Of a stretch of 64,000 bases of DNA, positions 1-64,000 are shown piece after piece (the first letter of the stretch is position 1; each line of letters begins with the position of its first letter). A model generated the notes under the pieces. It did no database searches. It saw only the letters and a program-made list of their open reading frames with translations, and was not told the DNA's origin. Origin of the DNA: a virus (taxonomy: Duplodnaviria; Caudoviricetes); the IMG/VR virus record IMGVR_UViG_2868227546_000002, positions 2,976 to 66,975 of that record, one strand, 5' to 3'. Position numbers and translations under genes: made by a program.

Positions 1-151
1 GACCAGAGCACCCGTTATGGTCTGTAATAGCAAAACCCTTTTGCCCTAGAGAGTGTACTCTATTGATTACATCATCTATGCTACTGATTGCGTCATTCAT
101 TCCATAGTTGGAAAACTCAGTATGTAGATGAGTGTGTATAAAATTATCCAT
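1..151 (-). CDS. dnaE: DNA polymerase III alpha-like (family C) polymerase, N-terminal PHP domain, truncated by the window edge
   Basis: Not in the ORF track. Manual translation from ATG at 151 gives MDNFIHTHLHTEFSNYGMNDAISSIDDVINRVHSLGQKGFAITDHNGCSG, with the PHP motifs HxHTExS and AITDH. SD GAAAGGAG lies upstream (plus-strand ctcctttc at 158-165). Confidence 0.85.
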   Translation of the reverse strand, partial: MDNFIHTHLHTEFSNYGMNDAISSIDDVINRVHSLGQKGFAITDHNGCSG

Positions 152-265
152 TTTAAACTCCTTTCTGTATCTATATTATATCACTTTTTGGGAATAATAG
201 AAAGGATTTAGATAGAATGTTATTCATAAAAGTAAAAATTAAAGATAAAAATAGCTTTAAAATAG

Positions 266-294
266 TTGATATAATGTTGAGCATAGTTTATGAT
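266..294 (+). promoter_or_regulatory. sigma70-type promoter for the SSB unit, divergent from dnaE
   Basis: TTGATA-17 bp-TATGAT upstream of ORF 341. Confidence 0.55.
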
Positions 295-340
295 GGTTAC
301 ATCAAATAGTTGTTTTTAAGAAAAGAAAGGAGAGTAAAAT

Positions 341-529
341 ATGGAAATGTTAAAAGAGTTCTTCACTTATCAAATTGTAGAAGAAGTATTACAAGATGGC
401 AACTTTATAGACGATATAAAAGAGCGCTATCCACAAATTGATGAAGTGGCATTGCATGATATTGTCATAGAAACAATAACGAAGGCAGTTAGAAAATCAT
501 TAGATACACTAGAAGAATACGAACAATAG
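341..529 (+). CDS. hypothetical acidic protein
   Basis: SD AAAGGAG, 62 aa ORF co-oriented with SSB. Confidence 0.75.
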   Translation: MEMLKEFFTYQIVEEVLQDGNFIDDIKERYPQIDEVALHDIVIETITKAVRKSLDTLEEYEQ

Positions 530-540
530 GAGAAACACAA

Positions 541-1173
541 ATGAATAACAATCAAAAGACTAAACGTGAGCAATACATCACACCGTTGGGAACAGCTAAG
601 TACATCTACATTAATGGACGTGAAGATATTCTGACAGACCAATTCACTGGACGCAAAACTCCAAACGGATATTCCGCGACAATTGAAATCACGGAAGAAC
701 AAGCTAAAGAAGTAAAAGCTAAGTTTACCAAAGCATGGACTGAATCACGTGAGTATGAGGTATTGAGCAACAACGGTAAAGATGTATCTACACCGAAAAT
801 GCCGTTATTCAAAAACAAAGAAGGTAAATGGATGTTGAAAGCTAAGACTAAGCCAACATTCTATGACGCAAAAACGCAATCTCAAAAAGAGCGTGTAGTC
901 ATGCTTCGTGACGGTTTACAAAATATCTTAGACCCTAAGACTACTATTTGGAGCGGTTCAACGATTCGATTGGTTACAACGATTAATCCATATGCTGGAG
1001 CGATGGGTTACGGTATCAGCTTATATCTATCGGGTATCCAAATTGCGGAGTTGGCACAAGCACAAGGTGGTAACAGCTGGGGAACAATAGAGGGAACACA
1101 TGCGATTACTAACTTTGAAAATCCGCAATATGTATCAGCACAAGAAGAGGAACAGGATGTAATTCCATTCTAA
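541..1173 (+). CDS. ssb: single-stranded DNA-binding protein, T7 gp2.5-like
   Basis: ITPLGTAKY start, GISLYLSGIQI OB-fold strand, acidic tail ending in Phe (EEEQDVIPF). Confidence 0.75.
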   Translation: MNNNQKTKREQYITPLGTAKYIYINGREDILTDQFTGRKTPNGYSATIEITEEQAKEVKAKFTKAWTESREYEVLSNNGKDVSTPKMPLFKNKEGKWMLKAKTKPTFYDAKTQSQKERVVMLRDGLQNILDPKTTIWSGSTIRLVTTINPYAGAMGYGISLYLSGIQIAELAQAQGGNSWGTIEGTHAITNFENPQYVSAQEEEQDVIPF

Positions 1174-1234
1174 GATAATCGTTGCAGATAAATTATATAC
1201 GTACACACACATTACAAAACCAAACCAAAGAATT

Positions 1235-1264
1235 AAGCAAGGGGAATATACTCTTGCTTTTTTC
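1235..1264 (+). terminator. intrinsic terminator after SSB
   Basis: AAGCAAGGGG...CTCTTGCTT hairpin followed by a T-run. Confidence 0.7.
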
Positions 1265-1397
1265 TAATGCATAAAAACTGTAGGGAATATCAGTATTTGA
1301 AACGAGTGACAATACCTTTATGATTGATATATACTGATTTTGCACACATATATTTATACAATACGTTAAATTACTTGACACGATATGATATAATATT

Positions 1398-1592
1398 AAT
1401 CTATAGATTACTATACTATAGATTAGTCTATAGATAACCTTTAGGATTGAATCTATAGAACTTATCTTATAGATTATCTTTAGGATGATTATCTATAGAT
1501 TGTAATCTTTAGATTTGTATCTATAGGTTTCTTATCTTTATGTTATTCATCTTATAGATTCTCATCTTATTAGTTGATTAATCTATAGATTG
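1398..1592. repeat. degenerate ~14-15 bp tandem array built on ATCT(A/T)TAGAT (array I)
   Basis: About 13 copies, e.g. atctatagattgta, atctttagatttgt, atctataggtttctt, atcttatagattctc; non-coding. Confidence 0.8.
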
Positions 1593-1739
1593 ATTTAAAG
1601 AACTACGTTCTTTAAATAGGAAACCCAGTGTTTTTTGACTTAAAGTCTTTCATCATTGTGACTTTGATTGCTACGCAATGGCGCTACGCACCAATCAGTG
1701 ATTTAGTTTTGACGAACCTTTGGACGCAATTAAAATTGC

Positions 1740-1769
1740 TTGACAAGTCAAAGTGAAATGTTTTACAAT
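1740..1769 (+). promoter_or_regulatory. sigma70-type promoter for the primase/helicase operon
   Basis: TTGACA-18 bp-TACAAT. Confidence 0.65.
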
Positions 1770-1826
1770 GTTTTCGGAATATAAATTTGGTACTTTTTAG
1801 AATATTGGAATATCAGAAAGGGAAGT

Positions 1827-2171
1827 ATGGGAATGAACATTGAAGAATTTAGTAAATTGCCACATAAAAAGAAGTCGTGGCACGTTGCGAAGTTGTACTT
1901 GAATAAGTGTACCGTTAAAGGCTTTATCGTAAATGGGAAGCCTAATGCAGATTTCTTTAAAATTCAAAATTGGTTGAATCACAATGAAGAGGGAAATTTA
2001 GCATTACTATTTAGATATTTGACAAACATTGAAGATAAGGAAATATGTACCTTATCATCGCTATTTGATAAAGCAATGAATTTAAGCAGTAAGGTTCATA
2101 TAAATGCAAATTCAGCGCAAACAGCTAAACAATATGAACGAAAATCTGTAGAGGAATGGTTAAATGGTTAG
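1827..2171 (+). CDS. hypothetical protein, first gene of the replication operon
   Basis: ORF with SD; overlaps the next gene. Confidence 0.7.
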   Translation: MGMNIEEFSKLPHKKKSWHVAKLYLNKCTVKGFIVNGKPNADFFKIQNWLNHNEEGNLALLFRYLTNIEDKEICTLSSLFDKAMNLSSKVHINANSAQTAKQYERKSVEEWLNG

Positions 2172-2793
2172 TAGAGTGCATAGTAGAAAGTATGGACCGA
2201 GACCTACTAGACAATTCTACAAAATATCTGTAATGAAATACTTAGCACATTTAAGTTATGACAGAGATAGGCAAATTTATGGTATTTACTTTCCAAAAAG
2301 AAAAGTAGTAAACGTTGAAGAGGAGATAATCAACAGACCTTTCAAGTACAGAAACACAAGGCAAATGACGTTAAAAGAATCTTACAAAAAGATTGACAAT
2401 AACATCATGTTCTATTTTAAAATTGGCGAAGCCAGATACGTAAACTTAGATACAGCGGAAATATACCGCACTGAACGTGGTAGACAAACAACGTACCTAT
2501 TGCTTGACGGTGGAGAAGTGACAGCTTATGACATTCAACGAAAAGAGTATAGAAGCGAAAAAGATATATGGATGGAATGCGACGATAACTATTTTCAAAC
2601 ATACAAACAGAACTACAAAACAGAAAAGAGAAAAGTTCAGTTAAGACGTGGACGCAATAAGCGTTGGGAAGCGAAAGAAAAAATCCGAGTAGAGGAAAAA
2701 AGGCGAATTAGAGCCTTAAAAAGACAGCAACGAAAGGAACAAGAGAAAGGAGAAACGCATGGACACAATTCAGACATTGTTATACAAGATTGA
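2164..2793 (+). CDS. hypothetical basic protein
   Basis: 209 aa, very K/R-rich C-terminal helix; coupled to its neighbours. Confidence 0.7.
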   Translation: MVSRVHSRKYGPRPTRQFYKISVMKYLAHLSYDRDRQIYGIYFPKRKVVNVEEEIINRPFKYRNTRQMTLKESYKKIDNNIMFYFKIGEARYVNLDTAEIYRTERGRQTTYLLLDGGEVTAYDIQRKEYRSEKDIWMECDDNYFQTYKQNYKTEKRKVQLRRGRNKRWEAKEKIRVEEKRRIRALKRQQRKEQEKGETHGHNSDIVIQD

Positions 2794-3658
2794 CTTAGTT
2801 GACCTAGTACAAGAGTATACGCCGTTACAATTAATCAATGGTGTGTATCGTGGTTGTTGCCCTATTCATGGTGGTCACAACAATACATCATTTTGTATCT
2901 TAGACAATCGGTATTATTGCCATTCATGTGGAGCTACAGGTGACGCCATTAAGTTTTATTGTGAAATGGAATCTCTTAGCTTTTATCAAGCGGTAGAAGC
3001 ATTGGCAGATAAGTATGAGGTATCTACAGACGATGAAAAGTATCAACGCGAGAAAGATTTATATCGAGAGAATGCTATTACAGCGAACTCATTCCATAAA
3101 AAGGTAAATACCGTGACAGATTACCTAGTCAACAAACGTGGATTATCACTAGACACAATCAACGAATTTCAGCTAGGGTATGACAGCGGTGGCTATCTAG
3201 GAGTTGATGTAGCTGGGATTATCATTCCAATTCAAGACCACTATGGACGAATCGTTGGATTTTCTAAACGTAGATTAGACAGTGGTAAGCCTAAGTATAA
3301 GAATACAAAGGAAAATGAAATATTCCACAAAGGTAGCTTGTTGTTTAATTACCATCGAGCAGTCAAGATGATTAAGCATACGAAAAAGCTACACGTGGTT
3401 GAGGGATACATTGATGTGTTATCAGCACATGAACAAGGACTTGCATGTGTAGGCTATCTCGGAGGTAGACCAACGCAACAACAGCTAAAGATACTTATGG
3501 AGATACAGCGATTATATAAAGGTGACGTAACATTTATATTAGCCGTTGACAATCCACTAGAGGATGACGCAGGTAGAAATGCGTTGATTAAAACAAGAGA
3601 ATCAATCATGAAGTACACTCCAGAGTTAAATGTACGTGTACCAATTTATCCAACGTGA
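2759..3658 (+). CDS. dnaG: DNA primase (CHC2 zinc finger + Toprim) lacking its terminal KDxND motif
   Basis: CPIHGG...CHSCG zinc finger, PKYKNT, VVEGYIDV, VDN; ends at VRVPIYPT. Confidence 0.92.
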   Translation: MDTIQTLLYKIDLVDLVQEYTPLQLINGVYRGCCPIHGGHNNTSFCILDNRYYCHSCGATGDAIKFYCEMESLSFYQAVEALADKYEVSTDDEKYQREKDLYRENAITANSFHKKVNTVTDYLVNKRGLSLDTINEFQLGYDSGGYLGVDVAGIIIPIQDHYGRIVGFSKRRLDSGKPKYKNTKENEIFHKGSLLFNYHRAVKMIKHTKKLHVVEGYIDVLSAHEQGLACVGYLGGRPTQQQLKILMEIQRLYKGDVTFILAVDNPLEDDAGRNALIKTRESIMKYTPELNVRVPIYPT

Positions 3659-3978
3659 TAGAAAGAGAGGAATTAATGCTAGATTTTCCATTTTATAGTA
3701 TGCCTATTCGAGTGCTAAAGAAAACAACAAAATATACAGTGTTTAATAGTTTTGACTTAAAACGCAATGATAAGCTACAGTTTAAAATTGCAACGATTGA
3801 TAGAGATGTGGTTGGATTATCCAAGCATAAAATCAATGTAGAAGTTTACTGTAACGATGTATACATGGAAACAGTTGGATTAAGGCGACTACAGACAATC
3901 TTAACAGATTACATCGAGTGGCTGCCGTATGCGTTATACGCCAAAAGTAGTGCATTTAGAATTAAAAACGAGGAATAG
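3655..3978 (+). CDS. hypothetical protein between primase and helicase
   Basis: GTGA start/stop overlap with primase. Confidence 0.65.
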   Translation: MIEREELMLDFPFYSMPIRVLKKTTKYTVFNSFDLKRNDKLQFKIATIDRDVVGLSKHKINVEVYCNDVYMETVGLRRLQTILTDYIEWLPYALYAKSSAFRIKNEE

Positions 3979-3980
3979 AT

Positions 3981-4532
3981 ATGAAATTTTACAAGATAGA
4001 TGGACGGTCAGATTTTGGCAAGCAATATATCAAAAGCTTTAGATTTGAAACTATCATGACAAACGTTGTACTTAATGACTTTTGTAGATTTACTGGTATC
4101 AGTAAATACGGCGTCAAAATAGTAAACGACACAATTGTTATCAGTGAAGATGAATACAATAAATTATCAGACTTCTATAAAGCGTTCTTTGAAAAGATTC
4201 TTAAGATGTACTATCTAAAGCCTAATAACGAATGGGGAGCATATCTTGACGTACTATTGCGTGTTCTAGAAGAAACAAGAGAGCCTAGCTTGCTAGATTA
4301 TATTGATGATTGGAATGGAGAAAATCTATCACTATTAACAAGCGAGCGATATAAAGTCGTTGATTCTGAAATTGTAACTGATACGGTTGACGTATTCGTT
4401 AAAACAAGGGGAAAGATATACACTGATAACAACGACATACGTGAGTGCTTACCAGAAGAGTTTATGACAGCAAGAGGTAAACAAATTGACATCATGTTAT
4501 ATTCGATAGGTGAACTCAATGAAAGACTATAA
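3981..4532 (+). CDS. hypothetical protein between primase and helicase
   Basis: SD GAGG, 183 aa; its 3' end overlaps the helicase start. Confidence 0.75.
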   Translation: MKFYKIDGRSDFGKQYIKSFRFETIMTNVVLNDFCRFTGISKYGVKIVNDTIVISEDEYNKLSDFYKAFFEKILKMYYLKPNNEWGAYLDVLLRVLEETREPSLLDYIDDWNGENLSLLTSERYKVVDSEIVTDTVDVFVKTRGKIYTDNNDIRECLPEEFMTARGKQIDIMLYSIGELNERL

Positions 4533-5658
4533 CGACTTACACATAGCTGGTGTATGCATTGGAGACCTAGAAACAGAACCGCTTGATATAGCTTGCCTTA
4601 ATATTGGGCTTGAGAAGATTGGCGACTCTACAAATGAATACAGATTCGCTAGTGACTTTTGCAAGACTATTCGTGACGGGATGATTAAGTCAGATGTAGC
4701 AAAGATATTATCTAAGCGGTGGGATAAGCCGTTAAGTGAGGTTAAAGAGTATTTATCAGTATCGGTAACAGATAGCGAGGAACTACTTACAAAAGTGCAC
4801 AACTTTGAAGATTCGTTCTTAGATTTCAGAGAATTTGTTGGCGAAGAGGGCGAAGGCTTAGGATTTCCATCCATTGATGAATCTATTGGAGGTGTAAAGC
4901 GAAAAGAGGTAGTAGTCCTAGGGGCTTACTCTAATCATGGTAAATCGTTTGTTGCTTCAAAAATTGTAGCACATAGAATACTTCACTATAACGATAATGT
5001 AGTAGTATTCTCCATGGAAATGCCTAGGGGTCAGTTCTTAGCAGAGGTTATCAAAGAGATACTACACATGAACGATGATACACTACAAGCCTACATGAAA
5101 ACAGACAACGGATTTCACATCTATGAACAAGTGCAAGAAAAATTAAAAGATAGGCTGCGAATTGTTGATGAACCGAACAAGTCTGTAGCAGATATGACTG
5201 AAATCGTACGATTGTTACAGGCAGATGGCTTTAGTAGCGACTTTATCGTATATGACCACTTTCACCTAATACCGGGTGTAGATGACCTTGCGATACAAAA
5301 CAGTGAAGCCAATTCACTAAAAGATTTTGTCAAGCGATTCAACTGTAGACTACTCATGCTGGCACAATTCAATGAAGAGTCTCAAAAATCATATGGTACA
5401 AAGAAAAAAGTGTTTGAACCTATGATTACAAATATCAAAGGGTCTAATAACTTAAAAGCTATAGCAGACCAAGTGTTACTGGTTTGGCGACCGTATTATA
5501 CTGACACTTCGCTTGACTCAATAGAACGTGAAGCCTTGCGATTTATCACATCGATTAAAATTGCAAAGAGTAGACGTACGTTGAAAGGGTCTATCTTTTT
5601 TCGTCTTAAATATAATCCAGAGACGGCTTCACTGACAGAGGTTGTTAGAAACAATTAA
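4510..5658 (+). CDS. dnaB: DnaB-like (SF4) replicative helicase
   Basis: Walker A GAYSNHGKS, FSMEM, YDHFHLI, LAQFNE, KGS..LKAIADQVLLVWR. Confidence 0.9.
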   Translation: MNSMKDYNDLHIAGVCIGDLETEPLDIACLNIGLEKIGDSTNEYRFASDFCKTIRDGMIKSDVAKILSKRWDKPLSEVKEYLSVSVTDSEELLTKVHNFEDSFLDFREFVGEEGEGLGFPSIDESIGGVKRKEVVVLGAYSNHGKSFVASKIVAHRILHYNDNVVVFSMEMPRGQFLAEVIKEILHMNDDTLQAYMKTDNGFHIYEQVQEKLKDRLRIVDEPNKSVADMTEIVRLLQADGFSSDFIVYDHFHLIPGVDDLAIQNSEANSLKDFVKRFNCRLLMLAQFNEESQKSYGTKKKVFEPMITNIKGSNNLKAIADQVLLVWRPYYTDTSLDSIEREALRFITSIKIAKSRRTLKGSIFFRLKYNPETASLTEVVRNN

Positions 5659-5714
5659 TCTTTCTATAAAAATTAAAGATTAATATTTTTTTAGAAAAAT
5701 TATATTCTAAAAAG

Positions 5715-5743
5715 TTGACATAGTACATAAAAAGTGATATTAT
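5715..5743 (+). promoter_or_regulatory. sigma70 promoter driving the ncRNA-DUF2828 unit
   Basis: TTGACA-17 bp-TATTAT with A/T-rich upstream sequence. Confidence 0.85.
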
Positions 5744-5826
5744 ATAGGTGTAGGGAAAACCACCTACTGGATACTTGACGTTTCCGCTAATTCCTTTCAA
5801 TGTGACGGTGCAAGCCGTCACTACAT

Positions 5827-6070
5827 GAGAGGTGACAGTTCAGTATCGTCATTTTATCAAGCAATTAAACAAATGATAGACTCAACCAGCAATATTTCAA
5901 ATCAAGGCTATAGAGATAATATTAGAGTCTAGTAATCAAACACTGCGAACAGCAAAAAACATTCAAGAATAAAGATTTCCATAAACCATAATCTATATAA
6001 TGATGCAGTGTGTATGTTTAATTGTTTGACGAGATGATGATATGTCGAGGTGCAACTCCTTGACCTCTCA
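5827..6070 (+). ncRNA. tRNA-like structured RNA (acceptor + T arm, long helix replacing the anticodon arm)
   Basis: 7-bp acceptor GAGAGGT(5827-33)/ACCTCTC(6063-69); T arm CGAGG-TGCAACT-CCTTG; 28-bp helix 5844-5871/6015-6042 with 4 G-U pairs and 1 mismatch; two inner stems. Confidence 0.8.
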
Positions 6071-6271
6071 ACTTTCTTATTATTTATGTTTATAAATTAT
6101 AAGTAGATGTAAACTACAAATTAGAACACCTCTTACATCAAATATTAGGATTGAACGTTTAATTAAAATAACCTTAAAGAGGTGTGTGGAAAACTCAACA
6201 ACTTCTCATACAGCAACTGATATGGGATAAACTGATAATTTATTAACCAAAGAACCAAAGAGGAGAGTAGG

Positions 6272-7747
6272 ATGAGCGACAAATTATTTAAAGCATTAGA
6301 AAAAGCACCTAATGCAGAAACAGCGAACGGTGCTAATGCATATGATAGTACAAATAATGCGTTCTTAGATTTCTTTTATGAAGCTGGTAACGCAAGAACA
6401 AAAGAAAAACAAGCTATTTACACTTTAGTAGAAAACTCTAAAGTGTGTGATAAAGAAAATACGATTCGCTTGATTGGATATATGCGAGATGTACGCAACG
6501 GATTAGGCGAACGTAAAGGCTTTAGATTGGCAATGCAGTACTTAATTGCTGGTGGCTTAAAAGTAAAACCTAAGAAGCTGTTCGATTGGTGCATGGAGTA
6601 CGGTCGAGCAGATGATTACTATGAGATTGTCTATAGTGCTTACAAAGGTGAAGAACTAAAGACTTTCACAGAGGTAATCAAAAAGGCTTTAGCTAAAGAT
6701 ATGAAAGCCAAAGCACCTACACTACTTGCGAAGTGGCTACCGTCAATTAATGCAAGTAGTAAAGAAACTAGAAATAAAGCTAAAGTCTTATGTAAGTATT
6801 TAGATATGACTGAAAAGGACTACCGCAAAACACTTAGCTGTATTCGCAAGAAGATTAAACTAGTCGAAACGTTCTTAACGAACAAGGACTACAGTTTTGA
6901 CTACTCTAGCATTCCATCACTTGCGATGTTGAAGTATAGAATGGCGTTCGCACGAAACGATGGTGAGAGATATAGCGAGTACATCAAGGCAGTCAACAGT
7001 GGCGACAAAAAGATGAACATGCAAGTGTCAGAGCCTAAAGACATTTACAAGATGTGGAAACAAACACGTGAAGCAAATGATTTAGTTGAAGCTGCATGGA
7101 AGTCTTTGAAACAGCAAGAATTGACTGATGTTAAATTCTTACCAGTGTTAGATACAAGTGCTAGCATGTGGGGTGTTCCAGAACAAATTGGCGCGTCTTT
7201 AGCTGTATATTTTTCAGAAAAATTGCCACAGCCGTATCGGGATAAAATCGTGACATTTAGCAGTAAGGCTAGATATTTTGACTTATCTAAATTCGATACA
7301 GTGTGTAAAAAATTCAATCATCTTAATGAAAATTGTATTGTAGAAGATACAAACATTGAGTCTGTATTGCATTTGGTGTTTGGAACAGCTAGAGATAATG
7401 GATTAACAAATGAAGATATTCCAACATTGTTATTCTTGAGCGACATGCAATTCAATGAAGGAGTGGATAAAGTACATGGTTGTTCTTATCACGAAGCCTT
7501 TAAAAAGATTGCAGATAGCTATGGGTACAAATTACCTAGAATTGTATACTGGAATATCAATGCATACGGATATAAGAACTCACCAGTTCGTCACGATGAG
7601 CAAGGAGTGGTAATGCTTAGTGGTTCATCCACAAATGCAATTCAAGCGTTGTATCACATCAACGAAACACCACTAGAAACAGCACTTGCGACTGTACAAA
7701 ACAGTAAAGCAGGGAATGAATTACTAGAAGTGTTTAAAAAGAAATAA
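6272..7747 (+). CDS. DUF2828-family protein (TROVE/Ro60-like helical region + vWA domain)
   Basis: TANGA..Y.ST, RDVRNGLGER, LAKWLPS, IPSLAM.KY..AF, MIDAS-like DTSASM, TFS, SDMQF, IVYWNI. Confidence 0.8.
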   Translation: MSDKLFKALEKAPNAETANGANAYDSTNNAFLDFFYEAGNARTKEKQAIYTLVENSKVCDKENTIRLIGYMRDVRNGLGERKGFRLAMQYLIAGGLKVKPKKLFDWCMEYGRADDYYEIVYSAYKGEELKTFTEVIKKALAKDMKAKAPTLLAKWLPSINASSKETRNKAKVLCKYLDMTEKDYRKTLSCIRKKIKLVETFLTNKDYSFDYSSIPSLAMLKYRMAFARNDGERYSEYIKAVNSGDKKMNMQVSEPKDIYKMWKQTREANDLVEAAWKSLKQQELTDVKFLPVLDTSASMWGVPEQIGASLAVYFSEKLPQPYRDKIVTFSSKARYFDLSKFDTVCKKFNHLNENCIVEDTNIESVLHLVFGTARDNGLTNEDIPTLLFLSDMQFNEGVDKVHGCSYHEAFKKIADSYGYKLPRIVYWNINAYGYKNSPVRHDEQGVVMLSGSSTNAIQALYHINETPLETALATVQNSKAGNELLEVFKKK

Positions 7748-7755
7748 ACAACAAG

Positions 7756-7798
7756 AAATATCCATGAGTGACAACAGTATTTACTCATGGATATTTTT
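7756..7798 (+). terminator. intrinsic terminator closing the DUF2828 unit
   Basis: AAATATCCATGAGT...ACTCATGGATATTTTT inverted repeat. Confidence 0.8.
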
Positions 7799-7820
7799 AT
7801 AACCAAAAGGAGAGGAAATT

Positions 7821-8672
7821 ATGGAAAACTACTTTATGTGTCCAGACAAAAAGGTCATATCATGCAGTGACTGTATTAAACAGTGTAGGAGAAAAGAACG
7901 TTGTCTTGCATTACCGTTGTTAGTATACGCAAGTCGAACTAGAGATTTAAACAGACGGCATTTCAGTGTGACTGAACTATTGTCACCTACACTGCAGATG
8001 TATCTAAAGGCTACACATGGCGAATTAATCAAGCCACAGTCAATACTACCTAGCGCTATCGGAACAGCGTGCCACGCTATCTTAGAGGACTGTTTACCAA
8101 TTGGATATGCTGGCGAGTTTAGGCTTGAGAGTGACGGAATTACAGGTCAAATGGACTGTATCGACTTAAAAGGTAAAACTCTATATGACTATAAAATCAC
8201 TAGTGTTTACAAAGTAGCCAGTATGCTGGGGTACAGCATGTACAGAGGATACAAGGAAATTACTAGAGGTAAGAATAAGGGTGAACAGCGATTTGGACTT
8301 CATTGGACTAAAGAGCCTAATGGACTGCATGACTATGGTGACTACTGTAAACAACAAAATTTATATCGTATCTTGCTTGCTAAGAATGGTATAGAAATCA
8401 ACGATATGTATCTACAGTGCATTATCAAAGAACCCGAATCTAAGCTAAAAGAAACACCGCTTAAAAAGCCGTGCTATCTAATCAAATTACCAAAGATGAA
8501 TGATGAAAGACTTTGGAATTATGCACAGTATAAAAAGCGAGTGTTATTACATGCGATTGATACAGGAGAATTACCTAAGATGTGTACACCTAAAGAAACA
8601 TGGAACGGTAGACGTTGTAAAGATTACTGTAATGTAGCCGTGCATTGTCCTTATATGAATGGGGGAAAGTAA
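7821..8672 (+). CDS. PD-(D/E)xK exonuclease, Cas4/RecB-like
   Basis: SVTELL, GTACHAILE, ITGQMD...YDYK, C-terminal C..YC.V...CPY cluster. Confidence 0.8.
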   Translation: MENYFMCPDKKVISCSDCIKQCRRKERCLALPLLVYASRTRDLNRRHFSVTELLSPTLQMYLKATHGELIKPQSILPSAIGTACHAILEDCLPIGYAGEFRLESDGITGQMDCIDLKGKTLYDYKITSVYKVASMLGYSMYRGYKEITRGKNKGEQRFGLHWTKEPNGLHDYGDYCKQQNLYRILLAKNGIEINDMYLQCIIKEPESKLKETPLKKPCYLIKLPKMNDERLWNYAQYKKRVLLHAIDTGELPKMCTPKETWNGRRCKDYCNVAVHCPYMNGGK

Positions 8673-9314
8673 ATGATACTCATAGGTAAAATGGGTAGCG
8701 GTAAATCTACGGTTGCTAACATTATGGATGTTCAGCAATTTGCATTCGCAGATTTACTCAAAGAGGTTATCACAGAAACAGAAAATACCACTGCTAGCCA
8801 CGGCTTGCATATAATCTGTAGTCAATTTGAAGAAGAACGATTCACTGACCAAAGCCGTGTATATAACCTATTGAAAGAAATTCATCGAGTAAAACCTACT
8901 AAGCAAGGCAAGCAGTATGCACGGTGGTATTATCAACAGCTGGGACAGTTAATGCGTGAGGTTGACCCTTTGTTTTGGGTAAAAGCTGTTAGAAACAAGA
9001 TGAAACAGCAAAAATACAGGTGGAATAAATTAGACTATGTAATTACAGACTGTAGGTTTAAAAACGAGTTTAAAGCATTCAAGGAAGATTATTCAATCTA
9101 CATCGAATGTGATGATACAGAGCGCATTAAACGGTTGAAAGAACGTGACGGGGATGTAACGCTTGAATACATGAAAGACATCTCAGAGATTGAATTGGAA
9201 AGTCTAAAAGATAAATGCGACTACATTATTGATACAACAGGATTAACGATTGAAGAATTACAGCAAGAAGTGTGGGAGGTAATGGTTGACATTGAGCAAA
9301 ATCAAGAAGAATGA
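8673..9314 (+). CDS. deoxynucleoside monophosphate kinase
   Basis: GKMGSGKST P-loop, FADLLKE, LGQLMRE.DPLFWVK, ITDCRFKNE. Confidence 0.85.
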   Translation: MILIGKMGSGKSTVANIMDVQQFAFADLLKEVITETENTTASHGLHIICSQFEEERFTDQSRVYNLLKEIHRVKPTKQGKQYARWYYQQLGQLMREVDPLFWVKAVRNKMKQQKYRWNKLDYVITDCRFKNEFKAFKEDYSIYIECDDTERIKRLKERDGDVTLEYMKDISEIELESLKDKCDYIIDTTGLTIEELQQEVWEVMVDIEQNQEE

Positions 9315-9498
9315 CGCATACTTGCTAAAGTCAATAGCAGATATGCTAGAGCATGATAAACAGCTGTGTTATAAGGCTTGCGAATTAGAAACTAAAGAAG
9401 AACAGTTAGACATACTACAGAAACTAATCAAACGATTAGACGGTGAGAAAAGTCTACTATTAGAGTATATGGAGACTATACAGCATGATTCTATTTAG
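9286..9498 (+). CDS. hypothetical protein
   Basis: Overlapping co-oriented ORF with SD GGGAGG. Confidence 0.6.
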   Translation: MTLSKIKKNDAYLLKSIADMLEHDKQLCYKACELETKEEQLDILQKLIKRLDGEKSLLLEYMETIQHDSI

Positions 9499-9901
9499 TG
9501 GCATAGTTGAGGGAATACCAGTAGCACAGGGTAGACCACGGTTTAGTACGTTTGGTGGATATACAAGGGTATATGACCCGCCAAAGTCTAAAGCATACAA
9601 GAAACTCATTCAAGATACTGTACCAAAGAAAGAACATCTCATTGATGTACCTTTTAAATTTAATCTTGATGTGTATCTGCCTATTCCTAAATCAACATCG
9701 AAAAAGAACAAGCAGTTAATGCTAGAGGGGGCAATCGTACCGACTAAAAAGCCTGATGTTGATAACTATGTGAAAGGTGTACTGGACGCATTAAATCAAC
9801 ACATATGGACTGATGATTCACTCATAGTAAATCTATCGGTGAAAAAACGGTACAGTGACAATCCTAGGATTGAGTTCGCTTGTTATGATATATCACTATA
9901 G
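9485..9901 (+). CDS. rusA: RusA family Holliday junction resolvase
   Basis: P.AQGRPRF, KKPDVDNYVKGVLDALN, WTDDSLIV. Confidence 0.92.
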   Translation: MILFSGIVEGIPVAQGRPRFSTFGGYTRVYDPPKSKAYKKLIQDTVPKKEHLIDVPFKFNLDVYLPIPKSTSKKNKQLMLEGAIVPTKKPDVDNYVKGVLDALNQHIWTDDSLIVNLSVKKRYSDNPRIEFACYDISL

Positions 9902-9918
9902 AAAACGAGGAGGTAATT

Positions 9919-10116
9919 ATGCATAGATACAATTTTGAAAATGGATTTTTTAAAGATGTAGAAGTGAAAATCAATATGGAAATTTTCATGAGTGGCGAAG
10001 ATTACGAAACAACATACGAGGAAAAAGAAGAGCATATCAAAAATCTTGTAAAGTATATCACAAGAGATAAGGATATTACTAAAGTATATGATATTGAAGT
10101 GTTGGATATTTTTTAA
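9919..10116 (+). CDS. small acidic hypothetical protein (family with 10129 and 10331)
   Basis: SD GAGGAGG; ends YDIEVLD. Confidence 0.7.
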   Translation: MHRYNFENGFFKDVEVKINMEIFMSGEDYETTYEEKEEHIKNLVKYITRDKDITKVYDIEVLDIF

Positions 10117-10128
10117 TGGGGAACATTT

Positions 10129-10320
10129 ATGACGGAAAGATATATTGAAGCAAGTGGTAGGTTTAATATCACAATCAAAGTAAAAGACTATGGTCAAGAA
10201 CCATGCGATGAAGAAATGCTTAGAGAAATACTGCACGCATTTCTAGGCAAGAGTTCATCTAAAAATGATTCTATCGACATTTTGTATGACTATGAAATAG
10301 TAGACGAAAATATCTATTAA
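10129..10320 (+). CDS. small acidic hypothetical protein
   Basis: SD GGGGA; ends YDYEIVDE. Confidence 0.65.
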   Translation: MTERYIEASGRFNITIKVKDYGQEPCDEEMLREILHAFLGKSSSKNDSIDILYDYEIVDENIY

Positions 10321-10330
10321 GGAGAAAGCT

Positions 10331-10552
10331 ATGGATAAAGAACAAATGCATATACAGGCTACGGTTACACTTAACCTAGATACATACTTTGACGCAAATA
10401 ACTTTAGAATCTTACCAGACCAGCTTGGATTTGTGAAAGATAGCATTACTAATGAAATTGAAGAGAATATGCGCCGTGCTGTAATGGCAATAGATACGTT
10501 TGATACAGATTATGTAATCGAGGAGATATTAATCAATGGCGAATACGTATGA
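10331..10552 (+). CDS. small acidic hypothetical protein
   Basis: SD AAGGAG. Confidence 0.7.
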   Translation: MDKEQMHIQATVTLNLDTYFDANNFRILPDQLGFVKDSITNEIEENMRRAVMAIDTFDTDYVIEEILINGEYV

Positions 10553-10748
10553 TTTATACTACGGCGACAGTATCAATAAGGAATATATCAATACATTTAA
10601 TACAGAGGATGAAGCCTTTGATTGTATCGTTGAGTTTTTAAAGTCAAAAGGATGTGAGCCGTATTATTACCGTGGAATTTATCACGATGAATACACGATG
10701 ATAGACTACGGCAGTCACTATACTTTTTATTATATTTACAAGAGGTAA
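10536..10748 (+). CDS. small Tyr-rich hypothetical protein (paralogue of 10753)
   Basis: Shares the AFDC.xE motif with the next ORF. Confidence 0.7.
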   Translation: MANTYDLYYGDSINKEYINTFNTEDEAFDCIVEFLKSKGCEPYYYRGIYHDEYTMIDYGSHYTFYYIYKR

Positions 10749-10752
10749 TACT

Positions 10753-10968
10753 ATGGAATTATATTGGTTTGTTTATTTTACAAAAGATGGTGAACATAAA
10801 TTAATTGGTAAGTATAAAAAAGAGTGTAAGGCATTCGATTGTGTAGCAGAATATTGCAAAGACCCTATAAAGTTTAAAGACTTGGTATTTCACAGAGATA
10901 TCAATGGGTTTACAGTTGGATATGGCGTAACAGGTGAATATTATTCAGTAATTAAAGAGTTTGTTTAA
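10753..10968 (+). CDS. small hypothetical protein
   Basis: SD GAGG, AFDCVAE motif. Confidence 0.7.
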   Translation: MELYWFVYFTKDGEHKLIGKYKKECKAFDCVAEYCKDPIKFKDLVFHRDINGFTVGYGVTGEYYSVIKEFV

Positions 10969-10987
10969 TTTGAAAGGAGTAACGATA

Positions 10988-12185
10988 GTGGAAAAGCTAA
11001 AGTTTATTGACATGTTCGCTGGAATCGGTGGATTTCACAGTGGACTGGAACAAGCTGGTATGCAGTGCGTTGGATGGATTGAGATTGATAAGTACGCAAG
11101 GAAGTCTTATCTTGCGATTCACAATGCACACGATTTATGGACAGCAGAAGATATCACAAAAGTTAAAGGCGATGAGTTGCCACATGCAGATTTATGGTCA
11201 TTCGGTTCGCCGTGTCAAGATTTATCAGTTGCAGGTAAAATCAAAGGTTTAGATGGCGAAAGGAGTGGTCTGTTTTATGAAGTCATGCGACTTATTGACG
11301 AACGAGAAGAAAGTGGAAAAGGTAAACCCGAATGGTTACTCTTTGAAAATGTTAAAGGAGCTTTATCCAGTAGGGGGGCAAGACTTCCTTGAAATCCTCT
11401 ATCAAGTGGCAGAAAGAGGGTACTATCTTGAATGGAGAGTGTATAATTCAAAAAACTACGGAGTACCACAAAACCGTGAGCGAGTGTACCTTATTGGACA
11501 TCATGGAGGAAAACCCCGGAATGAAATACTACCTAAAGCAAGAGACGGCGGAAAAGGTATTAAAAAGCTTGATGGCTTAGATAATAACGATTGTTTTCAA
11601 GGTTATCGTGTGTTTGAAACTGATGGTGTAAGTTGCACGTTAAGCTCAGCGCATGGTGGACTTGGAGTAAACACTGGATTATACGGTCAAGATATTCCAA
11701 AGAACAAGCACCGCGAGAAAATACCACAGGGGTATCGTGTGTATGAAGTAGACGGCATAACCCCTACAGTTAATTGTGCTGGTGGTGGCGTTGGCGGTAA
11801 AACTGGACTATATGGTATTGACGTTATTAATCGAGGGGATATAACTCACCAAAGAAGTAGAGTATATAATCCTATTGGACATATCGGAGCACTCACGGCG
11901 ACAGACTATAAAGAACCGCCTAAAGTTTTTCAGCCTATCGAAATAGACGAAACTATGTATCCGAACGTATGTAAGCTAAAGAATAACCGTGTAATAACAG
12001 TTAGAAAGCTAACACCACGTGAATGCTTTAGATTGCAAGGCTTCACAGATGAACAGTTCGATAGAATACCAGCCGAGATTAGTGATACTCAAAGATACAG
12101 ACAGGCGGGAAACAGTGTGACTGTACCTTTAGTTAAAGAAATCGGAGAATCTATCGTTAAGTATTGGGAAGGAATGGATAAATGA
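10988..12185 (+). pseudogene. dcm: C5-cytosine DNA methyltransferase split by a frameshift in a G6 tract (11373-11378)
   Basis: First frame: FAGIGG, GSPCQDLS, ENVKG. Second frame: QDFLEIL, PQNRERVY, RKLTPREC.RLQGF, QAGNSV. GTG start at 10988 with SD AAAGGAG. Confidence 0.9.
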
Positions 12186-12568
12186 GCGAGTTATTAAAAC
12201 TAAAGTTTGAACCGTATTATATTAGAGAAGAAAGCGAAGAAGGGTGGAAGGTTGATGTTGTTTACGTGGATAAGAATCTAGCAGGTGAAAGAATTGAAGT
12301 TTTTAAAGAAAGTGATGGGTATAGGTTGTATTCGATAGATTTGGGCAATAGTTTTATAAAATTAAAAATCTGTAATCCACAAGTGGACGAAATCGTAATC
12401 TATTCAAATAAAAGCGGTTGTTTTGTGAAAAACAAAAATTTAGAAAAAACGAAAAATGCACTTGAGATTTTAAAGCCAGCTATGAAAAGGCGTTATGATG
12501 AAATTGTTGAAAAGAAACAGGTAGAAAAAGAATGGCAAGAGCAAAAATCTTTTGAATTAACACTATAG
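12182..12568 (+). CDS. paralogue family A protein
   Basis: Starts MSELLKLKF, ends EW..QKSFELTL. Confidence 0.8.
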   Translation: MSELLKLKFEPYYIREESEEGWKVDVVYVDKNLAGERIEVFKESDGYRLYSIDLGNSFIKLKICNPQVDEIVIYSNKSGCFVKNKNLEKTKNALEILKPAMKRRYDEIVEKKQVEKEWQEQKSFELTL

Positions 12569-12577
12569 GAGTTAAGT

Positions 12578-13003
12578 ATGAGTGATTTGTTAAAACTAAA
12601 GTTTATAGCAGACTGGGATTGTTATTGTTCACCTTATGAATGCTATCGGATTCAAGTAGATAAAGTGGATTACTATTTGCTTGGTGCTGTGATTTCCGTT
12701 GTAAATGAAAAAGATAAAAATCAAGAATATACGATTAAAATCGGAAGTTTGGGTATAGAATTAAAGTCATTCTACGATTATCCTTACGATGTGGATATAG
12801 ATGGTGAAACTAGATTAGTTGATATACCATACAACCGTTTCAGTTATCTTGACGCAGATGACTTAGAGGAAGTCCTTAACGCACTCAAAATGTTAAAGCC
12901 AGAGATGGAAAAGTACAGAAACACAATGCGAGACAAAGAACTTGCAAAAGAGAAACGCAAGGCTTTGTGGCTAGAAAAAGAACCTTTTGAGTTTACACTA
13001 TAG
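12578..13003 (+). CDS. paralogue family A protein
   Basis: Starts MSDLLKLKF, ends LWLEKEPFEFTL. Confidence 0.8.
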   Translation: MSDLLKLKFIADWDCYCSPYECYRIQVDKVDYYLLGAVISVVNEKDKNQEYTIKIGSLGIELKSFYDYPYDVDIDGETRLVDIPYNRFSYLDADDLEEVLNALKMLKPEMEKYRNTMRDKELAKEKRKALWLEKEPFEFTL

Positions 13004-13012
13004 GAGTTAAGT

Positions 13013-13258
13013 ATGACGAATGTAGAATTTAGACAATCACTCAGCAAGAAACAAGTAGGATTCTTGCGAGAAAAATATAAAGACTTACTAAATCAAGTGG
13101 AAGAGGAGCTAGACGGATGTAGCTATTTATCCTTTGGGGATAAGGTGGAGAGTGTAGGCAAATTGTTGTTATTAGCAAGTACTTACAAAGAATTACTTCT
13201 AGGGGATAGTTTGGATGGTCTATTTAGCGAATGTTATGAACGTTACGAAAACATATAG
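13013..13258 (+). CDS. hypothetical protein (resembles 15278)
   Basis: F...L...Q..LL..Y helix start. Confidence 0.7.
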   Translation: MTNVEFRQSLSKKQVGFLREKYKDLLNQVEEELDGCSYLSFGDKVESVGKLLLLASTYKELLLGDSLDGLFSECYERYENI

Positions 13259-13266
13259 GAGTTATC

Positions 13267-13671
13267 ATGAACGATTTATTTAAACTCACGTTTACACCTA
13301 TCGTAAACGGCTATAAAAGTATCAACAAGTATAAAGTAAAAGTTGAGTATTTTGACAAGAATGTCGTCGGGACTATGTTCGACATGAGAGGTGACGATAG
13401 ACTAGGATTTGTTATTTTCTTTAATGAAGAATTTATCAATGCATTTAATCACTGTATAGAGGGATACTGCGGAGAAACAATAACATCAAGGTCATTAATA
13501 GGCGATGGCTATACGATAGAAAAACGATATATTGATTTGTATATCGAAGCCATAAATAAAGTTAAACCACAGCTTAAAGAAGTTTGTTTAGAAAAACAAA
13601 GGAAAGAAGATTGCTTGAAAAAGACTTATGAAGAATGGAAACGGGAAAAGCCTATCGAGTATTCATTTTAA
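13267..13671 (+). CDS. paralogue family A protein
   Basis: Starts MNDLFKLTF, ends EEWKREKPIEYSF. Confidence 0.8.
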   Translation: MNDLFKLTFTPIVNGYKSINKYKVKVEYFDKNVVGTMFDMRGDDRLGFVIFFNEEFINAFNHCIEGYCGETITSRSLIGDGYTIEKRYIDLYIEAINKVKPQLKEVCLEKQRKEDCLKKTYEEWKREKPIEYSF

Positions 13672-13683
13672 AGGAGTAAACCA

Positions 13684-14028
13684 ATGGAGGAATTAATCAG
13701 TTTTGACTTAGTGCCAACATTTAAAGAGTGTTATATTGTTGACAATCTACAAATAAACAAGCGCCTTTTTGAGTTTAGGTGCGAAAAGAAAATTGATGGT
13801 GTTACATATGAATTTGTTATTTTTAAAAGGTCGTTCGATATTTATGCGAATAAAAACGGCGGAAACACGTTTTGTACTTTATGCTGCATAAAACAGGATA
13901 ATCCAGTTTGTGAAAACGTCATCGATGATATTCAAAATGTTCTTAAACTGTTTAAATCCGAAATGCAAGAGTATGTAGAGCGAAAAAAGAAATGGGAGCA
14001 AAAGAACAAGATTAACATTTCAGTTTAA
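13684..14028 (+). CDS. paralogue family A protein
   Basis: Starts MEELISFDL, ends KWEQKNKINISV. Confidence 0.8.
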   Translation: MEELISFDLVPTFKECYIVDNLQINKRLFEFRCEKKIDGVTYEFVIFKRSFDIYANKNGGNTFCTLCCIKQDNPVCENVIDDIQNVLKLFKSEMQEYVERKKKWEQKNKINISV

Positions 14029-14048
14029 TATAAATGGGAGTGAAACCA

Positions 14049-14414
14049 ATGGATGAACTGATTAGTTTTGATTTAGAAGAAGAAGGCGTTGTAACATATA
14101 GGGTTAAAAATCTAAGAATTAATCCAAATCTTGAATATTTCAACAATACTGTAAAATTCAGTGGTCAAAAATATCGTATTAATATTAGTCTTGGATATAT
14201 CTCTGTATTTCGAGTTGGATTATTTGAGAATGAAACACGTTTATTTTTCTTTAAACACATGTCAAGTTATAACAAAAGAAGATGTGAACTTGTAAAAGAA
14301 TTGTTAAGTCTATCCAAAGATAAAATGCAACAATATGCTGACAAAGTAAAAGAGCGTATGAATAAAGTTGAAGATTGGAAAACACAAAGAAAAGTCGATA
14401 GTTTTAAAATCTAA
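14049..14414 (+). CDS. paralogue family A protein
   Basis: Starts MDELISFDL, ends DWKTQRKVDSFKI. Confidence 0.8.
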   Translation: MDELISFDLEEEGVVTYRVKNLRINPNLEYFNNTVKFSGQKYRINISLGYISVFRVGLFENETRLFFFKHMSSYNKRRCELVKELLSLSKDKMQQYADKVKERMNKVEDWKTQRKVDSFKI

Positions 14415-14432
14415 AGAATAACAGGAGGAATT

Positions 14433-14900
14433 ATGCAAAGGAAATGTCATGCATGCGGTGCAACGTTCACAGTGCAAGGCGATTGTCAAACAAAATGTGA
14501 ATTATGTACAGCTGGAGTATCAAGAGAGGGTCGCATGGTGTACGGCTATGTACCACCAAAAGAAGAAAAACCTAAAGAAAAATCAGAAAAAAAGTGTAGA
14601 AAAACAGCGGAAGTGCTAAAAACATGTGAAATATGCGGTCTTGTTTTTAAGCCAAGCAGTCCAGCTCAAAAAACTTGTTCTTATCCATGTAGATTAGAGC
14701 GTGTAAAGAGAATGCGAGATAAAGGCGTTGAAAGACAGTCAAACGTACATGAAGAGACGTGCGTTATATGTGGTAAGCAGTTTATGACAAAACGATACAA
14801 TCAAATTGTTTGTTCGGAAGAATGTTTAAAAGAAAAAACAAGAAGGCAAAGACGTGAGTATAAAAAGCGTTGTAGAGAACGAGCAAAGGCGGTGAGCTAA
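14433..14900 (+). CDS. multi zinc-finger basic protein
   Basis: Repeated CxxCG..F modules (CHACG, CEICG...CSYPC, CVICG...CSEEC). Confidence 0.75.
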   Translation: MQRKCHACGATFTVQGDCQTKCELCTAGVSREGRMVYGYVPPKEEKPKEKSEKKCRKTAEVLKTCEICGLVFKPSSPAQKTCSYPCRLERVKRMRDKGVERQSNVHEETCVICGKQFMTKRYNQIVCSEECLKEKTRRQRREYKKRCRERAKAVS

Positions 14901-15268
14901 TGGCAAGAAACATTGAAATACGAATGCTCCCTATATGGTTAGACCACGGCGACAATAGGGCATGTTATCTTATCGAACAAGTAAATGTAGATAAATATCT
15001 AAATGGTAAAACGTTTAGAAAAACAGTAGATAACGTGCCTTATGAAATTAGATTTGAAAAGGAGCATATCATAATTCGTGAGGATAAACCAGTATTTTGT
15101 GAGTTCTCACTAAAAATATCCAAAGGAAAGAAACATCAAAAAGGCATGATGCATAAAGGGGTAAAAGTCTTACGTGAGATTTCCGAAGAGATTCGTAAGA
15201 CAGTTATCGAACAGCAGAAAGAGCGAACCGAATGGTTATCTCAAGATAGCTTATTATTTAGTCTATAG
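14900..15268 (+). CDS. paralogue family A-like protein
   Basis: Ends EWLSQDSLLFSL; middle part resembles 13684. Confidence 0.7.
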   Translation: MARNIEIRMLPIWLDHGDNRACYLIEQVNVDKYLNGKTFRKTVDNVPYEIRFEKEHIIIREDKPVFCEFSLKISKGKKHQKGMMHKGVKVLREISEEIRKTVIEQQKERTEWLSQDSLLFSL

Positions 15269-15277
15269 GAGATTATT

Positions 15278-15547
15278 ATGTATGACTACAAAGATTTTGC
15301 AAACGATTTGAATGACAATCAAAGAGAACTACTGACTAGATACTATGAACAGGCAGTGCAGTGTGCAGAATACAATCTATCTACTTTCATGGATGAACGA
15401 ATTGATAGAAGAACAACAGCTAATCAAGTAAGATATGCGTTGAATCAAGTAAACTTTCTTTCTAAATTGACAGGAATTGAACTTGAAAGAGATTATATTC
15501 GTATTTTACATGAGTTTAAAATCAATGGCGGTATGAATTACTATTGA
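15278..15547 (+). CDS. hypothetical protein
   Basis: SD TAGGAG. Confidence 0.7.
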   Translation: MYDYKDFANDLNDNQRELLTRYYEQAVQCAEYNLSTFMDERIDRRTTANQVRYALNQVNFLSKLTGIELERDYIRILHEFKINGGMNYY

Positions 15548-15574
15548 TTGATATTTTGTTTGTAGGAGGTCTTT

Positions 15575-15892
15575 ATGAAGTATATCTTAGCAATTATGCT
15601 TGCGATAGTACCTATTATTTTAGGAAACAATGTGCAAGCAGAACGATTGATGAACGTGAGTGCATACACTCACACTGGTAACGTAATGGCAAATGGTGAG
15701 TATCCACATGTAGGGGCAGTGGCTAGTGACGATTTACCATTGGGTACAAAAGTATTAGTAAACGGGCAAGAGTATATCGTAAAAGATAGATTTGGCGGTG
15801 GATACACTGACAGATTAGACATCTTTATGGATACATACGATGAAGCTATTGAGTTCGGTAGACAGTGGCTTAACGTTAAAGTCTTGGGATAA
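15575..15892 (+). CDS. secreted 3D-domain protein (peptidoglycan-binding/lytic transglycosylase-like)
   Basis: Signal peptide, VSAYT, VASDDLPLGT, VKDRFG, RLDIFM...EAIEFGRQ. Confidence 0.9.
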   Translation: MKYILAIMLAIVPIILGNNVQAERLMNVSAYTHTGNVMANGEYPHVGAVASDDLPLGTKVLVNGQEYIVKDRFGGGYTDRLDIFMDTYDEAIEFGRQWLNVKVLG

Positions 15893-15903
15893 CAAGTATA
15901 GTA

Positions 15904-15933
15904 GAAACAAAGGGGAATCTTCCCTTTTGTTTC
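15904..15933 (+). terminator. intrinsic terminator
   Basis: GAAACAAAGGGGA/TTCCCTTTTGTTTC inverted repeat. Confidence 0.55.
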
Positions 15934-15952
15934 CAGTACAGTCGAAATCATT

Positions 15953-16168
15953 ATGAACACAAAAGAAATCAGCAAAATAAGTCCTAGAAGAGAGTATTGT
16001 CTAAGAAATTATAAGCAATACTGGTGGACATATGAATGGTATATGTGTGACTTATACAGGATTACTAAGAAAGATAAAAGATGTCCTCTATGTCGTTGCA
16101 GGGCTAACTACTCAAGGATTCGTAAGATTGGAAAACGCAATAAAAAGACGGGAGTTATATACAAATGA
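15953..16168 (+). CDS. small basic Cys-containing protein
   Basis: CPLCRC; overlaps the thyX start. Confidence 0.55.
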   Translation: MNTKEISKISPRREYCLRNYKQYWWTYEWYMCDLYRITKKDKRCPLCRCRANYSRIRKIGKRNKKTGVIYK

Positions 16169-16824
16169 GGGTAGAAATAAAATATATAGAGTCTTTAAAT
16201 AAATGTATCAACGGCATGAGTATGTGCTATGGTGCAAAATGTAGTATCAACTCACTAGTAAAAGCAGTTGGTGCTGGTCATCTATCCTTGCTAGAACATG
16301 CGAATGCAACGTTTGAAGTAGAGTGCAGTCAAAAGTGTTTAGCACAGATTACAAGGCACAGACATTTCAGCTTTACGGTTGAATCCACACGTGGGAAGGA
16401 TATCACGGAGAATGGGTACTATGAGTTACCACTGAAAGACAAAGAACTCAACGATACTATCAATCAGTTGTGGAAACTAAGTGTTGAAGCCTATGGACTA
16501 CTAGTCGATAGTGGTGAGTCTAAAGAACATGCAGCCTATGTATTGCCACTCATGACAAACGTAAAGTTTTATATCACTGGAAATTTACGAGTGTGGTTTG
16601 AATATCTACAGAAAAGACTATGCAATAGAGCCAGCGATGAACATAAAGAACTAGCACTAGAGATTTACAAGCGATTACACGTACAGTATCCACCTATTTT
16701 TAATTCTACGGTCATGGGTCTGTGTGAGGGATGTAAAGAGAGTTCTTGTGACTTCACCGTACATAAAACGCAAGCCAAAAATCCACTAGTAAAAGTCATT
16801 AAAGAAATGGAGCAAGAATTATGA
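16165..16824 (+). CDS. thyX: FAD-dependent thymidylate synthase
   Basis: GHLSLLEH, ThyX motif RHRHFSFTVESTR, YVLP, GNLRVW. Confidence 0.92.
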   Translation: MRVEIKYIESLNKCINGMSMCYGAKCSINSLVKAVGAGHLSLLEHANATFEVECSQKCLAQITRHRHFSFTVESTRGKDITENGYYELPLKDKELNDTINQLWKLSVEAYGLLVDSGESKEHAAYVLPLMTNVKFYITGNLRVWFEYLQKRLCNRASDEHKELALEIYKRLHVQYPPIFNSTVMGLCEGCKESSCDFTVHKTQAKNPLVKVIKEMEQEL

Positions 16825-16970
16825 ACACGTTGACATTATGGACTGCATTTATCTTTATTTTGGTAGAGACATTTTTATTCATTTACTTAACGTATTTAAT
16901 TCAACAAAACAATCTATTAACTCAATTCTTATCAAAAAAGAATTGGTCTAATGGATATATAGATTTATAA
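16821..16970 (+). CDS. small membrane protein (49 aa, not in ORF track)
   Basis: MNTLTLWTAFIFILVETFLFIYLTYLIQQ..., ATGA overlap with the thyX stop. Confidence 0.6.
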   Translation: MNTLTLWTAFIFILVETFLFIYLTYLIQQNNLLTQFLSKKNWSNGYIDL

Positions 16971-16985
16971 AAAGGAAAGCAAAAT

Positions 16986-17273
16986 TTGATTATACACTAC
17001 TATTTAGCAGATATTGCCAATGACGGCAACATGTATTTGTTAGGAGTTAGTGGAGACGATAGTAACGAAATATTAGATTATCTTGAGAGCCAATATAAAG
17101 AGGTAATCTATTTAGAAACAAAAGAAAAGAACAAGCGAAATCGTAAGCATGGGTCAAAAGAAATACCATGCGGAATGATTGTAACATGTAAGTATTATTG
17201 CGATAGGTGTCAATCACTTGTTAGGTCAAAGAGGATTGTTAAACACGACAGGAGATTTACAGTATGGCAATAA
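16986..17273 (+). CDS. hypothetical zinc-binding protein
   Basis: CKYYCDRCQ. Confidence 0.65.
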   Translation: MIIHYYLADIANDGNMYLLGVSGDDSNEILDYLESQYKEVIYLETKEKNKRNRKHGSKEIPCGMIVTCKYYCDRCQSLVRSKRIVKHDRRFTVWQ

Positions 17274-17935
17274 CATTGATTTCTTTTCTTGCAGAAAATT
17301 ACAACGAGATAATCGAACTAGAGAGACTATATCGTATGGACTCATTTCAAGCGTTTACAGACGATAGAAAACAGGCGAGGATATACAAGAAGCTGTTATC
17401 GTATGGTGAAACGTTTGTAGAATCTCCCGAAGAGTTAATCATTCGTGAAGAGGATAACAAGGCGATGTTAAAAGCATGTCTTGCGGTCAAACGTAAAATC
17501 GGGGAGAAAAAATTTCATATGATGTGGCTTCGATATGGCTATCAAATGAAAATATCAAAGATTGCAGACCAAATGGGATACAGTAAACAATACGTATCTA
17601 AAGCAGTAAGACAGGCGATGAGAGACAGCATGCGTACAATCATTAGAATGATACGTCAAGGCGTGTTAGACAAAGATATGCTATCTAATAAACGTGGGTA
17701 CTATGTGGCAACAACACCACAAAATAAACTACGGTATCCATGCGACAGTGCCAAGGAAACGTGGGTAGAAACAACAGTTAGAAATAATCAGCTACGATAC
17801 AAAACTAAATGCATGATTCCCGAATATCTACATGATTCGTTTAAAGATAAAGAAACAATGTGTATTCTTTGTCAGAATCACTTAGGAGAAAGCACATGTA
17901 CTAGAAAGTCAGCAAATAAAGGTAAAGGAGAATAA
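17264..17935 (+). CDS. sigma-factor region 4-like HTH transcription regulator with Cys-containing C-terminus
   Basis: MMWLRYGYQMKISKIADQMGYSKQYVSK. Confidence 0.7.
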   Translation: MAITLISFLAENYNEIIELERLYRMDSFQAFTDDRKQARIYKKLLSYGETFVESPEELIIREEDNKAMLKACLAVKRKIGEKKFHMMWLRYGYQMKISKIADQMGYSKQYVSKAVRQAMRDSMRTIIRMIRQGVLDKDMLSNKRGYYVATTPQNKLRYPCDSAKETWVETTVRNNQLRYKTKCMIPEYLHDSFKDKETMCILCQNHLGESTCTRKSANKGKGE

Positions 17936-17970
17936 CCATTAATATTACAGCACAATCACTAAATGACAAT

Positions 17971-18732
17971 ATGTTGAGCGTACGTTTAGACGCAGATTAT
18001 GTATATCTAGCAGATGTATCTGACATACACATCGGCAACATTTATCACAACAAAGAAGTCTTTGAAAAATTCATCAAGAGTGTCGCAGAGATTCCAAACA
18101 TGTATGTAATCATTGGTGGTGATTCGACAGACGGAAGTAGCACTACTACCGCAAGTTCTTTATTCGAGGAAAACATACATGGGTCTGAACAAGTGTTGAC
18201 GGCGGTAAAAATGCTAGAGCCTATCAAAGACAGAATATTATTCGTACGTAGTGGAAACCACGGATATGAACGTGCATTAAAGCACGGCAAGATGATTCCC
18301 GAACAGATGTTAGCCTACATGCTTGATAAGCCGTTTTACCACGGATGTGCTAGTGCTTTTATCAATGTACGTGAAAACTGTTATGTTATTGGCACATGGC
18401 ACAACTCTAAAAGACCTAATGCGATGGAATGGCTACAGACGGATATAACATTCTTTGAACATCTACATAAGACAGACTATGAACGCAAGCTAGTGGCACA
18501 GCCTAATAGATATGCTAAATGCTGGACGTTAAAAGAACGTTACGATATTCAAACAGGGTCATTTCTTGGATGGGGAGGCTATAGCGCAGATAAAGGCTAT
18601 AGACCATCCAACAGTGGTACAGCGGTTGTTGAACTAAGCGGTGGACATAACAAGCGAGGTATCAGAGTGTTTGAACACATTGACCATGTTAAAGAGTTAG
18701 TAACACTTAGAAAGCAAATTCAAAAGGAGTAG
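17971..18732 (+). CDS. calcineurin-like metallophosphoesterase
   Basis: SDIHIG, GGDSTD, GNHG, HG, EHLH. Confidence 0.85.
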   Translation: MLSVRLDADYVYLADVSDIHIGNIYHNKEVFEKFIKSVAEIPNMYVIIGGDSTDGSSTTTASSLFEENIHGSEQVLTAVKMLEPIKDRILFVRSGNHGYERALKHGKMIPEQMLAYMLDKPFYHGCASAFINVRENCYVIGTWHNSKRPNAMEWLQTDITFFEHLHKTDYERKLVAQPNRYAKCWTLKERYDIQTGSFLGWGGYSADKGYRPSNSGTAVVELSGGHNKRGIRVFEHIDHVKELVTLRKQIQKE

Positions 18733-18735
18733 CAT

Positions 18736-18924
18736 ATGGGTAGTATACGCAAGGTGAAAACACCAATACAAGCAATCGTTAAGAAATGCATGGAATGTTG
18801 CTGTAGTGTCAAAGAAGAGGTTAGACAATGCGATATGTACGATTGTGCATTATGGGGATTTAGACTTGGCGATGAAGTACCTATTGAGAAACCTAAAGAG
18901 AAAAAGACAAAACATAAGAAATAA
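18736..18924 (+). CDS. small Cys-rich protein
   Basis: AIVKKCMECC...C....CALWGFRLG. Confidence 0.7.
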   Translation: MGSIRKVKTPIQAIVKKCMECCCSVKEEVRQCDMYDCALWGFRLGDEVPIEKPKEKKTKHKK

Positions 18925-18991
18925 CATTCTGAAAACACATCAAGTAAAAATGGTGTGTTTTATTTTTTAGAGATATTTATTCCAAAAAGTA

Positions 18992-19020
18992 TTTACAATA
19001 TTCTGAAAACGTGCTATTAT
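18992..19020 (+). promoter_or_regulatory. sigma70-type promoter following a terminator (~18930-18968)
   Basis: TTTACA-17 bp-TATTAT. Confidence 0.7.
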
Positions 19021-19049
19021 ATAAACAAGAAAGGAGATTTTAGAAACAA

Positions 19050-19355
19050 ATGAGTGAAAAAGACAAATACAAGTCATACAATCGACAGTTTAGAGAAACT
19101 CATTTAAGTATTCCAGAAACAAGAGAGTTGCTAGTAAATGACGGCATTGAAAAGAATGTGAAGAAGATTCAACGGTGTCATAAGTGTGGTAGTATTCCAC
19201 GGGCAGTATATCAACAGTACAGGAATAGAAACGTCAATCGGGTCTATTTAGAGTGTAGGTATCACATGGCAAATAGAACCTATGTATGCTGTAGTTTAGA
19301 TACGGCGTACAAGTGTTGGAAATTTATCAACAGAAGAGGTGAAGATAATGAATAA
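19050..19355 (+). CDS. hypothetical zinc-ribbon protein
   Basis: CHKCGS.P; SD AAAGGAG. Confidence 0.7.
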   Translation: MSEKDKYKSYNRQFRETHLSIPETRELLVNDGIEKNVKKIQRCHKCGSIPRAVYQQYRNRNVNRVYLECRYHMANRTYVCCSLDTAYKCWKFINRRGEDNE

Positions 19356-19593
19356 AGTAGAAAAAGCAGCAAGAGAAATTATGAATCAATTATCAGAAGA
19401 AGAACTGGTCAGCTTTTTGCAACAGGATTACTCATCTTTAATTAAATTCCTAGAGTTGCGAGTAAAGTCAATCAATGAAGATACAGAAACAAAAGATAAA
19501 ACAGATAGGGTAGTTAATGAAGTTATTGCTATGACATTAGAAACATTAAAAGATTTCTTAGTAGATATTAACAGCAAAAAAGGAGAGAAATAA
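19348..19593 (+). CDS. hypothetical protein
   Basis: SD GAGGTG before ATG 19348. Confidence 0.65.
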   Translation: MNKVEKAAREIMNQLSEEELVSFLQQDYSSLIKFLELRVKSINEDTETKDKTDRVVNEVIAMTLETLKDFLVDINSKKGEK

Positions 19594-19631
19594 AAATGTT
19601 ATAAGTTGTTTAAACCAAAGGGAGAAATGGA

Positions 19632-19859
19632 ATGATGAGATTCAGTAATAGAACGTCAACAGTTGGATATGCGCTTGCTTTCATAGTAGGTGGATTGTTG
19701 GCAGAAAATAATTTAAACTCAGTAAACGCATCCACATTATGGTGGATGTTTGGAATCGGAGCGTTGTGGTTATGGTTAGTATTTAGTGATATTAAACACC
19801 GAATCCAACGTTTGGAAAAGGAAAATAGACAATATAGGGAGGTATATCATCATGTTTGA
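19632..19859 (+). CDS. two-TM membrane protein with coiled-coil tail
   Basis: Two hydrophobic segments. Confidence 0.7.
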   Translation: MMRFSNRTSTVGYALAFIVGGLLAENNLNSVNASTLWWMFGIGALWLWLVFSDIKHRIQRLEKENRQYREVYHHV

Positions 19860-20064
19860 TACAGACTTAGTTATGAGTGTGGGAAGAACGATAGGCGAAC
19901 TTAGTGATGAAAGTAGCGAGTTACTTGGATTCCTTGATAAAGTTGCAAGCAACACAGACTTTAAAAGTAAAACACGTGACGACATCGGTAAAGAAGTTAA
20001 ATCCATCGAAACATCACTAGCCAACATTACACAGATTTTGGCTTTAGAGTTAAAAGGAGAATAA
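19852..20064 (+). CDS. hypothetical coiled-coil protein
   Basis: SD GGGAGG before ATG 19852. Confidence 0.65.
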   Translation: MFDTDLVMSVGRTIGELSDESSELLGFLDKVASNTDFKSKTRDDIGKEVKSIETSLANITQILALELKGE

Positions 20065-20066
20065 GC

Positions 20067-20510
20067 ATGAAAGAAAGAACACGTGGATTTGAATCCATCA
20101 AAGGGTATACAGCCGTATTACCTACACGAAAAACTAAAGGCAGTGCAGGGTATGACATCTCAGTACCACAACGCACGGTACTACCAGCTGGTAAGCTAAC
20201 TGTAGTAGGAACTGGATTAAAAGCCTACATGTTAGACGATGAGTATTTAGCCGTACATATTCGCTCCAGCATGGCAATCAAACGTGATGTCATCATGGTG
20301 AATGCCACAGGAATTATCGACAGCGATTACTATGAGAATGTAGATAATGACGGTCACATTCAGTTGCCACTACTTAATCTTGATACTAAAGATATTATCT
20401 TAGAAAAAGGCGAACGAGTAGCACAGGGAATTTTCATGAAATACTTACTCACAGATGATGATAATTCCACAGATACACGTAACGGTGGGATTGGGTCTAC
20501 GGGTAAATAG
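20067..20510 (+). CDS. dut: trimeric dUTPase
   Basis: AGYDI, RSS, GIIDSDY, GERVAQ, RNGGIGSTG. Confidence 0.95.
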   Translation: MKERTRGFESIKGYTAVLPTRKTKGSAGYDISVPQRTVLPAGKLTVVGTGLKAYMLDDEYLAVHIRSSMAIKRDVIMVNATGIIDSDYYENVDNDGHIQLPLLNLDTKDIILEKGERVAQGIFMKYLLTDDDNSTDTRNGGIGSTGK

Positions 20511-20512
20511 CA

Positions 20513-20857
20513 ATGGATAAAATATACATAGTATATCACCATGATGTGGATTCTCTAATTTCATACGATAGATACGTATATTCGGTGCATAATAATCTAG
20601 TTGATAGCTTGCGTTCGATTGCTAGAGCGTATGAACAGTTAGATAAAAACCAAAAAGAGTATGAAGAGTTATTGCGAACTGGTGCTCCAAATGATGACAA
20701 AGAGTTTTACGAAATCGAGGATAAACTCAGCTGGTTGTTAAGTCGTACGAAGGCATACAACAGATATTCACTAGAGGAAGTGGCTTTAGATGAAGAAACT
20801 GGAGAGGTAATCAGTACTTGTATGCTAGATAACAAAACAGGCAAGAGAATCTTTTAA
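20513..20857 (+). CDS. hypothetical protein
   Basis: Co-oriented, tightly packed ORF. Confidence 0.7.
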   Translation: MDKIYIVYHHDVDSLISYDRYVYSVHNNLVDSLRSIARAYEQLDKNQKEYEELLRTGAPNDDKEFYEIEDKLSWLLSRTKAYNRYSLEEVALDEETGEVISTCMLDNKTGKRIF

Positions 20858-20866
20858 AAGGAATAG

Positions 20867-21340
20867 GTGGAAATGGTCAAATATCTGAATAAAGCAAATA
20901 AAACGAATTTGTTGATATTGTGCTTGATGGCTTCAGAAGCACAACATATAGGTCAAGCCTTGCAACTAGAAGGGCAACTTAAACGCAAGGCAACAACAAT
21001 AAGTACATACGCACAGAATCTCTTTCAAGAGATAATGGAATGTCTTGACGATAGTCAAAAGAAACAGATGTTAAGGCTTATTAGAGATAACACAATAGAG
21101 GTAGTGCCTACTAATGTGTTTACTAAACGAGAAAGACAGGATGAGGAAGATTCTTGGGTGACAATACTAGCACAAAAAGCCTTTGAATCAAACTGTATCA
21201 AGTGTCGATTGAAAGACCATAATGCATGCAGTCTAAAAGACGCAATGATACATATGGGGATAGATATGGTGCATGAGAATACAGACGATTGTCCGTATCG
21301 TGTACAGTTCGATGAACAGGGGAATTTTATCCATGACTGA
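20867..21340 (+). CDS. hypothetical protein with C-terminal Cys cluster
   Basis: C..C....C...DCPY. Confidence 0.7.
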   Translation: MEMVKYLNKANKTNLLILCLMASEAQHIGQALQLEGQLKRKATTISTYAQNLFQEIMECLDDSQKKQMLRLIRDNTIEVVPTNVFTKRERQDEEDSWVTILAQKAFESNCIKCRLKDHNACSLKDAMIHMGIDMVHENTDDCPYRVQFDEQGNFIHD

Positions 21341-21737
21341 TTTCTTTAGCAGATATAACAAACAGGTAAAAGATGACCTTGCGATTATCGATATCGCAAT
21401 TACAAACGTATATAAAGAAATGAAAAAAGCCAAACAGCATGCACTGGAGAATGGTATCGATGTGAAACCGTTTGATAGACTTCTTTCAGTGTACCATGCA
21501 ATAGATAGAACTCATGCACATATCTATACGGCGTTACAGCAATTCAAGCTAGACATTAGAACAATTCTAGTGAAAGTCTTTGACATGTATATATACGTTG
21601 ATACGTTATATCATTGGTACAAACTAAGTGGGTATAGCCAGCTTGAGCAAGAAATCTATAACTTATATGTGCTAAGTAAACATCTATATGATTGGACATT
21701 TAGAAAACATCAAGCGATTAACGCAGGAGGAGTATGA
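21333..21737 (+). CDS. hypothetical helical protein
   Basis: SD GGGG before ATG 21333. Confidence 0.65.
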   Translation: MTDFFSRYNKQVKDDLAIIDIAITNVYKEMKKAKQHALENGIDVKPFDRLLSVYHAIDRTHAHIYTALQQFKLDIRTILVKVFDMYIYVDTLYHWYKLSGYSQLEQEIYNLYVLSKHLYDWTFRKHQAINAGGV

Positions 21738-22540
21738 ATCCATTGATAAATTACCGTGGTGGTAAAAAGCTGGAGATTAAATATTTCAAGCATTACATAC
21801 CAGCGGAATATAACAGATATATAGAACCCTTTATTGGTGGCGGTGCGGTATATTTTCACTTAGAGCCACTAGGCAGAGCAATAATCAACGATGTAAATAA
21901 ACATCTGATTAATTACTATAGAGGTATCGTTACAGACGGCAACAGGGTGATAGAAGAACTTAAAGAATTAAAGTCTACTATTGGTAACATGAAAGATGTA
22001 GACCGTGAACGTAAACTCTTTAATGAACTAAGAGATTGTTACAACGGATTAAAAGACAGTAAGTATCACGAATCTACGTTATATCACTTTTTGAATAAAC
22101 TAAGCCATGGGTCAAGGTTCAGTGTCAACAGTCAAGGACATTATAACAACTCATATGTAGGTAGACCTAACCTACCAGTGACGGTTACAGAAAAACATGT
22201 TGAGTTACTAAAGAATACACAGATATGTAATACAGACTACAAAGAAATCATGAACATGGCAACAGAAGATGACTTTATCTTTTTAGACCCTCCATATGAT
22301 TGTGCATACACTTGTTATGGTAACAAAGGAAATCCATTCAAAGAACAAGAGCATGTAGAATTATGTGGGATGTTTAAACAGTCTAAAGCTAAAATCTTAA
22401 TGATATTAAATGCCACAGACTTTACAAGGCGGTTGTACAACGAATATATCGTTGATGAGTATTCTAAACGATATGCAATGCACATAACTGATAAGCCAAA
22501 TTCACCACCAGCTAAACATCTCATTATTAAAAACTACTAG
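21734..22540 (+). CDS. dam: DNA adenine methyltransferase, Dam/D12 class
   Basis: YRGGK, YIEPFIGGGAVY, IINDVN, FLDPPY. Confidence 0.92.
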   Translation: MNPLINYRGGKKLEIKYFKHYIPAEYNRYIEPFIGGGAVYFHLEPLGRAIINDVNKHLINYYRGIVTDGNRVIEELKELKSTIGNMKDVDRERKLFNELRDCYNGLKDSKYHESTLYHFLNKLSHGSRFSVNSQGHYNNSYVGRPNLPVTVTEKHVELLKNTQICNTDYKEIMNMATEDDFIFLDPPYDCAYTCYGNKGNPFKEQEHVELCGMFKQSKAKILMILNATDFTRRLYNEYIVDEYSKRYAMHITDKPNSPPAKHLIIKNY

Positions 22541-22547
22541 GAGTGCT

Positions 22548-22922
22548 ATGGACACAATACGAATGAATACTATAATCTTCTATACGGTGATTAAAATCGT
22601 TAATGCTATCAAGATATTAAAAACAGCGAATATCGAAAAGATAGATAACGATAAGTTTAAAAACAAAATGTACTGTATATATGTGAGTGGTGCTTTAGAG
22701 AGTATTCTAAGAACATTGTCGCAAGTCAAAACTAGCAAGAATAAACTACAGACTTTAGGCAAGGCGTGGAAAAAGCTAGAGATTCTTAAACAGTCTATAA
22801 TCTATAGGTATAAATATTTTGACGAACTTGGGGTAGATGGACTTGAGGTTAGACATTTGATAGAAAACTCAGAGATAAGCCTATCGGCATATCTACTGAA
22901 AGAAACAGAGGTGAAACAATGA
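22548..22922 (+). CDS. helical paralogue family B protein
   Basis: ELGVDG.EV motif shared with 22919 and 23546. Confidence 0.7.
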   Translation: MDTIRMNTIIFYTVIKIVNAIKILKTANIEKIDNDKFKNKMYCIYVSGALESILRTLSQVKTSKNKLQTLGKAWKKLEILKQSIIYRYKYFDELGVDGLEVRHLIENSEISLSAYLLKETEVKQ

Positions 22923-23503
22923 CAGACAATGAAACAAGAGAAATTAAACGGTGCTATGGAAATGTGGAAAACCAAATCGATGAGATTCTAGCAACGATTG
23001 ATACTATTGACCGTAACGAAATCAAGGCAAGACTAAAGAATGCGGCGCTAGATATTAAGAAAATCGGTTATTGTCTTTATGGATGGGATGACGAAAAGAC
23101 AAAAATCATCCAATACGATGAAAAGCTGGAAGAGATTTTTAATTATGTAGACAGCAAGCTGGTAAATGCATATTGTTATTTTATTGAGGATAATGAACTA
23201 ACAGAAAATGACAGTGTGATGTTTTACCCTAAATGTACTGCATTGGCGATTTTCAACATGCTGACAGAAGCAGAGGAATGCGTAAGAGAATATACGTGCA
23301 TGGAATACGGTCGAATTGTTAGACTAAGGCATGTTGGGTCGCTTGTTAGTAGACTGATTGTTATTGAGGACGTTGTTGAAACTCACAAAAAGGTATTACT
23401 GGAGCTTGGTGTCAACGGTGAAGCGGTTCTATGTGAACTACGTGGAGCGATTTTAAAACTACAGCATTTTTTATGGAAACATATTCCACCTATTAAACAG
23501 TAA
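22919..23503 (+). CDS. helical paralogue family B protein
   Basis: VRLRHVGSLVSRLIVIE...ELGVNGEAVL...LQHFL. Confidence 0.75.
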   Translation: MTDNETREIKRCYGNVENQIDEILATIDTIDRNEIKARLKNAALDIKKIGYCLYGWDDEKTKIIQYDEKLEEIFNYVDSKLVNAYCYFIEDNELTENDSVMFYPKCTALAIFNMLTEAEECVREYTCMEYGRIVRLRHVGSLVSRLIVIEDVVETHKKVLLELGVNGEAVLCELRGAILKLQHFLWKHIPPIKQ

Positions 23504-23545
23504 GGAGTAGTCAATTAACTGTAACTGAAAGGAGAACTATTAGAC

Positions 23546-23986
23546 ATGGAAACAACTGAAAAATATAAAGTATCCATTAACGGTATGATTTCTATTCAAT
23601 GGTCAGATGAAGTTGGGAGGTTGCTAGAGGCGGTAAAAGAGCATTTATCAACAGCACGTTGGCGATTTATCTCAAACAATGTATTCATTGGTTCTGATAA
23701 AGAGTTTTTTCAACAGAATTGTGTGACTTTGGCAATCTATTATATGTTGTTCGAAATCGATACCAATGTAGGCGATTATAAACATGAATGCCACAAAGCA
23801 TACGTTAAATTAAGAAGTATTGGTACTTTTGCAACACGATTAATCATTCTCGAAAATTCTGTAGAAGAGTACTGTAGAGAACTTAACGCATTAAATATTG
23901 ACAGCGAGAAAGTTCTAAGCGACCTGCACAAAGCGATTTCACTATTACAAAAGTTTTTACACGAGCAAAATCTATCCGTTAGATAA
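23546..23986 (+). CDS. helical paralogue family B protein
   Basis: VKLRSIGTFATRLIILE...LNIDSEKVL...LQKFL. Confidence 0.75.
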   Translation: METTEKYKVSINGMISIQWSDEVGRLLEAVKEHLSTARWRFISNNVFIGSDKEFFQQNCVTLAIYYMLFEIDTNVGDYKHECHKAYVKLRSIGTFATRLIILENSVEEYCRELNALNIDSEKVLSDLHKAISLLQKFLHEQNLSVR

Positions 23987-24000
23987 CAGGAGCAATACAG

Positions 24001-24435
24001 ATGAAAAACACAACGTTTGAACAGTTGGTAAACACGTTACAACAACAAACGTGTAAGCTAAAGAAAATCGTAGTCGATGATGTCTCTTTAGACAATAAAC
24101 GGTTATCTATCTACGGTAGTTCTATCTACATGTATATTGCAATGATTACAGACATTATAAATGTATATGTAGATGAACTACAGAAAGAAACTGCAGGATG
24201 TGGCGATAGTGTCAAAATGGTAGACGCAGCAACGGTAACAGCCGTATGCTTGCTACTATTGAATATCAAGCAGAAAATGGATATGGATATTAAACCGTTT
24301 GAAGAACTACCGCTTAATCTATCGGAATTTAAAGCTGTAGTTGAGTACATGCTGGACAGTATTGAATGTTGTATCGGTAGGAAAGCAGTGCAAGAACAAA
24401 ATCTAAAGTATTCTAAACCTACTGTAATTCACTAA
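24001..24435 (+). CDS. helical hypothetical protein
   Basis: SD AGGAG. Confidence 0.7.
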   Translation: MKNTTFEQLVNTLQQQTCKLKKIVVDDVSLDNKRLSIYGSSIYMYIAMITDIINVYVDELQKETAGCGDSVKMVDAATVTAVCLLLLNIKQKMDMDIKPFEELPLNLSEFKAVVEYMLDSIECCIGRKAVQEQNLKYSKPTVIH

Positions 24436-24446
24436 GGAGAACAAAA

Positions 24447-24854
24447 ATGAAACTAACAAGCGATTCTTTCAAGGGAAATATTTGCATGATATCTCATATA
24501 GCATGCGAACTTGAGAATGTTGCTATGTATAGCACTGTAGATGAATCTAAAGATAATGAATGCAATGCAAAATCATTAAAGTGTACAATGCATTCGATGG
24601 CAAACATGTTACAGTCGCATGGAATGAACTTAACGGTCAATATCAAGACAAAACGGAGTAAGCCAAAACGTGAAGATATTATTCTGTTAAAATCCATGCG
24701 AATGCTAGCCAAAAGTATTGAGGACTTGATGATGAGAAACATGGAGTTAGTCACAATGATTAATTTTGACAGAGTGGAATACATGCAAAAACTGACGTTC
24801 TTAATCGACATGATAAAAGAACTAGAGGATAAATACGGTGATATTCATGAATAA
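24447..24854 (+). CDS. helical hypothetical protein
   Basis: SD AAGGAG. Confidence 0.7.
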   Translation: MKLTSDSFKGNICMISHIACELENVAMYSTVDESKDNECNAKSLKCTMHSMANMLQSHGMNLTVNIKTKRSKPKREDIILLKSMRMLAKSIEDLMMRNMELVTMINFDRVEYMQKLTFLIDMIKELEDKYGDIHE

Positions 24855-25242
24855 ATCGTTTGAGATATTGGTAAATTATATACATCTTAAATTAGATTTA
24901 ATCGAACATGAGTTAGAGAAATCAGAGTATCTACAGGTAAGTCGCGCACCACGCAATATAATAATGCTAGTTGTGCTCTTAGTTATGCATATTAAACGGT
25001 GCAAGGCAAATCCTATATTTGATAAATTAAGTGACCTTTGTGAAGATGAAGTGTTATCTAATCTATGTGCTATATATGATTCATCTTACAGAATGGAAAA
25101 TGCATATTATGAGCGTATCGGACAGATTGATTGTGAAGGAGATAGTGCATGCAATATCTATGAGTTACTGAGCGATATTACTTCTGATATATTACATTTC
25201 CTACAAACAAAACATGTAGGATTCCGTCAAAGAGTGGAATAA
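24847..25242 (+). CDS. helical hypothetical protein
   Basis: Overlaps the previous stop. Confidence 0.7.
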   Translation: MNKSFEILVNYIHLKLDLIEHELEKSEYLQVSRAPRNIIMLVVLLVMHIKRCKANPIFDKLSDLCEDEVLSNLCAIYDSSYRMENAYYERIGQIDCEGDSACNIYELLSDITSDILHFLQTKHVGFRQRVE

Positions 25243-25272
25243 ACTGTAGTTATTTATTAGGGGGTAAGCACG

Positions 25273-25506
25273 ATGAAATGTTTAGCTATGTGTAAAAGTT
25301 CGCCATGCATGGGTTGCGAACATAGAAGTATTGGATGTCATGATAAGTGTTCTAAGTACGGCGAATACAAAGCTATATTATATAAAGAATCACAAGAACG
25401 TATCGAACGTGTTAGAACATGGTATCCTAACAAGTCAGAAGCGTCAATTTGTGGACATAGAAATACATTTCATTCAAGACGTAGAGAGGTGGTGGCTACT
25501 CTATGA
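25273..25506 (+). CDS. small Cys-rich protein
   Basis: PC.GCE.R..GCHDKC..Y. Confidence 0.75.
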   Translation: MKCLAMCKSSPCMGCEHRSIGCHDKCSKYGEYKAILYKESQERIERVRTWYPNKSEASICGHRNTFHSRRREVVATL

Positions 25507-25667
25507 ATAGATTTCTTATCGGGGTAATGGTATCAATGCTACTGATTGCAATCACAGGCACAGTATTCACAGGTACAGACCGTCAATAGTGTCTAATGTT
25601 TATTGGATTTGTGATGTTTACTTGGGGCATTGCAGAAAGTTTATTATCAAGCAAGGAGAAATCATGA
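25503..25667 (+). pseudogene. two-TM membrane paralogue interrupted by an in-frame TAG (25587-25589)
   Basis: MNRFLIGVMVSMLLIAITGTVFTGTDRQ*CLMFIGFVMFTWGIAESLL aligns with the 25841 ORF (TACLLFLAGCIVILAIAESF). Confidence 0.65.
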
Positions 25668-25837
25668 ATAGTTTTTCAACAAAATACATTATTTCAATTA
25701 TTATACTCACTATACTTATTATCGTATTTAGAGACCCAGAGATTGCAGAAATCTTACGAAATTTATTAGGCTGTATTATCTTACTAGCTTTTGTAGAAAC
25801 AATGAATATTCTTTTAAACAAAGCAAAGGGAGATTAA
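25664..25837 (+). CDS. two-TM membrane protein (paralogue of 25841)
   Basis: SD AAGGAG, MNSFSTKYIISII. Confidence 0.75.
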   Translation: MNSFSTKYIISIIILTILIIVFRDPEIAEILRNLLGCIILLAFVETMNILLNKAKGD

Positions 25838-25840
25838 ATT

Positions 25841-26077
25841 GTGAATAGTTTTACCTTAAAGTATATAATCTCCATATTGGTCATTGGTGTTATTATGTTG
25901 TTTACTGACAATATAAAGACAGCATGTTTACTATTTCTTGCGGGGTGTATTGTTATATTAGCAATTGCAGAATCATTTACGGTTGATTGGGAAGAAACAA
26001 AAAAGGTGAAGAAGAATGAAACAACATATAAAAAGGTGGATGTATCTGTACATGTTTTACCTAGTCGCAATTCCTAA
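25841..26077 (+). CDS. two-TM membrane protein
   Basis: MNSFTLKYIISIL. Confidence 0.75.
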   Translation: MNSFTLKYIISILVIGVIMLFTDNIKTACLLFLAGCIVILAIAESFTVDWEETKKVKKNETTYKKVDVSVHVLPSRNS

Positions 26078-26197
26078 CTTCTTTGTTACTAATAGTGTAA
26101 TCAAATTAGGTTTAATAGGTATTATGATTTTTCTATTGATTATGTTCTATCGGTCAACGGTAGATAGAATCTATAGAAAAAGATAGGAGGAATCATA

Positions 26198-26551
26198 TTG
26201 TTATCAGAATATGGAAAGACCTTGCGGAAAATACGCATAGATAAGGGCTTGACGATGGCACAAATGGCAAAAGCCGTTGGCATTACATCGGCATATTTGT
26301 CAACGATAGAACGAGGTAATCGAAAAATTCCAAAGAACCTAACTCAAAATATTATCGGTCATTATGAGTTATCCAATGAACAAGTTGCAGAATTACAAAA
26401 AGCAGAACTTCAAAGTATGGATAGTCTTGAGATTGAATTATCAGCTGTTAGCCTACATAAAAAGACTTTGGTGTTGTCGCTTGCAAAGAATCTAAAGAAT
26501 ATGACATACGAACAAGTCGCAAGGATTAAAAGCATTATGGAGGAAAACTAA
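26198..26551 (+). CDS. XRE-family HTH transcriptional regulator
   Basis: LRKIRIDKGLTMAQMAKAVGITSAYLSTIERGNRK. Confidence 0.92.
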   Translation: MLSEYGKTLRKIRIDKGLTMAQMAKAVGITSAYLSTIERGNRKIPKNLTQNIIGHYELSNEQVAELQKAELQSMDSLEIELSAVSLHKKTLVLSLAKNLKNMTYEQVARIKSIMEEN

Positions 26552-26721
26552 TGGATATACATATGTGGGTATCAATCGTGAATGTGCTGCTAGCTTTCAC
26601 AGTAGGTGCATTAATGGCGAGGGATACAGACTTGCCTATATGGATTTTGAGTTTAGTGTATTTTGTAGTAACAACATTAGTACATGTAGTTGGACTTTAC
26701 ATCTTTAGTATAAAACCGTGA
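26551..26721 (+). CDS. small two-TM membrane protein (56 aa, not in ORF track)
   Basis: SD GGAGG, TAATG overlap with the XRE stop, hydrophobic. Confidence 0.65.
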   Translation: MDIHMWVSIVNVLLAFTVGALMARDTDLPIWILSLVYFVVTTLVHVVGLYIFSIKP

Positions 26722-26775
26722 GATACTTTCTTGCTTTAAAATCTATAGGATAAGGCATAGAAGAATAGGAGAATT

Positions 26776-27201
26776 ATGGCTAAAGAATTAAGCGACATTA
26801 GGTATAGTCTATCAAGAGTGTTAGATAAAGTTTCAACGTTGTTTTATATATCTAAATTAAAAGGCAATCTATTAATGAGTGAATTGCTAGACAATAGTAG
26901 GTTGATGTTGTTCCAATCTACCTATAGCAATCCACTTAATTCTTGCTCAAGTGAGATTTGCAATAGTAGTAATATTTTTGAATTAGACGGCGAATATCTG
27001 TTGGTTTGGGGTAGAGCAAAAACAGCGCTTATCGTTATCAATCATATTACGCAGAGTTGTCAAGACAGTAAGTACATTGATGAGATTAAAGAAGTCGAAG
27101 AAGAATTATCTTTAATTGTTGATGAAATGGAAGATTTTATCCGTTTGGTAATCGTTGATATTGACAGTATTGAAGAATCGGAGTTAAATGTGATATCATG
27201 A
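26776..27201 (+). CDS. helical hypothetical protein
   Basis: SD AGGAG. Confidence 0.7.
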   Translation: MAKELSDIRYSLSRVLDKVSTLFYISKLKGNLLMSELLDNSRLMLFQSTYSNPLNSCSSEICNSSNIFELDGEYLLVWGRAKTALIVINHITQSCQDSKYIDEIKEVEEELSLIVDEMEDFIRLVIVDIDSIEESELNVIS

Positions 27202-27551
27202 CAGAAAAAGAACTTGTTGAATACATTCAACATAGACTTGACGAGATAATTGACGTTATTGAGCGTGCAATTGAAAATGGAGATGGTGACTTTGAAACAA
27301 ATTGTCTCTATAAGTATCTAATCATGCAATGCAATAGCACAAAGAGTTTTGTCGGAATTGCGTCAACGAGACCGTGGCGTAAAAAAGATTTATGCAGAAT
27401 ATATCATTTAATTTACAACTCTATGCTATCTATTGATTTGCTTTTTGAGTACGAAAAAGATAATTTTGGATACTACGAGTACACAGACTTGGATGAATTG
27501 TTGACAGATTGCATGCAAACGTTAAGCGGTCAAATGTTATTAACACAATAA
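27198..27551 (+). CDS. helical hypothetical protein (resembles 27573)
   Basis: I.HRL.E..DV...L.Y.I..C. Confidence 0.7.
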   Translation: MTEKELVEYIQHRLDEIIDVIERAIENGDGDFETNCLYKYLIMQCNSTKSFVGIASTRPWRKKDLCRIYHLIYNSMLSIDLLFEYEKDNFGYYEYTDLDELLTDCMQTLSGQMLLTQ

Positions 27552-27572
27552 AATCTCTTAAATAGATAGAAA

Positions 27573-27950
27573 GTGGGTGAAACAATGACAAAAGAATGGA
27601 AACTTAGGGTGATATATCACAGGTTGACAGAAACAGTTGATATTTTTAGATACAATCAAAAATCATATAAAGGCGAGGGAATAGAGTCAATATGTGCATT
27701 AAGATATGCTATTACAGTATGTAAAGTTGTGAAATCAATTGTTGATGAGATACAGAATAAGAATAAGCAAGGGAAAGAACTTGTCGAACTTTTGTATTTA
27801 TCAAAATTTATTCTACACGGGATTAATGAGACAAGTTATTACGTACCGTATAGATTAGAAACTGGAGACTATTCAATAGTTAAAGAGAATTTTGAAGTGT
27901 GCATTGATGCGCTAGATAGATTAATTAAATCTTATGAAGAATGCGACTGA
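27573..27950 (+). CDS. helical hypothetical protein
   Basis: IYHRLTETVDI...LRYAITVC. Confidence 0.7.
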   Translation: MGETMTKEWKLRVIYHRLTETVDIFRYNQKSYKGEGIESICALRYAITVCKVVKSIVDEIQNKNKQGKELVELLYLSKFILHGINETSYYVPYRLETGDYSIVKENFEVCIDALDRLIKSYEECD

Positions 27951-28004
27951 CAATAAGTAGCCGTGTGATATATTCATGTGGCTATTATTTTTATAAATAA
28001 TGTA

Positions 28005-28092
28005 TTGACAAAAATAAATAAAACATGGTATTATATACGTGTAGGTAAGCTACACGTTATTTATTTAAGCTAAGTCAGAAAGAGGTATCTAT
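28005..28092 (+). promoter_or_regulatory. early-type promoter plus conserved leader
   Basis: TTGACA-18-TATTAT, GTGTAG..CTACAC hairpin, GTTATTTAT (28056), SD GAGG. Confidence 0.8.
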
Positions 28093-28533
28093 ATGACAAA
28101 GAAAGAACTCGGCGATAAAATCAAATATATAGAACGAGAGTATTTGCTAACACTAGGAATATATCAATTAAGACGGCTTAATGAACTAATGGATACACTC
28201 AGCATTAGACATCCACAGTACGACCAGCTAGAAGGATTCATTGGGTTTGTAAACAGTAGACTGCAAGCGAACGAAGAACTAAAGAGTTATTTGCATTCGC
28301 TAACACCAAACAAAGATGTACTTGATGAGATATATTCAGCTGTAGAATGCAGATTTTATATTCATCTGAAAGATTCGTTCGTTCGTGGCGCAGAAGATTT
28401 TCTTGATACTATCAGCTGGAGACATCCACAGTATGACGCGCTGGAGGAAGCTATTAAGTTTGCATACGAGCAATGTGAACAGTGGGATGATTTGTTAAAC
28501 TACGTAGATTCAGAATTGGGTGGCTACTGTTAG
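28093..28533 (+). CDS. protein made of two tandem repeats
   Basis: TLSIRHPQYDQLEGFIGF and TISWRHPQYDALEEAIKF. Confidence 0.75.
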   Translation: MTKKELGDKIKYIEREYLLTLGIYQLRRLNELMDTLSIRHPQYDQLEGFIGFVNSRLQANEELKSYLHSLTPNKDVLDEIYSAVECRFYIHLKDSFVRGAEDFLDTISWRHPQYDALEEAIKFAYEQCEQWDDLLNYVDSELGGYC

Positions 28534-28580
28534 GAGTAGCTACTAAGGATAACGATTAGAATTATGTAAAAGGAGAATGA

Positions 28581-28982
28581 ATGATGAGTGAGTCTGTTGA
28601 TAAATTTGAGTTAGAAGCACATTATCTATATGAAAATACGCCCAGTAAAAACCGTAAACTACGGGCACTTCTGTATCCAACAGAGGTATATGACGCATTT
28701 AACAATCTCATAGAAAAAGGTGCAAAAAGACCTGCGACTGTTTGTGCTTCTATGTTGAGATATATTGAAAAGATTGAAACCAATGGATTTAGAGAACCTG
28801 CTGGAGATGTCGAACTGAAACCATACATTTTACACAATAAAAACAAAAATAAAAAGAGAGTCTCTGTATGTATTCCAGTGGAACTATTAGAGAGATTTGA
28901 GGGGTTAGATGTACCAACAAACAACACCTTAACATACACATTAGCTATGTATGATTACTTATTAAGTAAAGGGGAGATGTAG
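28581..28982 (+). CDS. putative ribbon-helix-helix DNA-binding protein
   Basis: KRVSVCIPVELLERFE strand-helix pattern. Confidence 0.45.
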   Translation: MMSESVDKFELEAHYLYENTPSKNRKLRALLYPTEVYDAFNNLIEKGAKRPATVCASMLRYIEKIETNGFREPAGDVELKPYILHNKNKNKKRVSVCIPVELLERFEGLDVPTNNTLTYTLAMYDYLLSKGEM

Positions 28983-28983
28983 T

Positions 28984-29349
28984 ATGACAAAAGGCGAAGA
29001 ACGAGCGGTTATTTTGAAGAATTGCAAGCAAAAAACAAAAATGTGCTTACTAACTGTACCAAAAAAACTAAAGGATTTGGTTGCGAAAGTAAGCAACGGT
29101 ATTCCTGGAACGCAAGCAGTAATTATTGCTATGTGTGAGTACTTAGATGATGAGAATAGCAACACCAGCAATTCCGCAGATGTGGAGCTTAGAGCGATGA
29201 TTGAGTGGGAAATAGCAGAAGAAAAAACTAGATACACCATTAGACTTCCGATTAGCTTAGTGGAAGAATTTTTCAGTTATAACCCCGAAAAGACTAGCAC
29301 AGTAAAATATAATGAAGCTCTTTGGGGCTATGTGTTAAGGAGAAGTTAG
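28984..29349 (+). CDS. putative tandem RHH DNA-binding protein
   Basis: LLTVPKKLKDLV and YTIRLPISLVEEF. Confidence 0.45.
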   Translation: MTKGEERAVILKNCKQKTKMCLLTVPKKLKDLVAKVSNGIPGTQAVIIAMCEYLDDENSNTSNSADVELRAMIEWEIAEEKTRYTIRLPISLVEEFFSYNPEKTSTVKYNEALWGYVLRRS

Positions 29350-29526
29350 TAGCTATATTCCAATGATAGAATGTAACAAGAGTAAAAATATGATTCCAAA
29401 TTCAGCTGGTCTATTCTGTAAAAATGTAAAACAGAAATCACAGCATAACAAACTCTTTAGTGCGCTAAAGAAAATAAAACAAAAGAAATGCACCAAAAAG
29501 TATATAACTTTAGGTGCATTTTTAGT

Positions 29527-29841
29527 TTATTTAGTTACGTTTTTGTCTTGTTCTGAGTCTCCGTAGTAATTATTTGTGATGTATGTATTTTGATTGTTTT
29601 GCGTGTTGTCGCCACTTTGTTGAATTGTCTCAATATTGTTTTGAGTTGCTTCTCTTTGTCTTTCTAAAACATAAGAAATTAAAACATCACGAATAGCAAT
29701 ACTCATAGATTTTCCAACTGGAATAATTTTCAAAAAATCATCTCTTAGTGACGCTGGGATTCGTGGATGAATTGATACCAGCTGTTCATCTGTAGTGTAG
29801 TAATGATACATTTTTAAATATTCATAATCCAAATCTTCCAT
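29527..29841 (-). CDS. putative RHH DNA-binding protein with low-complexity Q/N tail
   Basis: SD GGAGG before ATG 29841; SIHPRIPASLRDDF...SMSIAIRDVL. Confidence 0.6.
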   Translation of the reverse strand: MEDLDYEYLKMYHYYTTDEQLVSIHPRIPASLRDDFLKIIPVGKSMSIAIRDVLISYVLERQREATQNNIETIQQSGDNTQNNQNTYITNNYYGDSEQDKNVTK

Positions 29842-30816
29842 AGATTCCTCCAAAAATCCAAAATCCAATATTCCAAATTTAAAAAACAGAAATTTAAAAA
29901 ATAAGAAGTAAAACCAAATTAATAAAACTGTAGAAATACTATTTGTTATAAATGCAGTATTTTAATCAATAAGGCTTCCCTAGTATTGTTGACGATAGAA
30001 TGTACCTATGGAGAAATAAACGTATGTAGAAAGGCTGCGTAGATAATTCTACAGGTTATTTTGCATTTACATATATCACAGGGTTATTTTATCGTGCTAT
30101 TATTGTCGTAAGGTTATTTTTTGCCTATATACAAGAACACCCCATTAGTTACCTAACGGGGGGAATCTTGCGTTATTTATAAGCCGTGGTTAATTCCACG
30201 CCAGAAAGGAAACGTACAAAGTTATAATCGTGATGGAAATGGAACACGATTATAACGTATCAGTACGTTACGTGTATATAATAACACAGTGAATATACTC
30301 TTGTCAATACTTCAATGATAAAAACTGAATGTTTTTGCCAAATATTTTTATATCAATAATTATTTCAATATTTGCTACACAAAAGTATTTAATTTGATGT
30401 ATCTTTAGACTAGCAGCATAGATGAATACCACAAGGGAAATATCTATCCGTGCTGGTGCTTGGTGAGACATCTATATAATTTTTACCAAGTGCGATATAC
30501 TATAGGTAAAAAATAAATCGTATATAGTTTTTAGAAATCACTATACGCTATGAATTTTTGATACCTCTATAGGATATATAGCACCCCTATATAGGCTATA
30601 TGATGCGCCCCTATAGGGAGTTTTCTAGCCTTATATATTGGCGACCCTCGAATTCTTTAGCGGACTAAAGAATTAATTAAATGTTTAACTAAATAGATTG
30701 GAAATTTTTTAAAATTTTGCTTGACTTTTTAGCTAATCCGTGATATTTAAATAATAACAATAAATATAGCTCACTTTAAACTTAGAAAAAAGCTATAAAT
30801 TTTTATAATTTATCTA

Positions 30817-30913
30817 TTGACAAATATATACAAGTGTGATATAATAAAAGTGTAGTAAGGAAGTACTACATAGTTATTTATAAAGCTGGTACACCAGCGG
30901 GAAGAGGTACACG
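30817..30913 (+). promoter_or_regulatory. early promoter plus conserved leader (unit 1)
   Basis: TTGACA-17-TATAAT; GTAGTA/TACTAC hairpin; GTTATTTAT (30873); GCTGG/CCAGC hairpin; SD. Confidence 0.9.
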
Positions 30914-31156
30914 ATGACAAAACAACAAATTAAAAAACAAGCGCAAGACTTCGCAATTCAAGTAATGACAATGCGCCACAATTATGATGAGGTTCAAGAG
31001 TTTATCAATAAGGCGGAGCTAGAATTGTTTGACGGCGAAAGTCTTGAGATTGCAGAGTTTACGGCGCGTAACTTATTCCCCGAAGATGAAAGCGACGCGT
31101 TGGACGATGAGCAATATTTGCTCAATTGCTTACAAGTAATTGAATACGCTTGCTAA
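30914..31156 (+). CDS. early acidic protein
   Basis: Monocistronic unit; terminator AGCGGTGG/CCACCGCT at ~31161-31196. Confidence 0.8.
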   Translation: MTKQQIKKQAQDFAIQVMTMRHNYDEVQEFINKAELELFDGESLEIAEFTARNLFPEDESDALDDEQYLLNCLQVIEYAC

Positions 31157-31278
31157 TATGTAGCGGTGGTTGCCTTATGGTTGCCACCGCTTTTTTGTAT
31201 CATATATATGAATACATGAGTATATAAATCAAACGATATAAACTCATAAAAAATATACAATATTTTATAATTTAAGTA

Positions 31279-31385
31279 TTGACAAAGTAATATAAACAAT
31301 GTATAATGTAATTAAAGATAAGGGCAAGAGAAAAGCCCTACAAGTTATTTATAAGCAGGGTAAACCTGCAGAAAGAAGGTACAAA
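31279..31385 (+). promoter_or_regulatory. early promoter plus conserved leader (unit 2)
   Basis: TTGACA-17-TATAAT; AGGGC/GCCCT hairpin; GTTATTTAT (31344); GCAGG/CCTGC hairpin. Confidence 0.9.
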
Positions 31386-31745
31386 ATGGAATTACAGGAA
31401 ATGACGGCAGAACAAACAGCCGTATACAACTACTTAATAAGTCAAGTTGACTATACAGCAGAAGAAGCAACGGAAACAATCGAGCGTGGAGAGTATTCTG
31501 TATTTGAAAATATCGAAAATGCTTTAGAATACTGGGCGAATGTAGAAGGATTTGAAATTCCAGCGGGCTACACGGCAGATGTAACTGAAATATGGTTAGG
31601 CAACTTAGAACACGACCACGATTTATTAGACAAGTCTCCATCTTTAGGCTTGAGATACTCCGACAATGAAAGTCGAGCGGAGTATATGCACCAGCTAGAA
31701 AACTGCTTGCATGAAAGCCGTATTATTTACCTATACAATCAATGA
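31386..31745 (+). CDS. acidic ArdA-like protein (putative DNA mimic)
   Basis: EQ..VY.YL.....Y..EEA.E....EYSVFE..E; paralogue of 31846. Confidence 0.5.
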   Translation: MELQEMTAEQTAVYNYLISQVDYTAEEATETIERGEYSVFENIENALEYWANVEGFEIPAGYTADVTEIWLGNLEHDHDLLDKSPSLGLRYSDNESRAEYMHQLENCLHESRIIYLYNQ

Positions 31746-31845
31746 TATAAAAGCGGTATCCGCCGCCAGCACGTCAAGCGGTTAGGCGGTGGAATGTATT
31801 AAATAGTTATTTATTTAAGCCAATATATACGGCAGGAGGTTTATA

Positions 31846-32220
31846 ATGGATTTTGAAAAATTAGATACAGAACAAAAGGAAGTTTATAGTTGCTTGGTCG
31901 ACTCTATAGGCTATGATGAAGATGAAGCCTATGAGATAGTATCAGAATATGAGTATTCTCTATATGATAGTTTTGAAGATTTTATATATAACTCTATAGA
32001 ATCTAACGGCTGGAATATTCCCGACTTTATAGAGTTTGATTTTGTTGGGATGTGGTTGCATACATTCTCACAATACTATAGCCAGTACAACTTTATAGAC
32101 TACCCAAATTTCAAACGCAGTCCGAATTACCTATATAAAGACGAGCCAGAATATAAACATTGGAAGTTTTATTTTCTTGATATAATCAAAGATAGTAGAT
32201 TCTTAGAAGTACATAGATAA
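31846..32220 (+). CDS. acidic ArdA-like protein (putative DNA mimic)
   Basis: GYDEDEAYEIVSEYEYSLYDSFEDFIYNSIESNGWNIPDFIEFDF resembles the ArdA C-terminal consensus. Confidence 0.55.
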   Translation: MDFEKLDTEQKEVYSCLVDSIGYDEDEAYEIVSEYEYSLYDSFEDFIYNSIESNGWNIPDFIEFDFVGMWLHTFSQYYSQYNFIDYPNFKRSPNYLYKDEPEYKHWKFYFLDIIKDSRFLEVHR

Positions 32221-32232
32221 GGGGGCGAAGAA

Positions 32233-32532
32233 ATGACTAAAAAAGAACATCAAGAAATAATAAACAATATTAAAAACCAAATAGAAGAAAAAGCCTATCG
32301 AACAAACAACAATATAGAATCATACTTTGTAGACTTTGACGGATTGGCGATACTGGAAGAATTACATACGATTGTAAAAGACCTATCGTTTTGTACTACT
32401 GGTATACACCCGTGGCGTGATACGTTTGATAAAATGGAGCGTATGCTGGAGGATATAAAAGAGGAAATTCAAGACCTAAAGTATGACGTAATAACAGAAG
32501 TACAAGAATTTCTTGATGATATCAACGTTTAG
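32233..32532 (+). CDS. early acidic helical protein
   Basis: SD GGGGG; terminator CGGCGGG/CCCGCCG at ~32617-32645. Confidence 0.75.
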   Translation: MTKKEHQEIINNIKNQIEEKAYRTNNNIESYFVDFDGLAILEELHTIVKDLSFCTTGIHPWRDTFDKMERMLEDIKEEIQDLKYDVITEVQEFLDDINV

Positions 32533-32684
32533 GCGGTGAAGCATGCTGAGTCTATTTATAGTGTGGTTGATGTACCAGTATACAAACAGCAGATAAAACA
32601 AATCAAAAGAGATACAACGGCGGGAATACACCCCGCCGTTTTTCTATTGTCAATAAAAATAAATAATATTTTATATATTTAGTA

Positions 32685-32780
32685 TTGACGAAGTATAATA
32701 AAAGATGTATACTATAAGTGTAGTAAGGAATGGTACTACATAGTTATTTATAGCAGGTGTAACCCTGCGGGAGGTATCAC
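32685..32780 (+). promoter_or_regulatory. early promoter plus conserved leader (unit 3)
   Basis: TTGACG-17-TATACT; GTAGTA/TACTAC; GTTATTTAT (32743); GCAGG/CCTGC; SD GGGAGG. Confidence 0.9.
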
Positions 32781-33020
32781 ATGGAAACAATCACAATTAA
32801 TAGAAGCGAACTTTTAAAAACTATCGTGGAGAGACTAGTTAAAGCAGATAAGTGGCTAGAGGAAGCTAGAAAAGAAGATGGAACTATTAATACGGATTGC
32901 TTAGCATTTGTTGAGTTTGCAAGAAGTTCAACAATAGCAGACGCATATATTGAATTGGGAGGCTTTACAGATTGGGAAGTTGCTGACGCTGTGGAAGAGT
33001 TAGAAAAGGCGGAGGCGTAA
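32781..33020 (+). CDS. early acidic protein
   Basis: Follows the unit 3 leader. Confidence 0.8.
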   Translation: METITINRSELLKTIVERLVKADKWLEEARKEDGTINTDCLAFVEFARSSTIADAYIELGGFTDWEVADAVEELEKAEA

Positions 33021-33024
33021 AGTC

Positions 33025-33618
33025 ATGGAATACAACTATATGGAATTAACAATAAGCATTCACGGCAGACCATTCTTTTATAGAGTGAGAAACGACCACA
33101 ACAGCTATATTATTACACTACATCATATTATTGATGGTGTATATAAATATGCTGGCGTTGACTTCGGTATTATTTTAGAGGGTGAAATAGAAAAAGAAAT
33201 CAAAGAGAACGCGAACGATGAAAATTATACACCGTTCCCGACCCTTGAAATGTTTAAAGAATTAGGGGAGGAACTTGTTATAAGCGGTTGTGATGTATTT
33301 CCTGTGCGTTACCAGTTCGACAACTTGCGGGACTTTGTAGACTATCTAAGAAAATTCCCGCTTGAGATTGTCAAAGTAAACAAATACAATATATATACTT
33401 TAGAGGGGAAAAGCATTTATAGAGTTTTTTACGTTGATGAGTTTAGCGACTACGGTTATAGTTTAATTTGTGAAATCCAATCAGAAATAAACGATGAAAA
33501 TTTATATAATGAATTGGATAGTATCAATACAGATAATGCCGTAGAAATAATACTTGGTGGAATTAAACAAGTATTAGCACGTTACGGCTACAAGCTAACA
33601 GAAATGATTCCACATTAA
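33025..33618 (+). CDS. early acidic protein
   Basis: 197 aa; terminator ACGGCGGT/ACCGCCGT at ~33624-33658. Confidence 0.75.
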   Translation: MEYNYMELTISIHGRPFFYRVRNDHNSYIITLHHIIDGVYKYAGVDFGIILEGEIEKEIKENANDENYTPFPTLEMFKELGEELVISGCDVFPVRYQFDNLRDFVDYLRKFPLEIVKVNKYNIYTLEGKSIYRVFYVDEFSDYGYSLICEIQSEINDENLYNELDSINTDNAVEIILGGIKQVLARYGYKLTEMIPH

Positions 33619-33725
33619 TTACAACGGCGGTTAGTCCTACAGATTGACCGCCGTTATTGTCGCCAGCTTGCAAGCTGTTGTATAATATAATCGTAAACAA
33701 TCTGTAAGTTTTTATAATATAGATA

Positions 33726-33835
33726 TTGACAATTAGACATAACTGTAGTATACTGTAATTAAAGATAGGACATCAATTGATACCATACATGTTATTTATA
33801 AGTGCTGAAACATACCAGCAGAAAAGAGGTGCACG
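33726..33835 (+). promoter_or_regulatory. early promoter plus conserved leader (unit 4)
   Basis: TTGACA-17-TATACT; GTTATTTAT (33791); GCTG/CAGC hairpin; SD GAGG. Confidence 0.85.
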
Positions 33836-34156
33836 ATGGATATAGTAATAAACCTAAATATGACTAATAGCCAAATATTGGCAATCGTTCAAAGTATAAC
33901 AATTGGTAAAATAGACTTTGACAGCCTTAATCGGGAAGATTCAAACGATGTTTTATACATCATGAATCAAGCATATAAAACAATATTGTTAGAGGTTGAG
34001 AATTTAAGAATACGATTGTCAAACCCCGACTATTCAGCCGATTATATTCGCAGTGGGATTCAGTCGGGGGAGTATGATTTTATAATGAATCTAACCACGA
34101 CAAGAAACAATAGCCCCGCGAACTTTGGTAATTATTTTGTAAAATTAAGAGAATAA
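33836..34156 (+). CDS. early hypothetical protein
   Basis: Terminator GCGGTAACA/TGTTACCGC at ~34162-34193. Confidence 0.75.
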   Translation: MDIVINLNMTNSQILAIVQSITIGKIDFDSLNREDSNDVLYIMNQAYKTILLEVENLRIRLSNPDYSADYIRSGIQSGEYDFIMNLTTTRNNSPANFGNYFVKLRE

Positions 34157-34492
34157 AAACGGCGGTAACAGTCAATAAGATTGTTACCGCTTTGTTATAT
34201 CATATACATGAATACATGATAATATATCATAATGATGTACGATACAGCAGTATTCTCATTTAGATAAAACATTCTCAAATACAAAACTCTCTTATTTGTG
34301 TTATAAGGCTTATGACGGCTGTTTTAGGTATCATTATATTAGGCGACTATAGAACGCCTTATAGAGTGTATCGGGCACATTATAGCAAATATGATATATC
34401 ATTCATGTAATAACTATAGCATAAATAGTCTATAGGGTGGGTTTTATAGATTTAATCTATATAATGTTACATTAGTTTTTATAACTTCAGTA

Positions 34493-34593
34493 TTGACAAA
34501 AGTATATAATAATGATATACTATAGATGTAGTAAGGAATGGTACTACATGAGTTATTTATAGGGCTGGTGCATACCAGCAGAAAGAGTATAAT
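34493..34593 (+). promoter_or_regulatory. early promoter plus conserved leader (unit 5)
   Basis: TTGACA-17-TATACT; ATGTAGTA/TACTACAT; GTTATTTAT (34552); GCTGG/CCAGC. Confidence 0.9.
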
Positions 34594-35187
34594 ATGGAAA
34601 TTCAAACAATTGAACAAACTTTATACGAAATCTTGCCAGCACATTCAGTACGTGAAATGGTTGAGCAATACAACGGCGACCCGTTCAAGGCGTTATTTAC
34701 AGCAGATATTTCTGAATGGAAAAACACAAAAGGAATAGGCTCAGCAGGACTTCGCAAGGTTAAGGCTTTGAAAGCAATCATTAACGGCTTTCAAGAAAAA
34801 AGAACGAAAGAGCTTATAGACGCCTCAACACCCGAAGCCGTATACAATACAATGCTTGACATGCAGTATTTACAAGTGGAGCAATTTCGAGCGGTATTCT
34901 TAAATGTGAAAAACAAAATAATAAAAACTGTTACTATTTCAAGCGGTGGATTGATGGGGTCAGTGGCAGAACAACGGAGTTTATTCCGTGAAGCAATCAA
35001 GGCTAACGCTGGGGCTATTATCCTTGTACATAACCATCCATCGGGAGACCCTACAGAGAGTGCTGATGATGTACGAGTAACTAAAATTATGGTAAAAGCT
35101 GGGGAAGTGATGGGAATACCAGTATTAGACCATGTTATTATAGGCGATGGGGTATACACCAGTTTATGCGAAAAAGGTATCATATAG
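34594..35187 (+). CDS. radC: RadC/JAB-domain protein
   Basis: HhH-like KGIG, EQFRAVFLN.KN, HNHPSGDPTES.DD, LDHVIIG. Confidence 0.95.
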   Translation: MEIQTIEQTLYEILPAHSVREMVEQYNGDPFKALFTADISEWKNTKGIGSAGLRKVKALKAIINGFQEKRTKELIDASTPEAVYNTMLDMQYLQVEQFRAVFLNVKNKIIKTVTISSGGLMGSVAEQRSLFREAIKANAGAIILVHNHPSGDPTESADDVRVTKIMVKAGEVMGIPVLDHVIIGDGVYTSLCEKGII

Positions 35188-35279
35188 GACGAAAAACAAG
35201 CGGTATTATTACCGCTTGTTTTTATGTCTACACATATAGAATCAATAAAAAAATATTACTATCTTTTATATATTAAGTA

Positions 35280-35383
35280 TTGACAAAGTAGCATAAATAA
35301 TGTATAATATAATTAAAGATAAGGCAATAGAGAAATTGACAAAGGTTATTTATAAGCAGGGCAAGACCTGCGGGAGGTATCAG
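35280..35383 (+). promoter_or_regulatory. early promoter plus conserved leader (unit 6)
   Basis: TTGACA-17-TATAAT; GTTATTTAT (35345); GCAGG/CCTGC; SD GGGAGG. Confidence 0.9.
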
Positions 35384-35695
35384 ATGGGGAAAATGACAAA
35401 AAGAGATAAAACGCTAGAAAGAAAGGGAAGGATTGCAAATATAAAATTGAAATACTACTACAATAAAATAAAAGTAGTAGAAGATAAAATAAAAGCCTTG
35501 CATGTAATCGACTACGGCGACTATTTTTGGCAGTATCGAGACGCAAAGCTTGATTATTTTTGGTGTGGCTTTGAGTTTGAATTGACTCCATACGGTCGGG
35601 AGTGTTTAGAACAAGGAATCCGAGACGAGTATTACGAATTTATAGAATACTTGTACGAAACGGGTCACTGTGTGCGTTGGCAACGTTCTAAATAA
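35384..35695 (+). CDS. early hypothetical protein
   Basis: ATG 35384 after the SD. Confidence 0.75.
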   Translation: MGKMTKRDKTLERKGRIANIKLKYYYNKIKVVEDKIKALHVIDYGDYFWQYRDAKLDYFWCGFEFELTPYGRECLEQGIRDEYYEFIEYLYETGHCVRWQRSK

Positions 35696-35710
35696 GTTTG
35701 GAGGTATAAG

Positions 35711-36217
35711 ATGAAAACTTTGGTAAAATTCAACAAGAAAAGAACTATCTGCTGTTTCACGTTTCACGCTGGATGGTTCGGAGAGTTCTCCGACTGTGGC
35801 GAACTTGTAAAAGTATACGCCTATCCGTATGTAAACTATAACAGCCGAGAGAGGTCGGCTACATGGAATGCATGTAGAATATTTACAAGGAAATTTGATA
35901 CGCTTATGACTAACTGGGAGTACAGGGAAAAACTTCCATCTATTGTATGTTGGCACTTTGACAATATCACAAAGTATAGAAAGCGTTGTTATATCGAAAA
36001 CCTAAGAGCGGGATACGTAGGGGGAAACATGGAAATAAAAAACATTGATATTAATCAAATTATAAAAAAGTATCATGAAAACATGGAGACGGCAGAAAGA
36101 GCGTATAAAATATATGAAGATGAGATGAGTTTGAATGAACTACATGTACATCATTATTGCATAGGAAAAGCGCATATGCTATATGAATTGTTTAACTTAA
36201 AAGAATACGGGTTGTAA
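35711..36217 (+). CDS. early hypothetical protein with a probable internal start at 36029
   Basis: SD GGAGG; internal GGGGG-ATG; terminator AGAGGTATC/GATACCTCT after the stop. Confidence 0.65.
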   Translation: MKTLVKFNKKRTICCFTFHAGWFGEFSDCGELVKVYAYPYVNYNSRERSATWNACRIFTRKFDTLMTNWEYREKLPSIVCWHFDNITKYRKRCYIENLRAGYVGGNMEIKNIDINQIIKKYHENMETAERAYKIYEDEMSLNELHVHHYCIGKAHMLYELFNLKEYGL

Positions 36218-36883
36218 TATTCTAAAGAGGTATCATAAAGATACCTCTATTTTATTTACCCTATTGAATTGCACACAATGTATTATACTACACGATACAC
36301 ACAAATGATACACCAGTAGTGACCGCCTATAGACTCAAGTACAATAGAATAACTATAGTTACACTCTACCATGCCAGCAGGTGGACTATATCAAATAGTA
36401 TAAATCAAATATATAAAATCTATAAAATAGAAATCATGTGAACTATACTCATGATAGTCAATAGGCTAGTATGGTAGATTGGTTCACATTGATATTACTA
36501 TAGATTGTAACAGCAGGGGAAACGATAGGAGCAATCAACGTGATAGGGTCAATAGGCTATGCGGTAGGTTATTAACTATCTGTTGTGGTCGCTGGGTTGG
36601 TGTCGTTGGGTTGTTACTGCTTGGGGTTTGGCTTGAGGATAATAGTTTTCCATTGCTGTTATTGGCTACCACTCTGAAATACTTTAGTACACTAAAGAAT
36701 TAAAGAACTAAAGAAAACTGTTATTGCAAATAGGGTTTTCTAATCATTAGAAATACTAATAGATATATAAGTTTTGCTTATCCAGTCTTTGGCGCTGGTA
36801 TCGTATCGTTTATTCTCAAGATTATAACTTATTGATAATCTAGTAAATATAATAACATTGTATTGACTACAGTAGGGCGGTGG

Positions 36884-37639
36884 GGGTATGCCTTGGATAC
36901 CCTATAGGGGTATACCGTGGGTAATAAATCGACAATCCAAAATATGTTCATATGAGCATGCGGCGGCGGTATTATTCACGCTCCATCCTCAAGCCCCATC
37001 CACTAGTCAAAACATACCGTTACAATCCATTCGACCACCCTACAGACTAATCACTAGCCACATCAAATAGATTTACTATCACTTGGATATAACATCACCC
37101 CGTTATTTGCATACTACAGCCGTTTATAACTATCGTATATCGTAAGCAGTAATAATCAATAGGGGTATACGGTGGACGTATCAATAGTCTATCACGTGGG
37201 TATATCATGTAGTTTGTCAGTATAGATAACTGATAGATAGATATACTGTAGCTGGAAACTGGTGGCGTTTGTCTGTTGATAACACTATAGTATCACAAGT
37301 CTTTAGCAGGTATCAATCTATTAGAAGCTGGGTGAGTTCACTTCTAATGAATACTGAAAGATAACCTAACGCGGGTATCTATTCGTATACCCATATGACA
37401 GTACATTTTAAGTATGTATCATAGGGGTATATCGTTGAATGTACAATATTGAGTGATGACCCCCTATCTTGTTTTACATATGACAAAATCAGAATGAAAA
37501 ATATGGGTATGTTTTTGTCTGTTGATAGTCTAAATAAATGGTAGTCAGATAATGCACTCTATAGGGGTATATCGTTCGACTAGTCAAAGTAAAAACAGGG
37601 GTATATTTTAGTCACGAAAAAATACAGAGATGTGGGTAT
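36884..37639. repeat. cluster of 10 same-strand GGGTAT motifs, candidate packaging/terminus region
   Basis: 36884, 36908, 37163, 37198, 37373, 37425, 37505, 37565, 37599, 37634; ATAGGGGTATATCGTT exact at 37421 and 37561. Confidence 0.7.
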
Positions 37640-37774
37640 ATTTCTGATTTTCAAGTCAAGATTTTCTGTATGTGTTTTTCTAAAGAATATAGTCAGATTT
37701 AGGTTAAAAACATCTTAATATTATACAATTCGTGTAAAAATAAGATAAAAATCAATACTTTATCAAACTTTTTG

Positions 37775-37802
37775 TTGACGTTTTTAAGCTTTTTTACACT
37801 AT
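37775..37802 (+). promoter_or_regulatory. class-2 promoter TTGACR-N16-CAYTAT
   Basis: Same spacing and TTTTTTA spacer end as at 40076 and 53438. Confidence 0.55.
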
Positions 37803-37821
37803 ATATGAGAGATATGAGAGA

Positions 37822-38310
37822 TAACTATAGATTACAACAAAGTGATGAACCTGTAACAGATAACCTACAACAGTTCACTTGACATACTATAAGAATTGAC
37901 TTGAAAAGTCATTCAGTGAAACTGAATCAAAACTAAAGGTTAAGAAACAATAAGATATAAAACTATAGATAAGTAACATATAGATATAACATTGAAGATA
38001 ATCTATAGATGAATCTATAGATATGAAACCTATAGATAAAACTAAAAGATGTAACCTATAGATACATCGTAGAGATAGAATCTATAGATTACACCTTTAG
38101 CTGGTCTTTAGATTGTAATTACTAGATAGCCTATAACAGTTTACCTTGACTTGCTCCTATATGATATATCTATAGATAGTCATAGAGACTGTATCACGAC
38201 AAAGCCTATAGACTGTATCTATATGGTACATTTACATATAAGATAATCTACAATAGTATGCTTTGACTTGGAAACTATAGATTGTATCTATATGATAGCC
38301 TAGTATAGAA
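37822..38310. repeat. degenerate CTATAGAT array II, opposite orientation to array I
   Basis: aactatagat, aatctatagatg, aacctatagata, atctatagatt etc.; no long ORF. Confidence 0.75.
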
Positions 38311-38593
38311 ACTCATAGATAACATAGGATAGTCCAGAGCAGAAGAATACCCAAAACCAAATCATTTCATTGCCTGTACCATCATCCCAAGTGGCTTCAT
38401 CACTAATAGCCAATAGGATGGCAAAAAATGAGTACACAAAACATAAAATAGGCGCAATGATAAGTCCTTTTTCAACAATCATATAGATTCCAGCCAATGC
38501 AACAAATACAGCATGTGGAATCACCATGATTCTAAAGCTAAAGGAATACATCAAGACTGCATAGGCAGCATGAATCAGCAAGATACCAAACAT
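38300..38593 (-). CDS. multi-TM membrane protein
   Basis: SD AAAGGAGG, mostly hydrophobic. Confidence 0.75.
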   Translation of the reverse strand: MFGILLIHAAYAVLMYSFSFRIMVIPHAVFVALAGIYMIVEKGLIIAPILCFVYSFFAILLAISDEATWDDGTGNEMIWFWVFFCSGLSYVIYEFLY

Positions 38594-38654
38594 ATAAATT
38601 TTCCTCCTTTATGTGAAAATAGACCCTGTGAAATTCAGCAGGGTCATTTTTACG

Positions 38655-39188
38655 TTATAACGCCATTTTACCGTACACGGTATCATTCATAACATCTTCT
38701 GTTATGCCAATGTATCTGAGTGTATGTGATTCGCTAGAATGATTCAAGGCTTCCATGATATAGGCAATAGGTACTTTGAGTACATTATAGGCGTAATATC
38801 CAAATGTTTTACGCATTGTATGTGTACCAATGTCATCAACACCAGCTTTTTTGCCAGCAGTTTTGATAATCTTGTAAGCCTGTGCATAGCTTAACGGTTC
38901 ACCAGTCTTTGACGGGAATAACCATTCGCCTTTACAGTACATTTCAATATACTCAAGCAATTCACTATAGAACGAATCAGATAACTGGAAACGTTTGATT
39001 TTCCCTGTTTTTTGTTCTTGTAATTCTATTGTACGTTTAATATCAGATACTTTCAAGTCTAAGATGTCACTGATACGTAGACCAGTGTTAAGTCCTAAGC
39101 GGAATAACATCTTGTTACGGATACCGCCTAGATTGTCGATAACTTGATTTAATTTATCTTTGTCTTTAATTGGTTGTACTGTTTTCAT
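38655..39188 (-). CDS. small tyrosine recombinase (catalytic domain only, resolvase-like)
   Basis: TGLRISD, EQKTGK, HTMRKTF, LNHS...TLRYIG. Confidence 0.93.
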   Translation of the reverse strand: MKTVQPIKDKDKLNQVIDNLGGIRNKMLFRLGLNTGLRISDILDLKVSDIKRTIELQEQKTGKIKRFQLSDSFYSELLEYIEMYCKGEWLFPSKTGEPLSYAQAYKIIKTAGKKAGVDDIGTHTMRKTFGYYAYNVLKVPIAYIMEALNHSSESHTLRYIGITEDVMNDTVYGKMAL

Positions 39189-39221
39189 TGCATGTCTCCT
39201 TTAATAAATAACTTTACGTAA

Positions 39222-39251
39222 ATTATAACAGAATTTATTATAAAATGTCAA
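39222..39251 (-). promoter_or_regulatory. promoter of the recombinase
   Basis: Minus strand TTGACA-18-TATAAT. Confidence 0.7.
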
Positions 39252-39271
39252 TACTAAAAGGAGTGAATATA

Positions 39272-39916
39272 TTGTCAAAACTAAATGTAGAAGAAATAAA
39301 ACCTATTAAGGTTCATCTGCACGATACTAGACCTATTTCTATTATTGATAAATATGGACTAGGAGACTATATCCGCCAATTGCGTGCCAAAGGGTTGTCG
39401 TATCTAAGCATTGCAAAAGAAATCAATAAACAACCCGAAATGAAAGGCAAGCCAATAGCACCACAGATTGTATCAAGCTGGGGTAAAGCCAACATCGAAG
39501 AACAAATGAGCGTAAACAAACGTGATGAAATAATCAATACGTATAACGAAAACAAGCGGTTATTGACTGCAGTAGAAAACCAAATGACGCTACTAGAAGT
39601 ATTTCTTGATGATTTGTCGCAAGAGGTATTAGTCGCCAATGATGTTGCCACATTGTATAAACGTATGCAAGAACTCAATAAGGACTACGAGAAATATATC
39701 AATCGTAAGCAGTCTATATTGCAACAAATCCAGCTGTTACAAGATAAAGTATATAATCTACAGACTTTATCAGAGATTGTGCAAGAAGTGTTAGAAACAG
39801 TAAGACGTATTAGTCCCGATATATACGAGGAAGTAGTATCTGACATGAAAAGCAATAAAGTATTACTATCAGCGTATGAGAAAGTCATGGATTTTGAGAC
39901 AAAATATACTGTATAG
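39272..39916 (+). CDS. terS: probable terminase small subunit
   Basis: SD AAAGGAG + TTG; N-terminal HTH (LRAKGLSYLSIAKEIN) then coiled coil; directly upstream of terL. Confidence 0.55.
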   Translation: MSKLNVEEIKPIKVHLHDTRPISIIDKYGLGDYIRQLRAKGLSYLSIAKEINKQPEMKGKPIAPQIVSSWGKANIEEQMSVNKRDEIINTYNENKRLLTAVENQMTLLEVFLDDLSQEVLVANDVATLYKRMQELNKDYEKYINRKQSILQQIQLLQDKVYNLQTLSEIVQEVLETVRRISPDIYEEVVSDMKSNKVLLSAYEKVMDFETKYTV

Positions 39917-40075
39917 AAATATAGTTCAACGCAACAATCCACATCAGATTAAGTATTTAAAATGGCATTTTTAGAAACTTAATTAAGACTAAGTTTTAAA
40001 ATATTAAATTTACAGACTTATTATAGGATTCCTATCAATCTATATAAAAATTTTTGTATTTTTTAAAACTTTTGG

Positions 40076-40103
40076 TTGACAAAATAAGACTTTTTTACAT
40101 TAT
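40076..40103 (+). promoter_or_regulatory. class-2 promoter before terL
   Basis: TTGACA-N16-CATTAT. Confidence 0.6.
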
Positions 40104-40133
40104 ATATGAAAAGCATAGAAAGTAGGTGAATGA

Positions 40134-41807
40134 GTGGCAAATATTTTAGAAGATGTGTTAGGTACAACCATAAAGCAAAAGCGACAAACAAAGTTAGTCG
40201 ATGAAGTAACAAACAGAGATAAAGGGGCAAATGATTTTCAATTTTTTGCCACGCATTACTTTCCACATATATTTTCAGCCCCCTTATGTAATTTTCACAT
40301 CGACATGTTTAAAGACGTAGAAAACATGATATTAAACTTTGACGGATTACATAATAAATTTGTCAGAGGAGCACCACGTGGTCATGGTAAGTCACGTATT
40401 ATATCAGTAGCAGCAGTTCTATGGATTATATGCTATGGATACAGGCGAAATATCATGCTGATAGCAGATACATCCAGCCAATCCAAAGAATACATTCAGA
40501 CTATCAAAGCAGAATTAGAAGATAACGTAGAACTGAAAAAAGACTTTGGTATTTTAGTAGGTGACGAAAAATGGCGAGAGGATGAAATCATTACAGGAAA
40601 TGACATACACGTGATTTCAAAATCGAGTGGACAGTCCTTACGTGGTTCATCGTACAAGAACATTAGACCAGAGGTTGTAATACTTGACGATTTAGAGAAT
40701 GACGAAAACGTTGAAACAGAATCACAACGTCAAAAGCTGTATAACTGGTTCATGAAAGTATTAATGCCTATTGGCAATCCACGCACAGTATTTCTATACG
40801 TTGGGTCAGTACTACATTATGAATCACTGTTATATAAAGTACTAACAGAATCCAAATACAACGATTGGTCACGCAGGTTATATCGTGCTGTAGACCAATT
40901 CTCCAGCAGTCCACTATGGGATGAGTGGCGAGATATATTTAATGACTTATCGAGAGATAATCCTTCGGATGAAGCCTACCAGTTCTTTTGTGATAATGCA
41001 GATGAAATGATGAAAGACGTTGAAATAATGTGGAGCGGTAGAGACTACTCTTTATTTGCTAATCAGAAAATATCTCACGATGAACGCATGGAGAAAAGCC
41101 GTAGAAGCTGGTACTACAAATTAATGGTACTCAAATTGCAAGACGATGACGCATTTAACAGTGAGTATCAAAACAATCCTATGACAGAGGATAGCCGTAT
41201 ATTTAAAGAAGAATGGATAAAGAGGAACTACTATGAAACACTACCACAGCTTAAAGAGATATATGGAAGTGTTGACGTATCTATGGGTAAAAGCCGTACA
41301 GGTGACACATCCGCAATCATATTTGTTGGTCGGGGTGTGGATAATTTCTTGTATATCCTAGAAGCAGACATATGTAGACGTTCACCCGACATAATCATTC
41401 GTGACTTAATCGGCTATTTGGACAAATATAGCGGTCGAATCACAGGCTTTATAGTCGAAGAGAACGTATTCCAAGAGTTCTTTTCTAAGACATTACAAGA
41501 GACGTGTAGAAACATGGGCTTGTATGTAAACTGGATAAGCGCTAGAAGTAGCACAGGTGATTCAAAACCGTTGCGTATCCGAAGTTTAGCACCAAAGATA
41601 CAACAAGGCTATTTAAAATTTAATCAAGGACAAACAGTCCTAATACAACAATTGAAAAACTTTCCAAAAGACCATGATGATGGTCCTGACGCACTAGAAC
41701 GATGTATCAATCAAATGATTAATACAAAGTCTAGTGTTTTTTTTACGAGTACAGCAGTTAAGAAACAAGATATGTTTAATCAAATGATAAGGGGGTGGAG
41801 AAGATAA
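40134..41807 (+). CDS. terL: terminase large subunit
   Basis: APRGHGKS Walker A, ILDDLE Walker B, EYQNNP, GSVDVS, HDDGPDAL. Confidence 0.95.
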   Translation: MANILEDVLGTTIKQKRQTKLVDEVTNRDKGANDFQFFATHYFPHIFSAPLCNFHIDMFKDVENMILNFDGLHNKFVRGAPRGHGKSRIISVAAVLWIICYGYRRNIMLIADTSSQSKEYIQTIKAELEDNVELKKDFGILVGDEKWREDEIITGNDIHVISKSSGQSLRGSSYKNIRPEVVILDDLENDENVETESQRQKLYNWFMKVLMPIGNPRTVFLYVGSVLHYESLLYKVLTESKYNDWSRRLYRAVDQFSSSPLWDEWRDIFNDLSRDNPSDEAYQFFCDNADEMMKDVEIMWSGRDYSLFANQKISHDERMEKSRRSWYYKLMVLKLQDDDAFNSEYQNNPMTEDSRIFKEEWIKRNYYETLPQLKEIYGSVDVSMGKSRTGDTSAIIFVGRGVDNFLYILEADICRRSPDIIIRDLIGYLDKYSGRITGFIVEENVFQEFFSKTLQETCRNMGLYVNWISARSSTGDSKPLRIRSLAPKIQQGYLKFNQGQTVLIQQLKNFPKDHDDGPDALERCINQMINTKSSVFFTSTAVKKQDMFNQMIRGWRR

Positions 41808-43162
41808 ACGTATTCAAGCGAATGTATCTATGGGCGACATCGTTCGTAAAACGTGATACAGTACAATCCATTCCTCTAGGGTACTTTGGCAGTGGTAGCG
41901 GTACAAGATATTTCACTACAGCTATGAAACGCAGTTTATCGTTCGATGAACTCAGAGCCTTATCCAAAACTCCACTTGCTAGAAGTGCAATCAACCAAAT
42001 TCGAGAGGGTATCTTAAATCTACCGTATGAAATCGTATCAGTAGATGGCAAGGTACATAAAAAAGAGATAGAACTTGTAAGAAATATTATACAGAATCCG
42101 AACTGTATCGATGACTATGAACAGTTTATCGGTAAGCTAATCGATGACTTGTTAGTCTTAGACCAAGCAACTTTTGAAAAGAAATTAGTTAAGAATAATC
42201 CACAGCCGTTACACTTGTTTACTATCGACTCAAAAACAATCGAACTAGTAGAAAACTGGAGTGGAAATCCAAAAGAATATCGATATGCACAGGCACTAGA
42301 GACAGGTCAGAAAGCATTCTATACAGGTGAAAAAGTCGCAATGATTCAACGTACGAATTTTACATACGATGATTTTGGACATTCGCCAATGCAGACAGCA
42401 TACAATCATATTCGTTATCTAGTGGACATCCAAGAGTATGCAAGCGAAATCACTGGCAACGGTATGCCTAAGTACTTATTAGTCATGAGTGAAGCCGTAG
42501 GTCAAGAAGAGTTAGATAGATTAAGAGCATACATCGAGAACTCTTTACAAGGGTCTACTACTCTAGGCGTTATTTCGGGGAAAGACGTTCAGTCGGTACA
42601 AACGAGTCCTATCGGAGATGAAGCTACATGCTTATCGTGGCAGAAAATGTTAATCCAAATCATTGCAACGGCGTTTAACATTCCACCAGAAAAACTAGGT
42701 AGTGCAATATCAAACGATAGAAGTACTACAGCAGAAAAAGATAGCGACATGCTAGAGTACACTATCAAACCGTGGTCTAAGGTAATCGAACGTGCGATTA
42801 ACAAACACGTGATTGATACGTTGGGATTATCTAACAAGATTGAGTTTAGATACATTTATACACCGACAGCTAGTCAACAGACAGCGACAGTAGACCGTGT
42901 GAAAAAGCTAGTCGATAGCGACATGATAACTTTCAATGAAGCACGATTGTTACTCAGCGGTGTTGTATCTATCGAGTTGCCGCCAATCGAACAAGGTGAC
43001 TTGAGATTGTCAGAATATAAAAACGAATTGGCAACAAGTCTAGCGGTAACACAACAGCAAGCACAGATTGACTCCACTACAGAAAATGTAGTTGATGATA
43101 AATCTTTAGAGAAAGGAGAGAAAAGCGATGAGCAAGAAACAGACGATAACCCTACAGGCTAG
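41795..43162 (+). CDS. portal protein
   Basis: Position after terL; G.SP...A, IATAFNIPPEKLG, ITFNEAR. Confidence 0.9.
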   Translation: MEKINVFKRMYLWATSFVKRDTVQSIPLGYFGSGSGTRYFTTAMKRSLSFDELRALSKTPLARSAINQIREGILNLPYEIVSVDGKVHKKEIELVRNIIQNPNCIDDYEQFIGKLIDDLLVLDQATFEKKLVKNNPQPLHLFTIDSKTIELVENWSGNPKEYRYAQALETGQKAFYTGEKVAMIQRTNFTYDDFGHSPMQTAYNHIRYLVDIQEYASEITGNGMPKYLLVMSEAVGQEELDRLRAYIENSLQGSTTLGVISGKDVQSVQTSPIGDEATCLSWQKMLIQIIATAFNIPPEKLGSAISNDRSTTAEKDSDMLEYTIKPWSKVIERAINKHVIDTLGLSNKIEFRYIYTPTASQQTATVDRVKKLVDSDMITFNEARLLLSGVVSIELPPIEQGDLRLSEYKNELATSLAVTQQQAQIDSTTENVVDDKSLEKGEKSDEQETDDNPTG

Positions 43163-44063
43163 TGGAAATGATTTTACAGTCAAAACTGAAAGCCACTCTA
43201 ATAAGATGAAATTCACGGCTACAGTTATGTATTTAGACCAATACAGTGACGGCGTACCAGATGGAAGTGTATGGGAAAAAATTCTGTTAGAAAAGTCAGA
43301 ATGTGAGAAATCACTAGAAACAATGAATCTTATGGGTATTAATTGCGTGTGGGATGAGTGGGGAAAAGCAAATTGGCAATTTGATGGTCATGACCCTAGA
43401 AACAAAATAGGTGTTGTTGAAAATACATACATCGAGGGAAATGAACTCAAGATAGACGGAATTATTTATAAGCGAGACTTTTCAGACATTTCTCAATTCA
43501 TTAGGAACACAATGGAATCTATGGGATTTTCTATTGAGGCGTCATTTAACGATTGGGAGGAAACTGAAGAGGGCTTAATCATCCGTGATGTCGAATTTAC
43601 GGGTGTTAGTATGTTATTTAAAAATTGTGCTGCCTACAGTGATACATATATTGAAACACTTAGTGCAAGCAAGAAAGATAAGGAGATTATGACACAAGAA
43701 GAACGCAATACTTTTATGGAAGAAGTAACAAACTCTATTATGGCAAAAATTAATGAAGTACAAGAACAAGAAAAACAAGCAAGTGAGTTAGAAGCACTCA
43801 AAGCACAAATCGAAACATTGCAAGCCAGCAACAAAGCCTTAGAAGAGGAAAACAACAGCTTAAAAGCTAATGCGAAAACAGTTGAAGCAAAATCCAAAGA
43901 AGAACCTTCTAAAGAAAAAGAAGAAGAACCTAAAGAGGATGTAAAAGCTAGTACAGTAACAAGTGACTTAAAAACTAAAGCAAAATTTGTAGAAGCGTCA
44001 AATGTTAAGTATGACAATTATGGCGCAATGATTAATGCATTCATTAAATCTATTAACGGTTAA
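43128..44063 (+). CDS. prohead protease with C-terminal scaffold-like coiled coil
   Basis: GHD...KIG, GFSIE, FTGVSML; acidic coiled-coil tail. Confidence 0.75.
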   Translation: MSKKQTITLQASGNDFTVKTESHSNKMKFTATVMYLDQYSDGVPDGSVWEKILLEKSECEKSLETMNLMGINCVWDEWGKANWQFDGHDPRNKIGVVENTYIEGNELKIDGIIYKRDFSDISQFIRNTMESMGFSIEASFNDWEETEEGLIIRDVEFTGVSMLFKNCAAYSDTYIETLSASKKDKEIMTQEERNTFMEEVTNSIMAKINEVQEQEKQASELEALKAQIETLQASNKALEEENNSLKANAKTVEAKSKEEPSKEKEEEPKEDVKASTVTSDLKTKAKFVEASNVKYDNYGAMINAFIKSING

Positions 44064-44081
44064 TTACAGGAGAATAAAACA

Positions 44082-45113
44082 ATGGCAGTAAAAAATACAA
44101 GATTCGTAAATGCTGGAACAGTAGCAGATTATAACCAAGGTCACTATGTCGAGTTACCTAAATTCCAAGAAGGTATGTTGGATTTGGTTGACCGTCGAGT
44201 GACAATTTTAAACCGTATCCAACCAGTACCAGCGACAGGACACCCTACACGTTATTGGGAACAAACTAAATTTGCTAAAAATGCAAAATTTGTGAATCCA
44301 CGTAACGGTGGTACAAATGGAAACTATGGTGTAGATACACTTGATGAAGATTATGGACGTGTTGAAAAGTCCGCAATGTTGAAAGCCTTGACATCTGAAA
44401 TTAAGTTTACATTATTCGATTCTGAACTTGTAAAACAACAAGGCGTTATGGAAGCATTACTTGACAAAGACATGAAAGATATGATTGTTGACTTACGCCG
44501 TACGCAAAATAATTCCATTTGGAACGGTGCAGCTACAGATTTAAACTCTAATGATTCCGCAGAATATGTTGGTTTAAAAACGCAAATCAAAAAAGAACGT
44601 CAAGTTGCTAAACCTGTAAAATTGAATGAAGCATTGACCCCTGACATGCAATATGTAGCAGATGAAATCATCTCTCAAATTGCGTTACAAGAATCTGACT
44701 TAGATTTTGACGCATATCCTACAGCATTGTATGCCAATCCACAAACGATTGATTATATCATTAAATCCGAAGCTAAACGTGAAAACCGTCAAATCTGTAG
44801 TCCAGATGAGCGTGCAGAATTAGGTGTTGGCTTTAAAGTGTACACTATCCGCACATCTCAAGGTGACTTGCCTTTAATTTCTGACCCTTTTATTAAGTTA
44901 GAAGATGGTACTGGTGGTAAGAAAAAACATACTGTATACGCAGTCAATGAAAAACTTATTGAACGTCACTACTTGACTTCATCCGAGCCACGTATCTTTA
45001 AAATGGGTTTAAACAAAACTTTAGTGGATGACTATGTAGCGGTTCAATTCGATACAATTATTGCTAAAGGTGCAGAAGCTGGCGCACACTTCAAAGTATC
45101 CTTTGAACTTTAA
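44082..45113 (+). CDS. major capsid protein
   Basis: 343 aa after the protease; HK97-like pattern; strong terminator shortly after. Confidence 0.85.
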   Translation: MAVKNTRFVNAGTVADYNQGHYVELPKFQEGMLDLVDRRVTILNRIQPVPATGHPTRYWEQTKFAKNAKFVNPRNGGTNGNYGVDTLDEDYGRVEKSAMLKALTSEIKFTLFDSELVKQQGVMEALLDKDMKDMIVDLRRTQNNSIWNGAATDLNSNDSAEYVGLKTQIKKERQVAKPVKLNEALTPDMQYVADEIISQIALQESDLDFDAYPTALYANPQTIDYIIKSEAKRENRQICSPDERAELGVGFKVYTIRTSQGDLPLISDPFIKLEDGTGGKKKHTVYAVNEKLIERHYLTSSEPRIFKMGLNKTLVDDYVAVQFDTIIAKGAEAGAHFKVSFEL

Positions 45114-45127
45114 TCAGCGGTATAGAC

Positions 45128-45152
45128 AGAGGGTGAGTAATCACCCTCTTTT
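45128..45152 (+). terminator. intrinsic terminator after MCP
   Basis: AGAGGGTGA-gtaa-TCACCCTCT-TTT. Confidence 0.85.
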
Positions 45153-45166
45153 AATTTGAGGTATAT

Positions 45167-45412
45167 ATGGAAAAAGTAAAAGCTAAATTAAAAAACAAGC
45201 ACGTTACAACATTGTCTTTTGCAAATGTTGCTTTTGACGTTGTTGATGGAATGGTTGAGATTCCAGCTAAGTATATTACAGATGAGTTTAAACATCTTTT
45301 TGAAGAAGTCCTTGAGAAAGAAGCAAAAGCAGAAACTGTAGAGGAAACAAAAGAGGAATCCACAGAAGAACCAAAAGAAGAAGCTAAGGGCAAAAAGAAA
45401 GAAAAGGAGTAG
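45167..45412 (+). CDS. small head-associated protein
   Basis: E/K-rich tail; position after MCP. Confidence 0.65.
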   Translation: MEKVKAKLKNKHVTTLSFANVAFDVVDGMVEIPAKYITDEFKHLFEEVLEKEAKAETVEETKEESTEEPKEEAKGKKKEKE

Positions 45413-45415
45413 TCA

Positions 45416-45994
45416 ATGGCACAGTCGATGTATTTGACAGAAAATGAGATGATTGCCTATTGTGAAGCAGTACCAGTTACCGTGAGTCAAGTTCGATTCG
45501 CTTCATCTATGATTGACGCATACATCGGACTAGTTGACGGAAAATCAAAGTTTGGAGTTCATGTAGGCACAGAAACCGTAAGGTTTAATCGTAAGGGTAT
45601 CGGGAGAATCAAGCGAAGTCCTATCATAGGAATTACTAAAGCAATAGTCAGCGGAAGTGGTCACTTCGGAATGACAGAATTTGAAATAGATAGTCGATTG
45701 CTTTCTTACGATGAACTAGGGTATGTATACGCACCGAATGTATCGGGTTGCTTTAATTCTGTTATAAGCGGTGTAACAACACCTAAAGAGATTACAATTC
45801 ACTATCTATACGGATATGAAGAAATACCAGAGCCTATTAAGGTGGCGTGTGCAATGATTGCGATGAATATAGCACAAAGCGCAACATTCTTAAATCTTGA
45901 CTCCATGACTACACTTGACGCACGATTCTCTTTATCAGACCCTAGTGTAATTACTAGCGAGATTAGACGGTTATTATCGGGGTACAGGCTATGA
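45416..45994 (+). CDS. head-tail adaptor
   Basis: ASSMIDAY, Y.YGYEEIPEPIK.AC, LLSGYR. Confidence 0.75.
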   Translation: MAQSMYLTENEMIAYCEAVPVTVSQVRFASSMIDAYIGLVDGKSKFGVHVGTETVRFNRKGIGRIKRSPIIGITKAIVSGSGHFGMTEFEIDSRLLSYDELGYVYAPNVSGCFNSVISGVTTPKEITIHYLYGYEEIPEPIKVACAMIAMNIAQSATFLNLDSMTTLDARFSLSDPSVITSEIRRLLSGYRL

Positions 45995-46578
45995 GTGTAC
46001 GTATCGGAAGTAAGTTTAGTGCAACAGCTATGTTCGCAAGATATAGAACTATATGTCACTGTGAGAATAAAGATGATGAATTTATCATGTTTACACGTAT
46101 CGGACGTGGCACAAAACGATTCCTTATTAATAATGTGTTGTGGGGGTTAATGGATACAGATTCTGCATTTGATGTGGGAGATGTTATTACAGACGATAAC
46201 GGTACAATGTATTTCCTAGTGGCAAAAACAAACTCAATGCAGGGTGACAAAGGAGAGTTCTATAAAACAAATTGTACGATAGATATTGTAGACGTCAAAA
46301 AGAATTATAACGAATATGGTGAACAGCTAGACAATAGCGAGATAACACGATATAAAGACTATCCAGTAGTTTATGAGGATGTATCAGCACATATGCACCT
46401 ATTCGATTATGGACTTTTGCCAACAACAACAAGGCGGTTCATCGTACCGAGTTGTACTGTAGTCGATGTAGGCGACAGAATAGTTCTTAATGGCGAAAAC
46501 AGCCGTGTTGATAGTATCAATAAGTCAGACTTTCAACCGTTCTTATACCTACAGTGTTCAAAAGACAACAGGGTGTAG
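45991..46578 (+). CDS. head closure/stopper-like protein
   Basis: Beta-rich; synteny. Confidence 0.55.
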   Translation: MSVRIGSKFSATAMFARYRTICHCENKDDEFIMFTRIGRGTKRFLINNVLWGLMDTDSAFDVGDVITDDNGTMYFLVAKTNSMQGDKGEFYKTNCTIDIVDVKKNYNEYGEQLDNSEITRYKDYPVVYEDVSAHMHLFDYGLLPTTTRRFIVPSCTVVDVGDRIVLNGENSRVDSINKSDFQPFLYLQCSKDNRV

Positions 46579-46581
46579 TCT

Positions 46582-47142
46582 ATGAATATGGTAGAGATTG
46601 AATCTATTGTAAAACAGTACGTTGAGGTACTCAATCAACGAATATCTCAAAAGTGGGCGGAAGTAGACCAGGGAATTTTTACAGAACGAAATATATCGGT
46701 AAATTATTTAAGCGACAGTGAATCTATAGAGGTAAAACTTGAGTATGGTGGCATGGGTGCATTTATCATAGAATACGGCAGTGGTTCAGCTATGGTAACA
46801 CATACAGCAGATACACTAGGTAGCTATGGCAACCCAGCATATTCGCACTATATCGGAAGTGAAACATTTAATACTGATAGGCTATCAAAGGGAAATGCAT
46901 TCTTAGGGCGTGAACAAGGTGGTACAGTATATACTCCTACAGGTGCAAGGTATCAATCAACAGGTCGGATGAAAGGTATCAATTTAGAAAAACATAGTAA
47001 TCCATACAAACCACAGCTACCTATGCACATTATTGAAACAGAAATTATCCATTGGAAAGACGAATTAGGGCAAGCATTGGATAAGGCAATCAAAGAATCT
47101 ATAGAGATAAGTATTCTAGGTGCATTCATGGGGGATATATGA
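46582..47142 (+). CDS. neck/tail completion protein (HK97 gp10-like position)
   Basis: A.IIEYGSG; synteny. Confidence 0.55.
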   Translation: MNMVEIESIVKQYVEVLNQRISQKWAEVDQGIFTERNISVNYLSDSESIEVKLEYGGMGAFIIEYGSGSAMVTHTADTLGSYGNPAYSHYIGSETFNTDRLSKGNAFLGREQGGTVYTPTGARYQSTGRMKGINLEKHSNPYKPQLPMHIIETEIIHWKDELGQALDKAIKESIEISILGAFMGDI

Positions 47143-47552
47143 AACACAGTGTTGAATTAAAAAGCGAACTATTTCTACTGTTTAAACAAGATAAAGCAAT
47201 TAGAGAACTCTTAGGAATCACAGCTTTATCAACGGTAGAGGAAATCAATAAGAAAATCAAAAGAGTGTTGGGTAGTGATGATTTAGTTGATGAAACAACA
47301 CCTTTGTTTTTTGTTTACGCATTTATTCCAAGTGTAAGTAACACAAAGAATTATAAAGTCAATCAGTTTACACTTGAGTTTAGAATATACGGTAGATTAC
47401 AAAGTAAAATAGATAAGCTGTATTTAGCAATCAAAGATTGTTTATATCAAAATTATGAAGATATGACTATTTTCTCCGAGGGAAGTATATCAACGGGGAA
47501 TCAAAATTTATATGCATATATGTTTAGAACAAGACCTCTAGTAAGGTCATAA
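47139..47552 (+). CDS. tail terminator-like protein
   Basis: Synteny before the major tail protein. Confidence 0.55.
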   Translation: MKHSVELKSELFLLFKQDKAIRELLGITALSTVEEINKKIKRVLGSDDLVDETTPLFFVYAFIPSVSNTKNYKVNQFTLEFRIYGRLQSKIDKLYLAIKDCLYQNYEDMTIFSEGSISTGNQNLYAYMFRTRPLVRS

Positions 47553-47562
47553 GGAGCAACAA

Positions 47563-48366
47563 ATGGCAGAAGCAAAAGGTAAGAAATTCGTACTTAACGG
47601 TGTAGGTGAAGCAGTCATGACACGTGTTGTGGATGGCAAATATGAAACAATCACCCTAGGTACATTACAAGACATGAAATTGTCTTTCAGCGCGAGTGAA
47701 GAGGATGTATTTGGTGGAGACTCCCCTGTACCAATCTATATCATTCCTAAAGAACAAAAAGTAAACGTATCCTTTACGGAAGCGCAATTCAATCTTGATT
47801 ACTTAGGTGTGACGAATGGTGCTAAGTTATCCAAAGGTGGAGAATTGATTTTTTCCGTAGCACCAAAACTTGTAAGCGGTCAAACGTACAATATCGAGGG
47901 CAAAACAACAGTCATTCCTAAAACAGTACGAGTGACTATTTCTGATGATTTAAGTGGTGCAATCAACGCACAATCTTTAAAATTGAAAACAGACGGTGAA
48001 CCATCTACAGGCGAGTTTACTATTACAAGTGCTGGTGCAGTCAAGTTTGGTGATACACTAGATAACAAATATGTTACGATTAGTGGAATGTACACATCTA
48101 CAGACGCACGTACAGCAACAGTAACAACAGCGAGCGTACCGCAATATGTTGAGTTGCGTCACGTATCTCATCCTGTAGAAATGGGTGATGGTACAAAAGT
48201 TCGCATTCATACTGTAATCTACAAAGCACGAGCAACAGGTAAACTTGACATTGACCATAAACGTCAAGCAGCACATGCGCCACAGTTAGAATTTTCTGTA
48301 GTATACGATACTACACGTACTGACGGTGCAATTATGCAAATGGCACAAGAAATCATTGCAGTTTAA
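47563..48366 (+). CDS. major tail tube protein
   Basis: Beta-rich, followed by a terminator (48372-48405) and the chaperone/TMP genes. Confidence 0.8.
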   Translation: MAEAKGKKFVLNGVGEAVMTRVVDGKYETITLGTLQDMKLSFSASEEDVFGGDSPVPIYIIPKEQKVNVSFTEAQFNLDYLGVTNGAKLSKGGELIFSVAPKLVSGQTYNIEGKTTVIPKTVRVTISDDLSGAINAQSLKLKTDGEPSTGEFTITSAGAVKFGDTLDNKYVTISGMYTSTDARTATVTTASVPQYVELRHVSHPVEMGDGTKVRIHTVIYKARATGKLDIDHKRQAAHAPQLEFSVVYDTTRTDGAIMQMAQEIIAV

Positions 48367-48427
48367 TACGGAAGGGGGTGGGCGGAAGTCTACCCCCTTA
48401 TTTTTATTATAAAGAGAGGTCAAACTT

Positions 48428-48829
48428 ATGACAGATAACGATACACTAATACCGCAAGAGATATACGTGGGAATTGACGGGAAAGAATACCGAATATACC
48501 CTATGAAATTAAAAGACTATCCACGAGTAGATAGATTGTTTTCAAAAATAGATGACATGTATTTGTTCTTAAATCTACCTACTATTAGAGAAGATAAAGA
48601 CGGTAATCCAATGCTTAATGACAATGGAAAACCAATGCTTAACTTTACAGCTTACAATGCAATGTGTGAACTGTTTGAATTAGCACTACATATTGATAGA
48701 AAGCGTGTAATGGAAATTGTAGATGTATCCAATGGAGTTGAGATATTGGATAAATTTAGAGGAATTAGTGGTTTAAAAAAAAAGATACAGACAGACCTAG
48801 CGAAGCAGACAGTGGGTTTAATCATGTAA
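48428..48829 (+). CDS. tail assembly chaperone (gpG-like)
   Basis: Between MTP and TMP; ends after the slippery site. Confidence 0.8.
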   Translation: MTDNDTLIPQEIYVGIDGKEYRIYPMKLKDYPRVDRLFSKIDDMYLFLNLPTIREDKDGNPMLNDNGKPMLNFTAYNAMCELFELALHIDRKRVMEIVDVSNGVEILDKFRGISGLKKKIQTDLAKQTVGLIM

Positions 48830-49041
48830 TAGCAAGCCTTGTTCAGCATACGAGCGAAACACGTCAATCAATCATGGAGTATACAATTCCACAGCTAGAA
48901 GCATTATCCATAGCACTGGCGGAGAACAACGAAATGGATGACGATAAGAAAGAAAAATCGAAAGAAAAACCGTTTAATGATAACGATTCGATGAGTGGCG
49001 TTGACGCAATCAACGGTTTAAAAGCTATGGGGATGATTTAA
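48428..49041 (+). CDS. tail assembly chaperone gpGT-like product via -1 programmed frameshift
   Basis: T TTA AAA heptamer at 48772-48778; -1 frame open to TAA 49041 (KKKDTDRPSEADSGFNHVIASLVQHT...YTIPQLEAL...GMI). Confidence 0.85.
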
Positions 49042-49051
49042 GGAGAGATAT

Positions 49052-52000
49052 ATGGCAGGAGATAACATTAAGTATTCTGTATCGGTCGCAACAGGTGGTG
49101 CAAAGAAAAATGTAGACGACCTTATTGCAAGTATTGGGAACTTATACAAAGCTATTGACACAATACAGAAAAAAGGCGGTAAACTTTTAAGTATAGATGC
49201 AGACAGTAGTTCTATTGACACCCTAACCAACAAGATTGCAAAAATGCAAGAAGAGATTAATGCTGTTAACGGTGTATTTAAAGAAACACTAGCTGTAAAA
49301 CAAGAATTAGGCAAAAAGCTGAATGGTGAGTTCAATAAGGAAATAAAAGAATTAGCAGATGACTCTACTAAGGCTGCCAAAGAAATTGCGAAAATTAAGG
49401 ATGAAATTAACAAAACACAGCAAGACGGAGTTGGCAGTAAAAACAACGGTCACTTACCAAGAACAAAAGATAGTTACGAGGTACTTGATAGAGCAAGACG
49501 ATTAGGTGAGTTACGAAAAGCCATGGAAGAAAACTATAACGAAAATTATGGGAAAAACATGGACTTGTACAGAAGTAAGGCAAAAGCTATCAGTAGCGAG
49601 TTTACTAAGGTAAAACAAGAAATTCGAGAAATTGAATCTTATACAAAAGAAGCCTTTTCGTGGACAAAATTGTGGGAAGAAACAACAAAAGACATTTCCG
49701 CTCGATTAGCATGGTTTACTACTAGGGGGATTGCATGGTTCGGTCTTAGTCAGATAACTAGTGCAATAGGTGCTGTGAGAGACATCGAGGTAGGGATGGC
49801 AAGTTTTTCACAGGTAATGGCACATGGGGAGCAAAACGTCAACTTATTCAAGAAAGCACTAGCAGATATTACACCAGAGGATTTGTCCAAAGGCTTAAAT
49901 ACATCGGTTGAAAACGGTGAGCACTTTGTCGAAACATTACACAAAATGCAAGACGCACTGATTGATTTGTCCGTTAAGTATGGGGCAACAAGCCAAGAAG
50001 CTATTGAATCAGCAACGTTGTGGGGTCGAGCATATAAAGACAACGAAACAGTCTTAACGTTAACTCAACAAGCGACTAAGCTAGCTATAGCGGATAACTT
50101 TAGTATTGTACAGTCGAATAAAGCCTTAGAATCTTCTATCATGCAATGGGGATACCACATTCAAAACGCCGCTCAAGCACAGGCGGTATCTAACATGATG
50201 ATTGATTCGTGGACAGCTTTGTCACACAACTACACTGTTAGTGCTAACACATTGGTAGAAGCCAACAGGCGTATGGCGCAGTCAGCCAAAGAAGTGGGAG
50301 TCTCATTCCATTCAGCACAAGCATTAATATCCGTCATGGCACGTAAAACAATGGCAGAAGGTGGAGAGATTGGTAACGCCTTGAAATCTATCTTTGGTTC
50401 GATTCATTCTGATAAAGCCATCGGTGAGTTAGAACGAATTGGCGTTCAAGTTTATAAAATCGGTGAGAGTGGTAAGAAAGAGTTTAGAGCTGTAGACGAT
50501 GTTCTTGTTGATTTGATGATTCATGCACAAACCACGAATGAAAACATGGAAGAATTGCTTAAAGGTATATCGGGCGGTAAATTCCAATGGAATAAAGCTG
50601 GTGCAATGCTTGATTTGAAGGAATATCTAACAGCCTTAGAAATCTCTACATCTTCACGTGGATTCGGCGAACAACAGGTTGCTATGCAGTTGGATACGAT
50701 TGACAAAAAACTTAAATCTATCACTGCACAGCTTGAAAAAATGACTAGCGGACACCATGGGATGGCTACAATTTTTAAAGGGGCTCTTGATATTATTCTT
50801 TGGCTATTACAAACTATTGATAAGATTCATCCAGCTGTATCACTGCTTATTCTCACACTACCAGTTAGTGGAAAGATGTTCACTAAACTAGCCGTAGAGG
50901 GTCAAGCGGCGCTTACGAAACTATCTAGCAAATTTACAGAGTTGATAACTAAAGTTAGAGCATTTACGTTATCAATGAGAGGTGCTAGTAACGCAACATC
51001 TGCAATGGGGGCAACGGCAACAACAAGCGTAGGGGCAGTCGGACGTGCTGTATCAGCGCTTGAAAAGGCACACTGGATTTTAGCAGCTATTGGTGTAGCT
51101 TATCAGTTGTATCAATCTTACGTTGGTTCAGCCAACGAAAAAGAAGCGGAGCACATCGATACTTTAAACAAAGAGATTGAGGTTTACGATGAACAGCTTA
51201 GACGTATGGAAGAATCCTATCCGTTAATCGAACGAATGACTAACACATACAACAGTCTATCTGAGAAACGCAAGGGATACGTTGAGGGTTCTGCAGAAGA
51301 GATTGCCATCACAAAAGAAATGGACAAAGCAAGAAAAATCCTTGTAAATACCGTTGGTGAGGAAGAGGCGGCAATTCTAACCACAGGTCAAGCAACTAGA
51401 GATGACATCGAAAAGGTGCAACAAAAGTATAGAGATAAGGAAGATACGATTCGCAAGGCAGAAGCACAGGCAAAAGAACATATCGATGACGCAGCTGCAC
51501 AAATTAAAAAACATACAAGTGACGTTATTGCATGGATAAACAACGAGGAAACAAAGTGGTGGGATTTAATCTTTGCAATAATGAACTATATGACATGGGC
51601 AGAGGCAGCAATGCATATATCAGACAATCTACAGTTGAGTATGGCGAAGTCAAACCTTGCCAAGTTAGAATCAGATAAAGCAAATTATGGTGCAGAATCA
51701 GACAGTCTAGCGTCAGATAGTCTACAGTCATTAGGAATAGCAGGCACTGATATTGACACTAAAATCAGTCAAGAAAAGGCAACCATTGCACAATTGGAAG
51801 AAAAAGTCAACAGTCGAATGGAGAATTTAAAATCTTCCGCTGTCGCTAAAGAGATGGAGAAAATCAATACAATGAGAGGTGCTATTTCAAGCAGTACTCC
51901 AGACTCAACACGTTCAGAAGTACCTACAGGCGGTGACGATGGAAAACACCACGGCGGTGGACATCACAAAGAGGAAGACCCCGAAAAGAAAGAAGCCAAA

Positions 52001-53413
52001 GCATTAAAAGAGAGATACGAAGCCTACAGAAAGTCTTTAGAGCTTACATCTAAAGACACTGAACAAAAGTACAAAAGAGCATTAGATGATGTATCTGATA
52101 AAGAAAAACTGCATGGTGAAACTGTACAATCAATGACAGAAAAACTAGAGATACATCGGAAGCAATACGATAGTCTAAAGAAATCTCTTAACGATTATAC
52201 ATACGCTTATAATACGTATTTAGCTGGCGAATTTACAGATACAGATAAACAAAAGATAAAAGATTCTCTAGGTGTTACTTTGGAAGAGTATTCTAAGCTA
52301 ACTCCACTTATGAAACAAGAAAAACTGTTACACCTTGAAAAAGAGTCCAACAAAGTATTGTATGAAAAGCTAGATAATATCAATAAGATTTCAGAAGAGA
52401 TGGATAAACTGAATGACAAAATCAAACGAGACACAACTGAACTAGAGGTAATGAAGCGTAAGATTGAAGATACAGATTATAACAAGAAGAAAGAAATCAA
52501 CGATACTAAAAAGGCTTTGTCAGATGAGGAAATGAAATACGTTTATGAAAATTCAGAGGATAAACATAAACGTGAGATTCAGTTCTTAGAAACGGAAGTA
52601 CAGTTAGAACGTGATAAACTTGAGTTGATGAAACAACGTGGTTCAAATTCAGATGAATTATTAAAGCAAGAGTTAGCACTCAAGAAAGTAGAAAATGCTG
52701 CCAAAAACTATGCGAAAACATTACAGAAAGACGTTCGACAATCAGCTAGAGATGTATTCAAAGATATTGTCATGGAAAGTAAATCTATCAAAGACGTTTG
52801 GAAGAAACTATGGAAAGGCTTAGCAGATGACGCACTGAACGCACTATTTAGAATAGGCGAAGGAGCAACAAGTCCACTAGGTAAGCTATTAAACTTAGGT
52901 GGTTTATTTGGCGGTGGTGGCGGGTCTAAATATGCTATGACTACCTTTAGAAGTGGTGGTGCAGGGTGGACTAAATTCTTAGGACATGAAAACGGCGGTA
53001 TTGTAGATGAGGACGCAATCTATCGTGCTGGTGAACATGGAAAAAAAGAAATGGTAATTCCACTAGATTCTAATTCGCCAAGAAGTCGAATGTTATTAAA
53101 ACAAACGGCTAGCCACTTAGGTGTATCTGCAGATGGTCGAGGTGTTCAGCCAGTGTTTAAAAACAAGGATGTAGCAAGCGGTAAAACAGCTAGTCAAATC
53201 AGCAGACAAACAAAATCGATGAGTAAGCTAGAATCACTAACAGAAAGCATGGTAAACATTCTGACATTCATGGCGAATAACCAGCAGAATGCAAGCGGTG
53301 GTCAAGCTACTATTATGCAACCAGTGATTACTAAACAAACGATGACAGACGCAGAATTTGCAAGAATGTACCAAAAGTTAGGAGCACAGGGTAAATTGAA
53401 CGGTAGACGATAA
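49052..53413 (+). CDS. tape measure protein
   Basis: 1453 aa helical, TP901-type core (IGNALKSIF), C-terminal HENGGIV...AGEHG.KEMVIPL. Confidence 0.93.
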   Translation: MAGDNIKYSVSVATGGAKKNVDDLIASIGNLYKAIDTIQKKGGKLLSIDADSSSIDTLTNKIAKMQEEINAVNGVFKETLAVKQELGKKLNGEFNKEIKELADDSTKAAKEIAKIKDEINKTQQDGVGSKNNGHLPRTKDSYEVLDRARRLGELRKAMEENYNENYGKNMDLYRSKAKAISSEFTKVKQEIREIESYTKEAFSWTKLWEETTKDISARLAWFTTRGIAWFGLSQITSAIGAVRDIEVGMASFSQVMAHGEQNVNLFKKALADITPEDLSKGLNTSVENGEHFVETLHKMQDALIDLSVKYGATSQEAIESATLWGRAYKDNETVLTLTQQATKLAIADNFSIVQSNKALESSIMQWGYHIQNAAQAQAVSNMMIDSWTALSHNYTVSANTLVEANRRMAQSAKEVGVSFHSAQALISVMARKTMAEGGEIGNALKSIFGSIHSDKAIGELERIGVQVYKIGESGKKEFRAVDDVLVDLMIHAQTTNENMEELLKGISGGKFQWNKAGAMLDLKEYLTALEISTSSRGFGEQQVAMQLDTIDKKLKSITAQLEKMTSGHHGMATIFKGALDIILWLLQTIDKIHPAVSLLILTLPVSGKMFTKLAVEGQAALTKLSSKFTELITKVRAFTLSMRGASNATSAMGATATTSVGAVGRAVSALEKAHWILAAIGVAYQLYQSYVGSANEKEAEHIDTLNKEIEVYDEQLRRMEESYPLIERMTNTYNSLSEKRKGYVEGSAEEIAITKEMDKARKILVNTVGEEEAAILTTGQATRDDIEKVQQKYRDKEDTIRKAEAQAKEHIDDAAAQIKKHTSDVIAWINNEETKWWDLIFAIMNYMTWAEAAMHISDNLQLSMAKSNLAKLESDKANYGAESDSLASDSLQSLGIAGTDIDTKISQEKATIAQLEEKVNSRMENLKSSAVAKEMEKINTMRGAISSSTPDSTRSEVPTGGDDGKHHGGGHHKEEDPEKKEAKALKERYEAYRKSLELTSKDTEQKYKRALDDVSDKEKLHGETVQSMTEKLEIHRKQYDSLKKSLNDYTYAYNTYLAGEFTDTDKQKIKDSLGVTLEEYSKLTPLMKQEKLLHLEKESNKVLYEKLDNINKISEEMDKLNDKIKRDTTELEVMKRKIEDTDYNKKKEINDTKKALSDEEMKYVYENSEDKHKREIQFLETEVQLERDKLELMKQRGSNSDELLKQELALKKVENAAKNYAKTLQKDVRQSARDVFKDIVMESKSIKDVWKKLWKGLADDALNALFRIGEGATSPLGKLLNLGGLFGGGGGSKYAMTTFRSGGAGWTKFLGHENGGIVDEDAIYRAGEHGKKEMVIPLDSNSPRSRMLLKQTASHLGVSADGRGVQPVFKNKDVASGKTASQISRQTKSMSKLESLTESMVNILTFMANNQQNASGGQATIMQPVITKQTMTDAEFARMYQKLGAQGKLNGRR

Positions 53414-53425
53414 ATAGAATATGTA

Positions 53426-53466
53426 TAAAAACCGTGGTTGACAAAATCACGGTTTTTTACATTATA
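53426..53466 (+). promoter_or_regulatory. terminator-like inverted repeat overlapping a class-2 promoter
   Basis: AAAAACCGTG...CACGGTTTTT enclosing TTGACA(53438)-N16-CATTAT. Confidence 0.6.
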
Positions 53467-53481
53467 TGTAGAGGTATTAAT

Positions 53482-53901
53482 ATGAACGAAAAGATATACG
53501 GATTAATTGGATTACAGTATGGATTTTCTAAAGATAAAAATCATTGTGTTGATTTGTGTAGAAAATTCTATGCGTTACACGATTGGAAAGAAGATTTTAG
53601 AGACGGTAAAGATGACCCCGAAACATTAGAAGAATTTAATAAACATCATAAGTTAAGATTACTTAGATATTTACTGAAAAACTTTGACAAGGTTAGAGAT
53701 ACATATGCATTAGAATATGGAGACGTAGTTATTTTTGACGTATTAGGGGATTTACATTGTGGAGTCTTTATCGGTAACGGCGACATTATAGCAATGGAAG
53801 TACCATGTGGTGAGGGTAGTCGCAGTGCAGTCTACAAATATAAATTTTGGAAACAGGCGTTCTTATGTGCATTCAGACGTAGAGGTGTAACGAATGATTA
53901 A
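53482..53901 (+). CDS. NlpC/P60-like tail tip assembly protein
   Basis: HCVDLC, GDVVIF, HCGVFIGNG; SD GAGG before ATG 53482. Confidence 0.75.
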   Translation: MNEKIYGLIGLQYGFSKDKNHCVDLCRKFYALHDWKEDFRDGKDDPETLEEFNKHHKLRLLRYLLKNFDKVRDTYALEYGDVVIFDVLGDLHCGVFIGNGDIIAMEVPCGEGSRSAVYKYKFWKQAFLCAFRRRGVTND

Positions 53902-54361
53902 ATATAAGATATTTCCATTGCCTTATCGTTTTCAAACGGTAGTAGGCGTATCATTCGCAACAAGAGAGGTAGTCTTTGAAAGCCAAAAGAAACAAGTACA
54001 ACAGCTATCTATCAATCCTATTGAAGATTGGCAGATTGATGTGGCAGGTGATGCCGATGACTATATTAAATTGGATAAATTCTTTAAAGAAATGGGTGGC
54101 AATACGCGCCCGTTTATTTTTTTTGATGAAGCGAATCGTCCACGGTTGGTACGCTTTAGTAGTAATAAACTCACGGTAACAGCTAAGCGTGAGTGGAAAC
54201 ATAATAATGTAACCAATGGCAAAATCGTTGGATTTACAGGCAGTCTTGCTTTAGAGACAGTGATTGATACATTCGATGGAGTAAATCCAAACGATGTATA
54301 CGGCAGTCGATATAAAGAATGGTGGAAAGTGCAACTAGGAGATAAATACATAGATGATTAA
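53894..54361 (+). CDS. distal tail protein (lambda gpM-like)
   Basis: FFKEMGGNTRPFIF; synteny. Confidence 0.6.
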   Translation: MIKYKIFPLPYRFQTVVGVSFATREVVFESQKKQVQQLSINPIEDWQIDVAGDADDYIKLDKFFKEMGGNTRPFIFFDEANRPRLVRFSSNKLTVTAKREWKHNNVTNGKIVGFTGSLALETVIDTFDGVNPNDVYGSRYKEWWKVQLGDKYIDD

Positions 54362-55166
54362 TTTACCAGTTAAGATGAAAGAACAGACTGAAAGCGGTAG
54401 TGTATTTACTATCGAACTATATGAAGTTTACATGCCTAACACTGTTCTTAGATTTTGTGCGTGTGACGAAAACATAGAATATAACGGTCAGACTTATCTA
54501 GCCGTACCAGTCCAACGTGGTGAAATCTCAAAGAATGTTGACTTGACGGCAGATACATGCGAGTTATCCGTATCGAATACTACTGATTATTTCACGCAGT
54601 TATTATTCAGTGGAATCAACTTTATTGGGTCTAAAGTTTACATCTATCAGATTTTATACCCCGATGCACTAACAGATGTAAATAATATCCGTTTGTTATT
54701 CTATGGCATTGTAGATACTCCAGAGCTAACATCAGACGGTGTATTCAAAGTGCAAGTAACAAATGATATGCCTCTTGCTACAGGTGGTCGGAAAATGCAC
54801 TTGCCATGCAATGCAACGTTTGGAGATTCTATTTGTGGAATTAAGCCTAAGACGCTCACAGGTAGTATTGTTGAAATAGTAGAAAATACATCTATTCGAC
54901 TAAGTTCACTACAAGATAGTGCAACAGCATATAAAGATTGGTTGCATGGTATTCTAGTAATTAATGGCGAAGGTAGATATATTACAAACGTAAAATCTAA
55001 TGGGTGGATAGAGGTTGAATATCCATTTTTACAAAATATTGAGCACGCAAAATTTGAGATGATACAAGGTTGTGATAAAACACAATCAGACTGTAGTCGA
55101 TATGATAACCGCAGAAGATATAGCGGATTCCCATCCGTACCATATGAATACGAAATTAAAACATAA
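54354..55166 (+). CDS. tail tip protein (gpL/DUF2163-like, Fe-S Cys)
   Basis: CNATFGDSICG and GCDKT..DC...N...YSGFP. Confidence 0.85.
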   Translation: MINLPVKMKEQTESGSVFTIELYEVYMPNTVLRFCACDENIEYNGQTYLAVPVQRGEISKNVDLTADTCELSVSNTTDYFTQLLFSGINFIGSKVYIYQILYPDALTDVNNIRLLFYGIVDTPELTSDGVFKVQVTNDMPLATGGRKMHLPCNATFGDSICGIKPKTLTGSIVEIVENTSIRLSSLQDSATAYKDWLHGILVINGEGRYITNVKSNGWIEVEYPFLQNIEHAKFEMIQGCDKTQSDCSRYDNRRRYSGFPSVPYEYEIKT

Positions 55167-55179
55167 AGGAGTGAACTAA

Positions 55180-58100
55180 TTGGGTAAACGTAGAGGTGGC
55201 AAAAGCAAGGTTGGCAAGTTTATATCCCTAGGTCTTGCCATTGCAGGTGCATTCGCTCCACAGATTTTTGGACTTGCGAAAGTAGCAAATGGTGCATTCA
55301 AGGCAGCACTATATGGCTTATCTTTGGGGTCTACTATTGGTTCAGTATTCGATAAGCCTAAAGACTTCGGAACAACAACGCAAGGTGCTTTTGACGCCAA
55401 GATGAACAGGGTAGACGGAACAGCAATGTTACCTATTATCTATGGAACGCAAAAGGCTGGAGGAATGCAGACCTATCACAGAACGAATTATAATGGACGT
55501 GTATTGTATAAGCATGTACTAGTATGTGAGGGTGAAATTCAAGGCGTAAGGGGTGTAGCCGTCAACAGTTATCTTTGCCCTTATACAATAGAGAATTATG
55601 GAAAGACAAATACTCCACAGGTATTTGGACTAAAGAATACTCTATATGAGGACGCAACTGTGCAAGTAGTTGACGCTGGTAAAGCTATGCGTTCTAGTGT
55701 AGGGAAAGCACTAAAAAAAGATGAAGAATCTGCAGATAAAAACAAACCAAAGTTAAGTGACTACGCACGAGGAAAAGAAGGAGTAGGTCACAAATACATT
55801 GAGGGAGAATCTAAAGAGCAAGCAATCGAACGATACAACAAAGACTTATCTGCATGGGAATCCAACAGTAGAGCCTATCGAGAAAAACGTAGAAAGTACC
55901 TTGAATCCATCAACAAATATAAAGATATGCGAACAGGAAACGATAAAGTTCTTGTATTGTATGCGAACGGCGAGTATGACGCAGTGTTGTTGCAACATCC
56001 GTCAGATATGCGAGAGGATAAAGCAAATGAAATGTTTACATCATTTGCTGGTGTATATCAATACATTATTGGCGACAGCGTAGAGAATACAATCAAGGAA
56101 CATGGTTGGGAATTAGTAAACCCAGTAAATTGCCAAGACGCACCCGAAAAGTTGCAAACAATGGGTGAAACTAGTGCATACAACCGAACGGTCTACTGTT
56201 CTTTATCTAGCGACATGATTGCTAGAGATTCGCACTTTACAGTACATCTAGGGGATGAGAATCAATCAGCACCAAACAACTACATGGCAGTCGGTGGTTA
56301 TCCGTCAATGGCTTATGTAGATGGTAGTATTAAATGGACAGAAGAAGTAGGTAGTGGCAATCCTACTGTAACAATGCTTGTTGACGGTCGAACGTTATAT
56401 GACCCACGTATTAAAGGTACTAGATTTTCTAAGAATCCAGCTTTAGTACTTATGGACTATATGACAAATCCAGTATATGGTGCAGGGCAGTATATCACTA
56501 AAGAAATGTTAGACATGGACTCTTTCATTGATGTTGCTAGCTATTGTGATGAACTAGTATATTATGAAAATCAATTTGGACATGTGGTAAAAGAGCCACG
56601 GTATGAGATTGACTTAGTATTACAGGAAAGACGTTCTCACTTAGACAACATCAAAGATATATTGCGTTGTTTTGCTGGATTCATTGTGTTTTCAAACGAT
56701 AAGATATGCTTGCGTGTGGAACGTAATCAAACTCCAGTGTATCACTTCGACAAAGATAATATCGTTGAGAAAAGTCTTGCGTATAAAGGTGCTGGTATAG
56801 ACCAGTCGCCTAATAAACTACTGATAACCTATGTAGAGCCAGCGCTAGATTATAACGCAGTACGTGTTATCGTTGAGGATTCAGTCAATCAGTTGCCACC
56901 ACCAATTGGTAGAGGTCGAGCGGTAGAACAAGAGATACAGCTAGCGGGAGTCGCAAGACAATCTCAAGCACTTAGACTAGGGAAAATCTACAGAGATATT
57001 ATTCGTCTTTGTCCTATCACGGTGACTTTTAAAACAGGTGCTATGGCAATGCATTTAGAGCCGGGTGACATTATCACAATTACTAAAACATTCATTGATG
57101 AAAATGGCGTAGAACAAAACATCTTTGATAGATTCCAATGTAGAATCATTGAGATTCGTGAGGAGCACGGCACATATGAAATCACAGCACGACAATACAA
57201 TCCGTCAATCTATGATGACAAACACGGCGCAACATTGAAACCATTAGATGTATTAGCATACAATAAGCCTGTTAAATTAACTCCGACAGACGTTGAGAGA
57301 GTACCATATGCTCAAGCAGATGTACGGTTCGTGCAATCTACAGTTGGAGTAGGACGTTATGATTTGATAATCTCATGGCAAATACCAGACGGCAATTATG
57401 CTAAAGGTAGACTATCGTATAAAGCTAAAGATGTTAATACTGAATGGGTACTAGCTGGAGACTTTGAAACTGTAGGCACTATCTATAATGTAATGTATGG
57501 TAAATCGTATGATATAAAAATCGAAACGGTGGACTCTAAAGGCATTGTACATGAAGAAGCAGTCACAAAGATGAGCGACATTCTGATTACCAACAATACG
57601 GCACAGCCTAGCAATGTGACTAACTTTAGATTAGAAGCTACAGACAAAATAACAGCAAGTTGGGATTCGCCTAATGACGCAACGCAAGTTATGTACTATG
57701 AACTACGTACAGATGATAAAGTCAGCAACGATGGTGATGGCTTGATTACACGTACAGTATCTAACAAAACTGAAATATCACTCAAAGATAGAACAGGTAA
57801 GATATATGTATACGTGAGAAATCTCTTAGGAACATATTCTAGTGGATACATTCATTCATATGATTTTCCTAAGTTAGAAGCACCACGGCTTGAAAGTCAA
57901 AAAGATATATTAGGCGGTGTATCCTTGCAGTTTAATGTTAAGCCAGCTAAAGCTAAAGAATTGCACATCAAAGTGGGTGACGCATTGTATATTTCACAGA
58001 CTAATCAGTATAACTTTATGGGTAGTGCTGGAATCTACGATATGACATTTTGTTGGGTAGACTACTTCGGAGAATGTACAGAGAGTGGTAACACTAGGAT

Positions 58101-59622
58101 TACTGTTCAAGCGAATATACCGCAAGCATATCTAACTGAACAGGCGAATGCAATTAAAAGTGTTGAAACAAAAATCAAAGAGATTGAAAGTATTAGAAGT
58201 AAAATTGACGGAATTGACGGCAGATTTACTTCATTCGATAGCAAGTTGGGTGCTTTACAGGCGAACTATAATACTACAGCTACATGGGCTACACAAACGC
58301 ATAAGAGAGTAAATCAAGCAATTGCAGATTTATCTAAAATAGATAATAAGATAGCGACAGCTATCACTAGCAAAACGGGTGAAATCTCAAGCAAGGTTGT
58401 TCAGCTAGAGGGGTTAATTAATCAAAAAGTAGAAGATGTTAAAAGTGGAGTATCTACTCAAATCAGTCAATTGAGTGATACCGTCAATACATCGGTAACG
58501 AACAAACTAAAAGGACTGGAATCACATCTAACCCAAACGGACAATGCTATTACAAGAGCAATTGCAGATAGTAAAAGTTACACTAACTCACAAGTAACAC
58601 AATTATCAAATGCTATTGACAGTAAAGTCGCAAATGCTAACAGCGGTCTAAGCACTAGAATTACACAATTAGAGGGTAGTATCGATTCAAAAGTAGCCAA
58701 TGCGAATCAAAACATTAGTTCACAAATCACACAGCTAACCAATAACATAGACTTAAAGGTGCAAAACGGGATTAATTCTCTCAGTGGAGATACTCTTGTT
58801 AGTCGTATTAATTTATCATCAAGTGGTACACGGATTGACGGCAAGCTACTACACGTAACAGGTCAAGCATTATTTGATGATAACATCATAACAAGCAAAA
58901 TGTTGCAAGCCAAGGCGGTAACGGCAGATAAAATCAAAGTAGATACCCTTAGCGCTATTAGTGCGAATGTTGGGGAACTAAAAGGTGGAACAATCATAGG
59001 AACTACTCTAAAGAATGAAAACGGTACGTTTAGTGTATCGGCGACTGGTGATATATCGGGGGCAAAAATCAACGGCAGTACTATTACAGGTACAACGATA
59101 CAAAACGCCAGTGGCACATTTAGTGTATCAAGCGAGGGTGTAATCAAAGGGGCAACGATAGATGCTCAATCGTTTAGGAAATCGGGATTTGAGATTACGG
59201 CAATAAAACAAGAATTATATGTTGTTGCAGATGAAGCGTTGATTCCAGCTCCAGATGGATATAATAGAGAGGATTGTATATATATTCCATTAAGATTGCT
59301 GAATCTTAAACAATTGCTTAGTTATAGAAGTTGGGGTCAATCACTTTCGTCAACACAGAGAGATTTAAAAGATAAATTCTATCGAAATTTCAAAGCAATT
59401 GATGACATGAGATTTGTCGGCATCGGGAGTGGGATGACTAAAGGGGTTGATAAACAAAAATCCGATGTAATCGAAGATTTAAGGTTTGGAATAGATAAAA
59501 ATTATAATGTAATTGCCAAAAAGACGACAGAGGAAAATGGACACAATAAAAATGGTAGCTATACTTACTATAACCTTTACTATGGATACATAGAAGTCTT
59601 ATGCCTTGCATTTAAGAAATAA
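55180..59622 (+). CDS. central tail fibre / host specificity protein (gpJ-like)
   Basis: LPIIYG, SKNPAL.LMDY, FNIII-like region, heptad S.ITQL...ID.KV repeats, distinct C-terminal domain. Confidence 0.9.
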   Translation: MGKRRGGKSKVGKFISLGLAIAGAFAPQIFGLAKVANGAFKAALYGLSLGSTIGSVFDKPKDFGTTTQGAFDAKMNRVDGTAMLPIIYGTQKAGGMQTYHRTNYNGRVLYKHVLVCEGEIQGVRGVAVNSYLCPYTIENYGKTNTPQVFGLKNTLYEDATVQVVDAGKAMRSSVGKALKKDEESADKNKPKLSDYARGKEGVGHKYIEGESKEQAIERYNKDLSAWESNSRAYREKRRKYLESINKYKDMRTGNDKVLVLYANGEYDAVLLQHPSDMREDKANEMFTSFAGVYQYIIGDSVENTIKEHGWELVNPVNCQDAPEKLQTMGETSAYNRTVYCSLSSDMIARDSHFTVHLGDENQSAPNNYMAVGGYPSMAYVDGSIKWTEEVGSGNPTVTMLVDGRTLYDPRIKGTRFSKNPALVLMDYMTNPVYGAGQYITKEMLDMDSFIDVASYCDELVYYENQFGHVVKEPRYEIDLVLQERRSHLDNIKDILRCFAGFIVFSNDKICLRVERNQTPVYHFDKDNIVEKSLAYKGAGIDQSPNKLLITYVEPALDYNAVRVIVEDSVNQLPPPIGRGRAVEQEIQLAGVARQSQALRLGKIYRDIIRLCPITVTFKTGAMAMHLEPGDIITITKTFIDENGVEQNIFDRFQCRIIEIREEHGTYEITARQYNPSIYDDKHGATLKPLDVLAYNKPVKLTPTDVERVPYAQADVRFVQSTVGVGRYDLIISWQIPDGNYAKGRLSYKAKDVNTEWVLAGDFETVGTIYNVMYGKSYDIKIETVDSKGIVHEEAVTKMSDILITNNTAQPSNVTNFRLEATDKITASWDSPNDATQVMYYELRTDDKVSNDGDGLITRTVSNKTEISLKDRTGKIYVYVRNLLGTYSSGYIHSYDFPKLEAPRLESQKDILGGVSLQFNVKPAKAKELHIKVGDALYISQTNQYNFMGSAGIYDMTFCWVDYFGECTESGNTRITVQANIPQAYLTEQANAIKSVETKIKEIESIRSKIDGIDGRFTSFDSKLGALQANYNTTATWATQTHKRVNQAIADLSKIDNKIATAITSKTGEISSKVVQLEGLINQKVEDVKSGVSTQISQLSDTVNTSVTNKLKGLESHLTQTDNAITRAIADSKSYTNSQVTQLSNAIDSKVANANSGLSTRITQLEGSIDSKVANANQNISSQITQLTNNIDLKVQNGINSLSGDTLVSRINLSSSGTRIDGKLLHVTGQALFDDNIITSKMLQAKAVTADKIKVDTLSAISANVGELKGGTIIGTTLKNENGTFSVSATGDISGAKINGSTITGTTIQNASGTFSVSSEGVIKGATIDAQSFRKSGFEITAIKQELYVVADEALIPAPDGYNREDCIYIPLRLLNLKQLLSYRSWGQSLSSTQRDLKDKFYRNFKAIDDMRFVGIGSGMTKGVDKQKSDVIEDLRFGIDKNYNVIAKKTTEENGHNKNGSYTYYNLYYGYIEVLCLAFKK

Positions 59623-59637
59623 CAAGGAGAATAAACT

Positions 59638-59997
59638 ATGCATTATATATTCGATAGCACAGGCTCTTGCGTTATCACCTCTCAATCACCAATCGAACCA
59701 ATCGAGGGATACACTCACGTGGAAAGCACAGAAGTATATAACCCATGGGAAATACGGCTAGTGGATGGTGCAATCGTCAAGCAAGAGCCAAAAGAAGAGC
59801 CGCCAAATACTCATACAGAAGAATCTACAGATAAGCAAGATGAACCCGCAGAAGTAATTACACCTACGGTAGAGGAACTTGCGAAAAGTGTAGCTGGTCT
59901 GTATGGTATATTGGCAGAAATAGCGCCTAAAGAGGAGTCCGAAGAAGATACAGCGGATGAATCTACAGGTAAAGAAACAAAAGAAAGCGAGGGTTAA
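59638..59997 (+). CDS. tail fibre-associated protein
   Basis: Position after J; acidic. Confidence 0.55.
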   Translation: MHYIFDSTGSCVITSQSPIEPIEGYTHVESTEVYNPWEIRLVDGAIVKQEPKEEPPNTHTEESTDKQDEPAEVITPTVEELAKSVAGLYGILAEIAPKEESEEDTADESTGKETKESEG

Positions 59998-60046
59998 TAT
60001 GAGTAAAATTCACGCAGTTTATGATTATGTAAAAGGAGTTTACAAG

Positions 60047-60223
60047 ATGAAAGTACAAGAGTTTATGATTCCAATCTATGGATACTTAGTATCTACAGGT
60101 GCTTATGCACTCACAAAGGCAGACCGTAAAGAGAGTCAAAAAGTAATTCCAAAGGCTTATATCGAAGCTGTAGCAACATGGATAGCTAAAAAGATGGAAG
60201 AGCGTCATAAAGAGGATGACTAA
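60047..60223 (+). CDS. small XkdX/CD1375-like protein
   Basis: SD AAAAGGAG; Y..LV..G......VIP..Y...V. Confidence 0.55.
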   Translation: MKVQEFMIPIYGYLVSTGAYALTKADRKESQKVIPKAYIEAVATWIAKKMEERHKEDD

Positions 60224-60283
60224 AGCAAGTATATAGTTTTTAGGGTGTATAAAAACTTTTTAGAAAAATTTTAAACAAAAGTG

Positions 60284-60312
60284 TTGACTTTAAAGAAATA
60301 ACATGCTAATAT
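60284..60312 (+). promoter_or_regulatory. sigma70 promoter of an inserted mini-unit
   Basis: TTGACT-17-TAATAT with A/T-tract upstream. Confidence 0.7.
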
Positions 60313-60389
60313 GTAACCATAAGGAACAAACCTTAGAAATTAAATCTTGAGATGTCATCCAAAGTGGAAAGACAGAAAGGAGAATCAGC

Positions 60390-60446
60390 ATGAATCTTAA
60401 ATATTGGAAATATCGTAGTGGTTTTATAATACATACCAATCTTTAG
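60390..60446 (+). CDS. 18-aa peptide MNLKYWKYRSGFIIHTNL
   Basis: Strong SD AAAGGAG at correct spacing; not in ORF track. Confidence 0.45.
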   Translation: MNLKYWKYRSGFIIHTNL

Positions 60447-60469
60447 AAATAATCAGAAAGAGAGGTAAC

Positions 60470-60625
60470 ATGAAGCGAACAATCCATACGTCAACAAAAC
60501 TTGACGAATATATCGAACAGATGAAGCAACAGGGCAAATCACCCTCTACCGTAGTCAATGAACTGTTCGATGAGTACGTCAAAATGAAAAACAAAGAAAT
60601 AATAGCTAGGAGTGGTAATCAGTAG
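60470..60625 (+). CDS. 51-aa RHH (CopG/Arc-like) protein
   Basis: SD GAGAGG; MKRTIHTSTKLDEYIEQMKQQGKSPSTVVNELFDEYV; terminator GAGTGGTAATC/GATTATCACTC-TTTT overlaps the stop. Confidence 0.65.
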   Translation: MKRTIHTSTKLDEYIEQMKQQGKSPSTVVNELFDEYVKMKNKEIIARSGNQ

Positions 60626-60663
60626 ATTATCACTCTTTTTGTTATGCGTTAAAGGGGGATACA

Positions 60664-60957
60664 GTGGAATTACTAACAATGGTATCGCTCGTAGTAACAG
60701 TAGTTGCAGCAGTAGGCGGCATGATTATTACAGCTTTTAAAGTTGCAATCATTTCCCCTTTATCTAAGGAGATTAGTCAAGCGACAAAGGCGAACGAGAA
60801 TACTAACAAACTAATCGAAAACATCTCAAATGAACTCACAAAGATTAGGGAACATCAAACAGTGCAAGAACTAAAGATTGCAACACTTGAAACTCACATC
60901 GAGTATCTCAGAAACAAGGGGGCAGATAGAATGTTGGGAACAACAGGGGGTCTTTAG
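60664..60957 (+). CDS. N-terminal TM plus coiled-coil protein (XhlA/holin-like)
   Basis: One TM then heptads. Confidence 0.55.
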   Translation: MELLTMVSLVVTVVAAVGGMIITAFKVAIISPLSKEISQATKANENTNKLIENISNELTKIREHQTVQELKIATLETHIEYLRNKGADRMLGTTGGL

Positions 60958-60958
60958 A

Positions 60959-61495
60959 ATGAATCGTATAGTAAAAATCAAAGATGATATGACACCTATC
61001 AGACATGACTTTAGGATTTATAAAGGTGAAGATTCAGTCATGAAGATACGCGTACCAGTAGAATATACTTTAGGCGACAATCTAAAAGCATATCTTAGAC
61101 GGAATGAACGCAGTGATAAGGTGCTTGCGAAAATGACATTAGCACCACGCAAGGAAGTAGAATCTATCGTTTTAAATTCATACAAAGATAGAAAGCTAAG
61201 TGAGGATAATCCGAATGAAGTAGTCGAAGTAGATATAGTCAATTCAATAGATGTGCAAGTGGTCGATATGATACTGACCGCAGAAGATTCTAACAAGCTA
61301 GTCACTAATATGTATCAAAAGTCATTTCACTATGATGTATTTAGTGGATGTGACTGCATTGCATATGGGGAGATAGATGTTATCGGAGCAGTATCTAACC
61401 GTGAGGAGTATAACGATTTAGATAACGTTGCTGATACATCAAACAGAGAGTTTACAGATTTTTTAGTACTTTATAAATTGGAGAGAGGTAACTAA
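60959..61495 (+). CDS. baseplate/fibre-associated protein (BppU N-terminal-like)
   Basis: DFRIYKGED, YHYDV-type strand; synteny. Confidence 0.4.
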   Translation: MNRIVKIKDDMTPIRHDFRIYKGEDSVMKIRVPVEYTLGDNLKAYLRRNERSDKVLAKMTLAPRKEVESIVLNSYKDRKLSEDNPNEVVEVDIVNSIDVQVVDMILTAEDSNKLVTNMYQKSFHYDVFSGCDCIAYGEIDVIGAVSNREEYNDLDNVADTSNREFTDFLVLYKLERGN

Positions 61496-61497
61496 TT

Positions 61498-61950
61498 ATG
61501 ACACTAGTAGAGAGAATTACAGAAGTAGTAAAAGCAATCGGAGCAGATATTAAATCTTTAAAAGGACGTGTGTTAACACTTGAAAATAAACCAGCAAGTA
61601 CAGGCGGAGTAGATGAATCTCAAATACAATCCAAAGTAAATGCTAAGGTGGAAGAATCTATCAATACACTCAAAGGTGAACTTGCGACACTAGTCACTCC
61701 GACTATTACAGCAGAAATTAATAAAGTGGTTGACGGTGCGCCAGAGACATTCAATACGCTAAAAGAAATTGCAGATTATATCGAGCAAGATAAAACTGGT
61801 GCAAGTGCAATGACTACATCTATTAATAATCGATTACGTTTTGATGAACAGCAGTCTCTAACAGAAGCGCAACAAACAAACGTACTTAACTCTTTGGGAT
61901 TAACAGATACAGATTTAGTGGCAGCATACACAACAGCAGTAAACGGTTAG
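61498..61950 (+). CDS. fibre/collar protein
   Basis: AIGADIK start; DGAPETFNTLKEIADYI motif. Confidence 0.65.
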   Translation: MTLVERITEVVKAIGADIKSLKGRVLTLENKPASTGGVDESQIQSKVNAKVEESINTLKGELATLVTPTITAEINKVVDGAPETFNTLKEIADYIEQDKTGASAMTTSINNRLRFDEQQSLTEAQQTNVLNSLGLTDTDLVAAYTTAVNG

Positions 61951-61959
61951 GAGGTTGTT

Positions 61960-62607
61960 ATGACTTTGATTCAAAGAATAATTGAACTAGCCAAAGCAAT
62001 CGGAAATGATATTAAGACCCTAAAATCTAGGGTCTTAACTCTTGAAACAAAGCAGAATGGAACGCAAGGACAAACAACGGAAAAGAAGTATGTATATCGA
62101 ACACCAAAAGGGGCATCATGGCTGAATGGTAACAGCTACATCCAGTTGACACGCATTGGCAATTTAGTGGTTGCTGGGGCAGACGGAGATAGTTATGCTA
62201 CTATCTCAATTACTCCACCTACAGACTCCAATTTTAATAAGTTGCCAAAACGTGAATCTACTGTTGATGGTAAAGGCGGAACATGGCTACAAATACAAAA
62301 GCCAAATAACAGTGGTGGTTTTCAAAGCAACTTCATTATCCCAGAGGGATTCGCTCCTGTTAAGTCAACATATGGAATGATAGTAAACGACAATGGTATA
62401 CCAGTAGCAACTGTCATGTTCGGTGACAAGGCGAATCAACGCTTGATACGTATTCATTTTGATGGGATGGGTAGTGAGGCAAGAGGAAAGTTCCCTACTA
62501 GATTATTGCGATTAGGTACCTGCTCGTGGATAACAGAAGATGACCAGCCAACAAAAGAGTTCAACAACAACGATGGAATACTACAGATTCAAACCGTTAA
62601 TAAATAA
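61960..62607 (+). CDS. fibre protein with the same N-terminal anchor as 61498 and a beta-rich head
   Basis: AIGNDIK; LTRIGNLV...IPEGFAP. Confidence 0.65.
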   Translation: MTLIQRIIELAKAIGNDIKTLKSRVLTLETKQNGTQGQTTEKKYVYRTPKGASWLNGNSYIQLTRIGNLVVAGADGDSYATISITPPTDSNFNKLPKRESTVDGKGGTWLQIQKPNNSGGFQSNFIIPEGFAPVKSTYGMIVNDNGIPVATVMFGDKANQRLIRIHFDGMGSEARGKFPTRLLRLGTCSWITEDDQPTKEFNNNDGILQIQTVNK

Positions 62608-62657
62608 CATAACGATACCAATCGACAGAAAGGAGAGCGGTCAGTATAAATACAATA

Positions 62658-63005
62658 GTGAATCAACTCAAAGATTATTACAAGCGACTGAAAGAAGCAC
62701 ACGTTTCTATACAGTCGCTTGTATTCGTTAAGATAGTTATACTTATCAGCTTTCTACCTATTGGAATTTATCTATCAGCATGGCTATACACCGTATATGC
62801 AATGCATGTGGGAATTAACGTCACGTTTCTAATCTCACTGTTAAGCGAACTAAGGCAATTTGTATCCGTGATATTTTCTACACAGACAGTCACAGGAATA
62901 CTTGCCTATGGTGTAGCCTTAATAGATAAAGACCATGATGGAGAATCAGATGAATTAAAAAACAGAGTAGATACTAAATCTAGCGAACAGTTTATAGGAC
63001 GGTGA
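62658..63005 (+). CDS. holin-like membrane protein
   Basis: 2-3 TM segments immediately before the endolysin. Confidence 0.6.
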   Translation: MNQLKDYYKRLKEAHVSIQSLVFVKIVILISFLPIGIYLSAWLYTVYAMHVGINVTFLISLLSELRQFVSVIFSTQTVTGILAYGVALIDKDHDGESDELKNRVDTKSSEQFIGR

Positions 63006-63009
63006 TATA

Positions 63010-63555
63010 TTGAGAGAGATAACTTTACAAGAATTACAAACACTAGCAATTAACGCTAGAGGACAAATCAGCAAGATTTATATTCATTGGACAGCAGGTC
63101 ACTATGGACAGGCTTTTGATGACTATCATATCAACATTGATAAAGACGGCAAGATGTACACTGATATGGACAGTCTAACAGATTACAAGCCACATACATG
63201 GCGAAGAAATACAGGTGCAGTTGGAATCTCTTTGATGTGTGCATACGGTGCAACAAGCATAAACAATCTAGGAGATGAACCGCCAACGGAAACACAATTA
63301 GATAAAGTCGCAGAAGTGATAGCCGTATTGTGTGTAGACATTGGATTACTTTGCGACATTTACCACGTGTTGACACATGCAGAGGCAGCAGAAAACATGG
63401 ATGGGTGGTTTGCACATGAACCATACGGATACTATCATAATTGTGAACGTTGGGATTTACTAGTAGTTAGAGCTGGAGATTCTCCGTTTAGTGGTGGAGA
63501 ATGGATACGTAATAAAGCAAAAGAATATGCCTTATCGTGGGGAAGTACGATTTAA
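63010..63555 (+). CDS. endolysin, N-acetylmuramoyl-L-alanine amidase (Amidase_2)
   Basis: IYIHWTAG, YHINID.DG, HTWRRNTGAVGI, THAE. Confidence 0.9.
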   Translation: MREITLQELQTLAINARGQISKIYIHWTAGHYGQAFDDYHINIDKDGKMYTDMDSLTDYKPHTWRRNTGAVGISLMCAYGATSINNLGDEPPTETQLDKVAEVIAVLCVDIGLLCDIYHVLTHAEAAENMDGWFAHEPYGYYHNCERWDLLVVRAGDSPFSGGEWIRNKAKEYALSWGSTI

Positions 63556-63577
63556 AAGGCGAACAGCAGAGGATTAT

Positions 63578-64000
63578 ATGAATGAACATATTAGATACAT
63601 CAAAGAACAGATTACAACACATAAGATTTCTTTTATCGTTTTCACTATTAGCTTTCTTGCCTTGTTTGTCGCAGTCGGTTTACTCTTCTACAGTGTATCA
63701 GATAACAGAGAGTCAATTGACGGCACTAGACATGAACTTACAGACGCTAGAAACGAATATCGACAGGCTATCGGTGATGTACAACGAATCGAAAACAGAC
63801 TTAAAGATAGTGAAGCTAGAAGCCGAGAAATCGAGGTTAGAAGCCTTGAGATTGAAAAACATAGCCGAGAAATTATCCAGCGACTTGAGTCAGTCGAGGA
63901 GCGAAACAGAGAGGTTGAACGCCTCCTTAAAGAAAGCCGACAGCTTGCTACAGAAAGCCGAGGAATCATTAAAGAGGTTAGAGAAACAACTGGCAAATAA
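63578..64000 (+). CDS. inner-membrane spanin-like protein
   Basis: Single N-terminal TM plus long coiled coil after the endolysin. Confidence 0.55.
   Translation: MNEHIRYIKEQITTHKISFIVFTISFLALFVAVGLLFYSVSDNRESIDGTRHELTDARNEYRQAIGDVQRIENRLKDSEARSREIEVRSLEIEKHSREIIQRLESVEERNREVERLLKESRQLATESRGIIKEVRETTGK

Follow-up and report, generated by a model that had tools for sequence, protein, structure and literature searches.

A conserved 9-nt leader motif in phage early genes and a predicted antisense RNA complementary to it

Almost every early operon in a group of related temperate phages carries a modular 5′ UTR whose invariant core is GUUAUUUAU. This element acts in RNA, beside the ribosome-binding site, and the island in which these 5′ UTRs lie is one of small orphan and anti-defence-type genes. 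Newly recognised here are a copy of the leader that has no gene and a conserved, structured antisense RNA that runs across it, which may be a regulator of the remaining leaders.

Results

The window (the whole 64-kb stretch of DNA that was analysed) lies within an integrated temperate phage of ~69 kb that encodes a tyrosine integrase and a portal/terminase module of the HK97 type. The host is of a low-GC Firmicute type. With a 113-aa gene (29527..29868, minus strand) as a handle, ten syntenic relatives were located, giving a comparison set of 11 phages when the window phage is included. The early islands of the ten relatives hold differing gene sets between conserved cassettes.

The motif GTTATTTAT occurs 12 times in the window where 2.2 ± 1.6 copies are expected, a number reached in 0 of 100 shuffles, and 11 of the 12 copies are located in 5′ UTRs on the coding strand. 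A scan of the window recovered ten copies on the plus strand, exactly where a preliminary description of this DNA had placed them, and two on the minus strand (39204 and 62600). That earlier list was correct for the plus strand but lacked an eleventh true leader, the minus-strand copy at 39204. The motif lies 15-36 nt upstream of the start codon, while at the gene-less copy (30172) the nearest ATG is 52 nt away. In the entire 1.87-Mb genome there are only 30 copies of GTTATTTAT, compared to 43 of a reversed control pattern. The copies in the host genome are chance matches inside coding sequence, and host leaders are not enriched for the motif, which therefore is not a general host signal. Moreover, no complement of the motif is present in 16S rRNA or in other rRNA contigs, even when one mismatch is allowed.

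Seven early promoters (28005, 30817, 31279, 32685, 33726, 34493 and 35280) match the sigma70 consensus at 10-12 of 12 positions and have a common AT-rich upstream element, in agreement with what had been described. Unit 1 (27956..28092, plus strand, as are all seven) begins with a terminator at 27956, followed by an UP element, the promoter at 28005, a 5′ hairpin, the motif at 28056 and a Shine-Dalgarno sequence. Three units have promoters that match at 12 of 12 positions: Unit 2 (30817..30913), in which a type A 5′ hairpin precedes the motif (30873) and a GCTGG/CCAGC hairpin and Shine-Dalgarno sequence follow it, and Units 3 (31279..31385) and 7 (35280..35383), both of which have a type B leader, the motif (31344 and 35345, respectively), a GCAGG/CCTGC hairpin and a Shine-Dalgarno sequence. 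Unit 5 (33726..33835) likewise combines its promoter with a type B leader, the motif at 33791, a GCTG/CAGC hairpin and a Shine-Dalgarno sequence. Units 4 (32616..32780) and 6 (34161..34593) open with terminators (32616-32640 and 34161-34191), after which come the promoter (32685 and 34493), a type A hairpin, the motif (32743 and 34552), a second hairpin and a Shine-Dalgarno sequence; the gene 3′ of the Unit 6 leader is RadC-like. All of the 5′ hairpins, GC hairpins and Shine-Dalgarno sequences that had been reported are present, the last of these being very strong, and the GC stems show compensatory changes (GCTGG/CCAGC, GCAGG/CCTGC, CGTGG/CCACG). Repeats of the cassettes share 78-86% identity over 85-145 bp, with unrelated genes between them. 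GC-rich terminators had been said to close most units, which is true of some; only four clean terminators are predicted on the plus strand (27956, 32616, 34161 and 36226).

Several leaders depart from this plan. At 25249..25272 (plus strand), an intercistronic copy without a promoter consists of a stop codon, 6 nt, GTTATTTAT, a Shine-Dalgarno sequence and the ATG of a 77-aa Cys-rich gene. This arrangement is kept in 9 of 9 relatives that cover the junction (of ten), once in the form GCTATTTAT. A second promoter-less leader (31752..31845, plus strand) is located between two paralogous genes and comprises a long GC hairpin, the motif at 31806, a weak hairpin and a Shine-Dalgarno sequence. The leader anatomy given in the preliminary description stands, with the corrections that the copies at 25249, 30172 and 31806 have no promoter of their own and that the copy at 30172 is gene-less. 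On the minus strand, the leader (39189..39251) of a 177-aa tyrosine-recombinase gene (38655-39188) has TTGACA-18-TATAAT, the motif at 39204-39212, a Shine-Dalgarno sequence and the ATG, and is kept in 8 of 8 relatives whose compared stretch reaches the gene.

Of the 68 distinct strong early promoters counted across the 11 phages, 52 precede a copy of the motif that has no more than one mismatch; most others precede a shortened GTTATT(A)AAG form. An alignment of the leaders reveals sequence information near zero in the flanks of the motif while the 9-mer is kept, with a strict six-base core, GUUAUU, and a looser 3′ part. The hairpins on either side differ in sequence among relatives and retain their fold, and many of the 5′ hairpins bear Shine-Dalgarno-like AAGGAA loops. 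Of the 60 leaders whose spacer is 10 nt or longer, 77% have a 3′ hairpin (mean z -2.9, with many different stem sequences), and 15 of 75 leaders have none. The motif always lies immediately 5′ of the ribosome site, directly abutting the Shine-Dalgarno sequence in 15 of 75 leaders (11 phages) and otherwise separated from it by one variable GC hairpin, whereas it can be anywhere between 21 and 36 nt away from the -10 box. Its position goes with the ribosome-binding site rather than with the promoter. It is oriented with transcription, does not form a conserved palindrome and is missing from more distant relatives (62-64% terminase identity). These data support control at the RNA level, and the earlier idea of coordinated post-transcriptional control is strengthened by conservation in ten related phages.

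The gene-less leader copy (30132..30300, plus strand) comprises a hairpin, the motif at 30172, a GC hairpin, the Shine-Dalgarno-like AGAAAGGA and a 12-bp hairpin. No conserved ORF was found there on comparison of the 11 phages, although the locus is present in all 11 and falls into three sequence groups. On the opposite strand, we predict an anti-leader sRNA of ~140 nt (30128..30271, minus strand). Its 5′ hairpin is bipartite and is followed by a CU-rich anti-Shine-Dalgarno stretch that is left unpaired; after a second hairpin comes the anti-motif UUAUAAAUAACG, likewise unpaired, and a terminator hairpin and U-rich tail complete the RNA. Its promoter (30278..30307, minus strand) reads TTGACA-18-TATTAT with TG, is preceded by the same AT-rich upstream element as the early promoters, and is conserved in every relative. 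The minus-strand RNA has a fold z-score of -5.6 and the same architecture in the 11 phages, in all of which its fold is more stable than that of the plus strand by 5.5-16 kcal/mol. Pairing in the terminator helix is complete (100%), and because this includes G·U pairs (A·C on the other strand), the minus strand is the one under selection. The most conserved parts are the unpaired anti-motif and the terminator, while the hairpins change; a conserved unpaired segment amid changing hairpins is the usual pattern of a seed region. An own promoter and terminator together with a conserved one-strand structure mark this locus, in silico, as a probable discrete sRNA gene. No Rfam family matches the antisense RNA, either at gathering score or at E values up to 5.

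The same sRNA gene, with its conserved promoter, also stands alone in related bacteria, where its neighbours are pnuC and operons for restriction or other defence and no leader array is nearby. In the phage, the strand that encodes the antisense RNA also carries the 113-aa gene, ~260 nt further downstream. No Pfam domain was found in its product, which to the eye looks like a ribbon-helix-helix regulator.

Of the two unpaired stretches in the minus-strand RNA, one complements the motif and the other the Shine-Dalgarno sequence. Co-folding of sRNA and leader predicts bipartite pairing that keeps both hairpins, and in each of the 11 phages the gain for the phage's own sRNA and leaders is ~-12.2 kcal/mol, compared to -6.1 with other ribosome sites. 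In groups I and III, leaders have a longer match to the sRNA of their own group than to those of other groups, an extension that could also stem from concerted evolution of the cassettes. In group II (L237 and L247), the sRNA reads ACAAAUAAC, but in many of the leaders the motif is GTTATTTAT, GTTATTCAT or a shortened form, GTTATTAAG, so that contiguous pairing averages only 7.4 nt. The sRNA is complementary to repeated early-leader sites, a result that is weak in group II and partly circular, because the sRNA is antisense to a leader paralogue.

Discussion

The explanation that we prefer, at a probability of roughly 40%, is that the minus-strand RNA is a master anti-leader sRNA that would block translation of all early operons. 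The motif would serve as an address for this phage-encoded antisense RNA of ~140 nt, which would be transcribed from the consensus promoter (30307-30278, minus strand) across the gene-less leader copy and would act in trans. Its first unpaired segment, CU-rich, would pair with the Shine-Dalgarno region, and its second with the motif plus the 3-5 bases that follow, the two being separated by a hairpin of the sRNA. Since pairing would leave this hairpin and that of the leader standing, a four-way junction may form that covers the ribosome site, such that one RNA could switch ten or more early mRNAs. Possible uses of this switch include early shut-off, lysogen silencing or immunity. The duplex formed by the 9-mer alone is AU-rich and weak (~-5 kcal/mol). 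Because the sRNA gene also occurs without a leader array, the anti-motif may serve another target or a role in cis. Alternatively, the minus-strand RNA could belong to the 113-aa gene downstream, as its attenuated leader. There is one sRNA gene for ten or more equally strong promoters, a stoichiometry that runs against the sRNA reading.

A less probable but serious alternative is that the motif is a protein recognition site, either for processing by RNase Y or for a phage or host RNA-binding translational regulator. If RNase Y were responsible, it would cut after the G, with an AU-rich stretch next and a GC hairpin a few bases downstream, and would thereby trim the 5′ hairpin and set mRNA stability. 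Three determinants have been published for this enzyme, namely a G upstream of the site, the sequence that immediately follows it and, some nucleotides on, a hairpin with GC pairs (PMC11321564, PMC5449607). This layout is present in 77% of the 60 leaders that have a spacer, but 15 of 75 leaders lack the hairpin. The host encodes RNase Y (785 bits), a strict GUUAUU core with a looser 3′ part would suit reading by a protein, and the motif survives without its target array in the stand-alone sRNA copies. However, the RNase Y consensus in B. subtilis is only weak (PMC11780869), so that a near-invariant 9-mer exceeds what this enzyme needs; host leaders show no enrichment, and no candidate phage RNA-binding protein was identified. 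The RNase Y modules of S. aureus saePQRS and gapR share the G, the AU-rich stretch and the downstream GC hairpin (PMC5449607, PMC11321564), but these known sites have no fixed 9-mer; here, the hairpin is missing from one fifth of the leaders and cleavage is putative.

It is improbable that the motif works as a plain AU-rich enhancer of translation, or as a standby site for the ribosome, with hairpins that only space or stabilise and no partner dedicated to it. Such a role would accord with very strong Shine-Dalgarno sequences and with a motif that always adjoins the ribosome site, directly or via a hairpin that brings it close, and the AAGGAA loops of the 5′ hairpins could be stabilising. Nevertheless, general AU-richness requires no invariant sequence across 11 phages, host genes do not use the motif, and rRNA offers no complement to it.

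Still less can be said for a motif that is a functionless passenger of copied or recombined promoter-leader cassettes, or a DNA operator for a repressor. The repeated cassettes with their unrelated intervening genes, which differ in content among relatives, are what such shuffling would produce. However, the flanks have diverged to near-randomness while the 9-mer stays, the orientation of the motif tracks transcription, and copies exist outside the cassettes, at the intercistronic junction, in the recombinase leader with its different promoter layout and in stand-alone sRNA loci. The variable promoter distance and the lack of a conserved palindrome make an operator a poor fit. Shuffling of this kind is known from the PeSL (promoter-early stem-loop) cassettes of T4-type phages (PMC2839356, PMC4122927). 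Like these, the cassettes described here are small and repeated, combine a strong sigma-70-type promoter with an AT-rich upstream element and a stem-loop, and flank orphan genes in a variable region whose content differs among relatives. Unlike these, they belong to a temperate ~69-kb phage of a low-GC Firmicute-type host rather than to a T4-type myovirus, and they have a matching predicted antisense RNA and a structured 5′ UTR with an invariant 9-mer near the ribosome site, which has not been described for PeSLs. They are an analogue of PeSL cassettes and not a member of that group.

The antitermination role put forward in the preliminary description, in which a nut-like boxA bound by NusB/NusE and a boxB-like hairpin would allow read-through of terminators between units, is the least probable of all: a short, conserved, single-stranded box followed by a hairpin in promoter-proximal leaders does recall lambda nut and rrn boxA-boxB, terminators do separate some units, and G-T-TTT is common to motif and host boxA, but the rrn boxA of the host (GATCTTTGAAAAC, typical of Firmicutes) agrees at only 5 of 9 positions, placement follows the ribosome site and not the promoter, the motif also occurs at an intercistronic junction, directly before Shine-Dalgarno sequences and once per operon in ten or more operons, distant relatives have none, and read-through is not needed where every unit has its own strong promoter. 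Membership in the boxA/nut class is therefore not supported, as neither agreement with host boxA nor a promoter-set position was found.

The proposed anti-leader sRNA has closer parallels among regulatory RNAs. RoxS, RsaE and RNAIII are Firmicute sRNAs with C-rich seeds that pair to Shine-Dalgarno sequences. The predicted RNA resembles them in its unpaired CU-rich stretch complementary to the Shine-Dalgarno sequence, its intrinsic terminator and a host without Hfq; it differs in having no sequence or Rfam relation to them and in a second, AU-rich seed 20-25 nt away that would add specificity for phage leaders. Antisense-RNA immunity is exemplified by the c4 RNA of P1/P7. It is also found in P4, whose CI RNA pairs with seqA and seqC (PMC4825925). 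As in those phages, a phage-encoded small RNA complementary to repeated early-leader sites would keep early genes off. However, P4 and P1 use two sites in one operon, with premature termination or a single gene as the target, whereas here there are ten or more operons, a site beside the ribosome site, predicted bipartite pairing with motif and Shine-Dalgarno sequence, and an RNA expected from its own promoter opposite a decoy leader.

If one sRNA does read a shared address on all early mRNAs, this would be a very compact means of timing or silencing a whole class of genes. It would resemble the RNA immunity of P4 and P1, but at the ribosome site and on the scale of ten or more operons, and would account for the identical 9-mer in the leaders of early genes that are unrelated and change fast. 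An extension of this scenario, for which we hold out little expectation, is a sequence-addressed immunity device by which a prophage might silence its own early mRNAs and those of superinfecting relatives, with the stand-alone copies perhaps acting as RNA-only anti-phage defence against the leader motif of the clade. The proximity of such copies to restriction systems raises the idea that bacteria borrow the RNA for defence. Even without the link to an sRNA, the leader is a well-defined and strongly conserved RNA element, and its motif provides a handle for finding early genes in this phage clade.

Repeated leaders in the early region

Reading each copy of the 9-mer GTTATTTAT in its context confirmed that the phage repeats a motif-bearing leader in front of its early genes, with the anatomy of the preliminary description: upstream element, promoter, hairpins, motif and Shine-Dalgarno sequence. 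That description had also located the ten plus-strand copies correctly. The enrichment is real, with 12 copies in the window against 2.2 expected, a number reached in none of 100 shuffles. An AT-rich upstream element is followed by TATTGACA, then by 17-18 nt and a -10 box that agrees with TATAAT at five or six of six positions; the seven early promoters each have 10-12 of the 12 consensus bases. The 9-mer comes after a 5′ hairpin, of which the window leaders have two main kinds, and 1-4 nt past it starts a GC hairpin whose stem varies through compensatory substitutions. A strong Shine-Dalgarno sequence, then ATG, occupies the 3′ end. Three plus-strand copies (25249, 30172 and 31806) are without a promoter. 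An eleventh true leader lies on the minus strand at 39204, between a consensus promoter and a minus-strand gene for a 177-aa tyrosine recombinase, and the minus-strand copy at 62600, alone among the 12, looks like a chance occurrence. The whole 1.87-Mb genome has 30 copies of GTTATTTAT, below the 43 counted for the reversed control pattern, and those outside the phage fall within coding sequence, except for one in the leader of an XRE gene.

Leaders of type B (window 31279-31330, 33726-33780 and 35280-35330, and their counterparts in relatives) share an identical opening, AUAAUUAAAGAUAAGG, and in most other 5′ hairpins a Shine-Dalgarno-like AAGGAA or AGGGAA sits in the loop. Their role may be to stabilise ribosome binding in the manner of a STAB-SD, or they may form another recognition element. 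At 31386-31745 and 31846-32220, tandem genes encode paralogous acidic proteins of about 120 aa each; the second has a promoter-less leader with a long GC hairpin upstream that lacks a U tract, an arrangement kept in relatives.

The window is part of a prophage some 69 kb long (contig C3, roughly 100,000-169,300), across which GC content drops from about 40% to 33-38%. Host RNase PH/Ham1 forms the left flank. Inside this end, immediately before the window starts, the minus strand encodes a 148-aa HTH protein and a 1041-aa protein of the DNA polymerase III alpha type (C3:100125-103424), and at the right end the main tyrosine integrase (453 aa; C3:167852-169213) is followed by host metabolic genes. 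No tRNA was found in a scan of the phage DNA. Replication genes fill 1-24 kb of the window and head and tail genes 40-64 kb; the leaders sit in the island between them, which holds small, mostly orphan genes and one RadC-like protein. The cassettes within the window are 78-86% identical over 85-145 bp, and the genes between them are unrelated, an organisation analogous to that of the PeSLs of T4-type phages (PMC2839356, PMC4122927). A separate 355-bp inverted repeat (92.7% identity) links window 38275-38628, where the phage copy of a 97-aa gene adjoins the small recombinase gene, with C3:94690-95042, a second copy of that gene about 5 kb beyond the left prophage end.

Conservation among relatives

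No close phage record was returned by a search for near matches among phage records. With the minus-strand small protein gene at 29527-29868 as the search handle, homologues of 49-92% identity were found on phage-sized contigs, and ten syntenic loci were fetched, which together with the window phage give 11 phages in three sequence groups (I, II and III). The motif, with at most one mismatch, follows 52 of the 68 distinct strong early-island promoters in the syntenic phages, and most promoters lacking it in full have a shortened GTTATTAAG or GTTATTATAAG instead. When leaders are anchored on the motif core, the flanks hold almost zero sequence information. A 5′ hairpin is present in 79% of 75 distinct leaders, in 15 of which the motif stands directly before the Shine-Dalgarno sequence; where a spacer of 10 nt or more is present (60 leaders), 77% have a 3′ hairpin, diverse in stem sequence (mean z of -2.9 versus shuffles). 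Gene sets between the cassettes vary from phage to phage.

Wider searches returned little. Relatives identified in IMG/VR by their terminase (62-64% identity, 66-71 kb; terminal repeats in four of the five classified) showed no motif enrichment, cassette island or alternative shared leader motif. Exact-pattern scans for motif plus hairpin in IMG/VR and in the species genomes gave single chance matches in coding regions only, and the RadC-like early gene retrieved no relative from IMG/VR. The sole match of the island DNA among 121 host-family genomes was the host radC gene; two short promoter-like matches were checked and proved unrelated. A literature search for the 9-mer recovered only unrelated primers.

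An RNA-level element at the ribosome site

There is good support for reading the motif as an element of RNA-level control placed at the ribosome site. Its distance from the -10 box is variable (21-36 nt), and it always lies immediately 5′ of the Shine-Dalgarno sequence or is separated from it by one hairpin. Copy 25249 is intercistronic, with a stop codon, 6 nt, the motif and the Shine-Dalgarno sequence in succession, and all nine relatives that cover this junction keep the motif there, once as GCTATTTAT. On both strands, motif orientation tracks transcription.

Such an element could be read in several ways. A role as part of an RNase Y processing module fits the layout: RNase Y sites comprise a G, an AU-rich stretch and a downstream GC hairpin (PMC11321564, PMC5449607), an order seen in many of the leaders, and the host has RNase Y. 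However, the consensus among known sites of this enzyme is weak (PMC11780869), and one leader in five has no hairpin. Recognition by a dedicated RNA-binding protein would also fit, and the strict six-base core of the motif suits such a reader. A plain AU-rich enhancer would leave the invariance of the motif unexplained. Nor is the motif a general host enhancer, since its complement is absent from 16S rRNA and the other rRNA contigs, and host genes do not use the motif beyond chance, again excepting the XRE gene leader.

The nut-like antitermination site proposed in the preliminary description, a boxA bound by NusB/NusE, is not supported. Comparison with the host rrn leader, which has a normal boxA (GATCTTTGAAAAC), found agreement with the motif at only five of nine positions, and the variable promoter distance, the intercistronic copy and the placement at the ribosome site also speak against it. 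Moreover, read-through would add little, because each unit has its own consensus promoter. Hitch-hiking of the motif in recombining cassettes explains neither the copies outside cassettes nor the strand rule, and the same is true of a DNA operator, which we reject because the site is no conserved palindrome, its spacing from the promoter varies, and it is oriented with transcription.

The XRE-type regulator gene (119 aa) lies on the host side on the minus strand (G000:C7:45466; locus L325, 2926-2990), and also in a second genome (G006:C3:158774). Its leader, in which GTTATTTAT is followed by CTATAGAT, is shared by the two species and could be either a remnant related to phages or a target within the host.

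A predicted antisense RNA

At 30172 the leader layout is complete, but there is no gene. Opposite this copy is a minus-strand consensus promoter (30307-30278) that shares its upstream element with the early promoters. The predicted minus-strand RNA (about 30271-30130) has a fold z of -5.6. Of its five parts, a long bipartite hairpin comes first, then the CU-rich stretch UUUCCUUUCU, which is unpaired, another hairpin, the likewise unpaired anti-motif UUAUAAAUAACG, complementary to the motif, and finally a terminator hairpin with a U-rich tail. Locus, promoter and architecture are found in all 11 phages, the hairpins differing between the three sequence groups. In every phage the minus strand folds better than its complement, by 5.5-16 kcal/mol, and hairpin substitutions give G·U on the minus strand where the plus strand would have A·C. 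A covariance-model alignment of 14 distinct sequences has the terminator helix 100% paired; G·U pairs in it are invariant or frequent, and two of its pairs are compensatory. The better fold, the G·U pairs and the fully paired helix thus mark the minus strand as the selected RNA, strand and structure being judged from per-sequence folds and from the 3′ half, as MAFFT alignment of the 5′ half lost register across groups. The unpaired anti-motif and the terminator are the most conserved parts. Rfam gave no match at the gathering score or at a loose E-value.

Other repeats occur nearby. Three GGTTATTTT repeats on the plus strand (30055, 30083 and 30114), just upstream of the gene-less leader, read on the minus strand as three extra AAAAUAACC stretches between the terminator of the antisense RNA and the 113-aa gene at 29527-29868; they are present in the group I and II loci inspected (window, L236 and L237), and none of the four group III loci examined has them. 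The antisense promoter is separated from the first early unit by some 500 bp of non-coding sequence (30310-30800) with repeated CCCTATA(G)G-like words, and relatives likewise have a long non-coding stretch at this position, with different repeats. In group II loci an intergenic element about 200 bp long is repeated (12153, 14715 and 16555 in L237, reverse-complemented; 10025 in L247), and within it ATAAATAAC, the motif complement, lies on the gene strand just past a -10-like box. The element could represent another anti-motif RNA or else a 23-codon minus-strand ORF.

Predicted pairing and stand-alone copies

Co-folding of the antisense RNA with each leader gave a uniform result: the anti-motif pairs with the motif and the next 3-5 bases, and the CU-rich stretch with the Shine-Dalgarno region. 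Both hairpins are retained, so a four-way junction would form over the ribosome site. The predicted energy gain for window leaders averages -11.4 kcal/mol, versus -5.8 for 54 other ribosome sites, and for the 11 phages about -12.2 versus -6.1. There is some circularity in this result, since the RNA lies antisense to a copy that is itself a paralogue of the leaders. Two weaker points speak for genuine pairing. In groups I and III, leaders match the RNA of their own group over a greater length than those of the other groups, and motif substitutions favour A-to-G (about five events at two A sites versus about three U-to-C at six U sites; hand count, binomial p of about 0.03), a change that keeps a G·U pair with the antisense RNA. 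Group II leaders, however, match their own RNA poorly, which counts against pairing.

A model search found the RNA in only two of 24 species of the host genus, and nowhere else among 121 host-family genomes or among those that an order-level sample took from three other families; a strict terminator pattern had no match in JGI metagenomes. Stand-alone genes for the RNA, each with its own extended -10 promoter, occur in the second species (G006:C45:2761-2855, locus L253) and on four metagenome contigs (L292:2040-2133, L272:394-482, L273:3799-3887 and L289:4195-4283). All retain promoter and terminator, with further compensatory changes. They adjoin pnuC and restriction or defence operons; one neighbourhood has SNF2, DUF4391, an N6 methylase and a ResIII endonuclease, and another an Eco57I-type methylase with ResIII/T5orf172. 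No GTTATTTAT leader array was found in their flanks or in the G006 genome. These copies cut both ways: they mark the predicted RNA as a gene in its own right whose seed is conserved, and they also show that the seed is kept where local targets are absent.

Control of the leaders by the predicted antisense RNA is the best current mechanism, which we hold tentatively, at a probability of roughly 0.4. Such control would resemble that by the CI RNA of P4, which according to PMC4825925 base-pairs with seqA and seqC. The differences would lie in how many operons are controlled, in the ribosome site as the place of action and in the bipartite seed.
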